NCBI GenBank assembly: GCA_963807225.1
Contig: CAWEAD010000011.1
Location: 31,749 to 95,748 of the forward strand
Reading direction: 5' to 3'
DNA: 64,000 nt
DNA from: an uncultured delta proteobacterium
GTDB lineage: Bacteria > Desulfobacterota > Desulfobulbia > Desulfobulbales > JAGXFP01
This document shows, one piece after another, positions 1-64,000 of the stretch. The stretch's first letter is position 1, and each line of letters starts with the position of its first letter. The translations under genes and the position numbers were made by a program. Under the pieces are notes generated by a model that worked only from the letters and a program-made list of their open reading frames with translations, did no database searches and was not told the origin of the DNA.

Positions 1-593
1 AAAATGATCGGAGCCGACATCAGAAAGGAAAAGCGGGCGGCGGCCTCGCGATTCAAGCCGCGGAAGAGGCCGGTGCTCATGGTGATGCCGCTGCGCGAAA
101 CCCCGGGAACCACGGCCAGGGCCTGGGACAGACCGATCAGCAGGGCATCGGCAAGGGAGATGGCGTGAATGTTACGATTCCTGCGCCCGACCCTTTCGGC
201 CAGGAGCAGGAGCAGGCCGATCCCGCCCAGGGTGGTGGCCACCAGGGCCGGACTGCGAAAAAGGGTCTCCGCCGGTTTCTCCAGCAGTACCCCGAACAGC
301 GCCCCCGGTATGGTGGCCAGACAGAGGTAGAAAAAAAGGCGCCGATGAAAAGCGGCGTCGGGATTGACAGCCCGTCCCGGCAACAGAGCCGCCGCCATCA
401 ACCGGAAATCATGGAAAAAATAGATCAGGATTGCCGCCAGAGTGCCCAGATGCAGGGCGACGTCGAAAACCAGACCACCCTCGCTGAAGCCCAGGAAATG
501 TTCGGCCAGGATCAAGTGGCCGGAGCTGGAAACCGGCAGGAATTCCGTGGCCCCTTGCAGTATTCCCAGCATTATCGCGTAAATAAAATCCAT
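1..593 (-). CDS. uppP: Undecaprenyl-diphosphate phosphatase (BacA/UppP), 3' end runs off the window
   Basis: Not in ORF track; manual translation from ATG at 593 gives MDFIYAIMLGILQGATEFLPVSSSGH and later QALAVVPGVSRSGIT, both BacA signature motifs. Confidence 0.92.
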   Translation of the reverse strand, partial: MDFIYAIMLGILQGATEFLPVSSSGHLILAEHFLGFSEGGLVFDVALHLGTLAAILIYFFHDFRLMAAALLPGRAVNPDAAFHRRLFFYLCLATIPGALFGVLLEKPAETLFRSPALVATTLGGIGLLLLLAERVGRRNRNIHAISLADALLIGLSQALAVVPGVSRSGITMSTGLFRGLNREAAARFSFLMSAPII

Positions 594-826
594 GGGTTGG
601 CACTATAAGTAAGGGGGTGGGAAAAGTAAACAAAAAGGAGGGTCTTACACTTTGGCTTTATCGAAGAGGATCGTCTGCTCCTACAATCTTGGTTTTCCCT
701 GACTGCCGGAACATGTTTGCGATTTGGGGAATAGGCTGGGGCACCATCCGGACTGGCCCGTTTGACATTATCCGCTCAGGGTGTTGCGGTTATTTTTCCG
801 GACTACCTGACGGCCGGAACCCGGGC

Positions 827-863
827 AAAAAAAACGGTTGCCTGGCCGAAGCCAGACAACCGT
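827..863 (-). terminator. Intrinsic terminator after the ExtJ-like gene
   Basis: Stem acggttgcctggc/gccagacaaccgt preceded by A8 on + (U-tract on -). Confidence 0.7.
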
Positions 864-890
864 AAATTCGTCGCTCGCGTCCGAAACTGC

Positions 891-1097
891 TTAGCAGCCT
901 TCGACCGCTTTTTTCTTCTCGGTAACTTTGACTTCCATGCCGGACTTCAGTTTATCGGCGCCCTTGCACTCAAGGGTCACGGTATTGCCGTCAACGGCCT
1001 TCACTTCACAATTTACTTTTGTGGCAGCCACACCGATGCCGGCGAAACCAACAGTTAAAGCAGCAGCCATAATCAGGGTAATGATTTTCTTGCTCAT
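891..1097 (-). CDS. Small periplasmic ExtJ-like protein with C-terminal EGC tail
   Basis: Signal peptide, small beta-rich body (VKAVDGNTVTLEC), ends KKKAVEGC-TAA; strong RBS gaggag; resembles Geobacter ExtJ-type proteins from memory. Confidence 0.7.
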   Translation of the reverse strand: MSKKIITLIMAAALTVGFAGIGVAATKVNCEVKAVDGNTVTLECKGADKLKSGMEVKVTEKKKAVEGC

Positions 1098-1249
1098 AAC
1101 TTAACTCCTCTTCTTAGTAGAATTGTCTGCCGTTGCCTCTTCCCAAGATTGGAAATTATAAATAAATCAGTATCTCTGTCAAGGGGAAATCCTGAGAGAC
1201 AGATACGTATCATACCCTCTATCCTGACTTATCCGGGAATCAGGCCCCG

Positions 1250-1771
1250 TTAGTTGAGCAGCTTCTCAATCTCGCCGCTCAAAATCTTTTCGGACACGTA
1301 GCCGTCATAACGTTTGACCAGGTTTCCCTCCCGATCCACCAGAAAAGTGGCCGGAACCCCCATGACCCCGCCGAAGCCCCGAGCCAGGGAGGTGCTTCCG
1401 ATAATAACCGGATAATTGACGCCCAGCTTTTCCAGGAATTTAGCGACCACCTTCCGGCCACCCTCATCCATGGAAATCCCGAGAATAGTAAAGCCGCGCG
1501 CCCGATACTTATCCTGCATCTCAATCAGGGAAGGGATTTCCTTGCGGCAAGGTGGGCACCAGGTGGCCCAGAAGTTTACCAGTACGACTTGACCGTGCAG
1601 TGAGGCGCTATCGATTTTCCCCTGACCCATTACAGTCTCTTCGGAGAAATCCGGCAGTTTTTTGACCGTTGCCGCCAAGGCAGGCGCCACCGCCGTCATC
1701 GTCAACAACAGGGCTAGCAGCCCCACCCACAAACCTGCACCCAAAAAACTCTTTTCTTGCCGCATACCCAT
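1250..1771 (-). CDS. TlpA/ResA-family thiol-disulfide oxidoreductase
   Basis: N-terminal TM/signal, VNFWATWCPPCRKEIP, GVPATFLVD. Confidence 0.93.
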   Translation of the reverse strand: MGMRQEKSFLGAGLWVGLLALLLTMTAVAPALAATVKKLPDFSEETVMGQGKIDSASLHGQVVLVNFWATWCPPCRKEIPSLIEMQDKYRARGFTILGISMDEGGRKVVAKFLEKLGVNYPVIIGSTSLARGFGGVMGVPATFLVDREGNLVKRYDGYVSEKILSGEIEKLLN

Positions 1772-1891
1772 CCTCGTCTATGATTGATAACGGGGCAGGT
1801 TGACCGACCCCGAACCGTTCAGGCCAACATTAAAAACAATAATACCTTTCCGGCTCTGGCGAAAGGGTTTTATCCGCAACCAGGTTATGTT

Positions 1892-2647
1892 TCAAAGGTC
1901 GCGCCGGGCGACAATTTCCCCCCTGACCCCGATGACCGCTTCCGAGACTTTGATCTCCCGGCCGGAAAGCTTCAGGGCCTCGGCGACGATGTGACGCATA
2001 TTGCCGCAACAGGGCACCTCCATAATCACCATGGTAACTGTCCTGGGGTGGGCGGTTTCGAATATCTCCTTGAACTTTTGCACGTAGGCGGGGGCATCGT
2101 CAAACTTGGGGCAGCCCATCAGCACCGCCCGACCGGCCAGGAAATCACGGTGAAAATCCGGGTAGGCCAGGGCGGTACAATCGGCCGCCACCAGCAAGTC
2201 GCAATCCTTCAGGAACGGCGCGCTGGCCGGAACCAGTCGAATTTGCACCGGCCAGTGGCTCAAGGCGGAAGAACCCACCGGGGCCGATACCGCCGGCCGA
2301 TTGGCCGCTTGACAAGGGGACTGGGAAGCAAACATCCGCAGCTTGGCCGAAGGACAACCGGCAGGGGGAGGGCTTTGCGGCTGCTCTTTTTGTGCGACCG
2401 GACGAACCTTCAACAACTCCTCCACCGCCGCCTCGTCGAAGTCGTCGGCCAGCCGCTCGGTGATCCGCAATGCCCCCTGGGGACACTCGCCCAGGCAGGC
2501 CCCCAGACCGTCGCAGTATTTTTCGGCCAGCATTCGGGCCTTGCCATCGATAATTTCCAAGGCCCCTTCGGCACAGGAGGGCACGCATTGGCCGCAACCG
2601 TCGCACAACTCTTCATCGATCTCGATAATCTTCCGGGTAACTTTCAT
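1892..2647 (-). CDS. 2x[4Fe-4S] ferredoxin-domain protein (hcp-associated)
   Basis: CDGCGQCVPSC and CDGLGACLGECP, plus WPVQIRLV, GCPKFD, MEVPCC motifs. Confidence 0.88.
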   Translation of the reverse strand: MKVTRKIIEIDEELCDGCGQCVPSCAEGALEIIDGKARMLAEKYCDGLGACLGECPQGALRITERLADDFDEAAVEELLKVRPVAQKEQPQSPPPAGCPSAKLRMFASQSPCQAANRPAVSAPVGSSALSHWPVQIRLVPASAPFLKDCDLLVAADCTALAYPDFHRDFLAGRAVLMGCPKFDDAPAYVQKFKEIFETAHPRTVTMVIMEVPCCGNMRHIVAEALKLSGREIKVSEAVIGVRGEIVARRDL

Positions 2648-2773
2648 ATTGTTCTCCGCGTGTTCTTGATGAATTCAACAAAGGCTCAATACCAACCACG
2701 GATGTCGCGGGGGCAGAGAGGAAAATCCAGGCGAAAAAGCTCTGCGTTATTGGTGATCAATGCGCTAAGAAAA

Positions 2774-3529
2774 TCAGCTGCCGAGCAACACCCTGGCCGC
2801 CACCCGCGCTCCGGCCTCGGTCAGAAAGGAAGCAGCCACTACTTTGGCCAGGTGCTCGGGAGTAGATGGATTTTCCTGTTGTTTTTCCTCCAGGTTGACA
2901 ATCAGATCAGCATCATAAAGGACCTTGAAATTACTGGACTCTTCCAAACGAGGCTGATGATGATGGCCGATGATGTCGCAGACCTCCTCAATCAGTCCCT
3001 GGGCGGCGCCCAGTCCGGTCAGGATTTCCCGGGCCACCGGCGGTCCCTCCTGATGTTGGTAGCGAGGCGAGGAACTCTGGTACTTGCGCTCGGCCTCTTT
3101 GATGCCGATATCATGAAGATAAGCGGTGATTCCGGCCACCGCCGGGTTGTAATCGGCAGGAGCCTCGGTCTGCGCGGCCAGCAGCTTACCGATCTCCTCG
3201 ACATAACGGGCCACCCGGGTGGCATGGCCGATCCGGCGAAAATCCTGCCCGAAATACTTCTTCATCTCGATGGCTACCCGTTCTTTCAAAAGATCCTGTT
3301 TACCGGCCAAGAGTTCCGGCGGCAACTCGCCCAGGCACTGGGTAGCATAAGGACAATATGAGGCGCAGCCGAAATCCATCCGGGGATTCAAAACCTTTTC
3401 GCCGCAGCCCCCGCACTTCCTGGTGTTGTCATCTTTAAAAAACTCCACCACCGTGCCGCACTTGGGACAGGGGGCCTCGAAAACCGCGGCCCCATCCCAG
3501 TAGCGACTATCTTGTCCGGGGCATTGCAT
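2774..3529 (-). CDS. HD-domain phosphohydrolase with N-terminal Cys-rich metal-binding module
   Basis: Start reset to MQCPGQD (RBS aggag); CPKC, CGGC, CASYCPYATQC; HD motifs YLHDIG, GHHH, YDAD. Confidence 0.85.
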   Translation of the reverse strand: MQCPGQDSRYWDGAAVFEAPCPKCGTVVEFFKDDNTRKCGGCGEKVLNPRMDFGCASYCPYATQCLGELPPELLAGKQDLLKERVAIEMKKYFGQDFRRIGHATRVARYVEEIGKLLAAQTEAPADYNPAVAGITAYLHDIGIKEAERKYQSSSPRYQHQEGPPVAREILTGLGAAQGLIEEVCDIIGHHHQPRLEESSNFKVLYDADLIVNLEEKQQENPSTPEHLAKVVAASFLTEAGARVAARVLLGS

Positions 3530-3634
3530 AACGATCTCCTTTGCAGGGTCCATAACCGGCCGGGAGAAGCAACTTCCCCCGGCCGGAATCGAACAACCAT
3601 TGTTTATTGTTGAGTGAAACAATCAATGAATACT

Positions 3635-5263
3635 TTAACCAAGGATCGCCTTCAAGTCATCCTCCGGGGTGGTAATCGGCTTGACGGCAAAGTTGTCGAC
3701 CAGCACCTGCAGGACATTCGGGCTAATGAAGGCCGGCAGGGTGGGCCCGAGCCGAATATTCTTGATGCCCAGACTGAAGAGGGTCAGGAGGATAACCACC
3801 GCCTTCTGCTCATACCAGGAGAGGATCATCGACAGCGGCAGGTCGTTGACTCCGCAGTCGAAGGCCCCGGCCAGGGCTACGGCGATCTGAATGGCCGAGT
3901 AGGCGTCGTTGCACTGTCCAACGTCGAGGAGCCGCGGGATGCCGCCGATATCGCCCAGGTTCTTGTCGAAGAAGCGGAACTTGCCACAGGCCAGGGTCAG
4001 AACCATGCAGTCGGCCGGGATCTGCTCGACCAGTTTGGTGTAGTAATCACGGCCGGGTTTGGCGCCGTCGCAGCCGCCGACCAGGAAGAAGTGGCGGATA
4101 TCCTTATTCTTGACCGCGGCGATGACCTTGTCGGCCACCGACAGTACGGCGTTGCGGGCGAAGCCTACCATCACCGAGCCCTTGTCGGTATCCTCGGTAA
4201 AACCGGGCAGGCCCAAGGCCCGCTCGATGACCGGGGCGAAGTTCTTGTCGTCGCCGATATGGGTCACACCCGGCCAGGCCACCATCCCGGAGGTGAAGAT
4301 ATTGCCCTTATAGGATTCGGTGGGCTTCTGGATGCAGTTGGTGGTCATGAGAATGGCGCCTGGGAACTGGGCGAATTCCTTGGCCTGATTCTGCCAGGCC
4401 GTGCCGTAATGGCCATGGAAATGGGGATGCTTCTTCAACTCCGGATAGCCGTGGCAGGGCAGCATCTCGCCGTGGGTATAGACGTTGATGCCCTGGCCGG
4501 CGCTCTGCTGCAGGATCAGGTCCAGGTCCTTCAGGTCATGCCCCGAGACCAGGATGGCCTTGCCCTGCTTGGCGCCCAAGGGTACCGAGGTGGGGGTGGG
4601 ATGGCCGTAGGTGCCGGTGTTGCCGGCGTCCAGCAACTCCATGGCCCGCAGATTGACCTCACCGCACTTCAGGGCCGCGGCCACGCAGTCACCGACGGCC
4701 AGCCCGTCTTTCAGCATCACCGCCAGGGCCTCGTGGATGAAGTCATAGATCGCCTGGTCTTCCTGGCCCATGACTCGAGCGTGGTCGGTATAGGCGGCCA
4801 GACCCTTGAGGCCGAAGAGCAGGGTGTACTTGAGCGAGCGGATGTCCTCGTTTTCGGCCGGGTCGCCGGTTAAAGAGACCTTCTGACCCTGAGCCGCCAT
4901 CCCGGCAGCATCCGCGGCCGGCTGGAAGTTGGCGGCAGCCTCGGGGAAATCGACCTTGCCGCCGGCTGCGGCCACTTTGGCCTTGAGCTGGTCCCGCTTG
5001 GCCACAGTCTCACGGATCAAGCCGGCCAACCGCTCAGCGTCGAAGTTGACGTTGGTCAAGGTCGAGAACACCGCCTCGCAGGTAAAAAGTCCCACTGCAG
5101 GCTCGTTCACCCCGACCTTCTTTCCCTCGACTGCATAGATGGAAAGCCCTTGCAGGGCATGAATCAACAGATCCTGCAAATCCGAAACCTCCGGGTTCTT
5201 ACCGCACACCCCGATGGTGGTACATCCGCCCTTGGCCGCCTGTTCGCATTGAAAACAAAACAT
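3635..5263 (-). CDS. hcp: Hybrid cluster protein (hydroxylamine/NO reductase)
   Basis: Start reset to MFCFQCEQAAKGGC...GVCGK (RBS gaggagg); THGEMLPCH, GGCDG, LACGKFRF, GQCNDAYSA, SWYEQKAV. Confidence 0.97.
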   Translation of the reverse strand: MFCFQCEQAAKGGCTTIGVCGKNPEVSDLQDLLIHALQGLSIYAVEGKKVGVNEPAVGLFTCEAVFSTLTNVNFDAERLAGLIRETVAKRDQLKAKVAAAGGKVDFPEAAANFQPAADAAGMAAQGQKVSLTGDPAENEDIRSLKYTLLFGLKGLAAYTDHARVMGQEDQAIYDFIHEALAVMLKDGLAVGDCVAAALKCGEVNLRAMELLDAGNTGTYGHPTPTSVPLGAKQGKAILVSGHDLKDLDLILQQSAGQGINVYTHGEMLPCHGYPELKKHPHFHGHYGTAWQNQAKEFAQFPGAILMTTNCIQKPTESYKGNIFTSGMVAWPGVTHIGDDKNFAPVIERALGLPGFTEDTDKGSVMVGFARNAVLSVADKVIAAVKNKDIRHFFLVGGCDGAKPGRDYYTKLVEQIPADCMVLTLACGKFRFFDKNLGDIGGIPRLLDVGQCNDAYSAIQIAVALAGAFDCGVNDLPLSMILSWYEQKAVVILLTLFSLGIKNIRLGPTLPAFISPNVLQVLVDNFAVKPITTPEDDLKAILG

Positions 5264-5408
5264 GGTAAACCTCCTCAGTGAAATTATTAATTTGCCAATT
5301 TGTTCATAGACTTTTGCGGTTGAGTCGCGCCAACCAAGTACTATTAAAGAAACTCGACAGAGCACGATTCGTTTTTCAGAAGGATAACGGAAGGGCGGCC
5401 CGGCGGCT

Positions 5409-5422
5409 TTGACTTAGGTCAA
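5409..5422. promoter_or_regulatory. CRP/FNR-family (HcpR-type) operator TTGAC-N4-GTCAA upstream of hcp
   Basis: ttgacttaggtcaa, perfect 5-bp inverted repeat with 4-nt spacer about 145 nt upstream of hcp; FNR-like geometry. Confidence 0.75.
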
Positions 5423-5449
5423 TCGGGCTCTTTTTTGGGGATCACTCAC

Positions 5450-5484
5450 AAAAAAAAGGTCGCCCGGGATTCCGGACGACCTTT
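5450..5484 (-). terminator. Intrinsic terminator after the TPR gene
   Basis: aaaggtcgcccgg/ccggacgaccttt stem preceded by an A-run on +. Confidence 0.65.
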
Positions 5485-5511
5485 GACTGGGACCATAAAG
5501 GTGGAGTTGGT

Positions 5512-6060
5512 TTATTTTTCCGGGCAAATCGACTGCATATCGTCCAATTGTTCTTGGGAGATCACGGCCCCAACTTTCTGGGCGAAGCGGATGTGCTCCC
5601 AGGCCCGCTTACCGTCGAGTTGGTTGCAATAATACTGAGCCAGATTGAAATGGGCCTCCTTGTTCATCGGGTCGATAGCCAGGGCCTTATCGTACATCTG
5701 CAATCCCTCCTGATCATTACCCTGCAGGATTAATACGAAACCCAGATTGACGTAAACCTCGGGTTTCGGCGATTCGGACAAATCGATGGTCTTGCGGAAG
5801 TAGCTCGCAGCCGTCTTGAATTTCCCCTGGGCCGCGTAGACCTGGGCCAAGCCGTAATAGGCCTGGGCATAGCTGGGATCGATCACGATGGCCTGATCAA
5901 AACGTCCTTTGGCTTCTGCCAACTTACCCGCATTAAAGAATTCCATCCCCTTGGTCACTTCCTCTTTGGCATAATATCTGACTTCTTTGGCCGCGGCAGC
6001 GGTGTAAAACACCGCTGCCATTGCCATCAGAAGCAAACCGGCCAACCAGACTTTCTTCAT
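5512..6060 (-). CDS. Periplasmic tetratricopeptide-repeat protein
   Basis: Signal peptide MKKVWLAGLLL; several TPR repeats (AYYGLAQVY, VYVNLGFVL, AHFNLAQYY). Confidence 0.85.
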   Translation of the reverse strand: MKKVWLAGLLLMAMAAVFYTAAAAKEVRYYAKEEVTKGMEFFNAGKLAEAKGRFDQAIVIDPSYAQAYYGLAQVYAAQGKFKTAASYFRKTIDLSESPKPEVYVNLGFVLILQGNDQEGLQMYDKALAIDPMNKEAHFNLAQYYCNQLDGKRAWEHIRFAQKVGAVISQEQLDDMQSICPEK

Positions 6061-6103
6061 CGTTCCACCTCCGCCCCTCGCAAGCATGGCCAACCAAGGG
6101 GGA

Positions 6104-6571
6104 TTAATACTCGATTTTGTCTTCCAGTTCCTCCCAGAGCCGGAAAGCTTTCAGAGCCTCCGGCCGCATGGTCTGTTCCATGGTCAGATTGCGCTCATTC
6201 AACGGGCTGAGCAGCTCCCGGTAGATATATTCATCGGCAAAACCGACGCCTGCCGCGTCCTGGCGAGTGGCAGCGTAATAAACCCTGGGAATGCCGGCCC
6301 AGTAGATTGCGGCCAAACACATGGGGCAGGGCTCGCAATTGACATAAATTTCGCAATCACCCAGCCAGAATGTGCCCAATACCCGGCAGGCCTCGCGAAT
6401 GGCCAAGATTTCTGCATGGGCGGTCGGGTCGTTGAGGGAAGTCACCCGGTTCCAGCCTCGAGCCACCGCTTCGCCATTTCTGACGATGACCGCTCCGAAC
6501 GGTCCACCCTCTCCGGCCTGCATCTTTTCCACGGACAGCCGGATAGCCTCCGCCATAAACTCTCCTTCCAT
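6104..6571 (-). CDS. Guanine/nucleoside deaminase (cytidine deaminase-like fold)
   Basis: GGPFGAVIV, DPTAHAE, EPCPMCLAAIYWA; start uncertain (6571 or 6556). Confidence 0.9.
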   Translation of the reverse strand: MEGEFMAEAIRLSVEKMQAGEGGPFGAVIVRNGEAVARGWNRVTSLNDPTAHAEILAIREACRVLGTFWLGDCEIYVNCEPCPMCLAAIYWAGIPRVYYAATRQDAAGVGFADEYIYRELLSPLNERNLTMEQTMRPEALKAFRLWEELEDKIEY

Positions 6572-6736
6572 CGCGCCCCCCGTGATCAATCTAAACAATC
6601 ATCCCGGCTCTTGAAAGGGCTTTTCCATTTCAGCCCCGACCGTAATGGCAAAATTATCTTTCTATCCGTTCGCCAACAAGTTATTATCAAGCATCTCAAT
6701 TCGCATAACACCTTAAAATCATTAGATAAGACAACG

Positions 6737-7348
6737 ATGCCTTACTTGTTCCCCCTCTTCGGCTATCTCCTCGGCGCCATCCCTTTCGGGCTCCTGTACG
6801 GCAAGCTGGCCGGGATTGACATCCGCAGTCAGGGCAGCGGCAACATCGGGGCCACCAATGCCGCCCGCTTGCTGGGCAAGAAACTTGGCGGGCTGACCCT
6901 GGCCAGCGATATGCTCAAGGCCCTGTTGCCCATGTTATTGGTGGCCTGGGCTCTGCAGGGTCAGCCTGACCGACGGATGTGGACATTGCTCACCGGCACC
7001 GCTGCCTTTCTGGGTCACTGCTTCCCGATTTACCTGAATTTCCGGGGCGGCAAGGGGGTGGCCACTGCCCTGGGCTTACACCTCTACCTGGCGCCCTTGC
7101 CAACCCTGGCCGGAATAGCCATTTTCCTGATCACGGTGCGGCTGAGCGGCTTTGTCTCTTTGGGGTCAATCACCGCCGCCGCCGCCCTGCCCTTACTGAT
7201 CTGGCTGGCCGGTGGCCCGGGTGACTTGTGCCTGGCCTCGACCTTGATCGCAGCCATCATCTGGCTCAAACACCATGAGAATATCGCCCGGTTACTCAGA
7301 GGCACTGAAAAAGGCTGGAAAAATAATGATGCCCAAAAAATCCGATAA
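6737..7348 (+). CDS. plsY: Glycerol-3-phosphate acyltransferase PlsY
   Basis: Start reset to MPYLFP; GYLLGAIPFG, GSGNIGATN, GHCFPIYLNFRGGKGVATALG, KHHENIARL. Confidence 0.96.
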   Translation: MPYLFPLFGYLLGAIPFGLLYGKLAGIDIRSQGSGNIGATNAARLLGKKLGGLTLASDMLKALLPMLLVAWALQGQPDRRMWTLLTGTAAFLGHCFPIYLNFRGGKGVATALGLHLYLAPLPTLAGIAIFLITVRLSGFVSLGSITAAAALPLLIWLAGGPGDLCLASTLIAAIIWLKHHENIARLLRGTEKGWKNNDAQKIR

Positions 7349-7655
7349 GTGGGAGAAGATTTTAGCGGCGCGCCAGCTGCTGGAGTTGGGCGGCACCGCC
7401 AATCTGGAGGAAATCCGCGAGGCATACCGCCGCAAAGCCAAACAACATCACCCGGACACCAAGGAGCTTGCCCCCGGCCAAGAGCCACCGGTCGCCATGC
7501 ATCTCTTGACCGAGGCATACCAAACCATTGTCGAGCATTGCCAAACTTACCGTATTCCCTTGGAACCAGGGGATCCCGACAATGATGATGACGACGGAGA
7601 CTGGTGGATGAAGCGTTTCGGCCAGGATCCGCTTTGGGGCAAAACCAGGGACTGA
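7326..7655 (+). CDS. Small J-domain (DnaJ-like) protein
   Basis: EEIREAYRRKAKQHHPD with HPD motif; C-terminal WWMKRFGQDPLWG; overlaps plsY 3' end. Confidence 0.85.
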   Translation: MMPKKSDKWEKILAARQLLELGGTANLEEIREAYRRKAKQHHPDTKELAPGQEPPVAMHLLTEAYQTIVEHCQTYRIPLEPGDPDNDDDDGDWWMKRFGQDPLWGKTRD

Positions 7656-7703
7656 CCTGCCGATAACCTTACTGCTGAAACCACTCGTTCCATCAGAGGT
7701 GCC

Positions 7704-7743
7704 AAAAAACGATGACCGGCGGCCTTTGGCCGCCGGTCATCGT
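7704..7743 (-). terminator. Intrinsic terminator between convergent J-domain and ppiD-like genes
   Basis: 16-bp perfect stem acgatgaccggcggcc/ggccgccggtcatcgt with A-run on the left. Confidence 0.8.
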
Positions 7744-7765
7744 CAATTAGGACTAAAAGATATTC

Positions 7766-9652
7766 TCAGTTAAACGAAGGATTGACCACAATTTCGGCCT
7801 TGGCACGCAGATTGGCCACCCAGGCGGAAACCAATTCAGCCCGATTTTCGTCGGCCAGCTTAGCGGCCAGCTCATCATGCTTCTCCTTGAACAATCCCGC
7901 CGGCGGTGCTTTCTCGGCCTGGTAAACCAGGACATAGAAGGACTGTCCCACCTTTTCCACCTGGTCGGCCACCGGTCTGGCAGCAGTCAGCGCCAGGCCG
8001 GCATTGAGCAGGATCGGATCCAAACGGCTACCGGCCCGATCCACTCTGGAGATAAAAGGCGATACCTGGATTATACCGCCGCTACCCTTGACATCGTCAG
8101 CCAGATTTGCGCCGCTCTTCAGATCGGCCAAGAGTTTTGCCGCCGCTTCCCGAGCCAGCTCCACCGAGCGGACCTTGATAAAATCTTTCTCCACCTGCTT
8201 CCGGACCTTAGCCAACTCCGGAGGCTGTGGTTTTTTGATTTCCTTGGCAAAAAACACAGCATAGGCGGATGTTCCCTCGATGATGGAACTCAATTCACCC
8301 TCCTTGAGGTCCAGAGCAGCCTGCAGGAAAGCCGGCTCACCCTTTAAGATGGCAGGCGGTTGATCGCGTTTGAATAACCCGGTTTCTTTCAGGCTGACCC
8401 CGCCGCTTTCAGCATACTTGGCCAGGCTTCCGGAAAGAATAATCTTTTCGTAGGCCTCTCTGGCCTGTTTGAAGGCCTGATCTTTGGCCCTCTCTTTTCC
8501 AAGTTTGGTGGCAATCGCCTCCCGCACCTCGTCCAGGGGTTTTACCCGAGCGGGCTTGATATCCTCCAACTTGATCACATGAAAGCCGAAGCGAGAACGA
8601 ACCAGGGTCGTGCCCCCCTTCTCCAGGCCAAAGACCGCTTCCTCGAAGGGAGGGACCATCTGCCCTCGCCCGAAAAAGCCCAAATCCCCACCATTGGCCG
8701 CGGATCCCTTGTCGTCCGAATTCCGGCGGGCGAGTTCGGCAAAACTCTTGCCATTCCGCGCCTCTTTCAGCAGGCTTTCGGCCCGCTTCCGGGCTTGATC
8801 CACTTCGGCCTCCGGGGCATCCTCGGCTACCTTGATCAGGATGTGACGAGCCCGACGGGTTTCCGGCACCACATAGTCCTCTTTGTGCTGTTCGTAGTAG
8901 GCGGCCACATCCTCCTCGGCAACGCGAGGAACGGCCTCACTGCCGTATGGGAACAGAACATAGTTCAGGTCAACCTCGGGTTGGGACAGGTAGTTGTCGC
9001 GATGGGATTCAAAAAAAGCGGCCAGATCGGCATCATTGATCTGCACTTTATTTTCGAAATCGGCAGCCTCGAAAGTGACATAGGAGAATTTTTTCTGGGT
9101 GTAATCCAGGTTGAAGCGGTCCTTCAACTCCGCCTCGGAGACTCCGCCGAAACGGGAGAGATGCCCCAGGATCTTGGCGGTCAAAAGATCATCCTTGACC
9201 GAGGCCTCGAAATCGGAGACGTTCATCCGATTGCCGGCCAGCACCTGATTATACCAGTCCACGTTGAAAACCCCGTCTTTCTGGAAAGCCGGCATCTCCT
9301 GAATGGCCTGGCGCACCTCCTCGTCGCTGACCTTTACTCCGGCAGCTACAGCTCCTTGACTCAAGAGCATTCTCTGAATCAATTCGTCGAGGATCTTTTG
9401 CTTTAACCCCAGGTTCTCCAGGAGCCCGGGAGGAATTTCTCCGCCCAACTGGTCCCGCAATTGATTGAGCTTCTGGTCGTATAGTCTCTGGTACTCCTGG
9501 TAAGAAATCATCTGGCCATTGACGGTAGCCAGTGAATTGGGCCCGTTGCCCTGGTTCCCACCCACCCCCCAGAACATAAAGACCAGGATGATGGCGACAA
9601 TTACCACCTGGATCACGGTGGACTGGGCTTTTCTTCTTAGAAAATCAAGCAT
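7766..9652 (-). CDS. ppiD: PpiD/SurA-N family membrane-anchored peptidyl-prolyl isomerase
   Basis: MLDFLR.., TM with FMFWGVG, SurA_N region, rotamase RARHILI..GGDLGFFGRGQMVPPFEEAVF..FGFHVIKL. Confidence 0.9.
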   Translation of the reverse strand: MLDFLRRKAQSTVIQVVIVAIILVFMFWGVGGNQGNGPNSLATVNGQMISYQEYQRLYDQKLNQLRDQLGGEIPPGLLENLGLKQKILDELIQRMLLSQGAVAAGVKVSDEEVRQAIQEMPAFQKDGVFNVDWYNQVLAGNRMNVSDFEASVKDDLLTAKILGHLSRFGGVSEAELKDRFNLDYTQKKFSYVTFEAADFENKVQINDADLAAFFESHRDNYLSQPEVDLNYVLFPYGSEAVPRVAEEDVAAYYEQHKEDYVVPETRRARHILIKVAEDAPEAEVDQARKRAESLLKEARNGKSFAELARRNSDDKGSAANGGDLGFFGRGQMVPPFEEAVFGLEKGGTTLVRSRFGFHVIKLEDIKPARVKPLDEVREAIATKLGKERAKDQAFKQAREAYEKIILSGSLAKYAESGGVSLKETGLFKRDQPPAILKGEPAFLQAALDLKEGELSSIIEGTSAYAVFFAKEIKKPQPPELAKVRKQVEKDFIKVRSVELAREAAAKLLADLKSGANLADDVKGSGGIIQVSPFISRVDRAGSRLDPILLNAGLALTAARPVADQVEKVGQSFYVLVYQAEKAPPAGLFKEKHDELAAKLADENRAELVSAWVANLRAKAEIVVNPSFN

Positions 9653-9953
9653 TTTTGCTATTCTCCCTCATCAAGAGCAGCTTCTTGGCAATTATTTATT
9701 TAAGGCGTGTAATCCTAAGTTTTTTAAGAAAAAGCGTCAAATCTTTTTTCGGGGCGTCCCCGACAACGACGATGCCGAGGGTGACCATAATCGAAAACGG
9801 CATGAGGTTACCTGGATTTTACACCTTACCTCATGTGTGACAGTCACGCCTGAAGTACTTGCCGGAGCTTATCCGGTCAAGTAAAATAAAATCTATGTTA
9901 CCGAAAGACGAGTCCATGAACTGGATAGATTCGGTACAAAAGGGTGGGGGGAC

Positions 9954-12476
9954 ATGGACAACCAGAAACTATACTACAAGCTGAACGTCATCTTTATACT
10001 GCTTCTGCTCTTCCCTTGCGCCGGGTTTCTTTACTACGGATACAAGTACGATTTCCTTAAAGACACCTCGATCAAGCTTCTGATCGTGGTTGGCCTGGTC
10101 TATATCTTTGTCGGTTATACTCTGCTCCGTCGTCTCTTCGACAACATCATCAACATCTCCCGCGCCATCAGCGAGAAAATCAATAAGGACATCGCCGCCG
10201 GAGCGGTGGACGTTAGCCAGAGCGAGTTGCAGCAGATCGTCGCCTCCTTCAACGCCATCGAACAGCGCTTTCGGCAGAGTTCCGACAAACTGGCTCAGAA
10301 GGCCCACGAGGTCACCATTCTCAAGGAACTGTCCGATCTCTGCTACGTCACTCTGGACCCTTGGGAAATTCTGCAGGTAACCCTGGAACGAGCCCTGGTT
10401 CTGGTCGGGGCGGATATCGGCTCGGTCTTGATCATGGACAAGGGCAGGGACAGATCCTTTGTGGTCAAAGCAAGTATCGGCCTGGGCGACAATGTCAAGA
10501 TCGACGACCGCATCGATTTCGAAAGCTCCATCGCCAAATATGCCGTCATCAATAAAACTCCGCTGATCGTCGAAGACATCGAAACAGAAAAACGGTTCGG
10601 CCGCTGCAACCGTTTACATTACGGCACCAAGTCCTTTGTCATTATGCCGATCAAGACCATCAAAGACGTTATCGGTGTCCTGACTATATCCCGCCGGGAG
10701 GAAAATTCGGTTTTTCTCCAAGAGGAGGTCGAGGCCCTGACCCCGCTTTTAAGCAACGCCGCCTTTACCTATGAAAACATCCGTCTGCTCAGCGCCCTCG
10801 ATCTGGAGCGCGACAATCTCATCGCCATCCGCAAGATCTTCAAGGCCCTCAACTCCAGCCTCAAGAACAGTGAACTGCTACGCGCCATCTTGAATCAGGT
10901 CCAGGAGGTAATTCCCTTCGAAATTGCCCTGATCCTGGTCCGGGACGAAAAAAGGCCGGACCTGCTCAAGGTCGTCGATCTGGTGGCCAATGAAACCGTG
11001 GACATCTCCGTCGGCACCAGTTTCAACTGCAGGGGCAACATCATCGACCGGGTCATGCAGCAGGAATCGATCCGTATCGTGGATGACCATTCCACCCTGA
11101 ACCAGGAAGTCGGCGAGATGCTTTTGCCCAAGGCCGGGCACCAGGCCTGCCTGTTGGCTCCCCTGACCCTGCGGGGTAAGGTCAACGGTATCATGGCTTT
11201 CTACGCCAAGGAGTGCCGGGTCTTTCGGGAAGCCCAGGAAATCACCGAATGCATCGCCAATATAATCGCCTTCGCCATCGAAGAGGGCAAGCTCACCACC
11301 GCGGTGGCTAAACGGAACAATGAGCTGGAAGCAATCAAGCAGATCGGCAGCGTTCTGGCCTCCTCCACCTTCGACACCGGCAAGGTCCTGAACTATACCA
11401 TGGACATGATCCGTTCCCTGATGAACGTCGAAGCCGGCTCCCTGGCCCTGGTCAAAGACGGCGAACTCGATTTCGCCGCCGCCTTCGGCATCGATTTCAG
11501 CCTGATGCAACCGCACAAACTCAAACTGGGCCAGGGAATCTCCGGCGCCGTCGCTTCACGCGGGGAAGCGATCGTCGAGAACGATATCGGCAATTCCACC
11601 CACTATTACGCTAAAGTCGACGAAACCACCGGCTTCAACACCAGGTCGGCGCTTTGCGTACCGATGATCTCCCAAGGCCGAGTCATCGGGGTTATCGAGG
11701 TGTTGAACAAGCTGGAAGGAGATTTCAGTAACAAGGACAAGGACCTTCTCCAGTCCATCGCCATCTCGGTCAGCATCGCCTTGGAAAATTCCCGGCTCTA
11801 CAAGGAGACGGTGTCCATGGCCGAAAACGAAAGGGCAATCCGTAATATGTTCCAGAAGTTCGTCCCCAAGGAGATCGTCAACAAGATCGTCGGCTCCGGG
11901 CCCGACAAGAATATTGTCGAAGAGATCAAGACCATCACCCTGCTCAATCTCGACATCCGGGGCTTTTCGGACATGACCATGGAAATCGGCCCCCACAAGA
12001 GCGTCGCCCTGCTCAACCATTTTTTTTCGATCATGGGCTCCATAGTCTTCAAGCACAATGGCATGGTTGACAAGTACCTGGGGGATGGCTTTCTGGCCCT
12101 TTTCGGAGCTCCGGTCTCTTCGGCCCACGACGCCGACAACGCCGTGGCCGCAGCCCTGGAGATGCAAGCCGCCATCGCCGGCCTCAACCGGGACTTCGTC
12201 AAGAACCTGCTTGGCAGCGAGTTGAAAATAGGCCTCAGTATTTACACCGGGGAAGTCGTCCTGGGGAATATCGGCTTTGAGATGAAAATGGACTACACGG
12301 TCATCGGTGACCCGGTCAACAAGGTCTTCGAACTGCAGGAATTCACCCGGCCGGTGCCCAACTCCATAATCATCGCCGACTCCACCTGCCGTGCCGCCAT
12401 GAACCGGCTCAAGCTAAGGGAACTGTCGGGGCGTTTGGGTGAGATGAAGCTTTACGAACTGCTGGGCATGACCTGA
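9954..12476 (+). CDS. Membrane-anchored triple-GAF class III nucleotide (adenylate) cyclase
   Basis: Two N-terminal TMs, three GAF domains, cyclase motifs LDIRGFS, DKYLGDG, DYTVIGDPVN. Confidence 0.9.
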   Translation: MDNQKLYYKLNVIFILLLLFPCAGFLYYGYKYDFLKDTSIKLLIVVGLVYIFVGYTLLRRLFDNIINISRAISEKINKDIAAGAVDVSQSELQQIVASFNAIEQRFRQSSDKLAQKAHEVTILKELSDLCYVTLDPWEILQVTLERALVLVGADIGSVLIMDKGRDRSFVVKASIGLGDNVKIDDRIDFESSIAKYAVINKTPLIVEDIETEKRFGRCNRLHYGTKSFVIMPIKTIKDVIGVLTISRREENSVFLQEEVEALTPLLSNAAFTYENIRLLSALDLERDNLIAIRKIFKALNSSLKNSELLRAILNQVQEVIPFEIALILVRDEKRPDLLKVVDLVANETVDISVGTSFNCRGNIIDRVMQQESIRIVDDHSTLNQEVGEMLLPKAGHQACLLAPLTLRGKVNGIMAFYAKECRVFREAQEITECIANIIAFAIEEGKLTTAVAKRNNELEAIKQIGSVLASSTFDTGKVLNYTMDMIRSLMNVEAGSLALVKDGELDFAAAFGIDFSLMQPHKLKLGQGISGAVASRGEAIVENDIGNSTHYYAKVDETTGFNTRSALCVPMISQGRVIGVIEVLNKLEGDFSNKDKDLLQSIAISVSIALENSRLYKETVSMAENERAIRNMFQKFVPKEIVNKIVGSGPDKNIVEEIKTITLLNLDIRGFSDMTMEIGPHKSVALLNHFFSIMGSIVFKHNGMVDKYLGDGFLALFGAPVSSAHDADNAVAAALEMQAAIAGLNRDFVKNLLGSELKIGLSIYTGEVVLGNIGFEMKMDYTVIGDPVNKVFELQEFTRPVPNSIIIADSTCRAAMNRLKLRELSGRLGEMKLYELLGMT

Positions 12477-12722
12477 AGCCTGGAGCTATAAGAATTAGCT
12501 GTTCAGGCAATGTCTATCAATTTCTTGTATTGTGGCAATACCCTTCGGCTCCCTGACTTATTTCTGCCGGATGCCCCCTGAATGTCCCGCTACGCTGACC
12601 TAACCATTTTCCCGTCCGGATCAGCTGTCATCAAAAGGTTCCTATTGTCTTTCAGGAAGCGATTGTCATACTATATGATAAATGTTTCAGTAATCGATAC
12701 CATAACAGCAGGGTGAAGGATC

Positions 12723-13892
12723 ATGACCGGTGGAAATGCGGGATGCAGCATCATCGAAAGCCTAATCAAAGGCTCCATCACCGTTAACCGCAAGGAAGAG
12801 TACAAGAAACTCCTGGAGGACTACCCCGACAGTCCGCACCTGAACTGGCTCTTCGGCGATTTCCTGAAGAACAAACATTATTACGTCGACGCCATGAATA
12901 AATATCGAAAAGCTTACAACCTGTTCATGGCCGAAGGTGAAGTACTCTATGCCATCACCACCCTGTTGGAACTCTGGGAGGTCGTCAATCCCACAGCCCA
13001 TGATTTCCGGGTTCTGCATTCGCATCTCCGCCGGAGGAAATCTTACAGCTCAATGATTGCCGAAAGCATCGCCAGGATGTCGTACAAGGAGTTACGGGCC
13101 ACACTGCCCTGCCTGAAAAAAATCAAGGTCAAAGCCGATGAGATCGTCCAGGAGCCTGGCGATCCGGAGGAGGCGATCTACTTCGTGGTTTGCGGAGAAC
13201 TGGTCAAATCCCCGGCCGAGACCGAAAGCGGCAGATATGCCGTAGTCGAGTACCTGAAAGCCAACGATCACTTCGGCGACGATTTCCCCTGCGAGGTAAA
13301 AAGACCGGCGACATACCAAGTCAGGGCTGTCAGCGATGCTGAACTGCTCAGGATCACCAAAAAAGATTTTCTGGCACTGACCACGGAATTCCCTGATCTG
13401 AAAAGCGGTATTACCAAACTCATCAGGTACCAGATTATCCCGGAAGACAAAAAACCGGAAAAGTTCTTCCGCAAAACCTCACGCCGTCATTATTCCATAT
13501 TCCTGACCCTGGAGATCCTCGACAATCAACCGGGCCGCCATCCTCTGACCGTCAAAGGCTTCTCTCTGGATATTTCCCTGGGCGGGGCCTGTGTGATAGT
13601 TGACCCGAGATACCGGGATATTCCGGCCCAGGATATCATGCATCGGAAGACCAAGCTCAGGATCAGTCTGCCGGATGAATCGGTCAGTGTGGAAATCATG
13701 GGACATGTGGCCTGGTGCAAGGAGACCGACTTCGACGGCGAAGAGACTTACGCCCTCGGGGTTCAGTTCAATGAGATGCCACAGCGGCTGCGCGGGTCGA
13801 TGATTATCTTCATCAATGCAGTTGGCACCACCAACAAACACCTGAACGAATTCAACCTCTCTCAGGATAAAATCGAAAGCAGGAGGAAGTAA
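12723..13892 (+). CDS. cNMP-binding domain plus PilZ domain protein
   Basis: cNMP-like region IVQEPGDP..IYFVVCGEL..HFGD..VRAVSDAELLRI; PilZ motifs RKTSRR and DISLGGA..LGVQF; start uncertain. Confidence 0.8.
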   Translation: MTGGNAGCSIIESLIKGSITVNRKEEYKKLLEDYPDSPHLNWLFGDFLKNKHYYVDAMNKYRKAYNLFMAEGEVLYAITTLLELWEVVNPTAHDFRVLHSHLRRRKSYSSMIAESIARMSYKELRATLPCLKKIKVKADEIVQEPGDPEEAIYFVVCGELVKSPAETESGRYAVVEYLKANDHFGDDFPCEVKRPATYQVRAVSDAELLRITKKDFLALTTEFPDLKSGITKLIRYQIIPEDKKPEKFFRKTSRRHYSIFLTLEILDNQPGRHPLTVKGFSLDISLGGACVIVDPRYRDIPAQDIMHRKTKLRISLPDESVSVEIMGHVAWCKETDFDGEETYALGVQFNEMPQRLRGSMIIFINAVGTTNKHLNEFNLSQDKIESRRK

Positions 13893-14089
13893 AAACCACC
13901 AGGATCTTGTGGCAGAGAATAGGACGGGCTCCCTCCCTTCCTTTTTCTTTGGGTGGATAGTTCAGGGAACTGTTGGGACGCTAGGGTGAGACGAAGCTTC
14001 ACTAACTTCAACTGCTGGGGGTGGCCTGAAATACTCGAACTCCCACCGTCTGATCAAACCAGGCCAAGGAGAAACAACTTTCGGGCACC

Positions 14090-14650
14090 TTATTTCTCAG
14101 TCCGAAAACAGTCCAGGGCGACATTCTGGCGGGCTGAAACGACTACGGCTTCCTTGTTTTCAAGAGATATGATAACCCGATCAAGTTCCCGCTGAATTGC
14201 CTTGATATCATTAATCTTGTCGCGGAGACCGGCGGTGGTTTCATTCACCGAGGCGGCCAGATCCATTAAGGTGTCATTTTTACGCAACACCACATGCTCA
14301 GTGAGGTTACCGTCCGCAATCAGTTCCAGACTTTTTTGAACTCGATAGATCGGACCTGCGAGTTTCTGGGGCAGAAACAAGGCCAGGACAATACCGCTGA
14401 GCAGGCTCACGAAGGCACCGGCCGCCATGACTGGGATCAACAGATCGCTCACCCGACGAATCTGAATATGGGCCGTGTAAAATGACGAAGAGATTTCTTG
14501 CCGGGAATAAAAATAAAGGATGAAGACGGACACCAGCGAACTGACGATCACCACACCGACAATTCTGGCCAGCAGCCACATTTGAAATTCCCTTTTCACC
14601 GCCAGGTTGAGTTTTTTTCTCCTGTTTTGTCCGCGCTTTTTTTCTATCAT
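14090..14650 (-). CDS. Small two-TM HAMP-domain membrane protein
   Basis: Start reset to MIEKKRG; two TMs then KLAGPIYRV..IADGNLT..LRKNDTL HAMP pattern. Confidence 0.75.
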   Translation of the reverse strand: MIEKKRGQNRRKKLNLAVKREFQMWLLARIVGVVIVSSLVSVFILYFYSRQEISSSFYTAHIQIRRVSDLLIPVMAAGAFVSLLSGIVLALFLPQKLAGPIYRVQKSLELIADGNLTEHVVLRKNDTLMDLAASVNETTAGLRDKINDIKAIQRELDRVIISLENKEAVVVSARQNVALDCFRTEK

Positions 14651-14867
14651 GTCACGCTCCCCCCCTACAATGAACTTATAACGTAATCTATCGTTAACTA
14701 GTTGCCATCCGGAAACAGCCTGCTTGACCACATCTTTAACGGCTGCAAGGTGCGGCAATTTCGTATTATGGGCCGGAATTTTCCCGGTGCCGATTGCCCC
14801 GGCCGAATAACTGGAAGGCAGTCTGCGAAACTTCGAAACAATTGTGTCGCCCTATATAGGGAACACC

Positions 14868-16070
14868 TTACAACATGTCCTTATGACAACCAACGCAGAG
14901 TTCGCGTTTGCCCCTTTTTCTGGCCAGATATTCATAATCGGAACTATGCGAAATATGGCAGGAGCCACAGGTTATCCGTCCATCCGGCAAGGTCGGATAC
15001 TCCGCGGGAATAGTCATTCCGGGTTTGGGATAGACATTCACCGGATGGGTTATGGTGCTCTGGTTGTAATGACAGGTTTTGCACGCCTTCATGGAAATCA
15101 TCGCCTGACTATTGAGAGTTTTGTGCGATGTATCTTCATCAGCCGACGTGCCGGTATTTTCAGCGGTCGATATCTGCGGCCGGGCTACTCCATTGCTCCC
15201 AACGTAAACTGCGGCCGGCTGCGCCAAGGTCAGTTCGAGCAGATAGTCGGTGCCAAGACGTTGGAAGCTGCTGCTCACTCCCTCCTCCGTCCCCTTTTGA
15301 AGAGGATTGTCGGATTCCTCCGCTGGCGCGATATAAGGGTTGGAAGTAGAAAATTTCAGAGGTTCCGAAGTCTCGGATCTGCCAAACAGATCGGTCGAAA
15401 CGACGGAAAAAAGATAAGTTCTATCTGGCTTCAGATCATGAACGGTAACCTCATGCCGCAGACCGAGGCGCTTGTTGGGTTCCGAAATCTTAGAAAGGAC
15501 TTCATCTCCATAGCGGACCAGGCCGGAGGTAAGAGTATCAGTCCGCCAGCCGATTGTCGCCGAGAGAAACACTCCACGTTCGACTTTGAGCACCTGGACA
15601 TCGAAAATGGCTGGCACCTTACCGGGGTCTGCCACTTCAGAGAGGCTGTTCAGTAACGGGACGGCGATTTCATGACGAGAAATCTTCCCATCCGGCGCCC
15701 AAAGTTCGACAACCAGATTGTCACTAACTTTGTCGCCCGGCAACAGAAAACTATGGCTGTGTTCGACCACACCGGTATCCGCCAGCCAGTTGACTTTGCT
15801 TCGATCCGGGATATCTACGGCCTTTATTGCCGAAGCCGAGGGTTTTTCGGCGGCATGGCAGGTACCGCATTGTTCCAATGCAAAAGGAGTATGGAGATAC
15901 ATGCGGGAGGCATCTTCGGTCAGGTCCGCTATATGGCAGGTGTAGCAGTTATGAAAATCATACGCATTGGCCGAGAGGGGCAGGAGAATAATTAAACAAG
16001 AACCGCAGAATATCGAAAAACGGATTATGGATGACCAAGTAAAAGACCATTTAAGCATGTCGATCCCCAT
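14868..16070 (-). CDS. Pentaheme c-type cytochrome with an internal fibronectin type III-like domain
   Basis: Signal peptide; five CxxCH (CYTCH, CGTCH, CKTCH, CGSCH, CVGCH); FN3-like ATIGWRTD..HEVTVHDLKPDRTYLFSVVSTD. Confidence 0.85.
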   Translation of the reverse strand: MGIDMLKWSFTWSSIIRFSIFCGSCLIILLPLSANAYDFHNCYTCHIADLTEDASRMYLHTPFALEQCGTCHAAEKPSASAIKAVDIPDRSKVNWLADTGVVEHSHSFLLPGDKVSDNLVVELWAPDGKISRHEIAVPLLNSLSEVADPGKVPAIFDVQVLKVERGVFLSATIGWRTDTLTSGLVRYGDEVLSKISEPNKRLGLRHEVTVHDLKPDRTYLFSVVSTDLFGRSETSEPLKFSTSNPYIAPAEESDNPLQKGTEEGVSSSFQRLGTDYLLELTLAQPAAVYVGSNGVARPQISTAENTGTSADEDTSHKTLNSQAMISMKACKTCHYNQSTITHPVNVYPKPGMTIPAEYPTLPDGRITCGSCHISHSSDYEYLARKRGKRELCVGCHKDML

Positions 16071-16466
16071 TAACAGCTTCGCAAATTGGACAATTCCGCT
16101 AACCTGTGGTTCTCATCAAGAAAAACAACATTACAGAAATTCAGATACTTATCTTTAAAGAGTTGAAAAACAGCTGCAACCTGCTTTTACTTAGACAAGA
16201 ATCTGATTGTTAGTCTTGCGACAATTAATCCAGATGAGGCTATGAGATCTCGTTTTTGAGGCTCGACCTATTGTACTTGGCAGTTCCGCCAATCCCCATT
16301 CACCTGACTTATTAATACCCGATATTATATATAATCGAATTACGCCTAACGGATGTCAACGTAAAATTTATCACAACTACTTTCTTTCGCGGCGCAATCG
16401 GCTCAAGGAAGAATTAAATAACCCTGGCCCGGTCCATGCGTAGTTTCAATGGGAACGATTAATCGC

Positions 16467-19154
16467 TCAAGTCTCGGCCAGATTCTTGCCGGTTGCAAGG
16501 TTGACCACCAGCGGCACTTTTAAGATCAGAACCTGTTCCATGGCCGGGCGGACCAGTTCAGTAACCGCCTCGACCTCTGCCTTCGGTACCTCAAAGACCA
16601 GCTCGTCATGGATCTGCAGCAGCAGTCGGGCCTCACTGCCCGACTCCCGCAGCCGGCGATCGACCTCCAGGGTGGCCAGTTTGATGATATCGGCGGCGGT
16701 GCCCTGGATCGGGGTGTTGACGGCGATCCGTTCCGCCCCCTCGCGCTGGACCCGATTGGCGCTGCCCAGTTCGGGCAGGTAGCGGCGCCGGTTGAGCATG
16801 GTGGTCACATATCCATCGCGCCGGGCCTGGACGACAATTTCCTCCATGAATCTTTTTACCCCTGGATAATGCTCGAAGTAGCGGTCGATAAAGGTCTGCG
16901 CCTCCTTGCGGCTCAGGTTGAGCCGGGAAGAAAGCCCGAAGGCGCTGATTCCGTAAACGATGCTGAAGTTGATGGTCTTGGCCACCCGACGCATCTGATC
17001 GGTGACGAAGTCGGGGCTGACCCGAAAGACCTCGGCCGCGGTCTGCCGATGGATATCGCGGCCGGCTTGAAAATCTTCGATCAAGGCCTGATCGTCGGCA
17101 TAATGGGCCAGGACCCGGAGGTCAATCTGGGAATAGTCCGCCGCCAGAAAGAGATGGCCGGGAGCGGCCACGAAGGCCCGTCTGATCTTTTGCCCTTCCG
17201 GAGTGCGGATCGGGATGTTCTGCAGATTGGGGTTGCTGCTGGAGAGGCGGCCGGTGGCGGCGACCATCTGATTGAAGGAAGTATGGACCCGGCCGGTCAG
17301 CGGATGGATCTGCTCCAGGAGCTTATCGACGTAGGTCGATTTCAGCTTGCCCAGTTCACGGTAATTGATCACCGCCACCGGCAGGTCGTGATAACGTCCC
17401 AGTTCTTCCAACACTTTGGCGTCGGTGGAAAAGCCGGTCTTGGTTTTCCGGCCCTGGGGCAGCTTGAGCTTATCGAAGAGGATCTCGCCCAACTGCCGGG
17501 GGGAGTTGATGTTGAACTCCTGGCCGGCCAGTTTGAAGATCTCATGTTCCAGCTCGAGGAGTTGCCGGCCGAAATCTTCGGCCAGCTTTTCCAGTTCTCC
17601 CCGGTCGACCAGAATACCGGCCAGTTCCATGGAGGCCAATACCGGAATCAGCGGCGCTTCCAGCCGATTGAAGAGCTCCCGCAGTTTAAGCTCCGCCAGC
17701 TTCGGTTCGAAATACTCCCAGAGCAACCAGGCGGCGTGGACATCCTCGCAGGAGTAATCCCGGGCCGCAAGCGGTTCGACCAGGGCAAAGTTCACCTCGT
17801 CGCGCCCCTTGCCCTGCTCGGCCGTCACCTCGGCAAAAGTAGTCAATTTGAACTGCAGCAACTCCAAAGCCAGGTCGTCGAGTTTGTGAGAACGACGGTT
17901 GGGATCGACCAGGTAGGAGGCCAGCATGGTATCGCACAATGGCCCGGCCAGGTCAATCCCCTGGGTTTTCAGAACCGAGTAGTCGAACTTCAGATTGTGA
18001 CCGATCTTGGTCAGCTTGGGATTCTCCAGCAGCGGTCGCAGGATTTGCAGTGCCTGATCCCGTTCGGGCTGATCGGGAGCCGGACTACCGTCCGGCCGGC
18101 GGTGAGCGAGCGGCAAATACCAGGCCGGCCCGGCTTCGACACACAGGGAAATGCCGACCAGTTCGGCGACCAGGGGATCCAGGGAAGTGGTTTCGGTATC
18201 GACCACCAGATGTTCGGACCGAGCCAGTTCTTTCACCACCTGCCGAAGTTCCGCGAGAGCGGTGAGCAGACGATAGCCTTTCTTGTCCAGAGGCGCGGTC
18301 TCCACCTGGTTTTTGAGCAGACGGGAAAAGCCCAGGAAGGTGAACAATTCCTGGAGTTTGGCGTTATCGGGGTCCGGCAACCGGTAGTCCCCGGCTTGGT
18401 CCGGCACCTCCAGATCCTCCCGCAGGCGGATCAGATCGCGAGACAACAAGGCCATTTCCTTATTGGTCGCCAGTTTTTCGGCCAGTTTCTTCTGCTCGAC
18501 CTGATCCAGGCTGGCATACAACTGGTCCAGGGAACCGAAGACGCCGATTAGTTTGGCCGCGGTCTTGGGGCCGATTCCCGGCACCCCGGGGATATTGTCG
18601 GAACTGTCGCCGACCAGGGCGAAGTAATCGAGCAGATGTTCCACCGGGACTCCATATTTGGCCTTAACTCCGTCCCGGTCAAACTCCTTATTGTTCATCG
18701 GATCCCAGAATGTGACCCCCTCACCGACCAGCTGCAGGAGATCCTTGTCACCGGAGACCAGCACTACCTCATTGCCCTTCTTCTGCAGGCGACGCGCCGC
18801 CGAAGCGATCAGGTCATCGGCCTCAAAGCCCTGCCGTTCCAGACAGGTTATATTGTAGGCCTCGACTATTTGCCGGACATAAGGTAATTGACAGGCCAGG
18901 TCCTCCGGCATCGGCGGTCGTGTCGCCTTGTAATCCTTATAGAGTTCATGACGAAAGGTCGGCCCCTTGAGATCGAAAGCCACGGCCAGTTGGCGGGCCT
19001 CCTTCTCCCGAATCAAGCGCAGGAGGATATTGGTAAAACCATAGACCGCGTGGGTTGGTAATCCTGTGCTGTTGGTAAGCGGGGTGATGGCATGATAAGC
19101 GCGATAGATATAGGCGCTGCCGTCGACCAGGTAGATCGGTTCTGATTTGCTCAT
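16467..19154 (-). CDS. polA: DNA polymerase I
   Basis: YLVDGSAYIYRAYHA, DTETTSLD, TGRLSSSNPNLQNIP, ADYSQIDLRVLAH, LLQIHDELVFE. Confidence 0.98.
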   Translation of the reverse strand: MSKSEPIYLVDGSAYIYRAYHAITPLTNSTGLPTHAVYGFTNILLRLIREKEARQLAVAFDLKGPTFRHELYKDYKATRPPMPEDLACQLPYVRQIVEAYNITCLERQGFEADDLIASAARRLQKKGNEVVLVSGDKDLLQLVGEGVTFWDPMNNKEFDRDGVKAKYGVPVEHLLDYFALVGDSSDNIPGVPGIGPKTAAKLIGVFGSLDQLYASLDQVEQKKLAEKLATNKEMALLSRDLIRLREDLEVPDQAGDYRLPDPDNAKLQELFTFLGFSRLLKNQVETAPLDKKGYRLLTALAELRQVVKELARSEHLVVDTETTSLDPLVAELVGISLCVEAGPAWYLPLAHRRPDGSPAPDQPERDQALQILRPLLENPKLTKIGHNLKFDYSVLKTQGIDLAGPLCDTMLASYLVDPNRRSHKLDDLALELLQFKLTTFAEVTAEQGKGRDEVNFALVEPLAARDYSCEDVHAAWLLWEYFEPKLAELKLRELFNRLEAPLIPVLASMELAGILVDRGELEKLAEDFGRQLLELEHEIFKLAGQEFNINSPRQLGEILFDKLKLPQGRKTKTGFSTDAKVLEELGRYHDLPVAVINYRELGKLKSTYVDKLLEQIHPLTGRVHTSFNQMVAATGRLSSSNPNLQNIPIRTPEGQKIRRAFVAAPGHLFLAADYSQIDLRVLAHYADDQALIEDFQAGRDIHRQTAAEVFRVSPDFVTDQMRRVAKTINFSIVYGISAFGLSSRLNLSRKEAQTFIDRYFEHYPGVKRFMEEIVVQARRDGYVTTMLNRRRYLPELGSANRVQREGAERIAVNTPIQGTAADIIKLATLEVDRRLRESGSEARLLLQIHDELVFEVPKAEVEAVTELVRPAMEQVLILKVPLVVNLATGKNLAET

Positions 19155-19250
19155 TGGCATCCGTTGTCTTATGGTGAATAATCGTGAGCTGGGCCGGACC
19201 GCCACCCGGCCCGATGCAGATTCAATTTAACACAGATCGCTTTTTACTCC

Positions 19251-19943
19251 ATGAGATTCCCCACCCCCTTATTGCCGGCCACGCTCATAAGGCGTTACAA
19301 AAGATTCCTGGCCGATGTCATCTTAGAGGACGGCAGCGAAATCACCGTCCACTGTCCCAATTCGGGTAGTATGCTGGGCTGCAGCGAACCCGGTTCGCCG
19401 GTAATGCTCTCCCGGGCAACCAATCCAAAGCGCAAATATGCCCACACCCTGGAAATGGTGCGGGTGGACGGAAACTGGATCGGGGTCAATACCTCCCTGA
19501 CCAACTCCCTGGTTCGGGAGGGACTGGAAGCCGGAATCTTCCCGGAAGCGGGAAAGTTCACGACCATCAAACCGGAAGTCAAGGTAGGTCGAAGTCGCCT
19601 GGATTTCAGGCTCTCCGGGCCCGCAACCGATTGCTATCTGGAGATCAAAAACTGCTCCCTGGCCGAAAACGGCGTCGCCCTGTTTCCCGATGCCGTGACC
19701 GAGCGGGGCACCCGTCACCTGCAGGAACTGCTGACCCTGTACCGGGCCGGATACCGGGCCGGGATTATTTTCTGTGTACAGCGCCGGGATGCGGAGATTT
19801 TCAGTCCGGCTTCCGCCATCGATCCACTTTATGCCAGAACCCTCGGCGAAGTGATCGGCCAGGGGGTCATGGCTCTGGCCTGTCGCGCCATGGTCAACCC
19901 GCAAGCCATTCAAATAGACCTACGTCTGCCGGTCAGGCTGTGA
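19251..19943 (+). CDS. sfsA: Sugar fermentation stimulation protein SfsA (PD-(D/E)xK nuclease fold)
   Basis: RRYKRFLAD, HCPNSGSM, SRLDF, EIKNCSL, FPDAVTERGTRHL. Confidence 0.95.
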   Translation: MRFPTPLLPATLIRRYKRFLADVILEDGSEITVHCPNSGSMLGCSEPGSPVMLSRATNPKRKYAHTLEMVRVDGNWIGVNTSLTNSLVREGLEAGIFPEAGKFTTIKPEVKVGRSRLDFRLSGPATDCYLEIKNCSLAENGVALFPDAVTERGTRHLQELLTLYRAGYRAGIIFCVQRRDAEIFSPASAIDPLYARTLGEVIGQGVMALACRAMVNPQAIQIDLRLPVRL

Positions 19944-20028
19944 TGCCGATTTGCAGGTGATTTCTCTCGGTGTTTTATGATAAAATAAAATAATTCGGCT
20001 CAGAAAACCGCTAGCAGGGGAGGACAAG

Positions 20029-20364
20029 ATGGAAGGAATACCGAAAGTTTCCGCCAGTGAGGCCCACAAGAAGGTTCAAGCAGGCCAGGCCCTTCTGGTC
20101 TGCGCCTACGAAAGCGACGCCAGATTTGCCAAGTTTCATCTGGAGGGAGCCATACCTTTCAGCGAATTCAAGAAGCTCTTTCCCAAACTGAAGATGGATC
20201 AGGAGGTTATTTTCTACTGCAACTGAACGGACGAACATTCGTCTGCCGGTCAGGCAGCAAATTTCATGTCCCAGGGCTACCCATACATGAAGGCCCTCAA
20301 GGGCGGAGTGGAAGCCTGGAAGAAAGAAGGATTACCTCTTATCGATCCACCCCCGGAACAATAA
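20029..20364 (+). CDS. Rhodanese-like selenoprotein (CxU), UGA 20224-20226 read as Sec, 111 aa
   Basis: ORF track stops at IFYCN; the frame continues U-TDEHSSAGQAANFMSQGYPYMKALKGGVEAWKKEGLP to TAA 20362, completing the rhodanese fold; hairpin ctgcc-ggtca-ggcag at 20243-20257. Confidence 0.88.
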
Positions 20365-20398
20365 AAAAACGAGCAGGCTTATCGCCTGCTCGTTTTTT
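20363..20398. terminator. Bidirectional intrinsic terminator
   Basis: A7-cgagcaggc/gcctgctcg-T6 between convergent genes. Confidence 0.85.
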
Positions 20399-20419
20399 CA
20401 TGCAGCAACTGCCGACAAC

Positions 20420-20806
20420 TCAGCCCAAATCGGCCAGGAAGGATTTGAACACCTCGCACTCCTTGCAGATATCCATCTTGGCCTTCCAGCTTATCTGGGC
20501 CTTGCACTCACAGATGGTGCCGTTGATGAACCAGCAGAACTTGCCGGCCTGAAACTCCCAGGCCGGGCAACTTTTCTTCCTCTCCGCCGGGCATTTTTTG
20601 ATCATCCAGCACTGTCGCCGCCCTTCGTAACTCGGCCGGACATGGGCCAGCAGAAAATAGAGCTGGCGCTCGACGTGGGTCGGAATATTGCGCCAGCCCT
20701 GCTCGTAGCTGTGAACTGCCTTAACCGAAGTGCCCAGCAGCTCGGCAATCTGCTTCTGAGTCTTGTTCAGCTTCTTCCGAAACTCGATGAATTCTGTGCT
20801 CTCCAC
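20420..20806 (-). CDS. XRE-type HTH regulator with C-terminal two-CW (Cys-rich) domain
   Basis: TQKQIAELLGTSVKAVHSYEQGWR HTH; CWMIKKC..CPAW..CWFINGTIC..CKECEVF. Confidence 0.85.
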   Translation of the reverse strand: MESTEFIEFRKKLNKTQKQIAELLGTSVKAVHSYEQGWRNIPTHVERQLYFLLAHVRPSYEGRRQCWMIKKCPAERKKSCPAWEFQAGKFCWFINGTICECKAQISWKAKMDICKECEVFKSFLADLG

Positions 20807-20962
20807 GGTTTAACTTCCGCTCCAAGTAGATATGTTGAATAGTTGCGGTCGGAACAACCCGGTCAACTTACCACAAAGTGGCATACCAAATCTAACTGAA
20901 AATGGCAATCGCCGGGAATCTGGCTCAGCTGCCGAAAACGGCGGGAACATGAGCGCCCCGTT

Positions 20963-21386
20963 TCAGACGATATCCTTGCCGGTGGTAGTGGTCATCAGAC
21001 CGGCCGTGCTTCACTCCTTTCGTGCCGATCAATTCTTCGGCCAGCCGCCGAATCTCGCCGGCCGGGCCCTTGATCACCACTACCTCCAGGCAGTGATGGG
21101 CGTCCAGATGGACATGCAGGGCCGAAATGATGTTGCGATGGTGCGAGTGCTGGTGCTCGGTGAGCTTGTCGGCCAGATCACGGGTATGGTGGTTGTACAC
21201 CAGGGAAACGGTACCCACCATCTCTTCCTGGTCGTCCTTGGCCCACTGCTCGTCGACCAGGGCGTTGCGGATCAGGTCCCGCACCGCCTCGGAACGGTTG
21301 CTGTACCCCTTGCCCTCGATCAACTGATCGAACTTCTCCAAGAGCCGGTCATCCATGGAAATTCCGAAACGAACAACTTCCGACAT
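20963..21386 (-). CDS. nikR: Nickel-responsive regulator NikR, apparent 1-nt frameshift near 21000
   Basis: [38 protein letters not shown]; the normal tail [12 protein letters not shown]-stop lies in the adjacent frame ending at 20963; unshifted ORF runs to 20925. Confidence 0.92.
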
Positions 21387-21490
21387 AATGCCTCCCGTAA
21401 ATCCTCAAGTTTCAGAAACTAATAACTTCCGGAACTTTTAACTTCAAGGATTTATCGGCGCCGGCGGGAAGCGGGAAGCCGCAGGAACTC

Positions 21491-21934
21491 CTATTCCAAG
21501 GACAAGACCTCGGCGAAGGACAGCAGCCGACCGCCGTGCCGGGCTCGGAATTTTTCCGCCTCCTCCCGGCCGGCGAAGGCGACGACACTGGTGTTGCTCA
21601 TCACCGGCGGGGCATCGCTGTCCACCAGGTAAACCGCCAGACCGGTATCGATCGGCTCGGTACTCAGGTAATCGGCGACCTGCATCCGCTTGATCCCGTT
21701 TTTATGAGTTTTCAGATATTTGGCCGCGCAGGTCAGGCTGCAGAACATGACCTGGGAACCGTCTTCCAGGGTAAAGATATGCCTGGTGTGCAGGTTCTGG
21801 TCGATCCACATGCCGCAGATTCGGCAATCCGGCCGCGGGGCGGCCGCGGTATAGTTTGGAAGCGCCGCCAGAATGAGGACCAGGCAGAACAGGCTGAGCA
21901 AGCGGCTGATTTGTAGCTTGTTTCTTTCCATCAT
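21491..21934 (-). CDS. NosL-family periplasmic metal-binding protein (copy 2)
   Basis: CRICGMWI, FCSLTC, VADY, PPVMS, VAF..EEAEKFRARHGGR; signal peptide without an obvious lipobox. Confidence 0.85.
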   Translation of the reverse strand: MMERNKLQISRLLSLFCLVLILAALPNYTAAAPRPDCRICGMWIDQNLHTRHIFTLEDGSQVMFCSLTCAAKYLKTHKNGIKRMQVADYLSTEPIDTGLAVYLVDSDAPPVMSNTSVVAFAGREEAEKFRARHGGRLLSFAEVLSLE

Positions 21935-22005
21935 TCGGATGACGCCTCCCGGCAGCCGATTCGGGTCGGATGGCGCCGGGAGGGCGCCACCCGGCGCTGG
22001 TCATC

Positions 22006-22482
22006 TTACATTCCCTTCTTCATCATGCCGCCGGACATTTCCATGCCCTTGGCCATCTTGCCCCTTTCCGTCAGGGCTTCAGCGAAGTTGTAGATTGTCC
22101 CGCCAAAACCTTTCTGGAATTTTTCCGCCTCCGCCTTGTTGCCGAAGGCGATCCAACTCGGGGCGCAGGCCGGGACGGCGCTGCTCTTGAACAGGAAGGT
22201 CATCCCGGCCGGGTCCAGCCATTCGCCGCTGATGAAATCCCGGGCGCGGGCCGACTTGACGTGATCTTTTGCCATGGCCTGCGCGTATAAACCACAATGA
22301 GCACAGCAGTAGGTGACAACCGTGCCGTTCGCAAGGGTGAGCTCATAGACGGTGTTCTCGTTGCCGGCGATATTCATCCCGCACAGCGGACATTTATCGA
22401 CCCCCTCCATGGCATAGGCGGCTACCGCCAAAAGCAGCACCACAGCCAGGATCGCCAGCGGGAAAATCTTAACTTTTCTCAT
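22006..22482 (-). CDS. NosL-family periplasmic metal-binding protein (copy 1) with Met-rich tail
   Basis: CPLCGM, YCCAHC, RDF, PACAPSWIAF, AEKFQKGFGG; tail MAKGMEMSGGMMKKGM. Confidence 0.85.
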   Translation of the reverse strand: MRKVKIFPLAILAVVLLLAVAAYAMEGVDKCPLCGMNIAGNENTVYELTLANGTVVTYCCAHCGLYAQAMAKDHVKSARARDFISGEWLDPAGMTFLFKSSAVPACAPSWIAFGNKAEAEKFQKGFGGTIYNFAEALTERGKMAKGMEMSGGMMKKGM

Positions 22483-22653
22483 ATTCTTAACTCCTCTGTT
22501 GATTGCTTAACCTTCAACGCCATCCAGCTCCGGTGGCATCACCAAATCTGTTTCCCACCATTCCACGATGCGAAAACAGTCTGGCCGGAGTCAAACTCTT
22601 TTTGTCGCACCCTCGAGAATCCTCCGGCTGAATCGGCCGGCAAAGTTCAGAAC

Positions 22654-24645
22654 TCAAAAATCAACGCTTGCCTTCACCCACAGCAACCGGCCTGGCTCAT
22701 TGACCCGGTCGGTCTGGAGATAACCGCTCACCGCCGCCCCCGCCTTGCTGATATGCTCCGCATAGTTGATGTCGAACAGGTTGTCCACCCCGGTGGTCAA
22801 CAACCAGCCGGCACCGGTGCGATAGCCGCCGTTGATCGCCACCGTGGTAAAGCCGGGCGTCTCGCCGAGATCCTGGCCGACGATGGTGCCATAACCGACA
22901 TGAACCCGGTCCTGCCGTGCCACTGCCCGCGCCATGATTCCCGCCGACCAGACCGAATCGTCGTAAGTAATTCCCAGAGTAGCCTCCGGCGGGGCGACTT
23001 GAGCCAACGGGGTGTCGAAGGTGTTATCTTCTCCCCGGGTATATGCCATAGTGGTGTTGAGTCGCCAGGCCCTGGTCAGAAAATAGGTGAGATCCGCCTC
23101 CCCGCCGTACAGGGTTGCATCTACGTTCAGCGCCGTCGCCGGAGTCTGCCTGATCAGGATGAAGTCGTCAATCTTGGTGTAATATACCGAGACATTAGCC
23201 ACGACGACCGAGGAACGATAGGCCAGGCCCAGATCGATCTGATTGCTTTTTTCCTCCTTGACGTTGAAATTCTTGGCCCGCTCCCAGTAATCCGGAGAAC
23301 GTACCGCCCGGCCGAACCCGGCTAAAACGGTCAACGCTTTTGCCATCAGGTCCTGCTCATAACGGAGAAAACCGGCCGGATTGGTGGATTCAGCCCTGGT
23401 ACCGGCAGGAACACCGCCGTAATTGGCCGAAGTCTTCAAGGCCTCGGCCTTGGTTCTGTCGACCCGCACCCCGCCGATCACCCGGTTCCGCTCACTCAGC
23501 CCTCCGGTTACTTCCGCGAAAACGCCCATGGATTGAAATTCCGCATCATCCTCACGCACCTTCCCAGTCACCGAGGGAATGGTCATCATCGAACTGGCGG
23601 ATCTTAGCGTGTGTTGGTTTTTCTGGTAGTCAACCCCGCCGACCATGAAGATCGTGTCGGTGAAATCAAGCTGGGTCTCGATGCGACCGCCCAGGGTGGT
23701 TCGATCGGGATTGCTGACCATGCGCATGCCGGTGGGGGTCCGCAGGGAGAAGTTGTCCATGATGTGATCGACGTAGTTGTGGTAAGCCTTCACCTCCAGC
23801 CGTTCCACCAATTCCGACAGTCTTTTTGATTCCAGCCTTACCCCGTAACCGGTGCGGGCAAACTTGACTCCATCCATGCTGCGGTCTGCATAGGCGGCCT
23901 CGCCGTCACTCAGGTCGAGATTCAATTCCACCCGGTTGTCGGCCGAGGGAGTCCAGCCCAGCTGTTCCGAGACGCTCCAGCGCCGATATCGGGAGTGGAC
24001 TTCACGGCCGTCGCCGTCTTCGAAATCCTTCATCTGCGAAGTGGTGGCCGTCAGGCGGGTAAAAACCTGCTCCACTCCGGCGGAGCCATCCACCACCCCA
24101 TCCCGGCGCCCGAAGCTGCCGGCCAGCCCGCTGGCGAAGAAGCGGGTACCCGGCTCTTCGAAACGCTGGGTATAGCGATCGAAGAGGACGGTCCCGGCCA
24201 GGTTGCCGCCGCCGTAGAGCACGGTTTGCGGCCCCTTGATCACCTTGACCGTGTCGAAAATCTCCGGGTAGATATAGGCGGTGGGCGGGTCCATGCGATT
24301 GCCGCAACCACCGAAGATGTAATCGCCGTTCTGCAGAATGTTGAGCCGCGAACCGGCCAACCCCCGAAAAGTAGGATCACCGTCGGTGCCGCCCTTGCGG
24401 GCCACGCTGAAACCGGGAATATTCTTCAGAAAAGAGGCGCCGTCCGAGGCCGGCACCGGCTGGCGCGGCGCCTTGGGATCGGTTTCGACGGTGAGCGGGT
24501 CGCTCATCGCCGGGGCGGTCACCACCATGGTGCCGAGATATTCCGGGCCGGTCAAATCGACTCCGACGGCCGGTGTCGCCACAATTAGCGCCGATAACCC
24601 CAGGGTCAGCGCCAGCGCAAGTCTTCTTTTGTTTCCATTCCTCAT
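22654..24645 (-). CDS. oprC: TonB-dependent copper receptor, OprC/NosA family
   Basis: PKAPRQPVPASDGA, GGCGNRMDPPTAYI, VDHIMDNFSLR, NYAEHIS, C-terminal VNEPGR..VDF; start reset to MRNGNK. Confidence 0.9.
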   Translation of the reverse strand: MRNGNKRRLALALTLGLSALIVATPAVGVDLTGPEYLGTMVVTAPAMSDPLTVETDPKAPRQPVPASDGASFLKNIPGFSVARKGGTDGDPTFRGLAGSRLNILQNGDYIFGGCGNRMDPPTAYIYPEIFDTVKVIKGPQTVLYGGGNLAGTVLFDRYTQRFEEPGTRFFASGLAGSFGRRDGVVDGSAGVEQVFTRLTATTSQMKDFEDGDGREVHSRYRRWSVSEQLGWTPSADNRVELNLDLSDGEAAYADRSMDGVKFARTGYGVRLESKRLSELVERLEVKAYHNYVDHIMDNFSLRTPTGMRMVSNPDRTTLGGRIETQLDFTDTIFMVGGVDYQKNQHTLRSASSMMTIPSVTGKVREDDAEFQSMGVFAEVTGGLSERNRVIGGVRVDRTKAEALKTSANYGGVPAGTRAESTNPAGFLRYEQDLMAKALTVLAGFGRAVRSPDYWERAKNFNVKEEKSNQIDLGLAYRSSVVVANVSVYYTKIDDFILIRQTPATALNVDATLYGGEADLTYFLTRAWRLNTTMAYTRGEDNTFDTPLAQVAPPEATLGITYDDSVWSAGIMARAVARQDRVHVGYGTIVGQDLGETPGFTTVAINGGYRTGAGWLLTTGVDNLFDINYAEHISKAGAAVSGYLQTDRVNEPGRLLWVKASVDF

Positions 24646-24765
24646 TCTCTTGTTCTCCCTCTGACTGATTGACTTGATATTGCAGGCGGCCTTCCCGGTC
24701 GCATCTCCCTTCCATGATGGCTTCCCCTGGCGGGAACCTTCCCTTCCCCCACTCACCAACCCGTT

Positions 24766-25581
24766 TCAGCGCAAGCGAAAATCCATCGTGAAACTGAAGG
24801 ATAAGGGCAACTCTCCCGGGTCCGGCGGCGGTGGTAGCGGCAATGAACGTTCAACGGCTTTCCGGGCCGCCTCCCGCAGCCGAGGCACCCCTCCGGCAAT
24901 CGATAACTCGGCGAGGCTCCCATCGCTCTCTATCCTCAGGCTGACCAGGACCTCGCCCTCCAATCGCCGGCGGCGGGCCAGGGCAGGATACTCTTTGTGG
25001 GACTCGATCCTGGCAAAGAGCTCCTCCAGATAGCGGCGCCGAACCATGCTGTTTACCGGGGCGGTCGCAGTCTCGGTCGCCGCCTCTGCAGCCGCCGGAG
25101 AAATCGGTTCCGGCTTGGCGATTTCCGGCAGAGTCTGAACCGGGGCCGGCTGAACCGGGGCCGGTTGAACTGGAGGCGTTATCCCGCTTTGTTCGACCGG
25201 CGGCAGGACCTCGGCCGACACTTCGGGCCGGGATGGTTTTTGCGGAGGCTTGATTTTCTGTGGCGCCGGCAGCTGATACCTAGGTGGCGTCGGTTTAGGC
25301 ACCGACACCGCCGGAAGCTTCTGAACAACCCTTGGCCGGGGCGACGCCAACTTGCGGAAAGTAAGATGCGTAACCGGCGCTTCTTTCTGATGGGGCAAGG
25401 AAACGATCGGCGTGGGCTGCCAGCCGAAAAGCATCAGGTGCAGCACCAACGACAGCAAGGCGGCGACCAGCCAGACCCAGGCCTCCCGGCTGAACTTCCC
25501 GCCGGGTTTAAAACCGGCCGGCGCACTCCGAAGGTCAAACCATGACCAGCCGTAACGCACGATTCGACCGATGCTCGGCAT
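24766..25581 (-). CDS. tonB: TonB energy transducer
   Basis: TM with SLVLH, Pro-rich linker, C-terminal YPALARRRRLEGEVLV; start uncertain. Confidence 0.88.
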   Translation of the reverse strand: MPSIGRIVRYGWSWFDLRSAPAGFKPGGKFSREAWVWLVAALLSLVLHLMLFGWQPTPIVSLPHQKEAPVTHLTFRKLASPRPRVVQKLPAVSVPKPTPPRYQLPAPQKIKPPQKPSRPEVSAEVLPPVEQSGITPPVQPAPVQPAPVQTLPEIAKPEPISPAAAEAATETATAPVNSMVRRRYLEELFARIESHKEYPALARRRRLEGEVLVSLRIESDGSLAELSIAGGVPRLREAARKAVERSLPLPPPPDPGELPLSFSFTMDFRLR

Positions 25582-25584
25582 CGT

Positions 25585-25983
25585 TTATTGCGCCAAGGTA
25601 ATGATATCCACCCCGGTGGCGCCGGCCAGCCGCGCCGCATCCAGAACGGTTACCGTCAAACCCAGCGGCGCGACCCGGTCACCGCGCAGAAGCAAACGCT
25701 TGTCGTCGCGGCCCTGCAATTCCTGCCGCAAGCGACCCTCCAGCTCTACCTCGACAATGGTTTCCTCACCAAGCCGAATCCGCCCCTGATCATCCAACAC
25801 CACCTGGAGGATATCCTCTGCCAAGGCGGCACCGCTTTCGGCGCTGGGCAGATCCAGGGGGATCGCTTCCTCGCGGACAAAATGCGAGGTCAACATAAAG
25901 AAGACCAACAACAGAAAAACCACATCGATCAGAGGAGTGAGATTCGGCCCCTGGACGGGCCGACGCCGGCCCTCAAAATGCAT
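25585..25983 (-). CDS. exbD: Biopolymer transporter ExbD
   Basis: NLTPLIDVVFLLLVFFMLT, LRGDR. Confidence 0.93.
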   Translation of the reverse strand: MHFEGRRRPVQGPNLTPLIDVVFLLLVFFMLTSHFVREEAIPLDLPSAESGAALAEDILQVVLDDQGRIRLGEETIVEVELEGRLRQELQGRDDKRLLLRGDRVAPLGLTVTVLDAARLAGATGVDIITLAQ

Positions 25984-26653
25984 TGCTCAACACCTCCGGC
26001 CGCTGGCCGACCGGTTCATCTTTCTCTTCGGCGACCTCGCCCGGCCGGCGTTCCAGGACCAGCGAGGCATAATGACGCAAAGTTCGGGCCCGCCGATCGG
26101 CGAGCCCCTCCAGCATGTGCAGCAACAAAAGGACAGGGATGGCAACCGCCAGACCGACCCCGGTGGTAATCATCGCCTCCCAGATTCCACCGGCCAGGGC
26201 CTGGGCATCGACCCTCCCGCCAGCCAGTTCAATTACCCTGAAAGCCTTGATCATGCCGGTGATGGTCCCGAAAAGTCCCAACAGCGGAGCGGTATTGCCC
26301 AGGACCGAGAGGGTGCGAAACCCGCGCTCCATGCGTTGCAGTTCAGCCGAACCGAGTCGGGAAGCGACCTGATTAAGATCCCGCACCCCAGCCTCGGCCG
26401 CAGCCAGCATCTCCCGGACAATATTGACCTCTGGACCCCGCCCTTCAATCTCATCTAAGGAGTATCTTCGGCGACCAAGGACCTCGCCCAACTTGGTTTC
26501 CAGATCATCGGCCGGCCTGGCCAGAAAGAAAAAAAAGATCAGGCGCTCTACCACAATGGTCCCCGCCAACAGCGAGTAACCGATGAGGATCAGCACCACC
26601 GGACCGCCTTTACTGATAATCTCTTCCCAACTCAAATTGTCCCTCGTAGTCAA
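25973..26653 (-). CDS. exbB: ExbB/MotA/TolQ proton channel
   Basis: APLLGLFGTITGMIKAF, LAGGIWEAMITTGVGLAVAIP; start may be TTG 26635. Confidence 0.92.
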   Translation of the reverse strand: MTTRDNLSWEEIISKGGPVVLILIGYSLLAGTIVVERLIFFFFLARPADDLETKLGEVLGRRRYSLDEIEGRGPEVNIVREMLAAAEAGVRDLNQVASRLGSAELQRMERGFRTLSVLGNTAPLLGLFGTITGMIKAFRVIELAGGRVDAQALAGGIWEAMITTGVGLAVAIPVLLLLHMLEGLADRRARTLRHYASLVLERRPGEVAEEKDEPVGQRPEVLSNAF

Positions 26654-26680
26654 TCTATGCAGTTCCGAGCGCTTTTGCAG

Positions 26681-26695
26681 GCTCCAAAAGTGCCA
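26681..26695 (-). promoter_or_regulatory. Possible sigma-54 (-24/-12) promoter for the exbB operon
   Basis: TGGCACttttgGAGC on -, GG-N10-GC spacing correct; near-palindrome TGCGGCAAATTGTCGCA at 26728-26744 could be an activator site. Confidence 0.35.
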
Positions 26696-26785
26696 GGGAA
26701 ACTACCACGCCGTGGCGGTGGCAACAATGCGGCAAATTGTCGCAGGCCTACCGGGATATACCCTGGTCAATTGAAAAGGCCCCAA

Positions 26786-26812
26786 GTGCTACAATTTTCA
26801 TACAGGTAGCAC
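26786..26812. promoter_or_regulatory. NikR operator 1 (GTGCTAC-N13-GTAGCAC)
   Basis: Perfect 7-bp inverted repeat, 13-nt spacer; matches deltaproteobacterial NikR-type sites; overlaps extended -10-like TGcTACAAT. Confidence 0.85.
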
Positions 26813-26876
26813 TAACTATTCGACACGCTCCCTCTGCCCGGATAATTACGGAAAAAGTTTATTTATCACCAAACCT

Positions 26877-26903
26877 GTGCTACATTTCTAAATAGCGTAA
26901 CAC
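26877..26903. promoter_or_regulatory. NikR operator 2 (GTGCTAC-N13-GTAACAC)
   Basis: Same architecture as operator 1, 16 nt upstream of the nikM start. Confidence 0.85.
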
Positions 26904-26919
26904 CAATTGAGGAACCACC

Positions 26920-27972
26920 ATGCATATGGCCGACGCTTTACTCTCTCCCACCGTCGGTGGCGTGATGTGGGCCGCCACCGCCGCCGCCACCGTTTACTGC
27001 TCGACCAAGGTCCGGCAGAGCCTGGACGACCGCAAGATTCCCCTGATGGGGGTACTGGCCGCCTTTGTCTTCGCGGCCCAGATGATCAACTTCACCATCC
27101 CCGGTACCGGTTCCAGTGGCCACCTGGGCGGCGGCTTGCTGCTGGCCATCCTCCTGGGGCCTTACGCCGCCTTCCTGGCCATCGCCTCGGTGCTGACCGT
27201 CCAGGCCCTGTTCTTCGCCGATGGCGGGCTGCTGGCCCTGGGCTGCAATATCTTCAACCTGGGGTTTTTCCCCTGCTTTATCGCCTATCCCCTGATCTAC
27301 AAGAAAATCGTCGGCCGCCACCCTACGTCGGGACGCATAATGGCCGGCAGCGTAATCGCCGGGGTAATCGGCCTGCAGCTCGGCGCCCTGGGCGTGGTCT
27401 TGGAAACCACGCTCTCCGGCATCTCGGAACTGCCCTTCTCCACCTTTGTTTTGCTGATGCAACCCATCCACCTGGCCATCGGCATCGTCGAAGGATTGGT
27501 CACCGCCGGGGTTATCTCTTTTGTCTGGAAAGCCCGGCCGGAAATCCTCGATAAGGCCGCCACCGATCAGCCGCTGGGTTCCCTACCCCTCAAACCGGTA
27601 CTGATCGGGCTGGCCCTGGCCACGGTTTTCACCGGCGGCTTCCTCTCCTGGTATGCCTCCGGGCACCCGGACGGGCTGGAATGGTCGATGTTCAAGGTCG
27701 CCGGCGAAGAGGAACTGGCCAGCCCGAACAATAGCGTGCACCAAGCCCTTGAAGGGCTCCAGGAGAAGACCGCAATCCTGCCGGATTACGGTTTCAGGAA
27801 TAACGGCGAAAAAGGCGGAGAGGCAAAGGTCGAGCCCGGCCGGCTCGGCACCTCGGTGGCCGGCCTGGTCGGCGGCCTGCTGGTCATGCTGCTGGGCGTA
27901 TTGATCGGCCTGGCCTTGAAGAAACGCGGCGCTGGCCAAAGCCTTCATCAACACCCGCATCCTCACGTCTGA
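26920..27972 (+). CDS. nikM: ECF-type Ni/Co transporter substrate component NikMN/CbiM with PDGLE domain
   Basis: MHMADALL start, QMINFTIPGTGSSGH, HPDGLEW, His-rich tail HQHPHPHV. Confidence 0.92.
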   Translation: MHMADALLSPTVGGVMWAATAAATVYCSTKVRQSLDDRKIPLMGVLAAFVFAAQMINFTIPGTGSSGHLGGGLLLAILLGPYAAFLAIASVLTVQALFFADGGLLALGCNIFNLGFFPCFIAYPLIYKKIVGRHPTSGRIMAGSVIAGVIGLQLGALGVVLETTLSGISELPFSTFVLLMQPIHLAIGIVEGLVTAGVISFVWKARPEILDKAATDQPLGSLPLKPVLIGLALATVFTGGFLSWYASGHPDGLEWSMFKVAGEEELASPNNSVHQALEGLQEKTAILPDYGFRNNGEKGGEAKVEPGRLGTSVAGLVGGLLVMLLGVLIGLALKKRGAGQSLHQHPHPHV

Positions 27973-27978
27973 GTCGAG

Positions 27979-28019
27979 AAGGCCCGGCGGGATGAGGGAT
28001 CACCCGCCGGGCCTTTTTT
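27979..28019 (+). terminator. Terminator-like hairpin between nikMN and nikQ
   Basis: aaggcccggcggg/cccgccgggcctt followed by a T-run. Confidence 0.7.
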
Positions 28020-28051
28020 ATTTGCCTGATCCCGTGTGATACCCTGGGAAG

Positions 28052-28873
28052 ATGTCTAACAAAATCGATCGTGCCTTCTACGAGATCGGCGGCCTGGATG
28101 ATCTGGCCCGGGCGGAAACCCCACTGCACCGGCTCGACCCCAGGGCCAAACTGCTGACCACGGCTGTCTTCATCTTCAGTGTAGTCTCCTTCGGCAAATA
28201 CGAAATCGCCGGGCTCCTACCCTTCTTCCTCTATCCGGCGGTGCTGGTCGGCATCGGCAACCTGCCCCTGGGCTATCTGCTGAAGAAATTGCTGCTGGTG
28301 TCGCCCTTCGTGATCTTCATCGGCATCTTCAATCCCTGGCTGGATCGGACCATCCTGCTGCAGCTGGGCCCCGTCGGCATCAGCGGCGGCTGGATCTCCT
28401 TTTTCTCTCTGCTCCTGCGCTTCACTCTGACCGTCGGCGCCGCTCTGCTGCTCATCGCCTCCACCGGCTTCGCCACCATCTGCATGGCCATGGAAAAGTT
28501 GGGCGCACCCAAGATTTTCACCGTCCAGCTGCTGCTGCTCTATCGTTATCTCTTTATTCTGATCGGCGAGGCAACCCGGATGATCCGGGCTCACGCCCTG
28601 CGCTCTTTCAACCGCAAGGGCAAGATCACCTTCCGGGTCTTCCTGCAGATGCTGGGCAACTTGCTGCTCCGCACCATCGACCGGGCTCAACGGATCCACA
28701 TGGCCATGCTCTCCAGGGCTTTCACTGGAGAAATACGAATCGTCAGGCAGTTCCGATTCGGTTATAGAGAATTTTTTTTCCTGGCCGGTTTCAGCACCTT
28801 CTTCATCGCCCTGCGCTTGACCGATGCCATTGACCTGCTGGGCCGCCTGGTTTTAGGGACCGTTATGAAATGA
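28052..28873 (+). CDS. nikQ: ECF transporter T component NikQ/CbiQ
   Basis: LHRLDPRAKL, LYRYLFIL, RAQRIHMAMLSRAF. Confidence 0.92.
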   Translation: MSNKIDRAFYEIGGLDDLARAETPLHRLDPRAKLLTTAVFIFSVVSFGKYEIAGLLPFFLYPAVLVGIGNLPLGYLLKKLLLVSPFVIFIGIFNPWLDRTILLQLGPVGISGGWISFFSLLLRFTLTVGAALLLIASTGFATICMAMEKLGAPKIFTVQLLLLYRYLFILIGEATRMIRAHALRSFNRKGKITFRVFLQMLGNLLLRTIDRAQRIHMAMLSRAFTGEIRIVRQFRFGYREFFFLAGFSTFFIALRLTDAIDLLGRLVLGTVMK

Positions 28874-29016
28874 CCATGCCGCCACGGTACCTTTATCCCG
28901 GTCATGCCAACTCGAAATCCCGGCTATTGTTAAAGAACGGGCCGGAGCTCGGCCGGAGGTCGAAACTGAATTTTGTCTTCCCCACCAGTACTTGATCACC
29001 TTAGAGGATAGCCCCG

Positions 29017-29772
29017 ATGAGCCACCATATCGTCGAAGTCAGAGACCTTAAATTTCATTACCCGGACCGGACCCCGGCCCTGGCCGGGGTCTCCTTCCGG
29101 ATCCGGCACGGAGAGTCGGTGGCTATCGTCGGCGCCAATGGCGCGGGCAAGTCCACCCTGCTCCAGCACCTGAACGGCTATCTCACACCCAGCCAAGGGG
29201 AGGTGCTGATCGGCGACTTTCGGCTCACTCGGGATACGGTGCGGGAAGTACGGCGTACGGTGGGCATGGTCTTTCAGGATCCGGACGATCAGCTCTTCAT
29301 GTCGACGGTCTTCGACGACGTCGCCTTCGGCCCCCTGAATCTGGGCCTAACCCCGGACGAGGTCAGCGTCCGGGTGACCAAGGCCCTGGAGACCGTGGGA
29401 ATGAGCCACCTTCGGGATCGGCCGCCCTACCGGCTTTCCACCGGGCAGAAACGGCGAGTCGCCATCGCCTCGGTCCTTTCCATGAGCCCGGACATCCTGG
29501 TCATGGACGAACCCTCCTCCGGCCTCGATCCCTGGGCCCGCACCCAGCTCATCAACCTTTTGCGGACCTTCCACCATACCAAGATCATCGCCAGCCACGA
29601 CCTCGACCTGGTGGTCGACCTCTGCGAACGGACCATCGTCATGCACGAAGGTCAAATCAGCGCCGACGGGCCGACCATGGAGATCTTCGCAAACGAGGAA
29701 CTGCTGGCCGCCAGTTGCCTGGAAAAACCCCTGCGCATGCAGGGCTGCCCGGTTTGCGGCGACCGGAAATAA
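29017..29772 (+). CDS. nikO: ECF transporter ATPase NikO/CbiO
   Basis: GANGAGKST, FQDPDDQLF, LSTGQKRRVAIA, MDEPS. Confidence 0.93.
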   Translation: MSHHIVEVRDLKFHYPDRTPALAGVSFRIRHGESVAIVGANGAGKSTLLQHLNGYLTPSQGEVLIGDFRLTRDTVREVRRTVGMVFQDPDDQLFMSTVFDDVAFGPLNLGLTPDEVSVRVTKALETVGMSHLRDRPPYRLSTGQKRRVAIASVLSMSPDILVMDEPSSGLDPWARTQLINLLRTFHHTKIIASHDLDLVVDLCERTIVMHEGQISADGPTMEIFANEELLAASCLEKPLRMQGCPVCGDRK

Positions 29773-29809
29773 TCCGCCCCGCCATAGTCGAACCGGCCCG
29801 GCCGGCCAC

Positions 29810-29846
29810 AAAAAAAGGCCCGGAGGCGCTACCGCCCCGGGCCTTT
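29810..29846 (-). terminator. Intrinsic terminator
   Basis: A7 then GC-rich stem ggcccgg..ccgggcc. Confidence 0.65.
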
Positions 29847-29869
29847 CCCGACATCCTGCCTTTTTCGCT

Positions 29870-30175
29870 TCAGTCCACGATTTGGACCAGCATCTGGCGG
29901 ATGGTGTAAGTCGACTTGTGGGAGGCCACCGGCGACTCGGTGTTCTTCATGTTGTCGCGGTTGATGAAGGCCGGGCAGATGGCGGCGATCCGGTCCTCGG
30001 TCTGGACGATGACGGCGATCTTCTTTTCGACCTCCGCCATATTGCGCTCCTGGCGCTGGACGGCCTGGCGCTGCCGATAATCGAGCTTGACCTCGGCCCA
30101 CGCCACTCCCGCACCCAAAAACACCAGCAAGGCTATCGCCAAGGCCCGCCGTATCCACACGGACTGGCCGATCAT
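29870..30175 (-). CDS. Hypothetical secreted protein (possibly truncated)
   Basis: Signal peptide ending AWA, high GC3 codon usage, followed by terminator. Confidence 0.5.
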   Translation of the reverse strand: MIGQSVWIRRALAIALLVFLGAGVAWAEVKLDYRQRQAVQRQERNMAEVEKKIAVIVQTEDRIAAICPAFINRDNMKNTESPVASHKSTYTIRQMLVQIVD

Positions 30176-30296
30176 TGCCCCGCCTTAGCATCTTCGTAAA
30201 CTCGATCCTGGCCTGGCCGAGCCAGCGATGTATTATGGAAAAACGTTCAGGAGAGCAACAAAAAATCCGGAGAAATTCCACCTGCCACGGTTCATT

Positions 30297-30878
30297 TCAG
30301 CCCAGCAACCCGAGCGTCGTTCGGGAAATTCCCAGCAAGTGCTCGGCGGAAGAACCGCCCGCCGCCAGGACCACCAACCCCCAGGTCGTGGCACTGATTG
30401 CCCCGGCCATCGCGGCACAGTCCAGGTTGCGGGCGAATTCCCCCCGGACCACCCCTTCTTCCAAAGCGGTGGTGAGTACCTGTCGCTCCCTGGCAAAGAG
30501 CGACGCCGCCATCTCCTTGGTTTCCTGGTCGTGCTGCTCACCCTCGAAGACGGAAAAGACCACCAGGCAACCGGCCGGGGTTTGCGGATCTGTGAGAATT
30601 CCGATCACCCGGGCATGCCAGCCGGCGATGGCCCCGCGGCTCGTCACCGCAGCTTCGAAAGTTTCGGCCAGGGCCATTTCGATCCGCTTGATGTAAAGAG
30701 AAAAACAGGCCTTAAACAGGGAACGCTTGTTGCCGAAGGCGTTGTAGATGCTGGTCCGCAGCAGCCCAGTGGCCTCCTCCAGGTCCTGCAGGGAAGTGGC
30801 CGAATAACCCTTTTCCCAGAAAAGTTGCATGGCGGTACTCAAAGCCTTCGCCTCGTCAAACCCCTTGCCCCTCGCCAT
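30297..30878 (-). CDS. TetR/AcrR-family regulator
   Basis: MARGKGFD..FWEKGYSATSLQDL..SIYNAFGNKRSLF..GCLV. Confidence 0.92.
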   Translation of the reverse strand: MARGKGFDEAKALSTAMQLFWEKGYSATSLQDLEEATGLLRTSIYNAFGNKRSLFKACFSLYIKRIEMALAETFEAAVTSRGAIAGWHARVIGILTDPQTPAGCLVVFSVFEGEQHDQETKEMAASLFARERQVLTTALEEGVVRGEFARNLDCAAMAGAISATTWGLVVLAAGGSSAEHLLGISRTTLGLLG

Positions 30879-30956
30879 AAGTTGCCCCTCTCGCCTCGCT
30901 CTTGGCCCAGAAATGGATTGACACCTCAGTCGTGACAATTTACCATATCGATATTA

Positions 30957-30968
30957 TACTGATCAGTA
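30957..30968. promoter_or_regulatory. Palindromic operator between divergent tetR and cytochrome genes
   Basis: Perfect 12-bp palindrome TACTGATCAGTA. Confidence 0.55.
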
Positions 30969-31007
30969 CAGTATTGCCACCGTTTTTCACTTTTCAAGGA
31001 GTCCGCG

Positions 31008-31409
31008 ATGCGCCAGCCATTAATTTTACTCGTCGCTGTTTTAGCCGTCTGTTCCTGGGCCCTGCGGGCCGAGGCCAACCCCACGACCAGGTATGACGCC
31101 ACCACCGACAGCTGCCGGGTTCTCGACCACGGTCCTTTGGAATGGGCCAGCCGGCCATACGGCGAGGGCGGCAAGGAGTTCCGGAAGGTATGCCAGGGCT
31201 GCCATTATAAGGGAAACGACAAAGGCGCCCCTTTTCTCTGGACCGAGTCGAAGTCATCCAAAGCCTGGGACCGGGTCTTTGCCGAACGATATCCGAAGTG
31301 CGCCAAAAACGGCTCCTGGGATGTCCTTGATCAAGAGCAAATATTGGAGGTAAACGATTACCTCTATCGCTGGGCCAGGGGCACCTCCGACCCCGGCAAC
31401 GGCTGCTGA
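31008..31409 (+). CDS. Periplasmic monoheme cytochrome c; C-terminus GC-stop or, if recoded, GCUN ending at 31415
   Basis: Signal peptide, CQGCH; ends GGC TGC TGA AAC TGA followed by SECIS-like hairpin 31421-31439. Confidence 0.85.
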   Translation: MRQPLILLVAVLAVCSWALRAEANPTTRYDATTDSCRVLDHGPLEWASRPYGEGGKEFRKVCQGCHYKGNDKGAPFLWTESKSSKAWDRVFAERYPKCAKNGSWDVLDQEQILEVNDYLYRWARGTSDPGNGC

Positions 31410-31588
31410 AACTGATCCCTTTCTCCCGGTCCGGGAGAATCAAACACCAAATCGGCTGAATAAGCACCCTCCCCGCCAGTCGGACCTGTCCGACTGGCCA
31501 GACAGGTCCGACTATCCCCGCCCCCCTTTCCGGGCCTGACCGGAAATGAATACTGGCATCGCCTCCCCTCTACAGTTACATTGCTAAG

Positions 31589-32287
31589 ATGACTTCCAGC
31601 AAATCCCGAAAAGCCGTGATCCTCTTGAGTGGCGGTCTCGACTCCACCACGGTGCTGGCCATTGCTCAGGATCAGGGCTACGACTGCCATTGCCTGAGCT
31701 TCGCTTACGGTCAGCGCCAGGGAATCGAGCTGGAGCGGGCCAAAGAGATTGCCGCTCGGGCCTCCGCCGTCCATCTGGTCCTGCGCCTCGACCTGGACAA
31801 GATCGGCGGCTCGGCTCTGACCTCGGACCAGGAGGTGCCCAAGCACCGTTCCGGCGAAGAGATGGCCGGCCCGATCCCGGCCACCTACGTACCCAGCCGC
31901 AACCTGATCTTCCTGGCCCACGCCGCCGCCTGGGCCGAGGTGCTGGGCACCGGCGAGATCTTCATCGGGGTCAACGCCCTGGACTACAGCGGCTACCCGG
32001 ACTGCCGGCCGGAATTCATCACCGCCTTCGAAAAGCTGCTCAACCTGGGCACCAAAGCCGGCGTGGAGGGCGATTCACCCTTTACCATCCATGCCCCGTT
32101 GCTGCATCTCAACAAGAGCGAAATCATCAAAAAAGGGTTGGCGCTGGGAGTGGATTACCGCCTGACTCACAGCTGCTACGACCCGGGTTCCGGGGGCAGA
32201 GCCTGCGGGGCCTGCGACGCCTGTCTTCTGCGCCTAAAGGGCTTTCGGGAAGCCGGCGCATCCGATCCGCTAGACTACCAGGAGTAA
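31589..32287 (+). CDS. queC: 7-cyano-7-deazaguanine synthase
   Basis: LSGGLDST, TYVPSRN, DYSGYPDCR, SCY, CGACDAC. Confidence 0.97.
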   Translation: MTSSKSRKAVILLSGGLDSTTVLAIAQDQGYDCHCLSFAYGQRQGIELERAKEIAARASAVHLVLRLDLDKIGGSALTSDQEVPKHRSGEEMAGPIPATYVPSRNLIFLAHAAAWAEVLGTGEIFIGVNALDYSGYPDCRPEFITAFEKLLNLGTKAGVEGDSPFTIHAPLLHLNKSEIIKKGLALGVDYRLTHSCYDPGSGGRACGACDACLLRLKGFREAGASDPLDYQE

Positions 32288-32291
32288 TATC

Positions 32292-33299
32292 ATGACCGAC
32301 TATCCCACCCCTACCGGCACCCTGTTGATGATCGGCCTGCCAGGCCGGGAATTGGACGATTCCACCCGGGAGTTGATCAGCCGCCACGGGGTCAACAATT
32401 TCATTCTTTTCCGCCGCAATGTGTCCGACCCTGCCCAACTGCAAAGACTCTGCGCCGATCTGGCCGTGGCCAGCCTGGCGGTCACCGGCTTCTGGCCGCT
32501 GATCGCTATCGACCAGGAAGGCGGCAGCGTTACCCGGCTACCCGATCCCTGGACCGTCTTCCCGGATCAACGCAAACTGGCCGAAGGCGACCAGCCGGAA
32601 GATGCCCTGCGGGATTATGCGGCAACCTGCGCCCGCGAACTGCTGGCCGCCGGGATCAATCTCAACCTGGCCCCGGTCCTGGACCTGGCCCCGGCCGGCG
32701 GTGAGTATTTCATGGAACGCCGCGCCCTGGGCAACGATCCCGAAACGGTAAGCCGGCTGGGCGGCCTGGTGATTGAGGAGATGCAGCGCGGCGGCCTGGC
32801 CGCCTGCGGCAAACACTTTCCAGGCCTGGGTTCGGCCCGCCTCGACCCGCACCGGGTCGGGTTGACCATCGACAAAAAGCGCCCCGCCATCGAGAAGGAA
32901 GATCTCTCTCCCTTTCGGGCCGCCATCGCGGCCGGAGTAGCGGCGCTGATGACTTCGCATGCCTCTTACCCGGCCCTGGACCCGGATCTGCCGGCCACTC
33001 TCTCGCCAGCCATTCTCACCGGACTCTTACGGGATGAGTTGGGCTACGACGGCCTGGTGATTACCGACGACCTGGAGATGGGCGCCATTGAAAACGAAAA
33101 AACCGTGGCCGAAGCGGCCATTCTGGCTTTTAATGCCGGAGCCGACCTGCTCCTGATCGGCCAGAACCAGGACAAGGTGCGCGAAACCATCGACGCCCTG
33201 GAAACAGCCCGTTCCACCGGCCGGATCGAAAATGCCCGGGTTGGCCAGGCCCGGCAACGGATCGACCGGGTGCGCCGCGCCTACCCGGTACCGCTATAA
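32292..33299 (+). CDS. nagZ: Beta-N-acetylhexosaminidase (GH3)
   Basis: IDQEGGSVTRL, KHFPGLG..DPH, ITDDLEMGA. Confidence 0.92.
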   Translation: MTDYPTPTGTLLMIGLPGRELDDSTRELISRHGVNNFILFRRNVSDPAQLQRLCADLAVASLAVTGFWPLIAIDQEGGSVTRLPDPWTVFPDQRKLAEGDQPEDALRDYAATCARELLAAGINLNLAPVLDLAPAGGEYFMERRALGNDPETVSRLGGLVIEEMQRGGLAACGKHFPGLGSARLDPHRVGLTIDKKRPAIEKEDLSPFRAAIAAGVAALMTSHASYPALDPDLPATLSPAILTGLLRDELGYDGLVITDDLEMGAIENEKTVAEAAILAFNAGADLLLIGQNQDKVRETIDALETARSTGRIENARVGQARQRIDRVRRAYPVPL

Positions 33300-33355
33300 A
33301 TGAGGCAACCAATCACAGGGCCAATGGACAGTAATATCTCGCCTCTCCTGTCGCA

Positions 33356-33460
33356 TAAGCGATCACAGATGCCGGAGATGCGCGAAAGCGGCCTGCGAGG
33401 CTGTACTCGGGTACGCGAACAGGTCGCTGACAAAGCAGATTCGGTACCTGTGATCGCTTA
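33356..33460. mobile_element. 105-bp MITE-like element with 21-bp imperfect terminal inverted repeats
   Basis: taagcgatcacagatgccgga ... ttcggtacctgtgatcgctta (outer 13 bp perfect, 18/21 overall), TA at both ends, intergenic. Confidence 0.6.
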
Positions 33461-33481
33461 CTGAATGAGGGTTTACGCAAC

Positions 33482-35092
33482 ATGACCATGGAAAGCGAAA
33501 AACTCGTCATCGAGCTCAATTACCGCAACGAGATCATCGACGAGAGAAATGAAGCGGAACCCTTCAACAGCCGCAAGATGTTCGACCTGCTGCCGGAAAC
33601 GGTGGTAGACAAGCGCACCCTGCAACTGGTGGAGATCCACGATCTCTTCCGCGCCCTGGATCACACCCGTACCCATGTCGGTTCGGCCCGGCTCTTCCAT
33701 TCTCTGACCAATCCTTCGGAATCGATCGAACTGATCCACGCCAAACAGGACTCCTACTGCGAACTGGAGAGCAATACCAGGCTGCAGGGCATCATCGCCG
33801 AGTTCCTGGAGACCTTCAGCACCGGGGAAGATCATCTCTTCAAGTTCCTTAACGCCCACATGCAGGCGTTGTTGCCCTATAACGATTTCAATGAGGCAAT
33901 GACCTCCATTGAGTTCATGCTGGAGGCGGCCGAGGTGCCCAAACCGGAAACGGCCTATCTCGATTCGCTCTTCAAATCGATCTTGAGTTTCCGGGTCTCG
34001 CCGGCCGCCAGTCTGGTTTCCGGTCCGCGTTACCGGACCCCCTCGGGAATCAAGGCCAAAGAGGAGAAGAGATCGTTCTTCCGACTCAAATTCAAACCCA
34101 GCCGCTTAACCATCGGCGCCCTGATCCCGGCCATGCCGGCCCTGCTCTTCGGCGCCTCCTGGATCTTCGGCTTCGGCAACCAGGCGGTGGCCTTCACCGG
34201 CTTCATGCTGACCTGCTGGCTCAGCATCTTCGGCATCCTTTACGCAGCGGTGATCAAACCGATGTTCGACTTCGAGACCGCCATCCTGCCGATCAGGAAC
34301 CGCTTGATCGAATCGAACCGATTCGCTTCGGCCATCGAGGCGGTGGCAGCCATCGACGAGCTGCTCTCCTTCGTGACTTACAGCAAGACGGTACCGCACC
34401 CTACGGTGATGCCGGAGTTCGGCAACCACGCCAAAAATCATTACTTCGTGGCTCGCGACCTGCGCAACCCGACCAAGGCAGTGAACGATCCGGACTTCGT
34501 CGGCAACGACCTGAACCTTGAGGGGATCGGCTCCACCTTCATCACCGGCCCCAACAGCGGCGGCAAGACCACCATCTGCAAGACCGTGGTCCAGAGCCAG
34601 ATCCTCGGTCAGATCGGCGGACCGGTGGTGGCAAGTTACGCCCGCATGAGCCTGGCCGACCGGATTACCTATCAGGCCCCGGCCTTCGACACCCTGTCCG
34701 ATGATGAAGGCCGCTTCGGCACCGAACTGAAGGTCACCCGCGACATCTTCTACGCAACTACCCCGCGGAGTCTGGTGATCCTGGACGAAATCGCCGAGGG
34801 CACCACCACCCACGAGAAAATGAGCTTGTCGGTGGAGATCATGAACGGCTTCCACCAGATCGGCAACAATACCCTGCTGGTCACCCACAGTTACGAACTG
34901 GTCGAGCAGTTTCGACGCCACAACAAGGGCCAATACCTGCAGGTGGAGTTCCAAGACGAGCTCCCCACCTATCGTTTGACCCCGGGAATATCCAAGGACA
35001 GCCACGCCCTCCGGGTCGCCACCAAGATCGGCTTCTCGCCCGACGAGATCCGAGCCCACCTGATCGAAAAAGGCTACCTCGCTGAAACCTGA
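33482..35092 (+). CDS. MutS-related membrane ATPase (MutS domain V, no mismatch-binding domain)
   Basis: Two central TM segments; ITGPNSGGKTT, GRFGTEL, VILDEIAEGT, VTH, GISKDSHAL. Confidence 0.85.
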   Translation: MTMESEKLVIELNYRNEIIDERNEAEPFNSRKMFDLLPETVVDKRTLQLVEIHDLFRALDHTRTHVGSARLFHSLTNPSESIELIHAKQDSYCELESNTRLQGIIAEFLETFSTGEDHLFKFLNAHMQALLPYNDFNEAMTSIEFMLEAAEVPKPETAYLDSLFKSILSFRVSPAASLVSGPRYRTPSGIKAKEEKRSFFRLKFKPSRLTIGALIPAMPALLFGASWIFGFGNQAVAFTGFMLTCWLSIFGILYAAVIKPMFDFETAILPIRNRLIESNRFASAIEAVAAIDELLSFVTYSKTVPHPTVMPEFGNHAKNHYFVARDLRNPTKAVNDPDFVGNDLNLEGIGSTFITGPNSGGKTTICKTVVQSQILGQIGGPVVASYARMSLADRITYQAPAFDTLSDDEGRFGTELKVTRDIFYATTPRSLVILDEIAEGTTTHEKMSLSVEIMNGFHQIGNNTLLVTHSYELVEQFRRHNKGQYLQVEFQDELPTYRLTPGISKDSHALRVATKIGFSPDEIRAHLIEKGYLAET

Positions 35093-35112
35093 GGGTTAGG
35101 AAGATATCGCCG

Positions 35113-35267
35113 ATGGAGTTCAACAATCGCCGATCCGGGTGACCATCAGTTTCGGGGTGGCCGCCTTGAACGTTGACGCCAACTCCTTCGAAGGTTTGCT
35201 TAAAAGGGCCGATAGAGCTCTGTACCGCGCCAAAGCCCGGTGCAGGTACAAGTCCTGTCTGGCTTAA
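35113..35267 (+). pseudogene. C-terminal remnant of a GGDEF diguanylate cyclase
   Basis: Frame from 35133 reads IRVTISFGVAAL..LLKRADRALYRAKARCR-stop; no GGDEF motif upstream. Confidence 0.75.
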
Positions 35268-35291
35268 CTTTCGTTGCAAAACTCTTTCCTT

Positions 35292-35328
35292 CGTCATTGC
35301 CAGGGAATGGAATGCCCGAAGCAATCTC
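35292..35328. repeat. Half copy of a CGTCATTGC..GAAGCAATCTC palindromic REP-like element
   Basis: cgtcattgccagggaatggaatgcccgaagcaatctc resembles the left arm of this widespread repeat type (from memory); right arm absent. Confidence 0.45.
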
Positions 35329-35710
35329 ATCGCGCAGCTCCCGTCAGATGCGGATAGCCCCAGCCCTACACAACTCGGATTTGCGGCCAGCCAATCGGCC
35401 TCGTGGTTCAATATCTCTTGCCGGTGGAGCCAATCCGAATTTCCGTTGCAAAGGTCGGTGTGGAGAGGTAATCAAAAGATAGGATTGTGGACAGACCTGC
35501 AATGAATAAGAAATAAGCAAAGGCACGGTCCTTTTGCCTTTAAGAACAAAAAAGCGGTGCAAGTTTCCGGTGAATAAGTCACCTATACCGGTCACCGGTT
35601 CTTGCCCTGGCAAATTTACTGAAGTCACGTATATAGGTGACCGGGATGTCACTTATATACGGATACCTATAATCAATACGTTGGGCTTCTTTCTCAATCA
35701 GGAGGGGGTG

Positions 35711-36142
35711 ATGGCTTTTAAGGAAAAATTTGAAAATGCTTTCGTATCTAAAGCAACTGAGGGCTTTGCTATCTCTTTGGGGGTTCTCCTGATATGGGTT
35801 GGCAAAGTACTTGCTCCAATTGTTGTTCCTGTGTTGGAACAAAAGCTTTCGAAAGAATCTTTGGTTTCACTCTTACTGGCATCACTAACGCTAAATATCT
35901 TACTTGTGATTTTGTTTTGGATACTTAACAATCGTTCCGCACCAAAGTTTAAACTTAAATACGGCATTTATTGGGACAGCGACAAAAACCCACACTGCCC
36001 GAACTGCAAAATCCCTATAGCTGGATATAGAGAATATGATCCTGGATGGGGGTACTATTGCAAACCATGTGGAAAAGTTTTTCATCTTACAGATGCTAGT
36101 GGGAAGGACATTAAGCCCGAGCAAGCCATTAAAGAACTATAG
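35711..36142 (+). CDS. Hypothetical membrane protein with C-terminal zinc ribbon (cassette-like)
   Basis: RBS ggagggg, two TMs, CPNC..CKPC; AT-rich; preceded by GTTGGGC core at 35680. Confidence 0.7.
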   Translation: MAFKEKFENAFVSKATEGFAISLGVLLIWVGKVLAPIVVPVLEQKLSKESLVSLLLASLTLNILLVILFWILNNRSAPKFKLKYGIYWDSDKNPHCPNCKIPIAGYREYDPGWGYYCKPCGKVFHLTDASGKDIKPEQAIKEL

Positions 36143-36169
36143 ATACAAAACAAGTATGAGTATCTTTCC

Positions 36170-36263
36170 AGTCAACCAACGGGTCAACCTGACTGCGAGA
36201 GACGTTGACGTCGCTAAAGCAGTAAATTCACTTGGCGCGGTCTGGTCTCTCGGCACGATGGGC
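36170..36263 (+). other. Degenerate attC-like site
   Basis: TCAACCAACGGGTCAACCTGAC.. left end and gcacGATGGGC right end (GTT core mutated), between two same-strand AT-rich ORFs. Confidence 0.4.
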
Positions 36264-36286
36264 ATACAAAAAAAATCAAGAATACT

Positions 36287-36655
36287 ATGTCAGTAAAAAA
36301 TCCAGAAAGAGAATGGAGTGAGCTCGAAATTTATAAAATCGAGTTCGAATTCCTTAAGCATCTAACGACAATATGCACAGGATCAATTCTTCTTATTGTC
36401 GCATTTCTCGAAAAATTATTTAAGCAACCTGAATGGAAAGCATTGGTCGCCGTTGCTCTTTGCTTTTTTGTGGCATCGATAACACTTTGTGCTTTTTCCC
36501 AAGTAACAATAATCGATAAAGCATCAGAAAATAAAAACTTTAGTTTAAGAGCATCAGTGCAGACATGGACGGTAGGATTGTTAATACTGGCATTGTTTTG
36601 TTATGTTGTTGGAATTGTATCTCTTGTTGCCTTTGGTTTAAAAAACCTGTTTTGA
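36287..36655 (+). CDS. Hypothetical three-TM membrane protein
   Basis: AT-rich ORF, FLKHLTTICTGSILLIVAF followed by hydrophobic helices. Confidence 0.65.
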   Translation: MSVKNPEREWSELEIYKIEFEFLKHLTTICTGSILLIVAFLEKLFKQPEWKALVAVALCFFVASITLCAFSQVTIIDKASENKNFSLRASVQTWTVGLLILALFCYVVGIVSLVAFGLKNLF

Positions 36656-36672
36656 GGGGGTGATAGAAGCAA

Positions 36673-37540
36673 ATGAGAAAATACCAATCCATGGTTCGAA
36701 TTCATTTCGACGGAGATATAGCAGAAAATCACCAACTCCCTATGAGAGCCCTTGGCAAAAGCGTAACTCATATCCAGACAGCTATTGACAGGGCATAATC
36801 TCTGATTGAAAATATAAAGATGGTGTTTGGAAGTACTGCACGTCTTGCACATGATGATTATCCAAAAACTGAGTTTATCGTACAGGCTCCCGAAGAAGGT
36901 GGGTACATACTTGATTTTTTTTCTAAGGTAGCAGAATCAAAAAAATACGTAGACAGGGTGTCTGATGCAATTAATCAAGCAGTAGCTCATGGTACTGAGA
37001 GAGTAATAATCCTGGAAGGATCAGGTTGAAAACCGCAGAACAACAAATCGCAAAACAACTTATAAAACCCATTAGTTTTAAGGCGTTTTTTAAAAATCCA
37101 AGCAAGGAAGTTGTCCGTAGATATGGTGATAGGTCGATTGCCAAAGAAATTGATCAAGTTCTTTCCACCATCAGGTCTGAATATGCTGGTGATAGCACAT
37201 TTGAACTACTACTGACTGGTGAGTCCACCAAAACGTACTCGTTTAATAGAGTATCAAGTCAAAATTTTCATGATGCTGTATCGCGAAGGAGCCTTGGAGT
37301 ACCAGTCGTTTATCGTGGCATCATGAAACAATTAGATATCGACAATAAACGTGGGAAATTTAAAAACGGCGACACAGGTACAACATCAATGTTGCATTTT
37401 GGTAGTGAGAAAGATTTTTTAAAAGCCCATCCATATCTTACCCCTGATAATCCAATACAATTCATAGGTTGCCCATTAATCGAGTTTGGTGCATTAGAGC
37501 CGAATCTGGTGATGTATATTTTGTTGATATTATTGACAAA
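36673..37540 (+). pseudogene. Fragmented hypothetical gene (stop and frameshifts)
   Basis: MRKYQSMVRIHFDGDIAENHQL..IDRA-stop, continued by overlapping ORF pieces 36820-37029 and 37026 onward in other frames. Confidence 0.6.
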
Positions 37541-37543
37541 AAA

Positions 37544-37610
37544 TCCAAACAAAGCAATTAACTGGAAAATTTGGCCTGCGGCCAATTTCCCAGCGATCGC
37601 AACGTTAACC
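37544..37610 (+). other. attC-like recombination site
   Basis: CCAAAC..GCAATTAACTGG..GGAAAATTTGGC/GCCAATTTCC..CCAGCGATCGC..GTTAACC; 67 bp, AAC/GTT cores, directly before the next ATG. Confidence 0.6.
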
Positions 37611-37632
37611 GTCCAATATACAGGAACACTAT

Positions 37633-38589
37633 ATGGGAAAACAGATCAGTATTTATCTTGCAGATAATAGTGCTTCAGGTATTCGGCATGGCGAAATAAC
37701 AAACTGGACAGGACAAGCATTAGCATGCCCACGAGCTCGTTTCTCATCTCTTAGAGAATGGTTGGAAATTAAAAGGCCTGGCGTCTATTTTTTGTTCGGA
37801 ATAGATGAGGAAACCGGAAATGAAGCAGCGTACATTGGCGAAGCAGAAATAGTATTAGATCGCCTTCTTACCCATATTAACGGTAAAGATTTCTGGACTG
37901 AGCTTGTCGCATTTACTAGCAAAGACGACAAATTAACCAAAGCTCATGTTCGTTATCTTGAATCACGACTAGTCCAACTCGCAATAGAAGCTGGTAGATA
38001 TCAAATAAAGAATTCTTCATCCCCACAGTTGCCTGCTTTACCACGGGCTGACAAGGATGCGATGGAAGAATATTTGGAACCAGTACGCATGTTGCTAGGT
38101 GTGCTTGGGCATAAAGTAATAGAACCTTTAGTCTCAAAGGCTACGTCCACCCGGTGTGAAGAGAATTCAGAACCCACGAAAACATCTCCTGATGAAACGG
38201 TTTTGCAGCCAACCAATCACATTGAATTACCAACAAACCTTGTTTTCAAACTACACGTTAAAAATATTTCTGCTTCAGCCACGAGCACCAACGAAGGAAT
38301 TGTAGTTCTTGCTGGATCTCAAGCCGCACCATCAATAAAAAACAGTATTTCTAACGGTTGCCGAACCTTGAGAGAGAAACTCATTAAGGAAGGCATTCTC
38401 GCACAATCCGGCACAAAAGTTGAGTTTGTGAGAGATCATTTATTTAATAGCCCTTCACAGGCCGCAGAAACAATTGTGGGTTACTCTATCAATGGTCGTG
38501 AGGCTTGGAGGCTTTCAGATGGAACGACATATGCTAAGTACGAATCAAGAGCGTCAGAAGCCCTTCTAGATGAAATTTCAAGGTTATAA
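37633..38589 (+). CDS. GIY-YIG nuclease with DUF4357-type C-terminal domain
   Basis: GVYFLFG..AYIGEAE..RL..H; LTKAHVRYLE; C-terminal FNSPSQAA..GYSINGREAW. Confidence 0.88.
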   Translation: MGKQISIYLADNSASGIRHGEITNWTGQALACPRARFSSLREWLEIKRPGVYFLFGIDEETGNEAAYIGEAEIVLDRLLTHINGKDFWTELVAFTSKDDKLTKAHVRYLESRLVQLAIEAGRYQIKNSSSPQLPALPRADKDAMEEYLEPVRMLLGVLGHKVIEPLVSKATSTRCEENSEPTKTSPDETVLQPTNHIELPTNLVFKLHVKNISASATSTNEGIVVLAGSQAAPSIKNSISNGCRTLREKLIKEGILAQSGTKVEFVRDHLFNSPSQAAETIVGYSINGREAWRLSDGTTYAKYESRASEALLDEISRL

Positions 38590-38741
38590 ACAATGTTTGG
38601 ATGGTGTTTGGATGGGGTCGGACCAAGCTAACCTCCTGTTAATTCACAAATAATTCCTAATTTACGGCCTGTTTTTCGCCTTAGAAGCCACTTTCCGGGG
38701 GCAAAAAAGTGACTTTAAGCTGTGTCCGTTTTAACCTTCCT

Positions 38742-38781
38742 TTGACAATGCTGTTGATGGTATTTATAATCGTATCATCAA
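38742..38781 (+). promoter_or_regulatory. Consensus sigma-70 promoter with overlapping inverted-repeat operator for the TA operon
   Basis: TTGACA(38742)-17 nt-TATAAT(38765); IR ttgatggta/tatcatcaa flanking the -10. Confidence 0.8.
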
Positions 38782-38803
38782 TAGTACTATTAGGAGGTTT
38801 ATT

Positions 38804-39061
38804 ATGGGTTCGATTGCTGCCAATGAGTTGAAAACCAGGGGGGTCGCGGCGATCAGCGAGAAGTTGAGCGAGGCACCGGAAGCGACCATCACCGTGCGGG
38901 GGAAAGAACGCTACGTGGTGATGGATATCGAGCACTACCGCTACCTCCGGGAGTGCGAACTGGAGGCCGCCCTGCTGGAAGCCCGGGAGGACCTGAAGGC
39001 GGGTCGGGTAGTCACCGAAAGCGTGGCGGAGCATATTAAAAGGCTGACCGATGCCGTATAG
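38804..39061 (+). CDS. Phd/YefM-family antitoxin
   Basis: IAANELKTRG..ITVRGKERYVVM; overlaps downstream toxin. Confidence 0.85.
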   Translation: MGSIAANELKTRGVAAISEKLSEAPEATITVRGKERYVVMDIEHYRYLRECELEAALLEAREDLKAGRVVTESVAEHIKRLTDAV

Positions 39062-39326
39062 GCTGATCTACCCGGAAAGCTATATACGACGAGCCCGAAA
39101 GTTTATCAAGCGCCACCCAGAACTCCTCGGCCAGTACCGGAAAACCCTGGAGCTCCTGGAAATCAACCCTCAACATCCTTCCCTTCGTCTGCATCCCCTG
39201 AAAGGTCGGCTGGCCGGCCTGCACTCGGTCTCGATCAACATCAGCTATCGGATCAGCCTGGAACTCGTCATTTCCGACCAGGAAATTATCCTGGTCAATA
39301 TCGGCACCCATGACGAGGTCTATTGA
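39051..39326 (+). CDS. RelE/YafQ-superfamily toxin
   Basis: PSLRLHPLKGRL..HSVSINISYRI..LVNIGTHDEVY. Confidence 0.88.
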   Translation: MPYRLIYPESYIRRARKFIKRHPELLGQYRKTLELLEINPQHPSLRLHPLKGRLAGLHSVSINISYRISLELVISDQEIILVNIGTHDEVY

Positions 39327-39370
39327 GTAACCAAGAAAACTCTTGCGCACGATGAGTACGAGAAGGCATA

Positions 39371-39734
39371 TTGTTCAAGATCGCCTGGGTTTCCTTGGAG
39401 ATTATCGGCGTTGCCATCTTTATGTTCGGACTCATCTCTACCGCCTGGGCCAAGGAGGCGAACCGTAAGGGGGTCGGGCAATTGCGTGGCTTCGATTGGA
39501 ATGGGTCTGTTTGGCATCATGATAACCGCCTTTGCTTTCAGACGCCGCGAAGCGTGGGCTTGGCTTACGCTCTGGTACTATCCAATTTTCTGGATCGCTC
39601 ATTTGTTCGGAGCACTCCCGCCGGCAAACGAACACATCCACCAGGTCGTCTTTATTGTACTGTGGATAGGCAGCCTTCTGCTCACCGTGCGCGAGTTCTT
39701 CCCGCAATCGCGGGGATTTTGGGGACGGTCATGA
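39371..39734 (+). pseudogene. Frameshifted membrane protein gene
   Basis: TM segment FKIAWVSLEIIGVAIFMFGL in one frame continues as VASIGMGLFGIMI..WAWLTLWYYPIFW..HIHQVVFIVL in another near 39480. Confidence 0.55.
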
Positions 39735-39853
39735 TTTCATGCTTTTCGTTTTGATGCGAGGATAGCTGAAAATTTCAGGAAACGATTAACGTGCCTGGGT
39801 GGTCCAGGCATTGAAAGAAAGCCTTCTCAATTATCAAGATGGTCACTTGACCC

Positions 39854-39933
39854 GAGAACGTCTGTGGCGCTGACGCGGCAAGTCCCTAGCGGCGCAAGAG
39901 ACCTTGTCGTTGGTCGCTACCAAGACTGTATTC
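39854..39933 (+). other. Degenerate attC-like site
   Basis: GAGAAC left core, imperfect inverted repeat gtctgtggcgc../..cgctaccaagac, GTATTC right end just before an AT-rich ORF. Confidence 0.3.
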
Positions 39934-39955
39934 AACTATCGCATAGCGATATATT

Positions 39956-40267
39956 ATGGAACCGCATACGATGCTAGATTATATTAGCAATAACAAAGAG
40001 TTAATATTGATTTGCACTTCTGGTTTCGGCTTGGTCTGTGTCATTACTCTTGTTGGGTGTACCGTTTACTTACGGAATCAAGAGAAAAAGGGAATTGATC
40101 CCACAAAACTCGCGTCTAGTCCGATTGGTAAAAGTATAATTGACGATCTATTACAAAACCCGCATGCAAATTTGAGCCAAGGACAAGCCATTATCAACTA
40201 CCTTGTTCTTGGAGCATTTATATTTATTTGCTTGTTTGTAATTAGTTTCTCGATATTGAAGTATTGA
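39956..40267 (+). CDS. Hypothetical two-TM membrane protein
   Basis: AT-rich ORF with two hydrophobic segments. Confidence 0.55.
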   Translation: MEPHTMLDYISNNKELILICTSGFGLVCVITLVGCTVYLRNQEKKGIDPTKLASSPIGKSIIDDLLQNPHANLSQGQAIINYLVLGAFIFICLFVISFSILKY

Positions 40268-40298
40268 AAATTACAAATAATACATCTGGGTAATCCAT

Positions 40299-40877
40299 AT
40301 GATTGTTGGTGACAAATATAAAGCCAAATATATCAATCAGACAACTTTGCCAGCTAAACATAAATGGAAATATCCAAATGTTTACATGTCTCAGCGAAAA
40401 ATATTATGTTTAATCTGCGCAATATTGTTGTTATTCTTTGCAAGAATATACGTCGAAAGTTGAGGATTAAATTCTTTTGTATATTATTGGTATATTATTT
40501 CAGTTCCGACGATATTGTGCATGTTGGCGTATGGTATTAATTCAGTATTTAAGTACAACGAGCTAGAAATTAGAAAGAGTTATGTGATTTACAGTATCGT
40601 TTCGATTTTCAAACGAAAAACATTCAAAGATAAACTTTCAAAGTTTAAAGGAATTTATGTCGTTGAAGAACAAAGACCTAAGGTAGATCTATTCGATGGT
40701 GGTTCAACGGAATTGTTTGAGCCGATCTATACCGTTTTGCTTTGTCATCCAGAATTGTTTGACGTTAAATTTCCTCTATACGAAACAACCATGAAGAGCA
40801 TCGCAAAGAAAAAAGCTGAAAATTATTCCGAGTTGTTAAATTTGCCTGTAATAAATGAGGCGGAATATTTTGAATAA
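40299..40877 (+). pseudogene. Hypothetical membrane protein interrupted by in-frame TGA at 40461
   Basis: ATG 40299 is open to TGA 40461 and in frame with ORF 40515-40877; AT-rich, no SECIS-like hairpin. Confidence 0.55.
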
Positions 40878-40884
40878 CACAAAA

Positions 40885-41021
40885 GTTAACCAGTCAGCCG
40901 ACCGCGGGCACGAGCCAAGGGTTCGTGCCAAGATAATTAGCTGAAATGAAAGATGATTTCATAGAAAAAATGGCCCGACAAAAATCACTCTGCGGCCAAG
41001 TCGCAGATGTTCTCGTTCAAA
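40885..41021 (+). other. Long degenerate attC-like site
   Basis: GTTAACCAGTC just after a stop codon; GTTCTC/GTTCAAA just before the next ATG; partial internal complementarity. Confidence 0.3.
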
Positions 41022-41031
41022 AAATTAACCG

Positions 41032-41718
41032 ATGTTTCAAAGAATTCCTGAACCCGAATTGATGGAAGCGGTGGATCAAGTCGCTGCTTATGCCGATGCC
41101 GATTTTAGCGAATCGCATGATCGGATCATCGAGCAGGTGGCGGAGGCGTTTCCGGGCTTGCGGTTTGACGGAGAGGTCCTGAATCTTGGTTGCGGCAGCG
41201 GTGACGATACTTTCCGGTTTTTATATCGATATCCGGAGAGTCGCGTCATCGGCGTTGACGGATCCACGGCGATGATTGACCGGGCGAAATCCGATCTCGC
41301 TTCCCGTCACAGCGCATTGGCTCATCGGCTACAGTTCGTCGTCGGCTACATACCGAGTGAAGATATCCCCAGCTGGCCTTATGCGGCAATTTTGAGCAAC
41401 AGCCTCTTGCACCACATGCATAGACCGGAATTGTTCTGGTCTGCTGTCCGAGAGCATTCGAAGAAAGGGACGGCCATATTCGTGGCGGACCTGCGCAGGC
41501 CCGGTTCAAGAGAAGATGCGGCAGAATTGGTACGGCTTTATGCCGGGGATGCTCCGGAAGTTCTTCGAGCGGATTTCTATAACTCGCTGTGCGCCGCATT
41601 TACTGTCGACGAAGTCCAAAGTCAGCTGAACGAGGCGGGTCTGACGGAGTTGCAGGTATGCGAGATCGGCGACAGCCATCTGGTCATCTCCGGTGTCAGA
41701 GCGCAAACCGGGCCATAA
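41032..41718 (+). CDS. Class I SAM-dependent methyltransferase
   Basis: RIPEPELM, VLNLGCGSG, GVDGSTAM, SNSLLHH, DLRRP, DFYNSLCAAFT. Confidence 0.9.
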   Translation: MFQRIPEPELMEAVDQVAAYADADFSESHDRIIEQVAEAFPGLRFDGEVLNLGCGSGDDTFRFLYRYPESRVIGVDGSTAMIDRAKSDLASRHSALAHRLQFVVGYIPSEDIPSWPYAAILSNSLLHHMHRPELFWSAVREHSKKGTAIFVADLRRPGSREDAAELVRLYAGDAPEVLRADFYNSLCAAFTVDEVQSQLNEAGLTELQVCEIGDSHLVISGVRAQTGP

Positions 41719-41759
41719 GAAGGGTTCCAGCCGCTTGAGAGCAGCTCCCCAAAGACTAA

Positions 41760-42623
41760 TCAAAACCTCTGCCGGTAGGAACAACGGCGGCAGAGTTCCT
41801 CCACCACCTTCCTTTGGGCAAATCCTTCCCGAATCCGGCGTGCCCTTTTCCCCTCGACGATCTCAGCGAAAGGCTGTTCGTTGATATTGCCCAGGGCGAT
41901 TTCACCGCCCCCGTCCAGGCAGCAGGGCACCACCGTGCCGTCGGCCAGGATGGCGATCTGATCCCGCAATGCCGGGCAGAAGCCTTGGTTGCCGCGCTCC
42001 TCACCGCTCAATGACGGCCATTCGAACAACTCTTTCCGGCTGATAAAGATCCGCTCAGCCAGGCGAAAGCCATGCCCACCGTCCGCCAGATCGGTGAGCG
42101 GCAAGGTCAGGCCGAAGAACTCCTCCAAGCCGGCCAACGCCTCTTCCTGCCAACGGCCGGGACCGGCCGTCAGCCTGGGCCGGTCCCAGAGCCGCAGACT
42201 GACGAAGATCCCCGTTGTGGCCGCTTGCCTGGCGAAAGCCAGCACCCCGGCCAGATAGCTTTTCGGTTCATAAGCGTTGGCCCGCCCCATCACACTGTGC
42301 AGCGAGATATTGACCTGCCGCAGGGCCGGGTTGGCGGCAAGCATCTCCCCGAGTCGCGGCAGCAGGGTACCGTTGGTGGTGAGGTTCACCTTGAGCCCGT
42401 GTTCCCGGCACATGGCGAGGATCTCCGCCAAATCCGGATGCAGCAGCGGTTCGCCCAAAACATGCAGGGACAGATGGTCGGTGAATTCCTTGAGCTTCGG
42501 CAAGAGAACGGCACAGGCGGCGACGGAGAGGTCCGCCGAAATCCTGTGGCCGGGGGCGCAGAATTCACAGCTCAGGTTGCAGCGGTTGGTGATCTCGAGA
42601 AAGATCTTCTTGAATCTGGGCAA
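41760..42623 (-). CDS. Radical SAM / SPASM-twitch domain protein
   Basis: CNLSCEFC, GEPLLHP, TTNG, FCPALR..VPCCLD..CRRC. Confidence 0.9.
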   Translation of the reverse strand: MPRFKKIFLEITNRCNLSCEFCAPGHRISADLSVAACAVLLPKLKEFTDHLSLHVLGEPLLHPDLAEILAMCREHGLKVNLTTNGTLLPRLGEMLAANPALRQVNISLHSVMGRANAYEPKSYLAGVLAFARQAATTGIFVSLRLWDRPRLTAGPGRWQEEALAGLEEFFGLTLPLTDLADGGHGFRLAERIFISRKELFEWPSLSGEERGNQGFCPALRDQIAILADGTVVPCCLDGGGEIALGNINEQPFAEIVEGKRARRIREGFAQRKVVEELCRRCSYRQRF

Positions 42624-42884
42624 GGGGCGATGAGCCTCGACGGACCGGACGCATGGAAACGCCTCGACCCGCCGGCTGGGAGAGGTGAGACAATGTAGAG
42701 CCCGATGGGGCTTTTGCCAAGGGGAATTTCAATTGTTCGAATCGATGGTCCTGGTGGAGAGGGGATTATATGGAAAGACCGGACTTCGCTGAACACTTCC
42801 GGGCATCTACCTCCGCAATCACCTCGGCCGGCACTGCAGGCAAAACCTGCCGCCGACCCCTCTCCACACCGTCCACTCCGTCCG

Positions 42885-45551
42885 CTATTTCGGCGGAGGG
42901 CCCTGGGTCACCTGCACCAGATCCGCCGGGCGGAACCTTTTGGCGAAGGCCGACTTCACTTCACCGGCGCCGATCCCGATAATCCTTTTCGCCGCCCGTT
43001 CAGGCTCATCCAGCGGCAGCCGGTCGTGGACCAGTTCCAGATCCCGGCCGCCGATCCCCGCCACGCTGGACCGGGAGAAGAGACTCCGGCGTAGCAGCAG
43101 CAACTTGGCCTGACCTAATTCGACCTGGCTGACATCTTGCTCCTGCATGGTCCGCAGATCCTTCTCGATCATGGCTCGGGCCTTCCCGACTTTCTCCGGT
43201 TCGCAACCGTAGGAAATGATCAGCAGTGACCGCGTGGGACCGGCATCGAGCCGTCCGCCCACCGTGTAGACCAGGCCGCTTTCCTCCCGCAGATCACGGA
43301 AAAAACGGCTGGCGTAGAAGCCGCCGGACAGCACATGCATCCCGACCTGCAGCGGGTAGTAATCCGGACTGGTCCTGGTGACGTCACCAACCTGGGCCAG
43401 GGTCACCTGATCCTGCACCCTACCTGGGTCGGGGACCAGATGGGTCGAGGGTTTGCTGGGCGGCACCGGCGGCAGGTCGAGATCCGGAACCGGCCCCTCG
43501 GCTCGCCAGGCCCCGAAATATTTGGCGATCACCCGTCGCGCCTCATCGGCTTCAATCTTCCCGATCACCACAATGGTGGTCAGATCGGGCCGGAAAACCT
43601 TTTCATGGTATGCCTTGACGTCCTTTAAGCGCACCCCCTTGACGGTCTCCGGCGTCGCTTCGCGAAGTGACGGATCTCCGGCCGGGAACAGCGCTTCGAG
43701 CAAGGCCCGCCGGGCATGATAATCCGGGCTCTGCCGTTCGCCGGCCAGGGCCGCGGCCTCTTCCCGCCGCACGATGGTAAAAGCCTCTTGGGGCAGAGCC
43801 GGATGCAGGAGATTGTCGGCCAGCAGGGCCACGCCTCGTTCGAATCGGTCGTCCAGGGTCTGCAGGGAGAAGCTGGTGCCGACCTTGAGGTTGGCGGCGA
43901 TATCATCCACGGCCTTCCTGAAGGCAAGCCGGCCGAGAGAAGTAGTACCGTAGGAAAACAGTTCGGAGAGCAGATCGGCCACCCCTTCTTTGCCCTCGGG
44001 TTCCTGGATCTCCGAACGATTTCTGATCTCGCCGTAAAGGGAGATAGTGGGACTGATCGCCAAAGGCCGGACAATGAGGCGCAGACCGTTGTCCAGCCGG
44101 AATTCATGGGGCGCCGGCGCCGGAGCCGGGGCCTTCAGCCGGCCGAGATCCTTGGCCCAGGCGGGCAGCGCCACCGGCTTGACCTCTTTGGGGGTGAAAG
44201 CCTCCTTACCCCCAACCTTCCCGCCGGACACCGGCTTGCCGCCCGCCCGAGGGGTGAGGACGGCGGTGATCGCCGTTTCCCGGTGCAAACATTCCCGAGC
44301 CACCCGGTTGACGTCGGCCACGGTCACCCTCCGGATCGCCTCAATATCGTCGTCCGGCGATTGCCGTCCCTCCACGGCCACGGCCTGCGACCAGGCGAAG
44401 GCCAGACCCTCGATGGAATTCTTGGCGAACTGGGCATCGGCGATCTCGCGTTCCTTGGCCGCCGCCACCAGTTCAGGCGGCACCCCGTCACGGCGATAAC
44501 CCTCGATGATCTCCTGTAAACGTTTAACCAGGGCCGCGCCGTCCCCGCCCTTGGCATAGGCGGCTACCACATAGCCCATGGTGGCCGGGGCCTGTTCTTC
44601 AGCCGAGAAGCCGGTGGAGAGGGCCTTCCCTTCAATCACCAGACCATAGAGCCGGGCTCGGTGGCTGTCCAACACTTCGCCGAGAATCCGGCCGGCGGCA
44701 TAGTCAGGACTGTCGTAACCGGGCAAGCGATAGGCCGCCACCGCCAGGCCATATGGCAGATCGGTTTCCATATCGAGTACTGCCGGAGCGGCTGGGCCGA
44801 GCTTGACCTCAGGCCGCGCCGGCACCGGTCGTCTGGGAATATCGCCATAGAGACGCCGAACCAGTTTCAGGGTCGAGGCCGGATCTACATCGCCGACGAT
44901 GAACAAAATGGCGTTGTTGGGGCCATACCATTGTTCGTGGAATTTACGGAGCATCGCTCCGGTGGTCTTATCGAAAGAGGGTTTGTCGCCCAGGGCATCG
45001 ATAGCGTATGGGGTCCCGGCGAACATCCGGGCCAGCAAGCGGGTATGAAAGACATACATCGGTTCGGATAAATCCCGGGCCACCTCCTGCTCGATAGCGC
45101 CCCGTTCCTTGATCCAGAGCTTCTCGCTGGCCAGCACCCCGGCCATACGCAACGCCTCGACCCGCAGGGCCGCTTCCAGCTCATCTGCCGGGGCGGCTAC
45201 GAAGTACTGGGTCACCGTCTGCTGCGTGTCAGCGTTGGATTCACCGCCCAGGGCCGCCATGATGGTGGCGAGCTGGTCGGCCGAAAGGCCGGGGCTGCCG
45301 CGAAACATCATGTGCTCCAGGGCATGGGCGGTGCCGGGAAAGCCCTTCGGACTCTGGTTGCCACCGACCAGGTAATTGACCTGGACCTCCGCCACCGGGG
45401 CAAGTCGATCGACGACAATTATAACCCGCAAACCGTTATCCAGGGTGGCCCGCACCACCCCGGCCTCGGCCGCCGCCCCTCCGGAGAGAAAAGTCAGCAA
45501 CAGGGTCGCGCCCAGGAGTATTTCCGCCAGAGTTCTGCTCAGCTTAGTCAT
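42885..45551 (-). CDS. Periplasmic M16 (pitrilysin-family) zinc protease, fused two-module form
   Basis: Signal peptide, GTAHALEHMMFRGS (HxxEH), second LDNGLRLIV module, LREESGLVY. Confidence 0.92.
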   Translation of the reverse strand: MTKLSRTLAEILLGATLLLTFLSGGAAAEAGVVRATLDNGLRVIIVVDRLAPVAEVQVNYLVGGNQSPKGFPGTAHALEHMMFRGSPGLSADQLATIMAALGGESNADTQQTVTQYFVAAPADELEAALRVEALRMAGVLASEKLWIKERGAIEQEVARDLSEPMYVFHTRLLARMFAGTPYAIDALGDKPSFDKTTGAMLRKFHEQWYGPNNAILFIVGDVDPASTLKLVRRLYGDIPRRPVPARPEVKLGPAAPAVLDMETDLPYGLAVAAYRLPGYDSPDYAAGRILGEVLDSHRARLYGLVIEGKALSTGFSAEEQAPATMGYVVAAYAKGGDGAALVKRLQEIIEGYRRDGVPPELVAAAKEREIADAQFAKNSIEGLAFAWSQAVAVEGRQSPDDDIEAIRRVTVADVNRVARECLHRETAITAVLTPRAGGKPVSGGKVGGKEAFTPKEVKPVALPAWAKDLGRLKAPAPAPAPHEFRLDNGLRLIVRPLAISPTISLYGEIRNRSEIQEPEGKEGVADLLSELFSYGTTSLGRLAFRKAVDDIAANLKVGTSFSLQTLDDRFERGVALLADNLLHPALPQEAFTIVRREEAAALAGERQSPDYHARRALLEALFPAGDPSLREATPETVKGVRLKDVKAYHEKVFRPDLTTIVVIGKIEADEARRVIAKYFGAWRAEGPVPDLDLPPVPPSKPSTHLVPDPGRVQDQVTLAQVGDVTRTSPDYYPLQVGMHVLSGGFYASRFFRDLREESGLVYTVGGRLDAGPTRSLLIISYGCEPEKVGKARAMIEKDLRTMQEQDVSQVELGQAKLLLLRRSLFSRSSVAGIGGRDLELVHDRLPLDEPERAAKRIIGIGAGEVKSAFAKRFRPADLVQVTQGPPPK

Positions 45552-45901
45552 GTTCGCACCTTTCAGTCGGGAGCTGGAAATTTCTTAGTTGAATCATATT
45601 CCCATATTGAAGCACGGACGGCACAGCGGATAAAGCGGAAAAATCACCAACCTTCAACTTAGCAATTCAATTCCCGAGGTTATTCTAACGATGATCCGGT
45701 TCCGACTACCGAGCCGTCCTCAAACGGCTAAAGCGCTCTTGACTTTGATATTATATCGCTCCAAGCTGTAATTGAATTCTGCATGTTTTCTTCGGTTCCG
45801 GTGAGCATTTTCTTCGTTGTTTGGCAACAATCGGCAAAGGCACTCCATAAAGTTGAGTTTTAATACGATGATTTTTAACCCACTAAGGCACGGAGGCTGG
45901 T

Positions 45902-46111
45902 ATGGAAAAGAATGTCGGCGGTATCGATCAAAAAATTCGTTTGATCCTGGGCGCGGCCCTGCTGGTCGGCGGAGTGCTGGCGCCGCTGGACCTCTACTGG
46001 CGGATTGGTGTGCTGGCCGTAGCGGTTATAGCGCTGACCACCGCCTTTACCGGACTCTGACCTGTTTGGAAGGTGCTCGGGATCAGCACCAGGAAAAAAG
46101 AGAAAAATTAG
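45902..46111 (+). CDS. DUF2892/YgaP-like membrane selenoprotein, UGA 46058-46060 as Sec53, 69 aa
   Basis: Not in ORF track. MEKNVGGIDQKIRLILG..TTAFTGL-U-PVWKVLGISTRKKEKN; U aligns to the family's G-x-C-P Cys; RBS ggagg; hairpin GGTGCT/AGCACC 46072-46090. Confidence 0.85.
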
Positions 46112-46306
46112 AGTCGATTGAGGTCAATATCACTCCGCTAATTACTTAATTTAAGCCTGTATTTTTCGTGAATTCCCATGAGTAGCCTTGACACAGTGCC
46201 CCGGCAGTCGCCGGGGTGACGATTTTTTTGCGAGTTCACCGGTTATCAGCCGATGATGAATTGTTAGTTCTTTCCCAAGAAGGCTTCACCGCCAAAAGGA
46301 TCTTTT

Positions 46307-49300
46307 ATGAAATGGTTAGGCATCGTCACCGGCCTCATTCTCCTGCTGCTTGCCGCGGTTTACGGATTACTCTTTACTTCCCCCGGCAATAGGCTCATCG
46401 CTCCTCTTATTGTAAACCGGATCGATCGGGCCACCGCCTTGCAGACCAGCTTGGAGAGGTTTGAATTGCGGCCCGGCAGGTTTGTCGTAACCCTGCTTCT
46501 CAGTCCGGACAACCGGATCGAAGCCGAAGGAGATTTCACGGTTTTCAGCCGCGGTCTCAAGGCAAACTACCGCGTGCGCTGCAACGATCTGTCGGCCCTG
46601 CAGCCTTTGACCAAGACCCCTCTTTACGGCCGTTTCCACACGGCAGGAACGGTCAATGGGAGCCTGAACAACCTACTCATCACCGGTTCCAGCGATATCG
46701 CCGAAAGCGCTACGTCATATTCGGTGACTCTGGTGGACCTCAACCCCGCTTCCATCAAGGCCGTAATCACCGATGCCAAGGCGGCGCAACTGCTTCTGCT
46801 GGTCGGTAAAAAACCCTTCAGCACGGCCGATCTCTCCTTGGATATGGACCTCAAAAACGTCGACCCTAAGGCCCTGGACGGCGATCTGGTTCTCACGGTA
46901 ACCCGGGGAACCATCGATACGGATCTGATGAAAAAGGAATTCGACCTGACCTTGCCGCAAACCTCGTATTCCCTGAAAGCCACCAGCCATCTGGCCGGCC
47001 GGACGATAACCTATGCCGTCACTCTAGAATCAAACCTTGCCCATTTCTCCTCGGAAGGCACGGTAGCACCGGAATCGCTGCAAACGGACCTGAGTTACCG
47101 GCTTGACGCCAGGGAACTCGCCCTTTTCAAGCCGTTGACCAACGCCCCGTTGCGAGGTCCGTTCATGACCTCGGGCACCGTCAAGGGTGACCGGCTGAAA
47201 ATGACCATCACCGGCACCTCCGACATCGCCGCCAGTGAATCGAATTACGATCTCACCCTGGAAGAGCTCAAGCCCAGACAGGTGCTGGTCAAGATCAACC
47301 ATGCCCAGCTGGACAAACTCCTTTACATGGGGGAGCAACCTTCATTCGCCAAGGGGCGTCTCGATGTCGATCTGAACCTTACCGATCTCGACCCCGACAA
47401 TCTCAAGGGCCAGGCCACGGTCAAGATCGGCAACGGCGAACTGGTCGGCAAGGTATTTAAGCGGGAGTACGATATCGATCTGCCTCAGACCGCCTTCACC
47501 TGCGGTCTTGAAGCCACGCTCAAAGGGAAAGAGGTCGCCTATCAGGCCCGGTTCGACTCGAATCTGGCCGGAATCGATTCCCAGGGCGGCTTTATTCCCA
47601 AGACCCTGGGCCTGGACCTTAATTACCGGATCGATATCGCCAAACTGGAACTGCTCAAGCCGCTTACCAAGGCCCCGTTGCGCGGTCCCTTTAAAACCTC
47701 GGGAACCGTCAAGGGCGACCGACTGAAAATGACCATCGCCGGCACCTCCGACATCGCCGCCAGCCAGACGAATTACGACCTCACGCTCGAAGAACTCAAG
47801 CCCAGGCAGGTGTTGTTCAAAATCAATCATGCCCAGCTGGACAAACTCCTTTACATGGGGGAGCAACCCTCTTTTGCCAAAGGCAGTCTCGATGTCGATC
47901 TGAACCTCACCGATCTCGATCCCGACAATCTCAAAGGCAAGGCCGAGGTCAAGATCGGCAACGGCGAGCTGGTCAGCGCCGTCTTTAAGAAGGAGTACGA
48001 TATCGATCTGCCGCTGACCGCTTTCACCTGCGGTCTTGCGGCCACGCTCAAAGGGAAAGAGGTCGACTATCGAATGCAGTTCGATTCGAATCCGGCCAAA
48101 TTCGGCTCCGAGGGCAGCCTTGTCCCCAAGACCTTCGGCCTGGACTTGAACTACCGGGTCGATATCGCCAAACTCGAATTGCTGCAACCGATTACCGGAA
48201 CACCGTTACGCGGGGCCATGAAATTCAGCGGTACGGCGAAAGGCGACCGGGAACTGCTGAATGTTGAAGGGTCCAGCGACCTGGCCGGCGGCGAAACTAC
48301 CTTCCGGGCCGTCCTAACCGATTTCAAGCCCGCGAGCATCAAGGCGAAAATCAAGAATCTGCAGCTGGCTAAAGCCCTTTCCATGGCGGCAAAGCCGCAT
48401 TATGCCGACGGGGTACTGAACGTCGATGTCGATATCGCCAATGCCAAGTCCGGTGAGCTTAAGGGAAAAGTTACCTCCGAAATCAGCCGCGGGATGCTTG
48501 ACTCAAAGGTGATTGCCACTGAGTTCGAACTAGGCGAGTTGCCCCAAACGACCTTTACCGTCAAGGCGCAAACCACACTGGAAGGCAAATTCGTCGACAC
48601 CGCCGCCAACCTCGATTCGTCGCTGCTTACTCTGAAGGTCAACCGCTTGCGCTACGATTCGAGCCAGGCGCTCCTGACCAGCGATTACCTGACCGATATC
48701 CCCGATCTCGACAAATTATTTTTTATTGCCGGGCGTCACCTCAAGGGGGCGATGACCGTCAAGGGCGAACTAAAAAAAGGCGAACACCTCGACTTTACGG
48801 CCCAATCCGACACCCTCGGCGGCCGTCTCGACGCAACCATCCATGACGATGACGTCCATGCCGTGATCAAAAAGGTCCAGACTCTCGAAGCACTGAAGCT
48901 GCTGATCTACCCCGAGATCTTCGCTTCTTCCCTCGACGGCACCCTCGATTACAATCTCAAGCAGAAGAAGGGAATCTTCGCCGCGAACCTCAGCGATGGA
49001 AAATTCACCCGCAATATCATGCTCGATCTGCTCCTGACCCTGGCCCAGACCGACCTTTACAAGGAGCGGTTTACCGGGACCCTGCACAGCAATATCAATC
49101 GGGAGCTGATCACCTCCGACCTCGACCTGCGTTCGAACACTTCGTCGATCAGCGGCAAGAATACGACCCTCAATTCCAAAACCAAGCAGGTCAACGCCAA
49201 GCTCGATGTAGTTGCCAACAATAATCTCATCCCCGTGACCATCAAAGGCACGGTCGATAAGCCCGAGGTCAAGCTCGACACTTCGGCCCTGCTCAAGAAC

Positions 49301-49357
49301 GAGGCGAACAAGGCACTGCAGAAGGAGGTAAACAAGCTGCTCAAGAATCTTTTTTGA
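46307..49357 (+). CDS. Large inner-membrane-anchored beta-rich AsmA/TamB-like protein with four 176-aa repeats
   Basis: Single N-terminal TM (LLFTSPGN), amphipathic beta strands, C-terminal IKGTVDKPEVKLD; repeat starts at 46604, 47132, 47660, 48188. Confidence 0.75.
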   Translation: MKWLGIVTGLILLLLAAVYGLLFTSPGNRLIAPLIVNRIDRATALQTSLERFELRPGRFVVTLLLSPDNRIEAEGDFTVFSRGLKANYRVRCNDLSALQPLTKTPLYGRFHTAGTVNGSLNNLLITGSSDIAESATSYSVTLVDLNPASIKAVITDAKAAQLLLLVGKKPFSTADLSLDMDLKNVDPKALDGDLVLTVTRGTIDTDLMKKEFDLTLPQTSYSLKATSHLAGRTITYAVTLESNLAHFSSEGTVAPESLQTDLSYRLDARELALFKPLTNAPLRGPFMTSGTVKGDRLKMTITGTSDIAASESNYDLTLEELKPRQVLVKINHAQLDKLLYMGEQPSFAKGRLDVDLNLTDLDPDNLKGQATVKIGNGELVGKVFKREYDIDLPQTAFTCGLEATLKGKEVAYQARFDSNLAGIDSQGGFIPKTLGLDLNYRIDIAKLELLKPLTKAPLRGPFKTSGTVKGDRLKMTIAGTSDIAASQTNYDLTLEELKPRQVLFKINHAQLDKLLYMGEQPSFAKGSLDVDLNLTDLDPDNLKGKAEVKIGNGELVSAVFKKEYDIDLPLTAFTCGLAATLKGKEVDYRMQFDSNPAKFGSEGSLVPKTFGLDLNYRVDIAKLELLQPITGTPLRGAMKFSGTAKGDRELLNVEGSSDLAGGETTFRAVLTDFKPASIKAKIKNLQLAKALSMAAKPHYADGVLNVDVDIANAKSGELKGKVTSEISRGMLDSKVIATEFELGELPQTTFTVKAQTTLEGKFVDTAANLDSSLLTLKVNRLRYDSSQALLTSDYLTDIPDLDKLFFIAGRHLKGAMTVKGELKKGEHLDFTAQSDTLGGRLDATIHDDDVHAVIKKVQTLEALKLLIYPEIFASSLDGTLDYNLKQKKGIFAANLSDGKFTRNIMLDLLLTLAQTDLYKERFTGTLHSNINRELITSDLDLRSNTSSISGKNTTLNSKTKQVNAKLDVVANNNLIPVTIKGTVDKPEVKLDTSALLKNEANKALQKEVNKLLKNLF
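47132..48187 (+). repeat. Recent intragenic tandem duplication, 2 x 528 nt
   Basis: Near-identical protein units; e.g. ttacatgggggagcaacc at 47323 and 47851. Confidence 0.9.
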
Positions 49358-49401
49358 GCCCGGCCAAAATAGAAGCTTCGGCGAGCCGCGCTTCGGACCG
49401 T

Positions 49402-52400
49402 CTAGGACGGAAGTTCAGACTGGCTTGTTTGCCCCGGCTGGTCCTCGTTCGGCGCCTGATGATGCTCCCGGGCCACCAGCATATAGATGGAAGGCACCAC
49501 GAAGAGGGTGAAAAGGGTGCCGATGGCCATCCCGCCGACCAGCACCAGACCGATGGAGTTCCGGGCGGCGGCGCCGGCCCCGGTTACCAGGGTCAGGGGA
49601 AAGTGGCCGGCGACCGTGGCGGTGCTGGTCATCAGGATCGGGCGCAGCCTGGTCATGGCCGCCTCCTGGACTGCCTGCCGCTTGCCCAGCCCCTTCAACT
49701 GCAGCTTGTTGGCGAACTCGACGATCAGGATACCGTTCTTGGAGACCAGCCCTACCAGGGTCACCAAGCCCACCTGTGAGTAGATGTTGAGGGTGGTGGT
49801 CCAGCCCTGGGTCCAGAAAGGGATATTGGAATTTGGCATCTTCAGGAAGGTGAATATCAGGGCGCCGAACATGGCCAGCGGCACTGAACCGGCCAGGATG
49901 ACGAAGGGGTCGCGGAAGCTGTTAAACTGGGCGGCCAGGACCAGGAAGATCAGGACCACCGCCAGCCCGAAGGCTGGAATGAACTTGTTGCCCTCGGTGC
50001 GCAGCTGCCGCGATTCCCCGGTATAGTCGATCTTGTACCCTTGGGGCAGGATCTTGGCGGCCTCGCCCTCCAGATAGCGCAAAGCCTCGTCCAGGGGCTT
50101 GATAGAAACCCCGCTGATCTTGACTGCGTTAAGTTGCTGGAAACGGTTCAGCGAACGGGGCACCGTGGTGTTGCGCAGGGTCGCCACCGAGCTGAGCGGC
50201 ACCAGTTGACCGTTCGGGCCGGTGACGTAGATAGAGCGGAGCTGATCGGGGTTCAACCGGTCGATCCGCTGAACCTGGGGAATCACCTTGTAGCTGCGGC
50301 CGGAGATATCGAAGCGGTTGACGTAATTGCCGCCCACCATGGAACCCAGATCCCCCACCACCTCGCCCAGATTGAGGCCGAGGTCGGCCACCCGGTCCCG
50401 GTCGATGACGAACTCGGTCTGGGGCTGATCGATCTTGACGTCGATGATCGGCGGGAAGGCGAATATCCCGCTGGTCGCCGCCTTCTGTTGGAGCTGTTTG
50501 GCGAACTGCAGGATCTTGTCGGCATCTTCGGTGGAGGCAAGGACGAATTCCACCGGAAACTGGCCGCCGCCGGGCAGCGAGGGCGGCAGCACCGCAAAGA
50601 CGCGGATACCGGGAAGGGCCTGGAGTTTACTCTGCACCTCCGGCAGGATCTGGAAGATGGTCCGCTGCCGCTCGGTCCAGGGCTTGACCACCATGCCGGC
50701 AAAACCGGAACTGGGCATGGTCAGCTGGAAGGTGAACCTGGTCTCGGGCACGCTCATATAGGCCTGGTTGAAGGCGGCGGCGAACTTACTGGTCTGGTCC
50801 AGGGTGGCGTTGGCGGCGGCGTCCATGATCCCGAAAATCACCCCCTGGTCCTCGGTGGGGGCCAGCTCCTTGGGCGACATCCGGAACATGGGGATGGTCA
50901 GCAGGCTGATGACGATCCAGACCGTATAGACCGTCGGACGGTGATCGAGGGTGGCGGACAGCCAGCGGCCGTAGTTCTTTCGTAACCGTTTGAAATTCCT
51001 GGCGATGTGGCCGGCCAGGCCGTGCTCTTCCTGGCCCGGCTTGAGCAGTTTCGAGGACATCATCGGCGACAGGGTCAGGGCCACCACCCCGGAGATGGTC
51101 ACCGCCCCGGCCAGGGTAAAGGCGAACTCCCTGAACAGCGAGCCGGTCAGCCCGCCCTGCAGCCCGATGGGGGCATAGACCGCGGCCAGAGTGACGGTCA
51201 TGGCGATGATCGGCCCCACCAGTTCGCGGGCCCCGTAGATGGCCGCTTTGAACGGCGTCTGACCCTCGCTCAGGTGGCGCTCGACGTTTTCCACCACCAC
51301 GATGGCGTCGTCGACCACCAACCCGACCGAAAGCACGATGGCGAGCAGAGTCAGCAGGTTGATGGAGAAACCGAAAACCTGCATCAGAAAGACCCCGCCG
51401 ATCAAGGAGAGGGGAATGGCCACCACCGGGATCAAGACCGAGCGGAAGGAACCCAGAAAGAGGAAGATCACCACCACCACGATCAGCAGGGTATCGCCCA
51501 GGGTCTTCATGACCTCGCGGATGGCGTCATGGATATAGGCCGTGGCGTCGTAAGCCAGCCTGCCATGCAGACCCGGGGGCAGATCCTTAACGATCGCGTC
51601 CATCTCGGTGCGCACCCGGTCGATAACCTCCAGGGAGTTGGCGTTGGGCAGGGGCCAGATGCCCATGAACACCGCGGTCTGCCCGGAAAAATGGACCTCG
51701 GCGTCGTAACTCTCGGCCCCCAGCACCACCTCACCGATATCCTCCAGCCGGACGATGGCGCCGTTTTCCTCCTTGACCACCAGTTTCTTGAACTCCGGAA
51801 CCGAATTGAGGTCGGTATCGGCGGTGAGGTTGACCTGGATCATCGCCCCCTTGGTCCGGCCCAGGGCGGCCAGGAAGTTGTTGGCAGCCAGCGCCTGGCG
51901 CACCTGGGCCGGGCTGATGTTGTAAGCCGCCATCCGATCCGGTTTCAGCCAGATCCGCATGGCGAAGGTGCGGCCGCCGAGAATATCGGCCCGCTGTACC
52001 CCCTCGATGGCGGAGAGCCGGGGCTGAACCAGACGGACCAGATAGTCGGTAATATCGTTCTGCTTGAGTTCGTCGGAATTGAAACTGAGATAGGCCGAGG
52101 CGAACTGGCTGTCGGCGGTCACGATGTTCATTATCGGCACCTCCGCCTCCGGCGGCAGGTCGTTTCTGACCTGGTCGACTTTGGAGCTGATCTCGGCCAG
52201 GGCCCGGGTGGCGTCGTAGTTCAGTTTCAGGCGGGCGGTGATGGTCGAAACGCCCAGGCTGGACTGGGATTCGAGGTAGTCGATGCCGTCGGCGGAGGCG
52301 ATCACCCGCTCCAGGGGGGTGGTGATGAAGCCGCGGACCAGCTCGGCGCTGGCCCCGACATAGACGGTGGTGACGGTGATCGAGGAGTTTTCGTTCTTGG

Positions 52401-52512
52401 GATACTGACGGACGATCAGGGTTCGGATCGCCTGCAGACCGGCGATGACGATCACCAGACTGATCACCATGGCCAGGACCGGCCGGCGGATGAAGATATC
52501 GGTGAAGTTCAT
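49402..52512 (-). CDS. RND efflux permease (AcrB/MexW-like)
   Basis: FIRRPVLA, GLVVDDAIVVVEN, KNGILIVEFAN, RLRPILMT. Confidence 0.95.
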   Translation of the reverse strand: MNFTDIFIRRPVLAMVISLVIVIAGLQAIRTLIVRQYPKNENSSITVTTVYVGASAELVRGFITTPLERVIASADGIDYLESQSSLGVSTITARLKLNYDATRALAEISSKVDQVRNDLPPEAEVPIMNIVTADSQFASAYLSFNSDELKQNDITDYLVRLVQPRLSAIEGVQRADILGGRTFAMRIWLKPDRMAAYNISPAQVRQALAANNFLAALGRTKGAMIQVNLTADTDLNSVPEFKKLVVKEENGAIVRLEDIGEVVLGAESYDAEVHFSGQTAVFMGIWPLPNANSLEVIDRVRTEMDAIVKDLPPGLHGRLAYDATAYIHDAIREVMKTLGDTLLIVVVVIFLFLGSFRSVLIPVVAIPLSLIGGVFLMQVFGFSINLLTLLAIVLSVGLVVDDAIVVVENVERHLSEGQTPFKAAIYGARELVGPIIAMTVTLAAVYAPIGLQGGLTGSLFREFAFTLAGAVTISGVVALTLSPMMSSKLLKPGQEEHGLAGHIARNFKRLRKNYGRWLSATLDHRPTVYTVWIVISLLTIPMFRMSPKELAPTEDQGVIFGIMDAAANATLDQTSKFAAAFNQAYMSVPETRFTFQLTMPSSGFAGMVVKPWTERQRTIFQILPEVQSKLQALPGIRVFAVLPPSLPGGGQFPVEFVLASTEDADKILQFAKQLQQKAATSGIFAFPPIIDVKIDQPQTEFVIDRDRVADLGLNLGEVVGDLGSMVGGNYVNRFDISGRSYKVIPQVQRIDRLNPDQLRSIYVTGPNGQLVPLSSVATLRNTTVPRSLNRFQQLNAVKISGVSIKPLDEALRYLEGEAAKILPQGYKIDYTGESRQLRTEGNKFIPAFGLAVVLIFLVLAAQFNSFRDPFVILAGSVPLAMFGALIFTFLKMPNSNIPFWTQGWTTTLNIYSQVGLVTLVGLVSKNGILIVEFANKLQLKGLGKRQAVQEAAMTRLRPILMTSTATVAGHFPLTLVTGAGAAARNSIGLVLVGGMAIGTLFTLFVVPSIYMLVAREHHQAPNEDQPGQTSQSELPS

Positions 52513-52525
52513 AGGCGGCCGCGGT

Positions 52526-53668
52526 TCAGCTTTCCTCGGGTTTGGGCGCCAGTTTGAATTCCGGGTTCAGGGCATTGTCGACCTTCACCGCTTGACCGTT
52601 GCGCAGCTTGAAGACCCCGGTACTGACCACGGTTTCGTCGGCCTTGAGCCCCGTAAGAACGTTGATGAAATCGCCCCGTTTCGCGCCCAGCTTGACGAAC
52701 TGCTGACGCACCTGCAGACCGGCGGTGGTCTGCCCCTCCTTCTTCGGCTCTTCCTCGACCACGAAGACCGAGTCGCCGAAGGGGGCATGGAGCACGGACG
52801 TGGCCGGAATTGCCAGCACCTGCAGCGTCTGCGGCAGAACCAGGGTGACGTTGGCGAACATGCCCGGGAGCAGCTTTTCGTCCGGGTTGACCACGGTTGC
52901 CTGCAAGCTGAGGTTGCGTGTGGTACTGTCGACCTCCGGATTGATGGTGGTAATCTTGCCGGTCACTTCCCGTCCGGGCAGAGCGTCGACGGTTAACCGC
53001 ACGGTCAGGCCGTTTTTGACCCTGGCGCTGTCCTGCTGCGGCAGCTGAAAGTTGACGAAGATCGGATCGAGGGTCTGCAGTGAGACCACGGGGTCGCCTT
53101 CACGCAGGGTCTGCCCGAGATTGATCAAGCGAATGCCCAGCCGACCGGCGAAGGGGGCGTGGATGATCTTGCGGGCGATGACCGCCCGGAGGTTTTCGAC
53201 TTGGGCCACGGCCTGCTTGAGCTTCGCCTGCAGATCGTCATAATCGGCATGGGAGACGGCGCCACTATCCACCAGTTGCCGGACCCGGTCGAAGTTGAGT
53301 TGGGCCAGTTCCACCGCCACCTCGGCGGAGCGGAGCTGAGCTTCTTCCGGTCCGCTGTCCAACCGGATCAGACGGTCTCCGGCCTCGACCTTGGCGCCGG
53401 GCTTAAAATCGATCTCGACCACCTTTCCGGCCACCTCGGCCGAGATCTCCACCCCCTGCACCGCCGCCATGGAGCCCACCGCGGTGAGATATTCCTCCCA
53501 GGTCTCGCTTTGGACCGAGGCAGTGGTCACCGATTCCGGCGGGGGCGCATAGTGGCCGCCCGAAGCAATCATCTTCCGGATCTGTAGGACCTTGATGCCG
53601 GCGATCAAACCGATCACCAGCAGCAGGCCGACTATGGCTAAAATGACAGGTTTTTTCTTGGCCATCAT
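52526..53668 (-). CDS. RND membrane fusion protein
   Basis: N-terminal TM, SAEVAGKV lipoyl motif, IHAPFAGRLG, LLPGMFA. Confidence 0.93.
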   Translation of the reverse strand: MMAKKKPVILAIVGLLLVIGLIAGIKVLQIRKMIASGGHYAPPPESVTTASVQSETWEEYLTAVGSMAAVQGVEISAEVAGKVVEIDFKPGAKVEAGDRLIRLDSGPEEAQLRSAEVAVELAQLNFDRVRQLVDSGAVSHADYDDLQAKLKQAVAQVENLRAVIARKIIHAPFAGRLGIRLINLGQTLREGDPVVSLQTLDPIFVNFQLPQQDSARVKNGLTVRLTVDALPGREVTGKITTINPEVDSTTRNLSLQATVVNPDEKLLPGMFANVTLVLPQTLQVLAIPATSVLHAPFGDSVFVVEEEPKKEGQTTAGLQVRQQFVKLGAKRGDFINVLTGLKADETVVSTGVFKLRNGQAVKVDNALNPEFKLAPKPEES

Positions 53669-54033
53669 CTCGGGGAAAAATCAAACTGAGCCGGAGGACC
53701 GGCCGTTAATCTGACCGCCTAACTCGGCGGGAAATCCACCGGCTCGACCGGCATGAGGCGAAGAATCCCGCCCATGCCCAAAAGGGATAACCTCAGCCGC
53801 CGCAAGGCCGCCCGGCGGTTCGCAATTTACGATATCATTTCTCCAAGGCAAAAGACAAACGGAAGAATGGCGGACGAATAGACCGATGGGCGGGAAGCTG
53901 CCGGGAAGTCGGTCGAGATAAACCGGTACTCCGGATAGGCTTTAAAACCTTGCGTATCTGGGCACACCGGCCCAGTTCCCGAAGAGCGGACCGGCGTGCC
54001 AGAAAGAAAGAGCAGGTGGTAAGCGATCAGAAC

Positions 54034-56400
54034 TTACAGACAGACCCTCTGGACCTGTTCCAGATCGGTCAAGCCCGCGATGACCTTGGCGACCCCATCC
54101 ATGCGCAGGGTTCGCATGCCCTCTTCCACGGCGACTTGGTTGATTTCGGCAACCGAAGCCTTACTCTTGATCGTCTCTTTGACCCGCTCCGAGCAGATCA
54201 GTAATTCATGGATGGCAAGTCTACCCCTATATCCAAGGTTATCGCATTTCTCACAGCCATTTTTGCGCATCAGGGTAATCTCGTCGGTATATTCAGGACA
54301 GCCATGTTCCCGAAACAATTCCTCGCCATAGAAACTGCTTAACCGGGCATATTCCTCCCTGGTCGGATGATAAGCCACCTGGCAGAATCCGCATAATTTA
54401 CGGGCCAACCTCTGGGCCAGAATCCCCAGCAGGGAATCGGCCAGGTTGAAAGGATCTTCACCCATTTCGATCAGCCTGATCACGGTCTCGGGGGCATTGT
54501 TGGTATGCATGGTACTGAAAACCAGATGGCCGGTGAGTGACGCCTCGATGGCCGTGTGGGCCGCATCTCTATCGCGCATCTCGCCGATCATCAGCACGTC
54601 GGGATCGGCCCTTAACAGGGATCTTAAAGCAATCTGAAAAGTCAGTCCGGTATGCGGGTTGACCTGAACCTGTCGCAACCCCGGTTGGGTGATTTCCACC
54701 GGGTCCTCCACCGTCCAGATTTTTCGTTCGGGTTTGTTGATAAACCCCAGGGCGGCATGCACAGTGGTCGTTTTGCCCGAACCGGTCGGCCCCACACAGA
54801 GAATAATCCCGTAAGGCTTGACGACCAGATCTTTCATCCCGGCCAGATTTGCTGCCGATAGATTCATCTCCTCCAGCGGGACGGGCTTGGATCCGGTAAG
54901 GATCCGCATAACGGCATCTTCATGACCGCCGACCGTAGGGGTTATTTCCACCCGGTATTCGATTTTCCTGCCCTCTATCCGAATCATGATCTTGCCGCTC
55001 TGGGCCTTACGATGTTCGGCTATATCCAGATTGGCCATAATCTTCATCCGAGCGACCAGCGGCCGGGAAAAACGTGCGGGAAGCATCTGGATTATTCGGC
55101 ATATCCCGTCGATGCGATAACGAACTCCCAGGGGCTGATTGGTATCGCCAGGCTCCAGATGGATGTCGGATGCCTTTTGATGATACGCATCAACCAGAAT
55201 CCGATTGGCCAGGCGGATGGTTTCCGAATCTGATTCAGCTGCGTTAAGGTCTTCCTTCTCAGCGACAACTTCATCGGCCCTGATGTCTTCCAACAACTCC
55301 CTATGTTTCTTGACCGCTTCAGGGTAGAACTTGGAGATGTAATCTTCAATCTGGCCCTGGCTGGCGATGGCCATCTGAATCCGGCGATTGGTGTGGAAAC
55401 GCAGGCTGTCGCTTATAGTGTGATCGTTGGGTCTGCACGTGGCTACAAGTATATAATCGACCATATCCTCCACCGGGAAGACCTTGTATTGCATGATCAA
55501 CTCCACCGAAATGGCGGTCCTCACCTTGGGATCGATTTTCCATTTATCCAGGTCGACAAAGGGCAGATTGAATTTTGAGGCCAGAGCGGCTAGGACCTGC
55601 TCTTCGGTAACCAGACCGCGTTCGATCAGCAGCCGGCCGATTTTCTTTCGTTTCCCGGCCTCCTTTGACGCCAAGGCCGTTTCCACCTGCTCCCGGGTAA
55701 CCAGTCCGGCGTCGACCAGAATATCCCCGACTCTTGGCCACCTGCCGGCTTTATCTTCCTGTTGGGCCTTGCGAATAACCTGCTCTATGACATCCGGTTC
55801 CAGCTGGTGTTCCTGGCTCAGGATCTCCTCCAAGCGCTGCTCCCTTAGACGATGCTGATCTACCAGGGCGACATTGAGATCCTCCCTGGAAATCGCTCCA
55901 TGTTCTTCGAGAATCTGCCCCAACGGGGCAAGCTTGGTCCGAGAGCGCACCCCACCCACGGGAAAGAATATCAACTCGCATAAGCTGCTCTGTTCGATCG
56001 GAATGGCAAAAAATCCTTCTGGAAACTGTTGCGCTTTAAGAGTGCGGACCCCAAATGTTCTGCCGGTGACGCAAACGACGACTTCCAGGTGATCATCCAG
56101 CTGCGGATTCATTGCCGGCGGCAGTGGCCCGGACATCATAATGCAACTCACCAGGGAAAGTGAAAAAAGCCTTTTATTCTTGCTTTCGGCCAGAACAATC
56201 GACACTTCCTTCTCGGCCGGCACAAAGGGCCGGGCCAGGAAAGCCTCGAATTGTTTGCCCTTGTTAAGTTCGATAATGATTTTATTTTCCAATCTAATTT
56301 CCTCCTTCATTCCTTCAAGTCGCCGCGAACCGATTCGGCAAGCCTCCACCGGATAATACACCAGGGAGACGAGTTCACCAACAGATCGGTCACGCATCAC
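54034..56400 (-). CDS. GspE/PilB-family ATPase with N-terminal MshEN-like repeats
   Basis: GPTGSGKTT, VEDPVE, LRADPD..GEMRD, TGHLVFSTMHTN, CxxC..CxxC; RVGDILVDAGLV and KIGRLLIERGLV; start uncertain. Confidence 0.92.
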   Translation of the reverse strand: MMRDRSVGELVSLVYYPVEACRIGSRRLEGMKEEIRLENKIIIELNKGKQFEAFLARPFVPAEKEVSIVLAESKNKRLFSLSLVSCIMMSGPLPPAMNPQLDDHLEVVVCVTGRTFGVRTLKAQQFPEGFFAIPIEQSSLCELIFFPVGGVRSRTKLAPLGQILEEHGAISREDLNVALVDQHRLREQRLEEILSQEHQLEPDVIEQVIRKAQQEDKAGRWPRVGDILVDAGLVTREQVETALASKEAGKRKKIGRLLIERGLVTEEQVLAALASKFNLPFVDLDKWKIDPKVRTAISVELIMQYKVFPVEDMVDYILVATCRPNDHTISDSLRFHTNRRIQMAIASQGQIEDYISKFYPEAVKKHRELLEDIRADEVVAEKEDLNAAESDSETIRLANRILVDAYHQKASDIHLEPGDTNQPLGVRYRIDGICRIIQMLPARFSRPLVARMKIMANLDIAEHRKAQSGKIMIRIEGRKIEYRVEITPTVGGHEDAVMRILTGSKPVPLEEMNLSAANLAGMKDLVVKPYGIILCVGPTGSGKTTTVHAALGFINKPERKIWTVEDPVEITQPGLRQVQVNPHTGLTFQIALRSLLRADPDVLMIGEMRDRDAAHTAIEASLTGHLVFSTMHTNNAPETVIRLIEMGEDPFNLADSLLGILAQRLARKLCGFCQVAYHPTREEYARLSSFYGEELFREHGCPEYTDEITLMRKNGCEKCDNLGYRGRLAIHELLICSERVKETIKSKASVAEINQVAVEEGMRTLRMDGVAKVIAGLTDLEQVQRVCL

Positions 56401-56978
56401 CCAGGACAGTCAGTCTGCCGCCCTATCGGTGCTTGTCGAATATCTTATCGAATACCGGGGCGATTTCCTTGAAGTTCGCAAGGCCCCCCGGATCAAAATG
56501 CTCCGGCATGCTCCTGCCGGCAGCAGGATCAGTAATGGGAGACATTTACGAGCCTCAACAGTTAGACCGAGATATCCTCTTTATAACAGCAACAAACATA
56601 CCAGTATGCGAATAACTCTACGAAGTATATATGGAAGCATTGTTCACGCGACTTTAGGCCGAGGGAAAGAACAGCAGATGAGTCAGGCAGGATCTGTTTG
56701 GCCTCAATATATTGAGGGTTCGTCATATGTTGAGGCCGGAAAGGCACGGGTAGCTTCGCCGTCTGTTTCCTGCCCGCAAGATGATCTTTATTGGATAAAG
56801 GCCTCAGAGGGGGTTTTGGATATAATCGCCCCCCGGCATGACTAATGCTTACTTGAAGAATACACCACCAGATCCGAGGCTGGCGCGCCGGAAGTACGTG
56901 ATGCAAAACCAGTAGATAACCGGCCGCCCGCAAAACAGGAATAGGCCGGTGGAACTATTTTCAATCTCAGGAGGCAAT

Positions 56979-57131
56979 ATGAAAATAAAGATCATTTTAG
57001 CGCTAATGGCGGTGTCCCTGCTGTCGGCCTGTGTAATTCCCCCGCCATTTGGGTGGCCTGGCCGCGGTAGAGGTGGCGGTGGCGGCGGTGATCGGCACCA
57101 TGATTCCGGAGACCGGCACGATCGACGCTGA
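56979..57131 (+). CDS. Small Gly/Arg-rich lipoprotein
   Basis: RBS ggagg, lipobox LLSAC, ends HDRR. Confidence 0.7.
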   Translation: MKIKIILALMAVSLLSACVIPPPFGWPGRGRGGGGGGDRHHDSGDRHDRR

Positions 57132-57248
57132 TCCGTCCGGGGTTCAAAGAGGGGCAGTGCCCAATTACCCGGCGAAGGATCCAAGTGATGATTCTTCGCC
57201 ATCAAGGCCGAAAGCGGCTGGAAATCTCAAATTTATGAAGGAGATAAT

Positions 57249-57641
57249 ATGAAAAGAATATTGATTGCCACGATTGTCCTGGTCTCCATGCTGACCGCAG
57301 GCACGGCGACCTCAATGTCCCGGCGACCCCCGAGTGTGGGTGTGAGAGTGTCAATTCCCTTGCTGCCTCCCGTCGTGGTGCTGGAGGATGAACCCTACTA
57401 TGTTCAGGATGGCTATTACTATCATTACAACGACAATCGGTGGTTCTACTCAAGGTCGAAGCAAGGTCCCTGGACCGACTTGCCGAGAAGCCACTACCCC
57501 AAAGAGGTGAAGTTCAAGCAGAGAAATAAGGAACAAACTCGGGACCGGGACCGGAATGACCGAGGTCGCAATGACCGGGACCGCGATGACCGAGGCCGTG
57601 ATCGGCGGGACGATGGCCGAGGCCATGATAACCGACGCTGA
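57249..57641 (+). CDS. Small secreted Tyr/Trp-rich protein with RD-repeat tail
   Basis: RBS ggag, signal peptide, LPPVVVL..PYY..YYYHY..GPWTDLPRSHYPKEV, tail ends HDNRR. Confidence 0.8.
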   Translation: MKRILIATIVLVSMLTAGTATSMSRRPPSVGVRVSIPLLPPVVVLEDEPYYVQDGYYYHYNDNRWFYSRSKQGPWTDLPRSHYPKEVKFKQRNKEQTRDRDRNDRGRNDRDRDDRGRDRRDDGRGHDNRR

Positions 57642-57925
57642 AAGCAGAAAAGGGGTCAGGTCTTAGGTTGGCGCGGGCCTTGAAATGCCGGATCAAGTTG
57701 ATCAAAGGGCTATGAAGAATGTGGCATTTTAAATCAGATGCCCGCAGGCGGCGGGGTGAACCATGTCATTGCAGCTCCCCGCAGTAGATGGCGAAGACTT
57801 CGAACTGCGGGGAATGCGTTTCATATTGCAGGTTCAGGGTTGAAATCAACTTTTTTACTAAACATCAAGCAGTTATCAGTGAAATTGGCTCAAAGCCGTC
57901 ACGACTTCAGGAGAAGGGAAAAGTC

Positions 57926-59683
57926 ATGCAATGCCCAACGAAGATAGCCAAGGCCCTTTTTGTGTTGCTTCACACGGGGATTTTGATCGCCATAAGCAGC
58001 CTGGCCTTTGCCCAGGCAGGAGAAATCTCCGGATCGGTGAAGGATAGCATCAGCGACCAGGGGATTCAATGGGCAACCGTCACGGCAAGAGACGTAACTA
58101 CCGGGGTTGTGGTGGCATACGGCTCTACTGATGCGAATGGTGACTATAAAGTTATTATTCCCGCCCTTGGTAATTATAGCGTCGCAGCGGCAAAACCTGG
58201 ATATGGTTATCGCCAGGTGACGGCGCCGGATATGATTGAGATTTCCGATACGGTTAGGGAACAAACCGTCAATTTCACCCTGGGTGGGCAAGAGTGGTCA
58301 GCTTATAACCCCGATGATCCTGAATCGGCCATGTCCTGGGAAACCGGGGCCGGCAAGAGCTACCTTATTCCCGCCCTGGAAATTCCCGCCTTCCTGGTGG
58401 TCCTTAACGTCTATGACCGATACGCCTACTCCGACCTGGAAGAGAATGGGAAAAAAGTTTACGACACGGACTTTTCGACCTTCTGGGACCATGTCGAACA
58501 CGGGCCCTGGGGGGTCGATACGGACGCCTTCAACATCAACCAGTTCGCCCATCCTTATCAGGGGTCCATGTACCATGGCTTCGCACGCTCGGCGGGCCTC
58601 AACTATTGGGAATCGCTGGTCTACACCAACCTGGGCAGCTATCTTTGGGAAACGGCTGGGGAAACCACGGACCCCTCCTATAATGACCAGATAGCCAGCG
58701 GCACGGGCGGGAGCTTTTTCGGAGAGGCACTTTTCCGGATGGCCAGTCTGGTGCTTGAGGGCGATGGCGGCAAACCCGGGATCTGGCAAGAGCTGGGCGC
58801 GACGATAATTTCGCCGCCGGTCGGGATCAATCGTCTGGCCTTTGGCAACCGGTTCATGCCCATCTTCCCGAGCCATAATCCGGCAATTTTCTCGCGCGTG
58901 CAGGTCGGCGTAAATCTAAACTCGCCCGCCAGCGAGAAGGATAGTCTCTTCAGCAGCTACACCCGGACCGAGGCGAGCGCCAGCTTCACCCTGGCTTACG
59001 GGCTCCCCGGGAAACCCGGCTATACCTACAATCGTCCTTTCGACTATTTCCATTTTGAATTCACTACCCTCGGCAACGCAGACAACCCTTTTGACAACAT
59101 TATGATCCGCGGTTTCCTCTTAGGCGATGACTACAAGGCCGGCAATTCCTATCGCGGGATCTGGGGCCTTTATGGCGGCTATGACTATATCTCGCCGTAC
59201 ATCTTCCGCGTCTCGAGCACCTCCCTGTCTCTCGGCACGACCTCTCAATGGTGGCTCTCCCGGGCGATAGCGCTCCAGAGCTCGGTTCTCGGGGGAGTCG
59301 GTTACGCCGCGGCCGGCAATGTCATCCAAATTGGTGAACGCGACTATCATTATGGCGTGGCCCCGCAGGGGCTCGTCGGGCTCCGGCTCATTATGGGCGA
59401 CCGGGCCATGCTTGACCTGACCGGACGCGCCTATTATCTGACCGGTTCGGGTGGCGGAGACCCTGGGGGCAGGGAGACCATCGAACGACTGGACACGGGA
59501 TTCACCGTTCGCGTTTATGGCCGGCATGCCCTAGGGCTCAAATATATCGCTTCCTCCCGGGATGCGCAGTACCCCGACCGAGCCGACACTCACCAGTCGG
59601 CTGGTACCGTCAGCCTGGTTTACACCTGGCTGGGCAAGGCCCGGTTCGGCGCAGTCGAGTGGCGCGGAGCCGACTACCTATGA
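57926..59683 (+). CDS. DUF3943-type outer-membrane protein with N-terminal carboxypeptidase-regulatory-like domain
   Basis: ISGSVKD..TDANGDY..AKPGY; INQFAHPYQGSMYHGFARSAG, WETAGE..PSYND; beta-strand C-terminus. Confidence 0.8.
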   Translation: MQCPTKIAKALFVLLHTGILIAISSLAFAQAGEISGSVKDSISDQGIQWATVTARDVTTGVVVAYGSTDANGDYKVIIPALGNYSVAAAKPGYGYRQVTAPDMIEISDTVREQTVNFTLGGQEWSAYNPDDPESAMSWETGAGKSYLIPALEIPAFLVVLNVYDRYAYSDLEENGKKVYDTDFSTFWDHVEHGPWGVDTDAFNINQFAHPYQGSMYHGFARSAGLNYWESLVYTNLGSYLWETAGETTDPSYNDQIASGTGGSFFGEALFRMASLVLEGDGGKPGIWQELGATIISPPVGINRLAFGNRFMPIFPSHNPAIFSRVQVGVNLNSPASEKDSLFSSYTRTEASASFTLAYGLPGKPGYTYNRPFDYFHFEFTTLGNADNPFDNIMIRGFLLGDDYKAGNSYRGIWGLYGGYDYISPYIFRVSSTSLSLGTTSQWWLSRAIALQSSVLGGVGYAAAGNVIQIGERDYHYGVAPQGLVGLRLIMGDRAMLDLTGRAYYLTGSGGGDPGGRETIERLDTGFTVRVYGRHALGLKYIASSRDAQYPDRADTHQSAGTVSLVYTWLGKARFGAVEWRGADYL

Positions 59684-59737
59684 TCCGGCTTGCTTAAAGC
59701 CTGACTTCGATTTCCATTACCTTGGAGGTAATATTTC

Positions 59738-60280
59738 ATGAAAAGATTTTATTCAGCCGTCATTCTGGCGATCTTCGTCCTCCACGCCGGAACGGCCGCT
59801 GCGAGCAGCCGGGAACTGCAGGTGGGCGACTATATCACCGAGCTTATGCCGGTAGTGGCTTTAGGGGTTGTCCTCGTCAAGGGCGATAAGGAAGGGGGAA
59901 AGCAGTGGCTGCGCGCCACGGTGATCAACGAGGTGGTCAATTCCGCCCTTACCCTCGGCTTTAACGAAACCAGCTGGGGCGAACGGCCGAACGGGGATCG
60001 CTACTCATTTCCCTCCGGACACGCCGGCTTTGTCTTTGCCCAGGCCGGTTTCCTGCAGGAGCGTTACGGTTGGAAGTATGGGGTACCGGCCCTGCTGCTG
60101 GCCTCGACCGTAAGCTATATCCGGGTCGACGAAGACAAACATTACTGGCGCGATGTCATCGCCGGCGGGGCAATCGGTTACGGTATCGCCATGCTGACGG
60201 TAACCCCCCTGAAGGCGCTCCACCTGGCGCCGATCATTGGGCCGAAATGGCTGGGCATTCGCTATGAGCGGTCATTCTGA
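59738..60280 (+). CDS. PAP2-family phosphatase (lipid A phosphatase-like)
   Basis: ERPNG..SFPSGH, RV..KHYWRDVIAG. Confidence 0.88.
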   Translation: MKRFYSAVILAIFVLHAGTAAASSRELQVGDYITELMPVVALGVVLVKGDKEGGKQWLRATVINEVVNSALTLGFNETSWGERPNGDRYSFPSGHAGFVFAQAGFLQERYGWKYGVPALLLASTVSYIRVDEDKHYWRDVIAGGAIGYGIAMLTVTPLKALHLAPIIGPKWLGIRYERSF

Positions 60281-60618
60281 GGAGTCGGCGCGGAGTGCTC
60301 ACTGTCCACCGAATCTGCTTCTTTATCGGTCTATTCGCGTAACCAGGTAAGCTCATAGGCCGATGCCTCTAATCTCCGTATCCCTGCGATCTCTTACAAG
60401 CCCTGCGTTTGTTTTCGCTTCCGGCGTTTACCCCTTGAGAGCTTGGGTCTGCGCAGGAAGTCGCTGCCTAAAATATTTAGTGCCACTCCGCTATTTCGCT
60501 CTTTCGTTTGGAAACTAGAGTGTCACTAAAATTCAAGGCAATCAGCTTGGTCCGCCCCCGCTTTTTGACCGACCAAGAATAAAGATTCTTTCCCCCCACC
60601 CTCAAATCTGAAAACAAG

Positions 60619-60650
60619 AAAAGGCAGGCAATACCTGCCCTGCCTTTTTT
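60619..60650. terminator. Terminator-like hairpin between convergent genes
   Basis: aaaaggcagg..cctgcctttt followed by T's. Confidence 0.6.
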
Positions 60651-60727
60651 GAGGCGCTCAAATTATTAGATTAATTTGTAGCGTCATTTCCAGTCAATTC
60701 CGGAACTCGAGCAACCCTCGGTTCGGT

Positions 60728-61327
60728 TCAGAACAGCGGCAGACCCGGACCGGTGGCCATCAGCACCATGAGCTGGCCGGCCGTCTGGACCCCGGAGGCC
60801 AGAACGTGGCCATTGGCCGCAAATGAAGGCACGCCCCTGATCCCCAGTCTCCGAGCTTCCTCTTCGTCCTTCAGCACTTCGTCGCTGAACCGGTGGCTGT
60901 CAAGGGCTTGGGCCAGGGCCGGCGGATCGAGCCCTATTTCCCCGGCGAGATCCATCAGGACCAGTTGATCGCCAATGTCTCGGCCCAACTCGAAAAAGGC
61001 CCGAAACAGCACCAGGTGGTATTCGACCAACCGACCATGGCTACCGGCCCACTTGGCCGCCTCGTGAGCCAGCCGGGAACGGGGTTGGACCGTCGGCATT
61101 TTCATGGGCACATTCAATTTGGCGGCCAGCGGCAAGACATGCTCCCGCCAGGCACGGGTGAGGTATTCGCCGCGCGGGTCGAGCATTTCCACCGGTTCCG
61201 GACGCAGCTCGAAAGCCCGCCTCCTGATGGTCAGATTATGGTCTTTTACCGCCAGTTCCGCCAGGGCCGGCTCCGCCAGCCAACAGAAAGGTCAAAGATA
61301 ATCGGAAAAAACATCGAGGGTGTTCAT
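60728..61327 (-). CDS. DsbA/FrnE-family selenoprotein with UxxC, UGA at 61294-61292, 199 aa
   Basis: MNTLDVFSDYL-U-PFCWLAE..RAFELRP is in frame with ORF 60728-61192 (SRLAHE, GIRGVPSF); RBS ggagg; hairpin GGCTGGC-GGA-GCCGGCC 61281-61265. Confidence 0.92.
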
Positions 61328-61652
61328 GGTTCTAGCCTCCGCAGTAGAATAAAAATGAACGGAACTCTTAATTCATCTTACTCCCCTCGCTCCGACAAAT
61401 TCCAGCTTTGCAGGGGCGTGAAACACACTCCTGAGCCGTAGCACCGTTTAAAACCAATTTTATCGATAAAAACGACCACTCCGGACCCTGAAACTTGCTA
61501 TTATTTGTACATAGAGCGGATCAATTCACGACGCCAATCTGATCCGGCTCCGGAAAACCGGGAGATTTCTCCGGCAAATTCCAGGAAATAACCGGCTGCA
61601 ATCGATGGCGGCGGAAGTTGTCGGCAGCCCTCTTCGCAATCAAGGAGGCAAG

Positions 61653-61964
61653 ATGAAAAGGACAATGATTTTATCGCTGATCATGGCCGCGCTATTGTCG
61701 GCCTGTGTCGTGGTGCCGGGCGGGCGAGGCGGACGCGGCGCGGTGGTGGTCCCATTCCTCCCGCCGGTAGTGGTCCTGGGCGAGGAACCGTACTACTCCC
61801 ACAGCGGCTTTTACTATCATTACTCGAACAACAACTGGTACTACTCCCGGTCAAGGAGTGGGCCCTGGAGCGACCTGCCACGCGACCACTACCCCAAAGA
61901 GGTCAGGCACCAGGGCAGAGAGAGACGGGAGGAAAGGGGTAGAGACCACGACGACCGGCGCTGA
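61653..61964 (+). CDS. Small lipoprotein, paralog of 57249-57641
   Basis: Lipobox LLSAC; LPPVVVLGEEPYY..GPWSDLPRDHYPKEV; ends HDDRR. Confidence 0.8.
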   Translation: MKRTMILSLIMAALLSACVVVPGGRGGRGAVVVPFLPPVVVLGEEPYYSHSGFYYHYSNNNWYYSRSRSGPWSDLPRDHYPKEVRHQGRERREERGRDHDDRR

Positions 61965-62325
61965 ATGCCTTCCGAATAGGGCCGGAAACTGACCCCAGGC
62001 CCCCAGGGCCGAGAGAGCCCGACATTTCCGGCAGCTCTCCTCGGCCACAAAGGCAAGCTGATCCGGGGGGTGATATCCCGAGTCAGTGGAATGCCGATTA
62101 AAGGGACGAATGCTACTGCTGGTCATAGAACAGCGGCAGAACTGGCAATAGTGCCCATTTGTCAAGCCTGGCCCTGGCCTAGGCTACCCCGGCGACTACA
62201 TCTTCCCTGCAGGTATAATCTTCAATTTCGGGGCCGGCCGGTTATCCTGAAGATATTCTTGCCCGCGCCCCAGGGGGTTTTCCACCAGGGGTGGATCAAG
62301 TCGGTAATATATCCCCCGGAGGCAG

Positions 62326-64000
62326 CTAGCCTAATGCCCCCCGGAGCATGGCCGCCACTGTCTTCAGCTGGTAGGGTTTCTGAATGAAACCGACCAGCCC
62401 CTGACCGCTGAAACGTTCGTTGATCTCATGCTCGTTATAACCGCTCGACAAGAAGACCCTGGCGTCGGGCTGGAGGCGGCGCATTTCCCGGAAGGTCTCA
62501 TGCCCGTCCATATGCGGCATGGTCAGGTCCAGAATCACGGCATCGATTTCCGCCCGTTGCCGTTTAAAGACTTCCAGCCCCTCCCTGCCGTCGGTCGCGG
62601 TCAGGACCTTGAAGCCCAGATATTCCAGCATCTCCTTGCCGGTCTCCAGGACCACGTCTTCATCATCCACCAGGAGAATTGTCCCCGCTCCCCGCCATTC
62701 TTGGTCATCAAAGTTACCCTCCAGGCTCTTTTCGGCGACAACCTCCTCGATCGCCGGAAACAGGAGCTTAAAGCTGCTGCCCCGGCCCAATTTGCTGTTG
62801 ACCTTGATCCCGCCCTTATGCCCGCGGATTATCCCCAGCACGGCGGAGAGCCCCAGCCCGCGCCCGGTAAACTTGGTGGTAAAAAAGGGATCGAACAACT
62901 TGGCCTTGGTCTCCTCGTCCATGCCGCAGCCGGTGTCGGAAATCTCCAGCCAGACATAAAGCCCGGCCGGCAGATTTTCATCGATGTAGTAGATATCCTT
63001 CAGATAAGCCTGATCGCATTGCATGGCCCCGGTGGAGATGGTGATCGTGCCGCTCATCTCGCCGAGCGACTCCGAGGCGTTGACCACCAGGTTCATGAGA
63101 ATCTGCCGGAGCTGGGTGCCGTCGGCGTTCACGGAAGGGAGATCTTCGGCCAGATGGTATTTGAGTAAGGCCTTTTTGGAAATCGACACCTCAAACATAT
63201 GGTTCATTTCCAGCACTACATCATTCAGATTAAGGGCCTGGATGACGAATTTCCCCCGGCCGGAATAGGCCAGCATCTGCTGACAGAGTTCGGCGGCCCG
63301 CTTCGTCGCCACCTTGATCGAATTGATATTGCGGTAGGCCGGTGAAATCTCCGAGAGTTTCAGCTGGGCCAGGTCGGCATTGCCCATAATCCCCATGAGC
63401 AGATTGTTGAAATCGTGGGCGATGCCGCCGGCCAACACCCCCAGGCTTTCAAGCTTCTGAACGTGCTGAAGCTGCTTTTCGATCTCCATTTTTTCCTCTT
63501 CCAGGCGGTGCCGTTCGACCTCGGCCGTCGCCCGGGCGGCGAAAATATCCATGACCTCTTCAATCCTGGGCGGCGGCGACAGCTTATGGCGGGAGATGGC
63601 GCAGAGGATGCCGATCACGTTCCCCGACTCGCCCTTCAGGGGAACGCCGGCATAGCCGTCGGCGCCGAGGTCGGCCAGCATGGCATCTTCGGGAAAACGG
63701 CCGGCCACCCCGGAGCGGTAAAGGGTAAAGTCATTTTCAGCGGAAACGCCGAACAGGCTCCCGGCCAATTGCGGCATGTAATCCCGGACCATCTTGCCGT
63801 CGATCTGCATGGCCAGCGGCATCACGCCCCCGGATTCGTAGTCGAATCGACCGAGCAGGGCGACCTCGCAGTCCAGCCATGCGGCCAGCTGACTGACGAT
63901 CCGATCATAAAGCTCCTGGCCGATACTGCCGACGGTCCCCTCGACCAGGGCATGGAAAACCTTTTCCGACTGGACCTCGCGGCTGATGTCTTCGACCACC
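62326..64000 (-). CDS. Hybrid sensor histidine kinase/response regulator, 5' end outside the window
   Basis: GAF, LAGGIAHDFNNLL, MNLVVNASE, DTGCGM, FFTTKFTGRGLGL, receiver LLVDDE..LDLTMP..KP. Confidence 0.95.
   Translation of the reverse strand, partial: VVEDISREVQSEKVFHALVEGTVGSIGQELYDRIVSQLAAWLDCEVALLGRFDYESGGVMPLAMQIDGKMVRDYMPQLAGSLFGVSAENDFTLYRSGVAGRFPEDAMLADLGADGYAGVPLKGESGNVIGILCAISRHKLSPPPRIEEVMDIFAARATAEVERHRLEEEKMEIEKQLQHVQKLESLGVLAGGIAHDFNNLLMGIMGNADLAQLKLSEISPAYRNINSIKVATKRAAELCQQMLAYSGRGKFVIQALNLNDVVLEMNHMFEVSISKKALLKYHLAEDLPSVNADGTQLRQILMNLVVNASESLGEMSGTITISTGAMQCDQAYLKDIYYIDENLPAGLYVWLEISDTGCGMDEETKAKLFDPFFTTKFTGRGLGLSAVLGIIRGHKGGIKVNSKLGRGSSFKLLFPAIEEVVAEKSLEGNFDDQEWRGAGTILLVDDEDVVLETGKEMLEYLGFKVLTATDGREGLEVFKRQRAEIDAVILDLTMPHMDGHETFREMRRLQPDARVFLSSGYNEHEINERFSGQGLVGFIQKPYQLKTVAAMLRGALG

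Follow-up and report, generated by a model that had tools for sequence, protein, structure and literature searches.

The window, by which we mean the whole 64,000-nucleotide stretch of DNA analysed here, carries on its forward strand a small gene whose reading frame closes with GGC (31401), TGC (31404), TGA (31407–31409), AAC (31410) and TGA (31413–31415), just as the earlier note had read this segment (31401–31415). The N-terminus of the encoded protein is hydrophobic and, by inspection, resembles a signal peptide over residues 1–23, and the presence of a single CxxCH motif points to one bound haem. In Pfam the window protein gives a sub-threshold match to PF13442 (17 bits, E 0.0077, cut-off 27) and reaches the threshold of no curated cytochrome c profile, and an NCBIfam scan of the same protein returned 0 families at E ≤ 1. 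A second copy of the cytochrome gene lies on another contig of the window's own genome; queC, assigned by Pfam, is located downstream of the window copy, and a TetR-family regulator gene diverges from it on the other side (Table 1).

Table 1. Features at the cytochrome locus, in window coordinates.
Feature	Position	Strand	Remarks
Divergent TetR-family regulator gene (TetR_N + TetR_C_13)	30297..30938	-	PF00440 4.9e-13, PF16925 4.3e-10
Promoter-like sites	within 30918..30968	+	TTGACA-17-TACCAT, GTGACA-17-TATACT
Perfect palindrome of 12 bp	30957-30968		TACTGATCAGTA; candidate TetR operator, function inferred
Cytochrome coding sequence, UGA taken as Sec	31008..31412	+	135 residues, predicted end ...DPGNG-C-U-N
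Open reading frame up to the UGA	31008..31409	+	133 aa; gene including the true stop, 31008..31415
Haem c attachment motif C62-Q-G-C65-H66	31191..31205	+	CQGCH; invariant in the 82-row alignment
Cys98 codon, putative distal haem ligand	31299..31301	+	Invariant, 82/82
UGA, predicted Sec codon (residue 134)	31407..31409	+	TGA in 82/82 kindred loci and 12/12 metagenome loci
One sense codon AAC (Asn), then true stop TGA	31410..31415	+	
SECIS-type hairpin, 3' untranslated region	31421..31439	+	8-bp stem, loop GUC, closed by G22/C26

Six bases beyond the true stop begins a hairpin, TTCTCCCG-GTC-CGGGAGAA, which is followed by TCAAACACC and has no T run; counted from the U of the UGA as position 1, its loop region reads G22 G23 U24 C25. 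The earlier note had described an 8-bp hairpin lacking a U-tract with precisely this placement of the loop bases, and all of this holds at 31421–31439, a scan of 30850–31620 for terminator-like sites having returned 0. The SECIS loop of E. coli fdhF likewise contains G23 and U24. The window hairpin emerges as the centroid fold of a 76-nt stretch, and its folding energy taken alone is ordinary (z = -0.93, with 35 of 200 shuffled sequences folding equally well) and thus uninformative, so that any case for a structure beyond chance depends on comparison. Its 15-nt core, CTCCCGGTCCGGGAG, occurs at a single place in the 3.74-Mb genome and is therefore not a dispersed repeat. Among open frames of at least 100 codons in this genome, such hairpins follow 35 of 6394 TGA-ended, 13 of 3974 TAA-ended and 12 of 2513 TAG-ended frames, a base rate of about 0.5% behind stops, and the 35 TGA-associated cases include both cytochrome copies together with two FdhA-type selenoprotein genes.

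The genome is equipped for selenocysteine (Sec) incorporation, as it carries selB (355 bits), selA (620 bits) and tRNA-Sec (70.6 bits), as well as a selD gene (341 bits) that itself contains one in-frame TGA and thus encodes a Sec-containing protein. The organism's own reference SECIS elements come from three FdhA-type genes that each contain a single in-frame TGA: in all of them G23-U24 occupies the apical loop, at the offset seen in the window hairpin, and one reads G22 G23 U24 C25, identical to the window, while the SelD loop carries G24 G25 U26. The FdhA and cytochrome elements are thus alike in forming a hairpin just past the UGA with G23-U24 at its apex, but differ in that the FdhA element is translated whereas that of the window starts past the true stop. 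Since 362 of 401 genomes of the order Desulfobulbales carry selA, its co-occurrence with the cytochrome family cannot discriminate; a selA match was absent from four family-positive genomes that are 85–93% complete.

A word-index protein search returned 79 relatives, nearly all of 133 aa and ending in Cys or Cys-Gly, which are annotated as 'hypothetical protein' or 'cytochrome c5'; as the earlier note had anticipated, annotation stops the protein at the UGA. At the DNA level, a pattern scan of genome contigs with the single protein as query recovered 2 loci only, and when 401 sampled genomes of the order were searched in six frames with a profile, the family turned up in 175 of them, in 118 of the 266 genomes that are at least 90% complete, and in 51 of 83 genera. 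We read the DNA of the window, the 2 contig loci, the 30 best profile loci, 15 loci of five distant genomes and 40 further regions picked down the list of the order-wide profile search. That search has about 300 matches, and stop codons were read at 82 distinct loci: when all stop-to-stop frames were searched with a profile, 94 hits came up, 86 of them distinct and 82 over 100 bits, these last representing 12 families of the order. The first in-frame stop is TGA at 82 of the 82 loci, a figure that overstates the number of independent observations, as the loci are kin and not independent trials. Between this TGA and the next stop lies one sense codon in 48 loci and none in 34, and the second stop is TGA in 38, TAA in 36 and TAG in 8. 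The invariance of the first stop against the free variation of the second within the very same sequences is a contrast that needs no independence of the loci. Moreover, the intervening codon is CGC in 30 loci, CGT in 6 and CGG in 4, all of which specify Arg, AAC in 4, and CAT, TTT, TAT or AAA in one each of the remaining four, and the synonymous variation among the Arg codons indicates that this codon is translated.

The same arrangement extends to 12 metagenome loci retrieved with the atypical representative P0096 as the sole query, where the first stop is TGA in 12 of 12 and the hairpin is present in all; TAA follows directly in 11, and the twelfth has three codons before a TAG. Neither TAA nor TAG was found at this codon in any of the 82 and 12 loci, and the homologue comparison that the earlier note had put forward thus favours recoding. 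Six distant paralogues (~27–42 bits), all without the hairpin, end in TAA (3), TAG (1) or TGA (2), and two more weak paralogues, the second copy at L060 and L057, are without the pattern. Relatives that have no Sec stop one residue sooner (...CG stop), and for P0096, P0105 and P0120 the ends align ambiguously. Among the homologues and distant relatives searched we found no clear Cys-for-Sec homologue, so the classical Sec/Cys pair is missing here. Cys-Cys variants, whose lack the earlier note had listed among the observations against its proposal, were likewise not found, a result that does not overturn the proposal on its own.

The hairpin, too, is a family property. A script placed a stem of 6–13 bp, with the loop starting 20–25 nt past the U of the UGA, in 80 of the 82 loci; in the other two, L050 and L101, it chose another stem, and the same hairpin is discernible by eye, so that the conserved hairpin which the earlier note looked for is kept in all 82. 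The loop takes the forms G|GUC, GGUC, G|GUU, A|GGU and similar, and the stem changes in pairs, for example CTCCCG/CGGGAG, CTTCCG/CGGAAG, CCCCCA/TGGGGG, TCGTCT/AGACGA and ACCCCA/TGGGGT. In an alignment fitted by a covariance model, which favours the structure and leaves the 4-nt-loop forms one column off register, both sides of a pair change in 88 cells as against 32.4 +/- 4.5 in shuffles, none of 500 shuffles attaining 88, and 78.8% of cells pair as against 69.8% in shuffles. Sliding the alignment by -1 still pairs 71.2% of cells, and since the 4-nt-loop forms sit off register, the pair counts underestimate the pairing. A covariance model of the UGA and hairpin re-found the family sites and gave no match to the FdhA or SelD elements at E ≤ 1 (L105–L107, L113), which makes this model of the cytochrome hairpins family-specific. 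The hairpin thus appears to be kept by compensatory change and carries the apical-loop G-U, the two marks by which we recognise a putative SECIS element. By comparison, then, the UGA is seen to be under selection as UGA and to be followed by a SECIS-type hairpin that resembles the organism's own. With TGA at every locus and the hairpin at nearly all of them by script alone, the selenoprotein candidacy raised in the earlier note gains support: we hold with high confidence that the window gene is a selenoprotein candidate, a predicted periplasmic monohaem cytochrome c with Sec as its penultimate residue, and the UGA at 31407–31409 is very probably decoded as Sec.

The 82-row alignment delineates what else the family retains. 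Besides the Sec column, R28, D30, C36, R37, C62, C65, H66, W87, F91, C98, G102, W104, D117 and L119 are invariant, and neither a conserved Met nor a conserved second His is found in the family alignments, the 82-row alignment included. In the window protein the predicted end is indeed the Gly-Cys-Sec arm that the earlier note compared to thioredoxin reductase, but this does not stand as a family trait: Cys directly precedes Sec (CU) in 34 of the 82 sequences, is one residue removed (CxU) in 31 and two removed (CxxU) in 4, and is missing within three residues in 13. The Sec column therefore stays invariant while the neighbouring Cys shifts or disappears, and a selenenylsulfide with the neighbouring Cys cannot be the common mechanism of the family. 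We also considered the invariant Cys36 as a general partner of Sec, a candidate rejected by relatives that keep Sec without it. The 12 metagenome loci have Ser or another residue at position 36, yet retain ...SCG-TGA-TAA and the hairpin, so that a Cys36–Sec bond cannot be the general mechanism, and representatives P0083, P0087 and P0096 are also without Cys36. Cys98, on the other hand, is retained in all 82 loci and in the metagenome loci.

A maximum-likelihood tree of the 82 Sec sequences and six non-Sec paralogues sets the paralogues apart with full support. The absence of a nearby Cys changes 4 times on this tree, and well-supported branches force at least 2 separate losses. The ...CG-Sec-stop forms make up a grade nearest the paralogues and the X-Sec-Arg forms a derived clade, in a tree that is rooted by midpoint and outgroup only and has few columns for many rows. 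This topology bears on whether recoding is facultative, with the UGA both terminating and encoding Sec, both products functional and the long form made when selenium is available. Termination would leave ...C or ...CG, an ending like that of the non-Sec paralogues (...PQTCG, ...AKCK), and the position of the CG-Sec-stop grade beside those paralogues, as far as an outgroup and midpoint root goes, is in keeping with such a dual use. In the 13 of 82 sequences without Cys near the end, however, the short form would have no terminal thiol, and we regard facultative recoding as possible but rather unlikely.

How the haem is ligated has to be judged from the invariant residues and from the predicted fold. 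Of the features of class I c-type cytochromes, CxxCH is present, and a conserved Met or His as sixth ligand is not. In class I cytochromes the Met ligand sits in the stretch that precedes the final helix. The AlphaFold model (mean pLDDT 84.2) puts Cys98 in a short helix, residues 97–100, ahead of the last helix, 109–121, and the C-terminal tail is of low confidence, with block means of 73 and 59. Ten distant relatives are without Cys at profile positions 96–100, and 6 of them have His there. With no Met or second His conserved across the family, the haem would be ligated by His66 and Cys98, and both the location of Cys98 and its replacement by His in those relatives argue for the same pair. 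All the matches listed by Foldseek are cytochrome c domains, none at E ≤ 0.001; the best VIA fold match is the dihaem cytochrome 3u99_A (Z 6.0 over 62 residues), and the weak VIA matches to PsbV2 (4lji, Z 4.2) and TsdA (4v2k, Z 3.5) are in the range of chance resemblance. No solved structure came close enough to position the tail or to single out a ligand, and these weak fold matches neither support nor oppose His66/Cys98 ligation. We offer the specific geometry with Cys98 as ligand as a tentative assignment that leans somewhat towards doubt.

The same data bear on a different role for the selenolate, in which Sec itself would be the sixth ligand of a His/selenolate haem c, Cys98 and Cys36 would be structural, and the protein would be a very-low-potential electron carrier or sensor and not a catalyst. 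The lack of a conserved Met or second His would fit such a ligand, as would the standing of Sec as the only invariant residue of the tail, and in distant paralogues that lack Sec a Cys is retained one residue from the C-terminus, even where it is their only free Cys. Cys98, however, occupies the segment ahead of the last helix, where class I cytochromes place their Met, and it is His that replaces it in most of the distant relatives lacking it; the tail, moreover, is modelled with low confidence. Direct ligation by Sec therefore strikes us as unlikely.

The surroundings of the gene suggest regulated expression. Four promoter-like sites are found where shuffled sequences predict 0.2, and a sequence similar to the palindrome between the two divergent genes, GTACTGATTAGTAC, occurs in the intergenic region of L039. 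A Pfam scan of neighbouring genes covered 150 of the 207 open frames at 20 loci, the other 57 being frames that overlap the cytochrome gene and the rest of L024 and L027. In 7 of 21 loci the cytochrome gene adjoins a TetR gene of this type, namely in the window, L018, L038, L039, L042, L047 (divergent) and L052 (on the same strand, where an FMN reductase gene and two tandem cytochrome copies accompany it); the divergent TetR regulator to which the earlier note ascribed control thus recurs beside the gene without being always present. An AhpC/TSA-type redoxin gene lies directly upstream in L035 and L041, a convergent MsrA-MsrB fusion is near the cytochrome gene in L042 and L047, and other neighbours include a DsrC-like gene (L047), DsbH (L064), an AraC/DJ-1 regulator (L059), an ECF sigma factor (L061) and a sigma-54 activator (L053), the neighbours being highly variable among loci. 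The cytochrome gene looks like a stand-alone, separately regulated gene that is often found beside thiol or oxidative-stress genes, and its expression looks stress-inducible, given a gene that is alone and often has its own TetR-type or other regulator.

Parts of 31218–31513 are covered by contigs from three metatranscriptome libraries of one study; one of these contigs matches the window exactly over 31251–31445 and ends six bases past the hairpin, and a relative's contig continues beyond the hairpin to 31513, although such contigs cannot demonstrate transcription or RNA ends. It is very improbable that translation simply ends at the UGA, that the second stop serves as a back-up tandem terminator and that the hairpin is a 3'-end, stabilising or protein-binding element unrelated to SelB, since, for all that annotation pipelines finish the protein at 133 aa, that the folding energy is unremarkable and that the window-identical contig ends at 31445 (a contig end that cannot stand for an RNA end), the first stop is always TGA in the kindred and metagenome loci while the second stop and the paralogue stops vary freely, the codon between the stops varies synonymously, there is neither a T run nor a terminator-like site, loop and offset agree with the genome's FdhA SECIS elements, and the relative's contig passes the hairpin.

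We propose that the hairpin at 31421–31439 would recruit SelB with Sec-tRNA, which would deliver Sec at the UGA; lying past the true stop, the hairpin would act from the 3' untranslated region. Bacterial SECIS elements can act from behind a stop codon, as seen when mammalian thioredoxin reductase is expressed in E. coli. The 'star' selenoprotein families, as these are described in PMC13188914, likewise imply SECIS action beyond the stop. The exported protein would take up haem on C62 and C65, with H66 and probably C98 as axial ligands, and the mature protein would end Cys-Sec-Asn. The selenolate on the flexible C-terminal tail could then reach the distal side of the haem and act as a nucleophile on a periplasmic substrate, for which polysulfide, persulfide, a disulfide, a peroxide or a selenium oxyanion are candidates. 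A thiol close by would resolve the resulting adduct, namely the adjacent Cys in those members that have one or else the Cys that ligates the haem, and electrons arriving through the haem would reduce it.

We consider this explanation as a whole, a Sec-decoded exported monohaem cytochrome with a haem-coupled selenolate, to be likely. Its parts are not equally secure: that Sec has a catalytic redox role coupled to the haem, as we suggest by analogy, is at best evenly balanced, and the conversion of one-electron to two-electron sulfur or chalcogen chemistry that the earlier note envisaged is plausible by comparison with MccSep (see below). More speculative, and on the improbable side, is a joint reading in which the 12-kDa protein would be the smallest natural haem-selenium enzyme, would have captured Sec from its own UGA stop and would be made as two working products according to selenium supply. 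In that joint reading the selenolate, on the last or penultimate residue, would act on, or directly ligate, a His/Cys-type haem, and an ancestral ...Cys-Gly-stop would have become ...Cys-Gly-Sec-stop.

We take this to be a genuine selenoprotein family, and one that is apparently uncatalogued. It is absent from the 119 prokaryotic selenoprotein families in Table 1 of a 2026 inventory (PMC13188914), and the cytochromes which that source names are all multihaem, namely ExtKL (NF040886), the GSU2204 family (NF041027) and an octahaem family (TIGR04315). The word 'cytochrome' is absent from the main text of deep-Sep (PMC12013277), in whose supplements the 4 occurrences of the word examined, out of 10, concern octahaem and ExtKL proteins, and likewise from the main text of BSepDB (PMC13326102). 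Full-text literature searches found no paper on a monohaem Sec cytochrome, which papers or supplements beyond those covered could still mention. A profile search of 1.84 billion representatives yielded 77 clusters at E ≤ 0.001 and 35 at 1e-10, and among the neighbours in the ESM Atlas there are only 'hypothetical protein' and generic cytochrome c clusters, all from Thermodesulfobacteriota. Annotation cuts the family proteins short by one or two residues, those that would be chemically decisive, and since the family is both uncatalogued and truncated, selenoproteome counts for the Desulfobulbales, relatives of the cable bacteria included, would be too low. The family may also be instructive in evolutionary terms, as Sec is strictly kept while its partner Cys moves or vanishes, and it suggests a route from a stop codon to a Sec codon.

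Each element of the proposed system has a counterpart elsewhere. The 'star' selenoproteins, KCU-star (NF033934), UXX-star (NF041114/NF041211) and SaoC (NF040734), share with the window protein a Sec within the last residues, and, as given in PMC13188914, several of these families have a CU motif and SaoC is Cys-Cys-COOH. A Sec codon at the terminus looks like a normal stop to gene callers, and the SECIS has to work from outside the coding sequence. The folds of the 'star' families are unrelated to that of the window protein and bind no haem, and the window protein matches none of NF033934, NF041114, NF041211 or NF040734. Animal thioredoxin reductase ends Gly-Cys-Sec-Gly, which the predicted Gly-Cys-Sec-Asn end of the window protein resembles in its penultimate Sec beside a Cys and in its flexible tail; unlike that enzyme, the window protein has no flavoprotein domain, and its recoding would be of the bacterial SECIS/SelB type. 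The invariant Cys where the distal ligand is expected, together with the lack of a conserved Met or second His, suggests a likeness to TsdA and SoxAX, His/Cys-ligated c-type cytochromes of sulfur metabolism, and to PsbV2, which is ligated likewise, although all three are without Sec.

The closest functional precedent would be MccSep / ExtKL of Geobacter sulfurreducens, a multihaem cytochrome c selenoprotein (NF040886) in which, as its preprint describes, a His/Cys haem is combined with a catalytic Sec at the distal pocket on a mobile loop, and which reduces polysulfide and selenite by a chemistry that its authors liken to that of thioredoxin reductase (bioRxiv 10.1101/2025.11.18.688581). Both are periplasmic c-type cytochromes with Sec, as predicted for the window protein, but MccSep is a tetramer with five haems per subunit and an internal Sec in a D-G-U-P loop, whose SECIS therefore lies inside the coding sequence, whereas the window protein has one haem, 135 residues and a C-terminal Sec, and the NCBIfam scan of the window protein revealed no sequence relation to NF040886. 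In the literature covered here, MccSep (2025) is the single characterised precedent for haem and Sec in one site, and the window protein would be its one-haem counterpart. With one haem and 135 residues, such a protein would offer a far simpler model for the coupling of one-electron haem to two-electron selenium-sulfur chemistry. What is known from other systems is thus the recoding machinery and the combination of a C-terminal Sec with a SECIS past the stop, and what would be new is a monohaem cytochrome with a terminal Sec.

The cytochrome of the window is one of two family copies in its own genome, the second of which, in a gene that reaches the start of its contig, terminates in ...EDCG-TGA-TAA, a tail type other than that of the window copy. 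Several copies per genome are likewise found in some other genomes (loci L052 24-2373 and L056 825-1899; genome G010). G007 carries a tandem pair behind TetR and FMN reductase genes, and G010 yields eight family matches, two of them in tandem, with copies that differ in their tails (CG-U, FC-U, CFS-U and CA-U). In a single metagenomic member (L131 401-800), three residues extend beyond Sec (...NCYL-U-MLN, stop TAG) and the hairpin is displaced to match the longer tail (G24 G25 U26, counted from the U of UGA); the length of the post-Sec tail is therefore not restricted to zero or one residue.

Beyond the window, SECIS-like hairpins with a GGU loop also lie behind other TGA codons of the same genome at which long open frames end; the three sites tabulated below may represent additional selenoprotein genes, known or new. 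A family cytochrome gene and selA share a contig in three genomes (G054:C23, G083:C24 and G122:C4) at a spacing of 8.5-26 kb, a co-occurrence that is possibly due to chance. Separately, the interval between the window's cytochrome gene and queC holds GTCCGACT-like units as overlapping inverted and direct repeats, and an RNA-library contig of a related strain carries a 9-nt insertion, GGTCTGACT, after position 31504.

Coordinates of repeat, hairpin and second-copy features
Feature	Position	Strand	Sequence
Repeat units, cytochrome gene-queC interval	31478-31515		CAGTCGGACCTGTCCGACTGG CCAGACAGGTCCGACT
TGA + SECIS-like hairpin	G000:C5:78418	+	GGCCGCC-GGTCT-GGCGGCC
TGA + SECIS-like hairpin	G000:C7:237467	+	CGGGTCG-GGT-TGGCCCG
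TGA + SECIS-like hairpin	G000:C11:129228	-	GGTCCCG-GTC-CGGGATC
Second family copy (position of the gene, sequence of its hairpin)	L065 48-443 (G000:C3)		GCTCCCC-GGTC-GGGGAGC

Members of a paralogous cytochrome c family (L054, L116-L120) are shorter, with some 105-120 aa and no N-terminal hairpin region, and end in ...DSPSPAKCK or ...PQxCG at ordinary stops. These paralogues, some of which have no other free Cys, also conserve a penultimate Cys.
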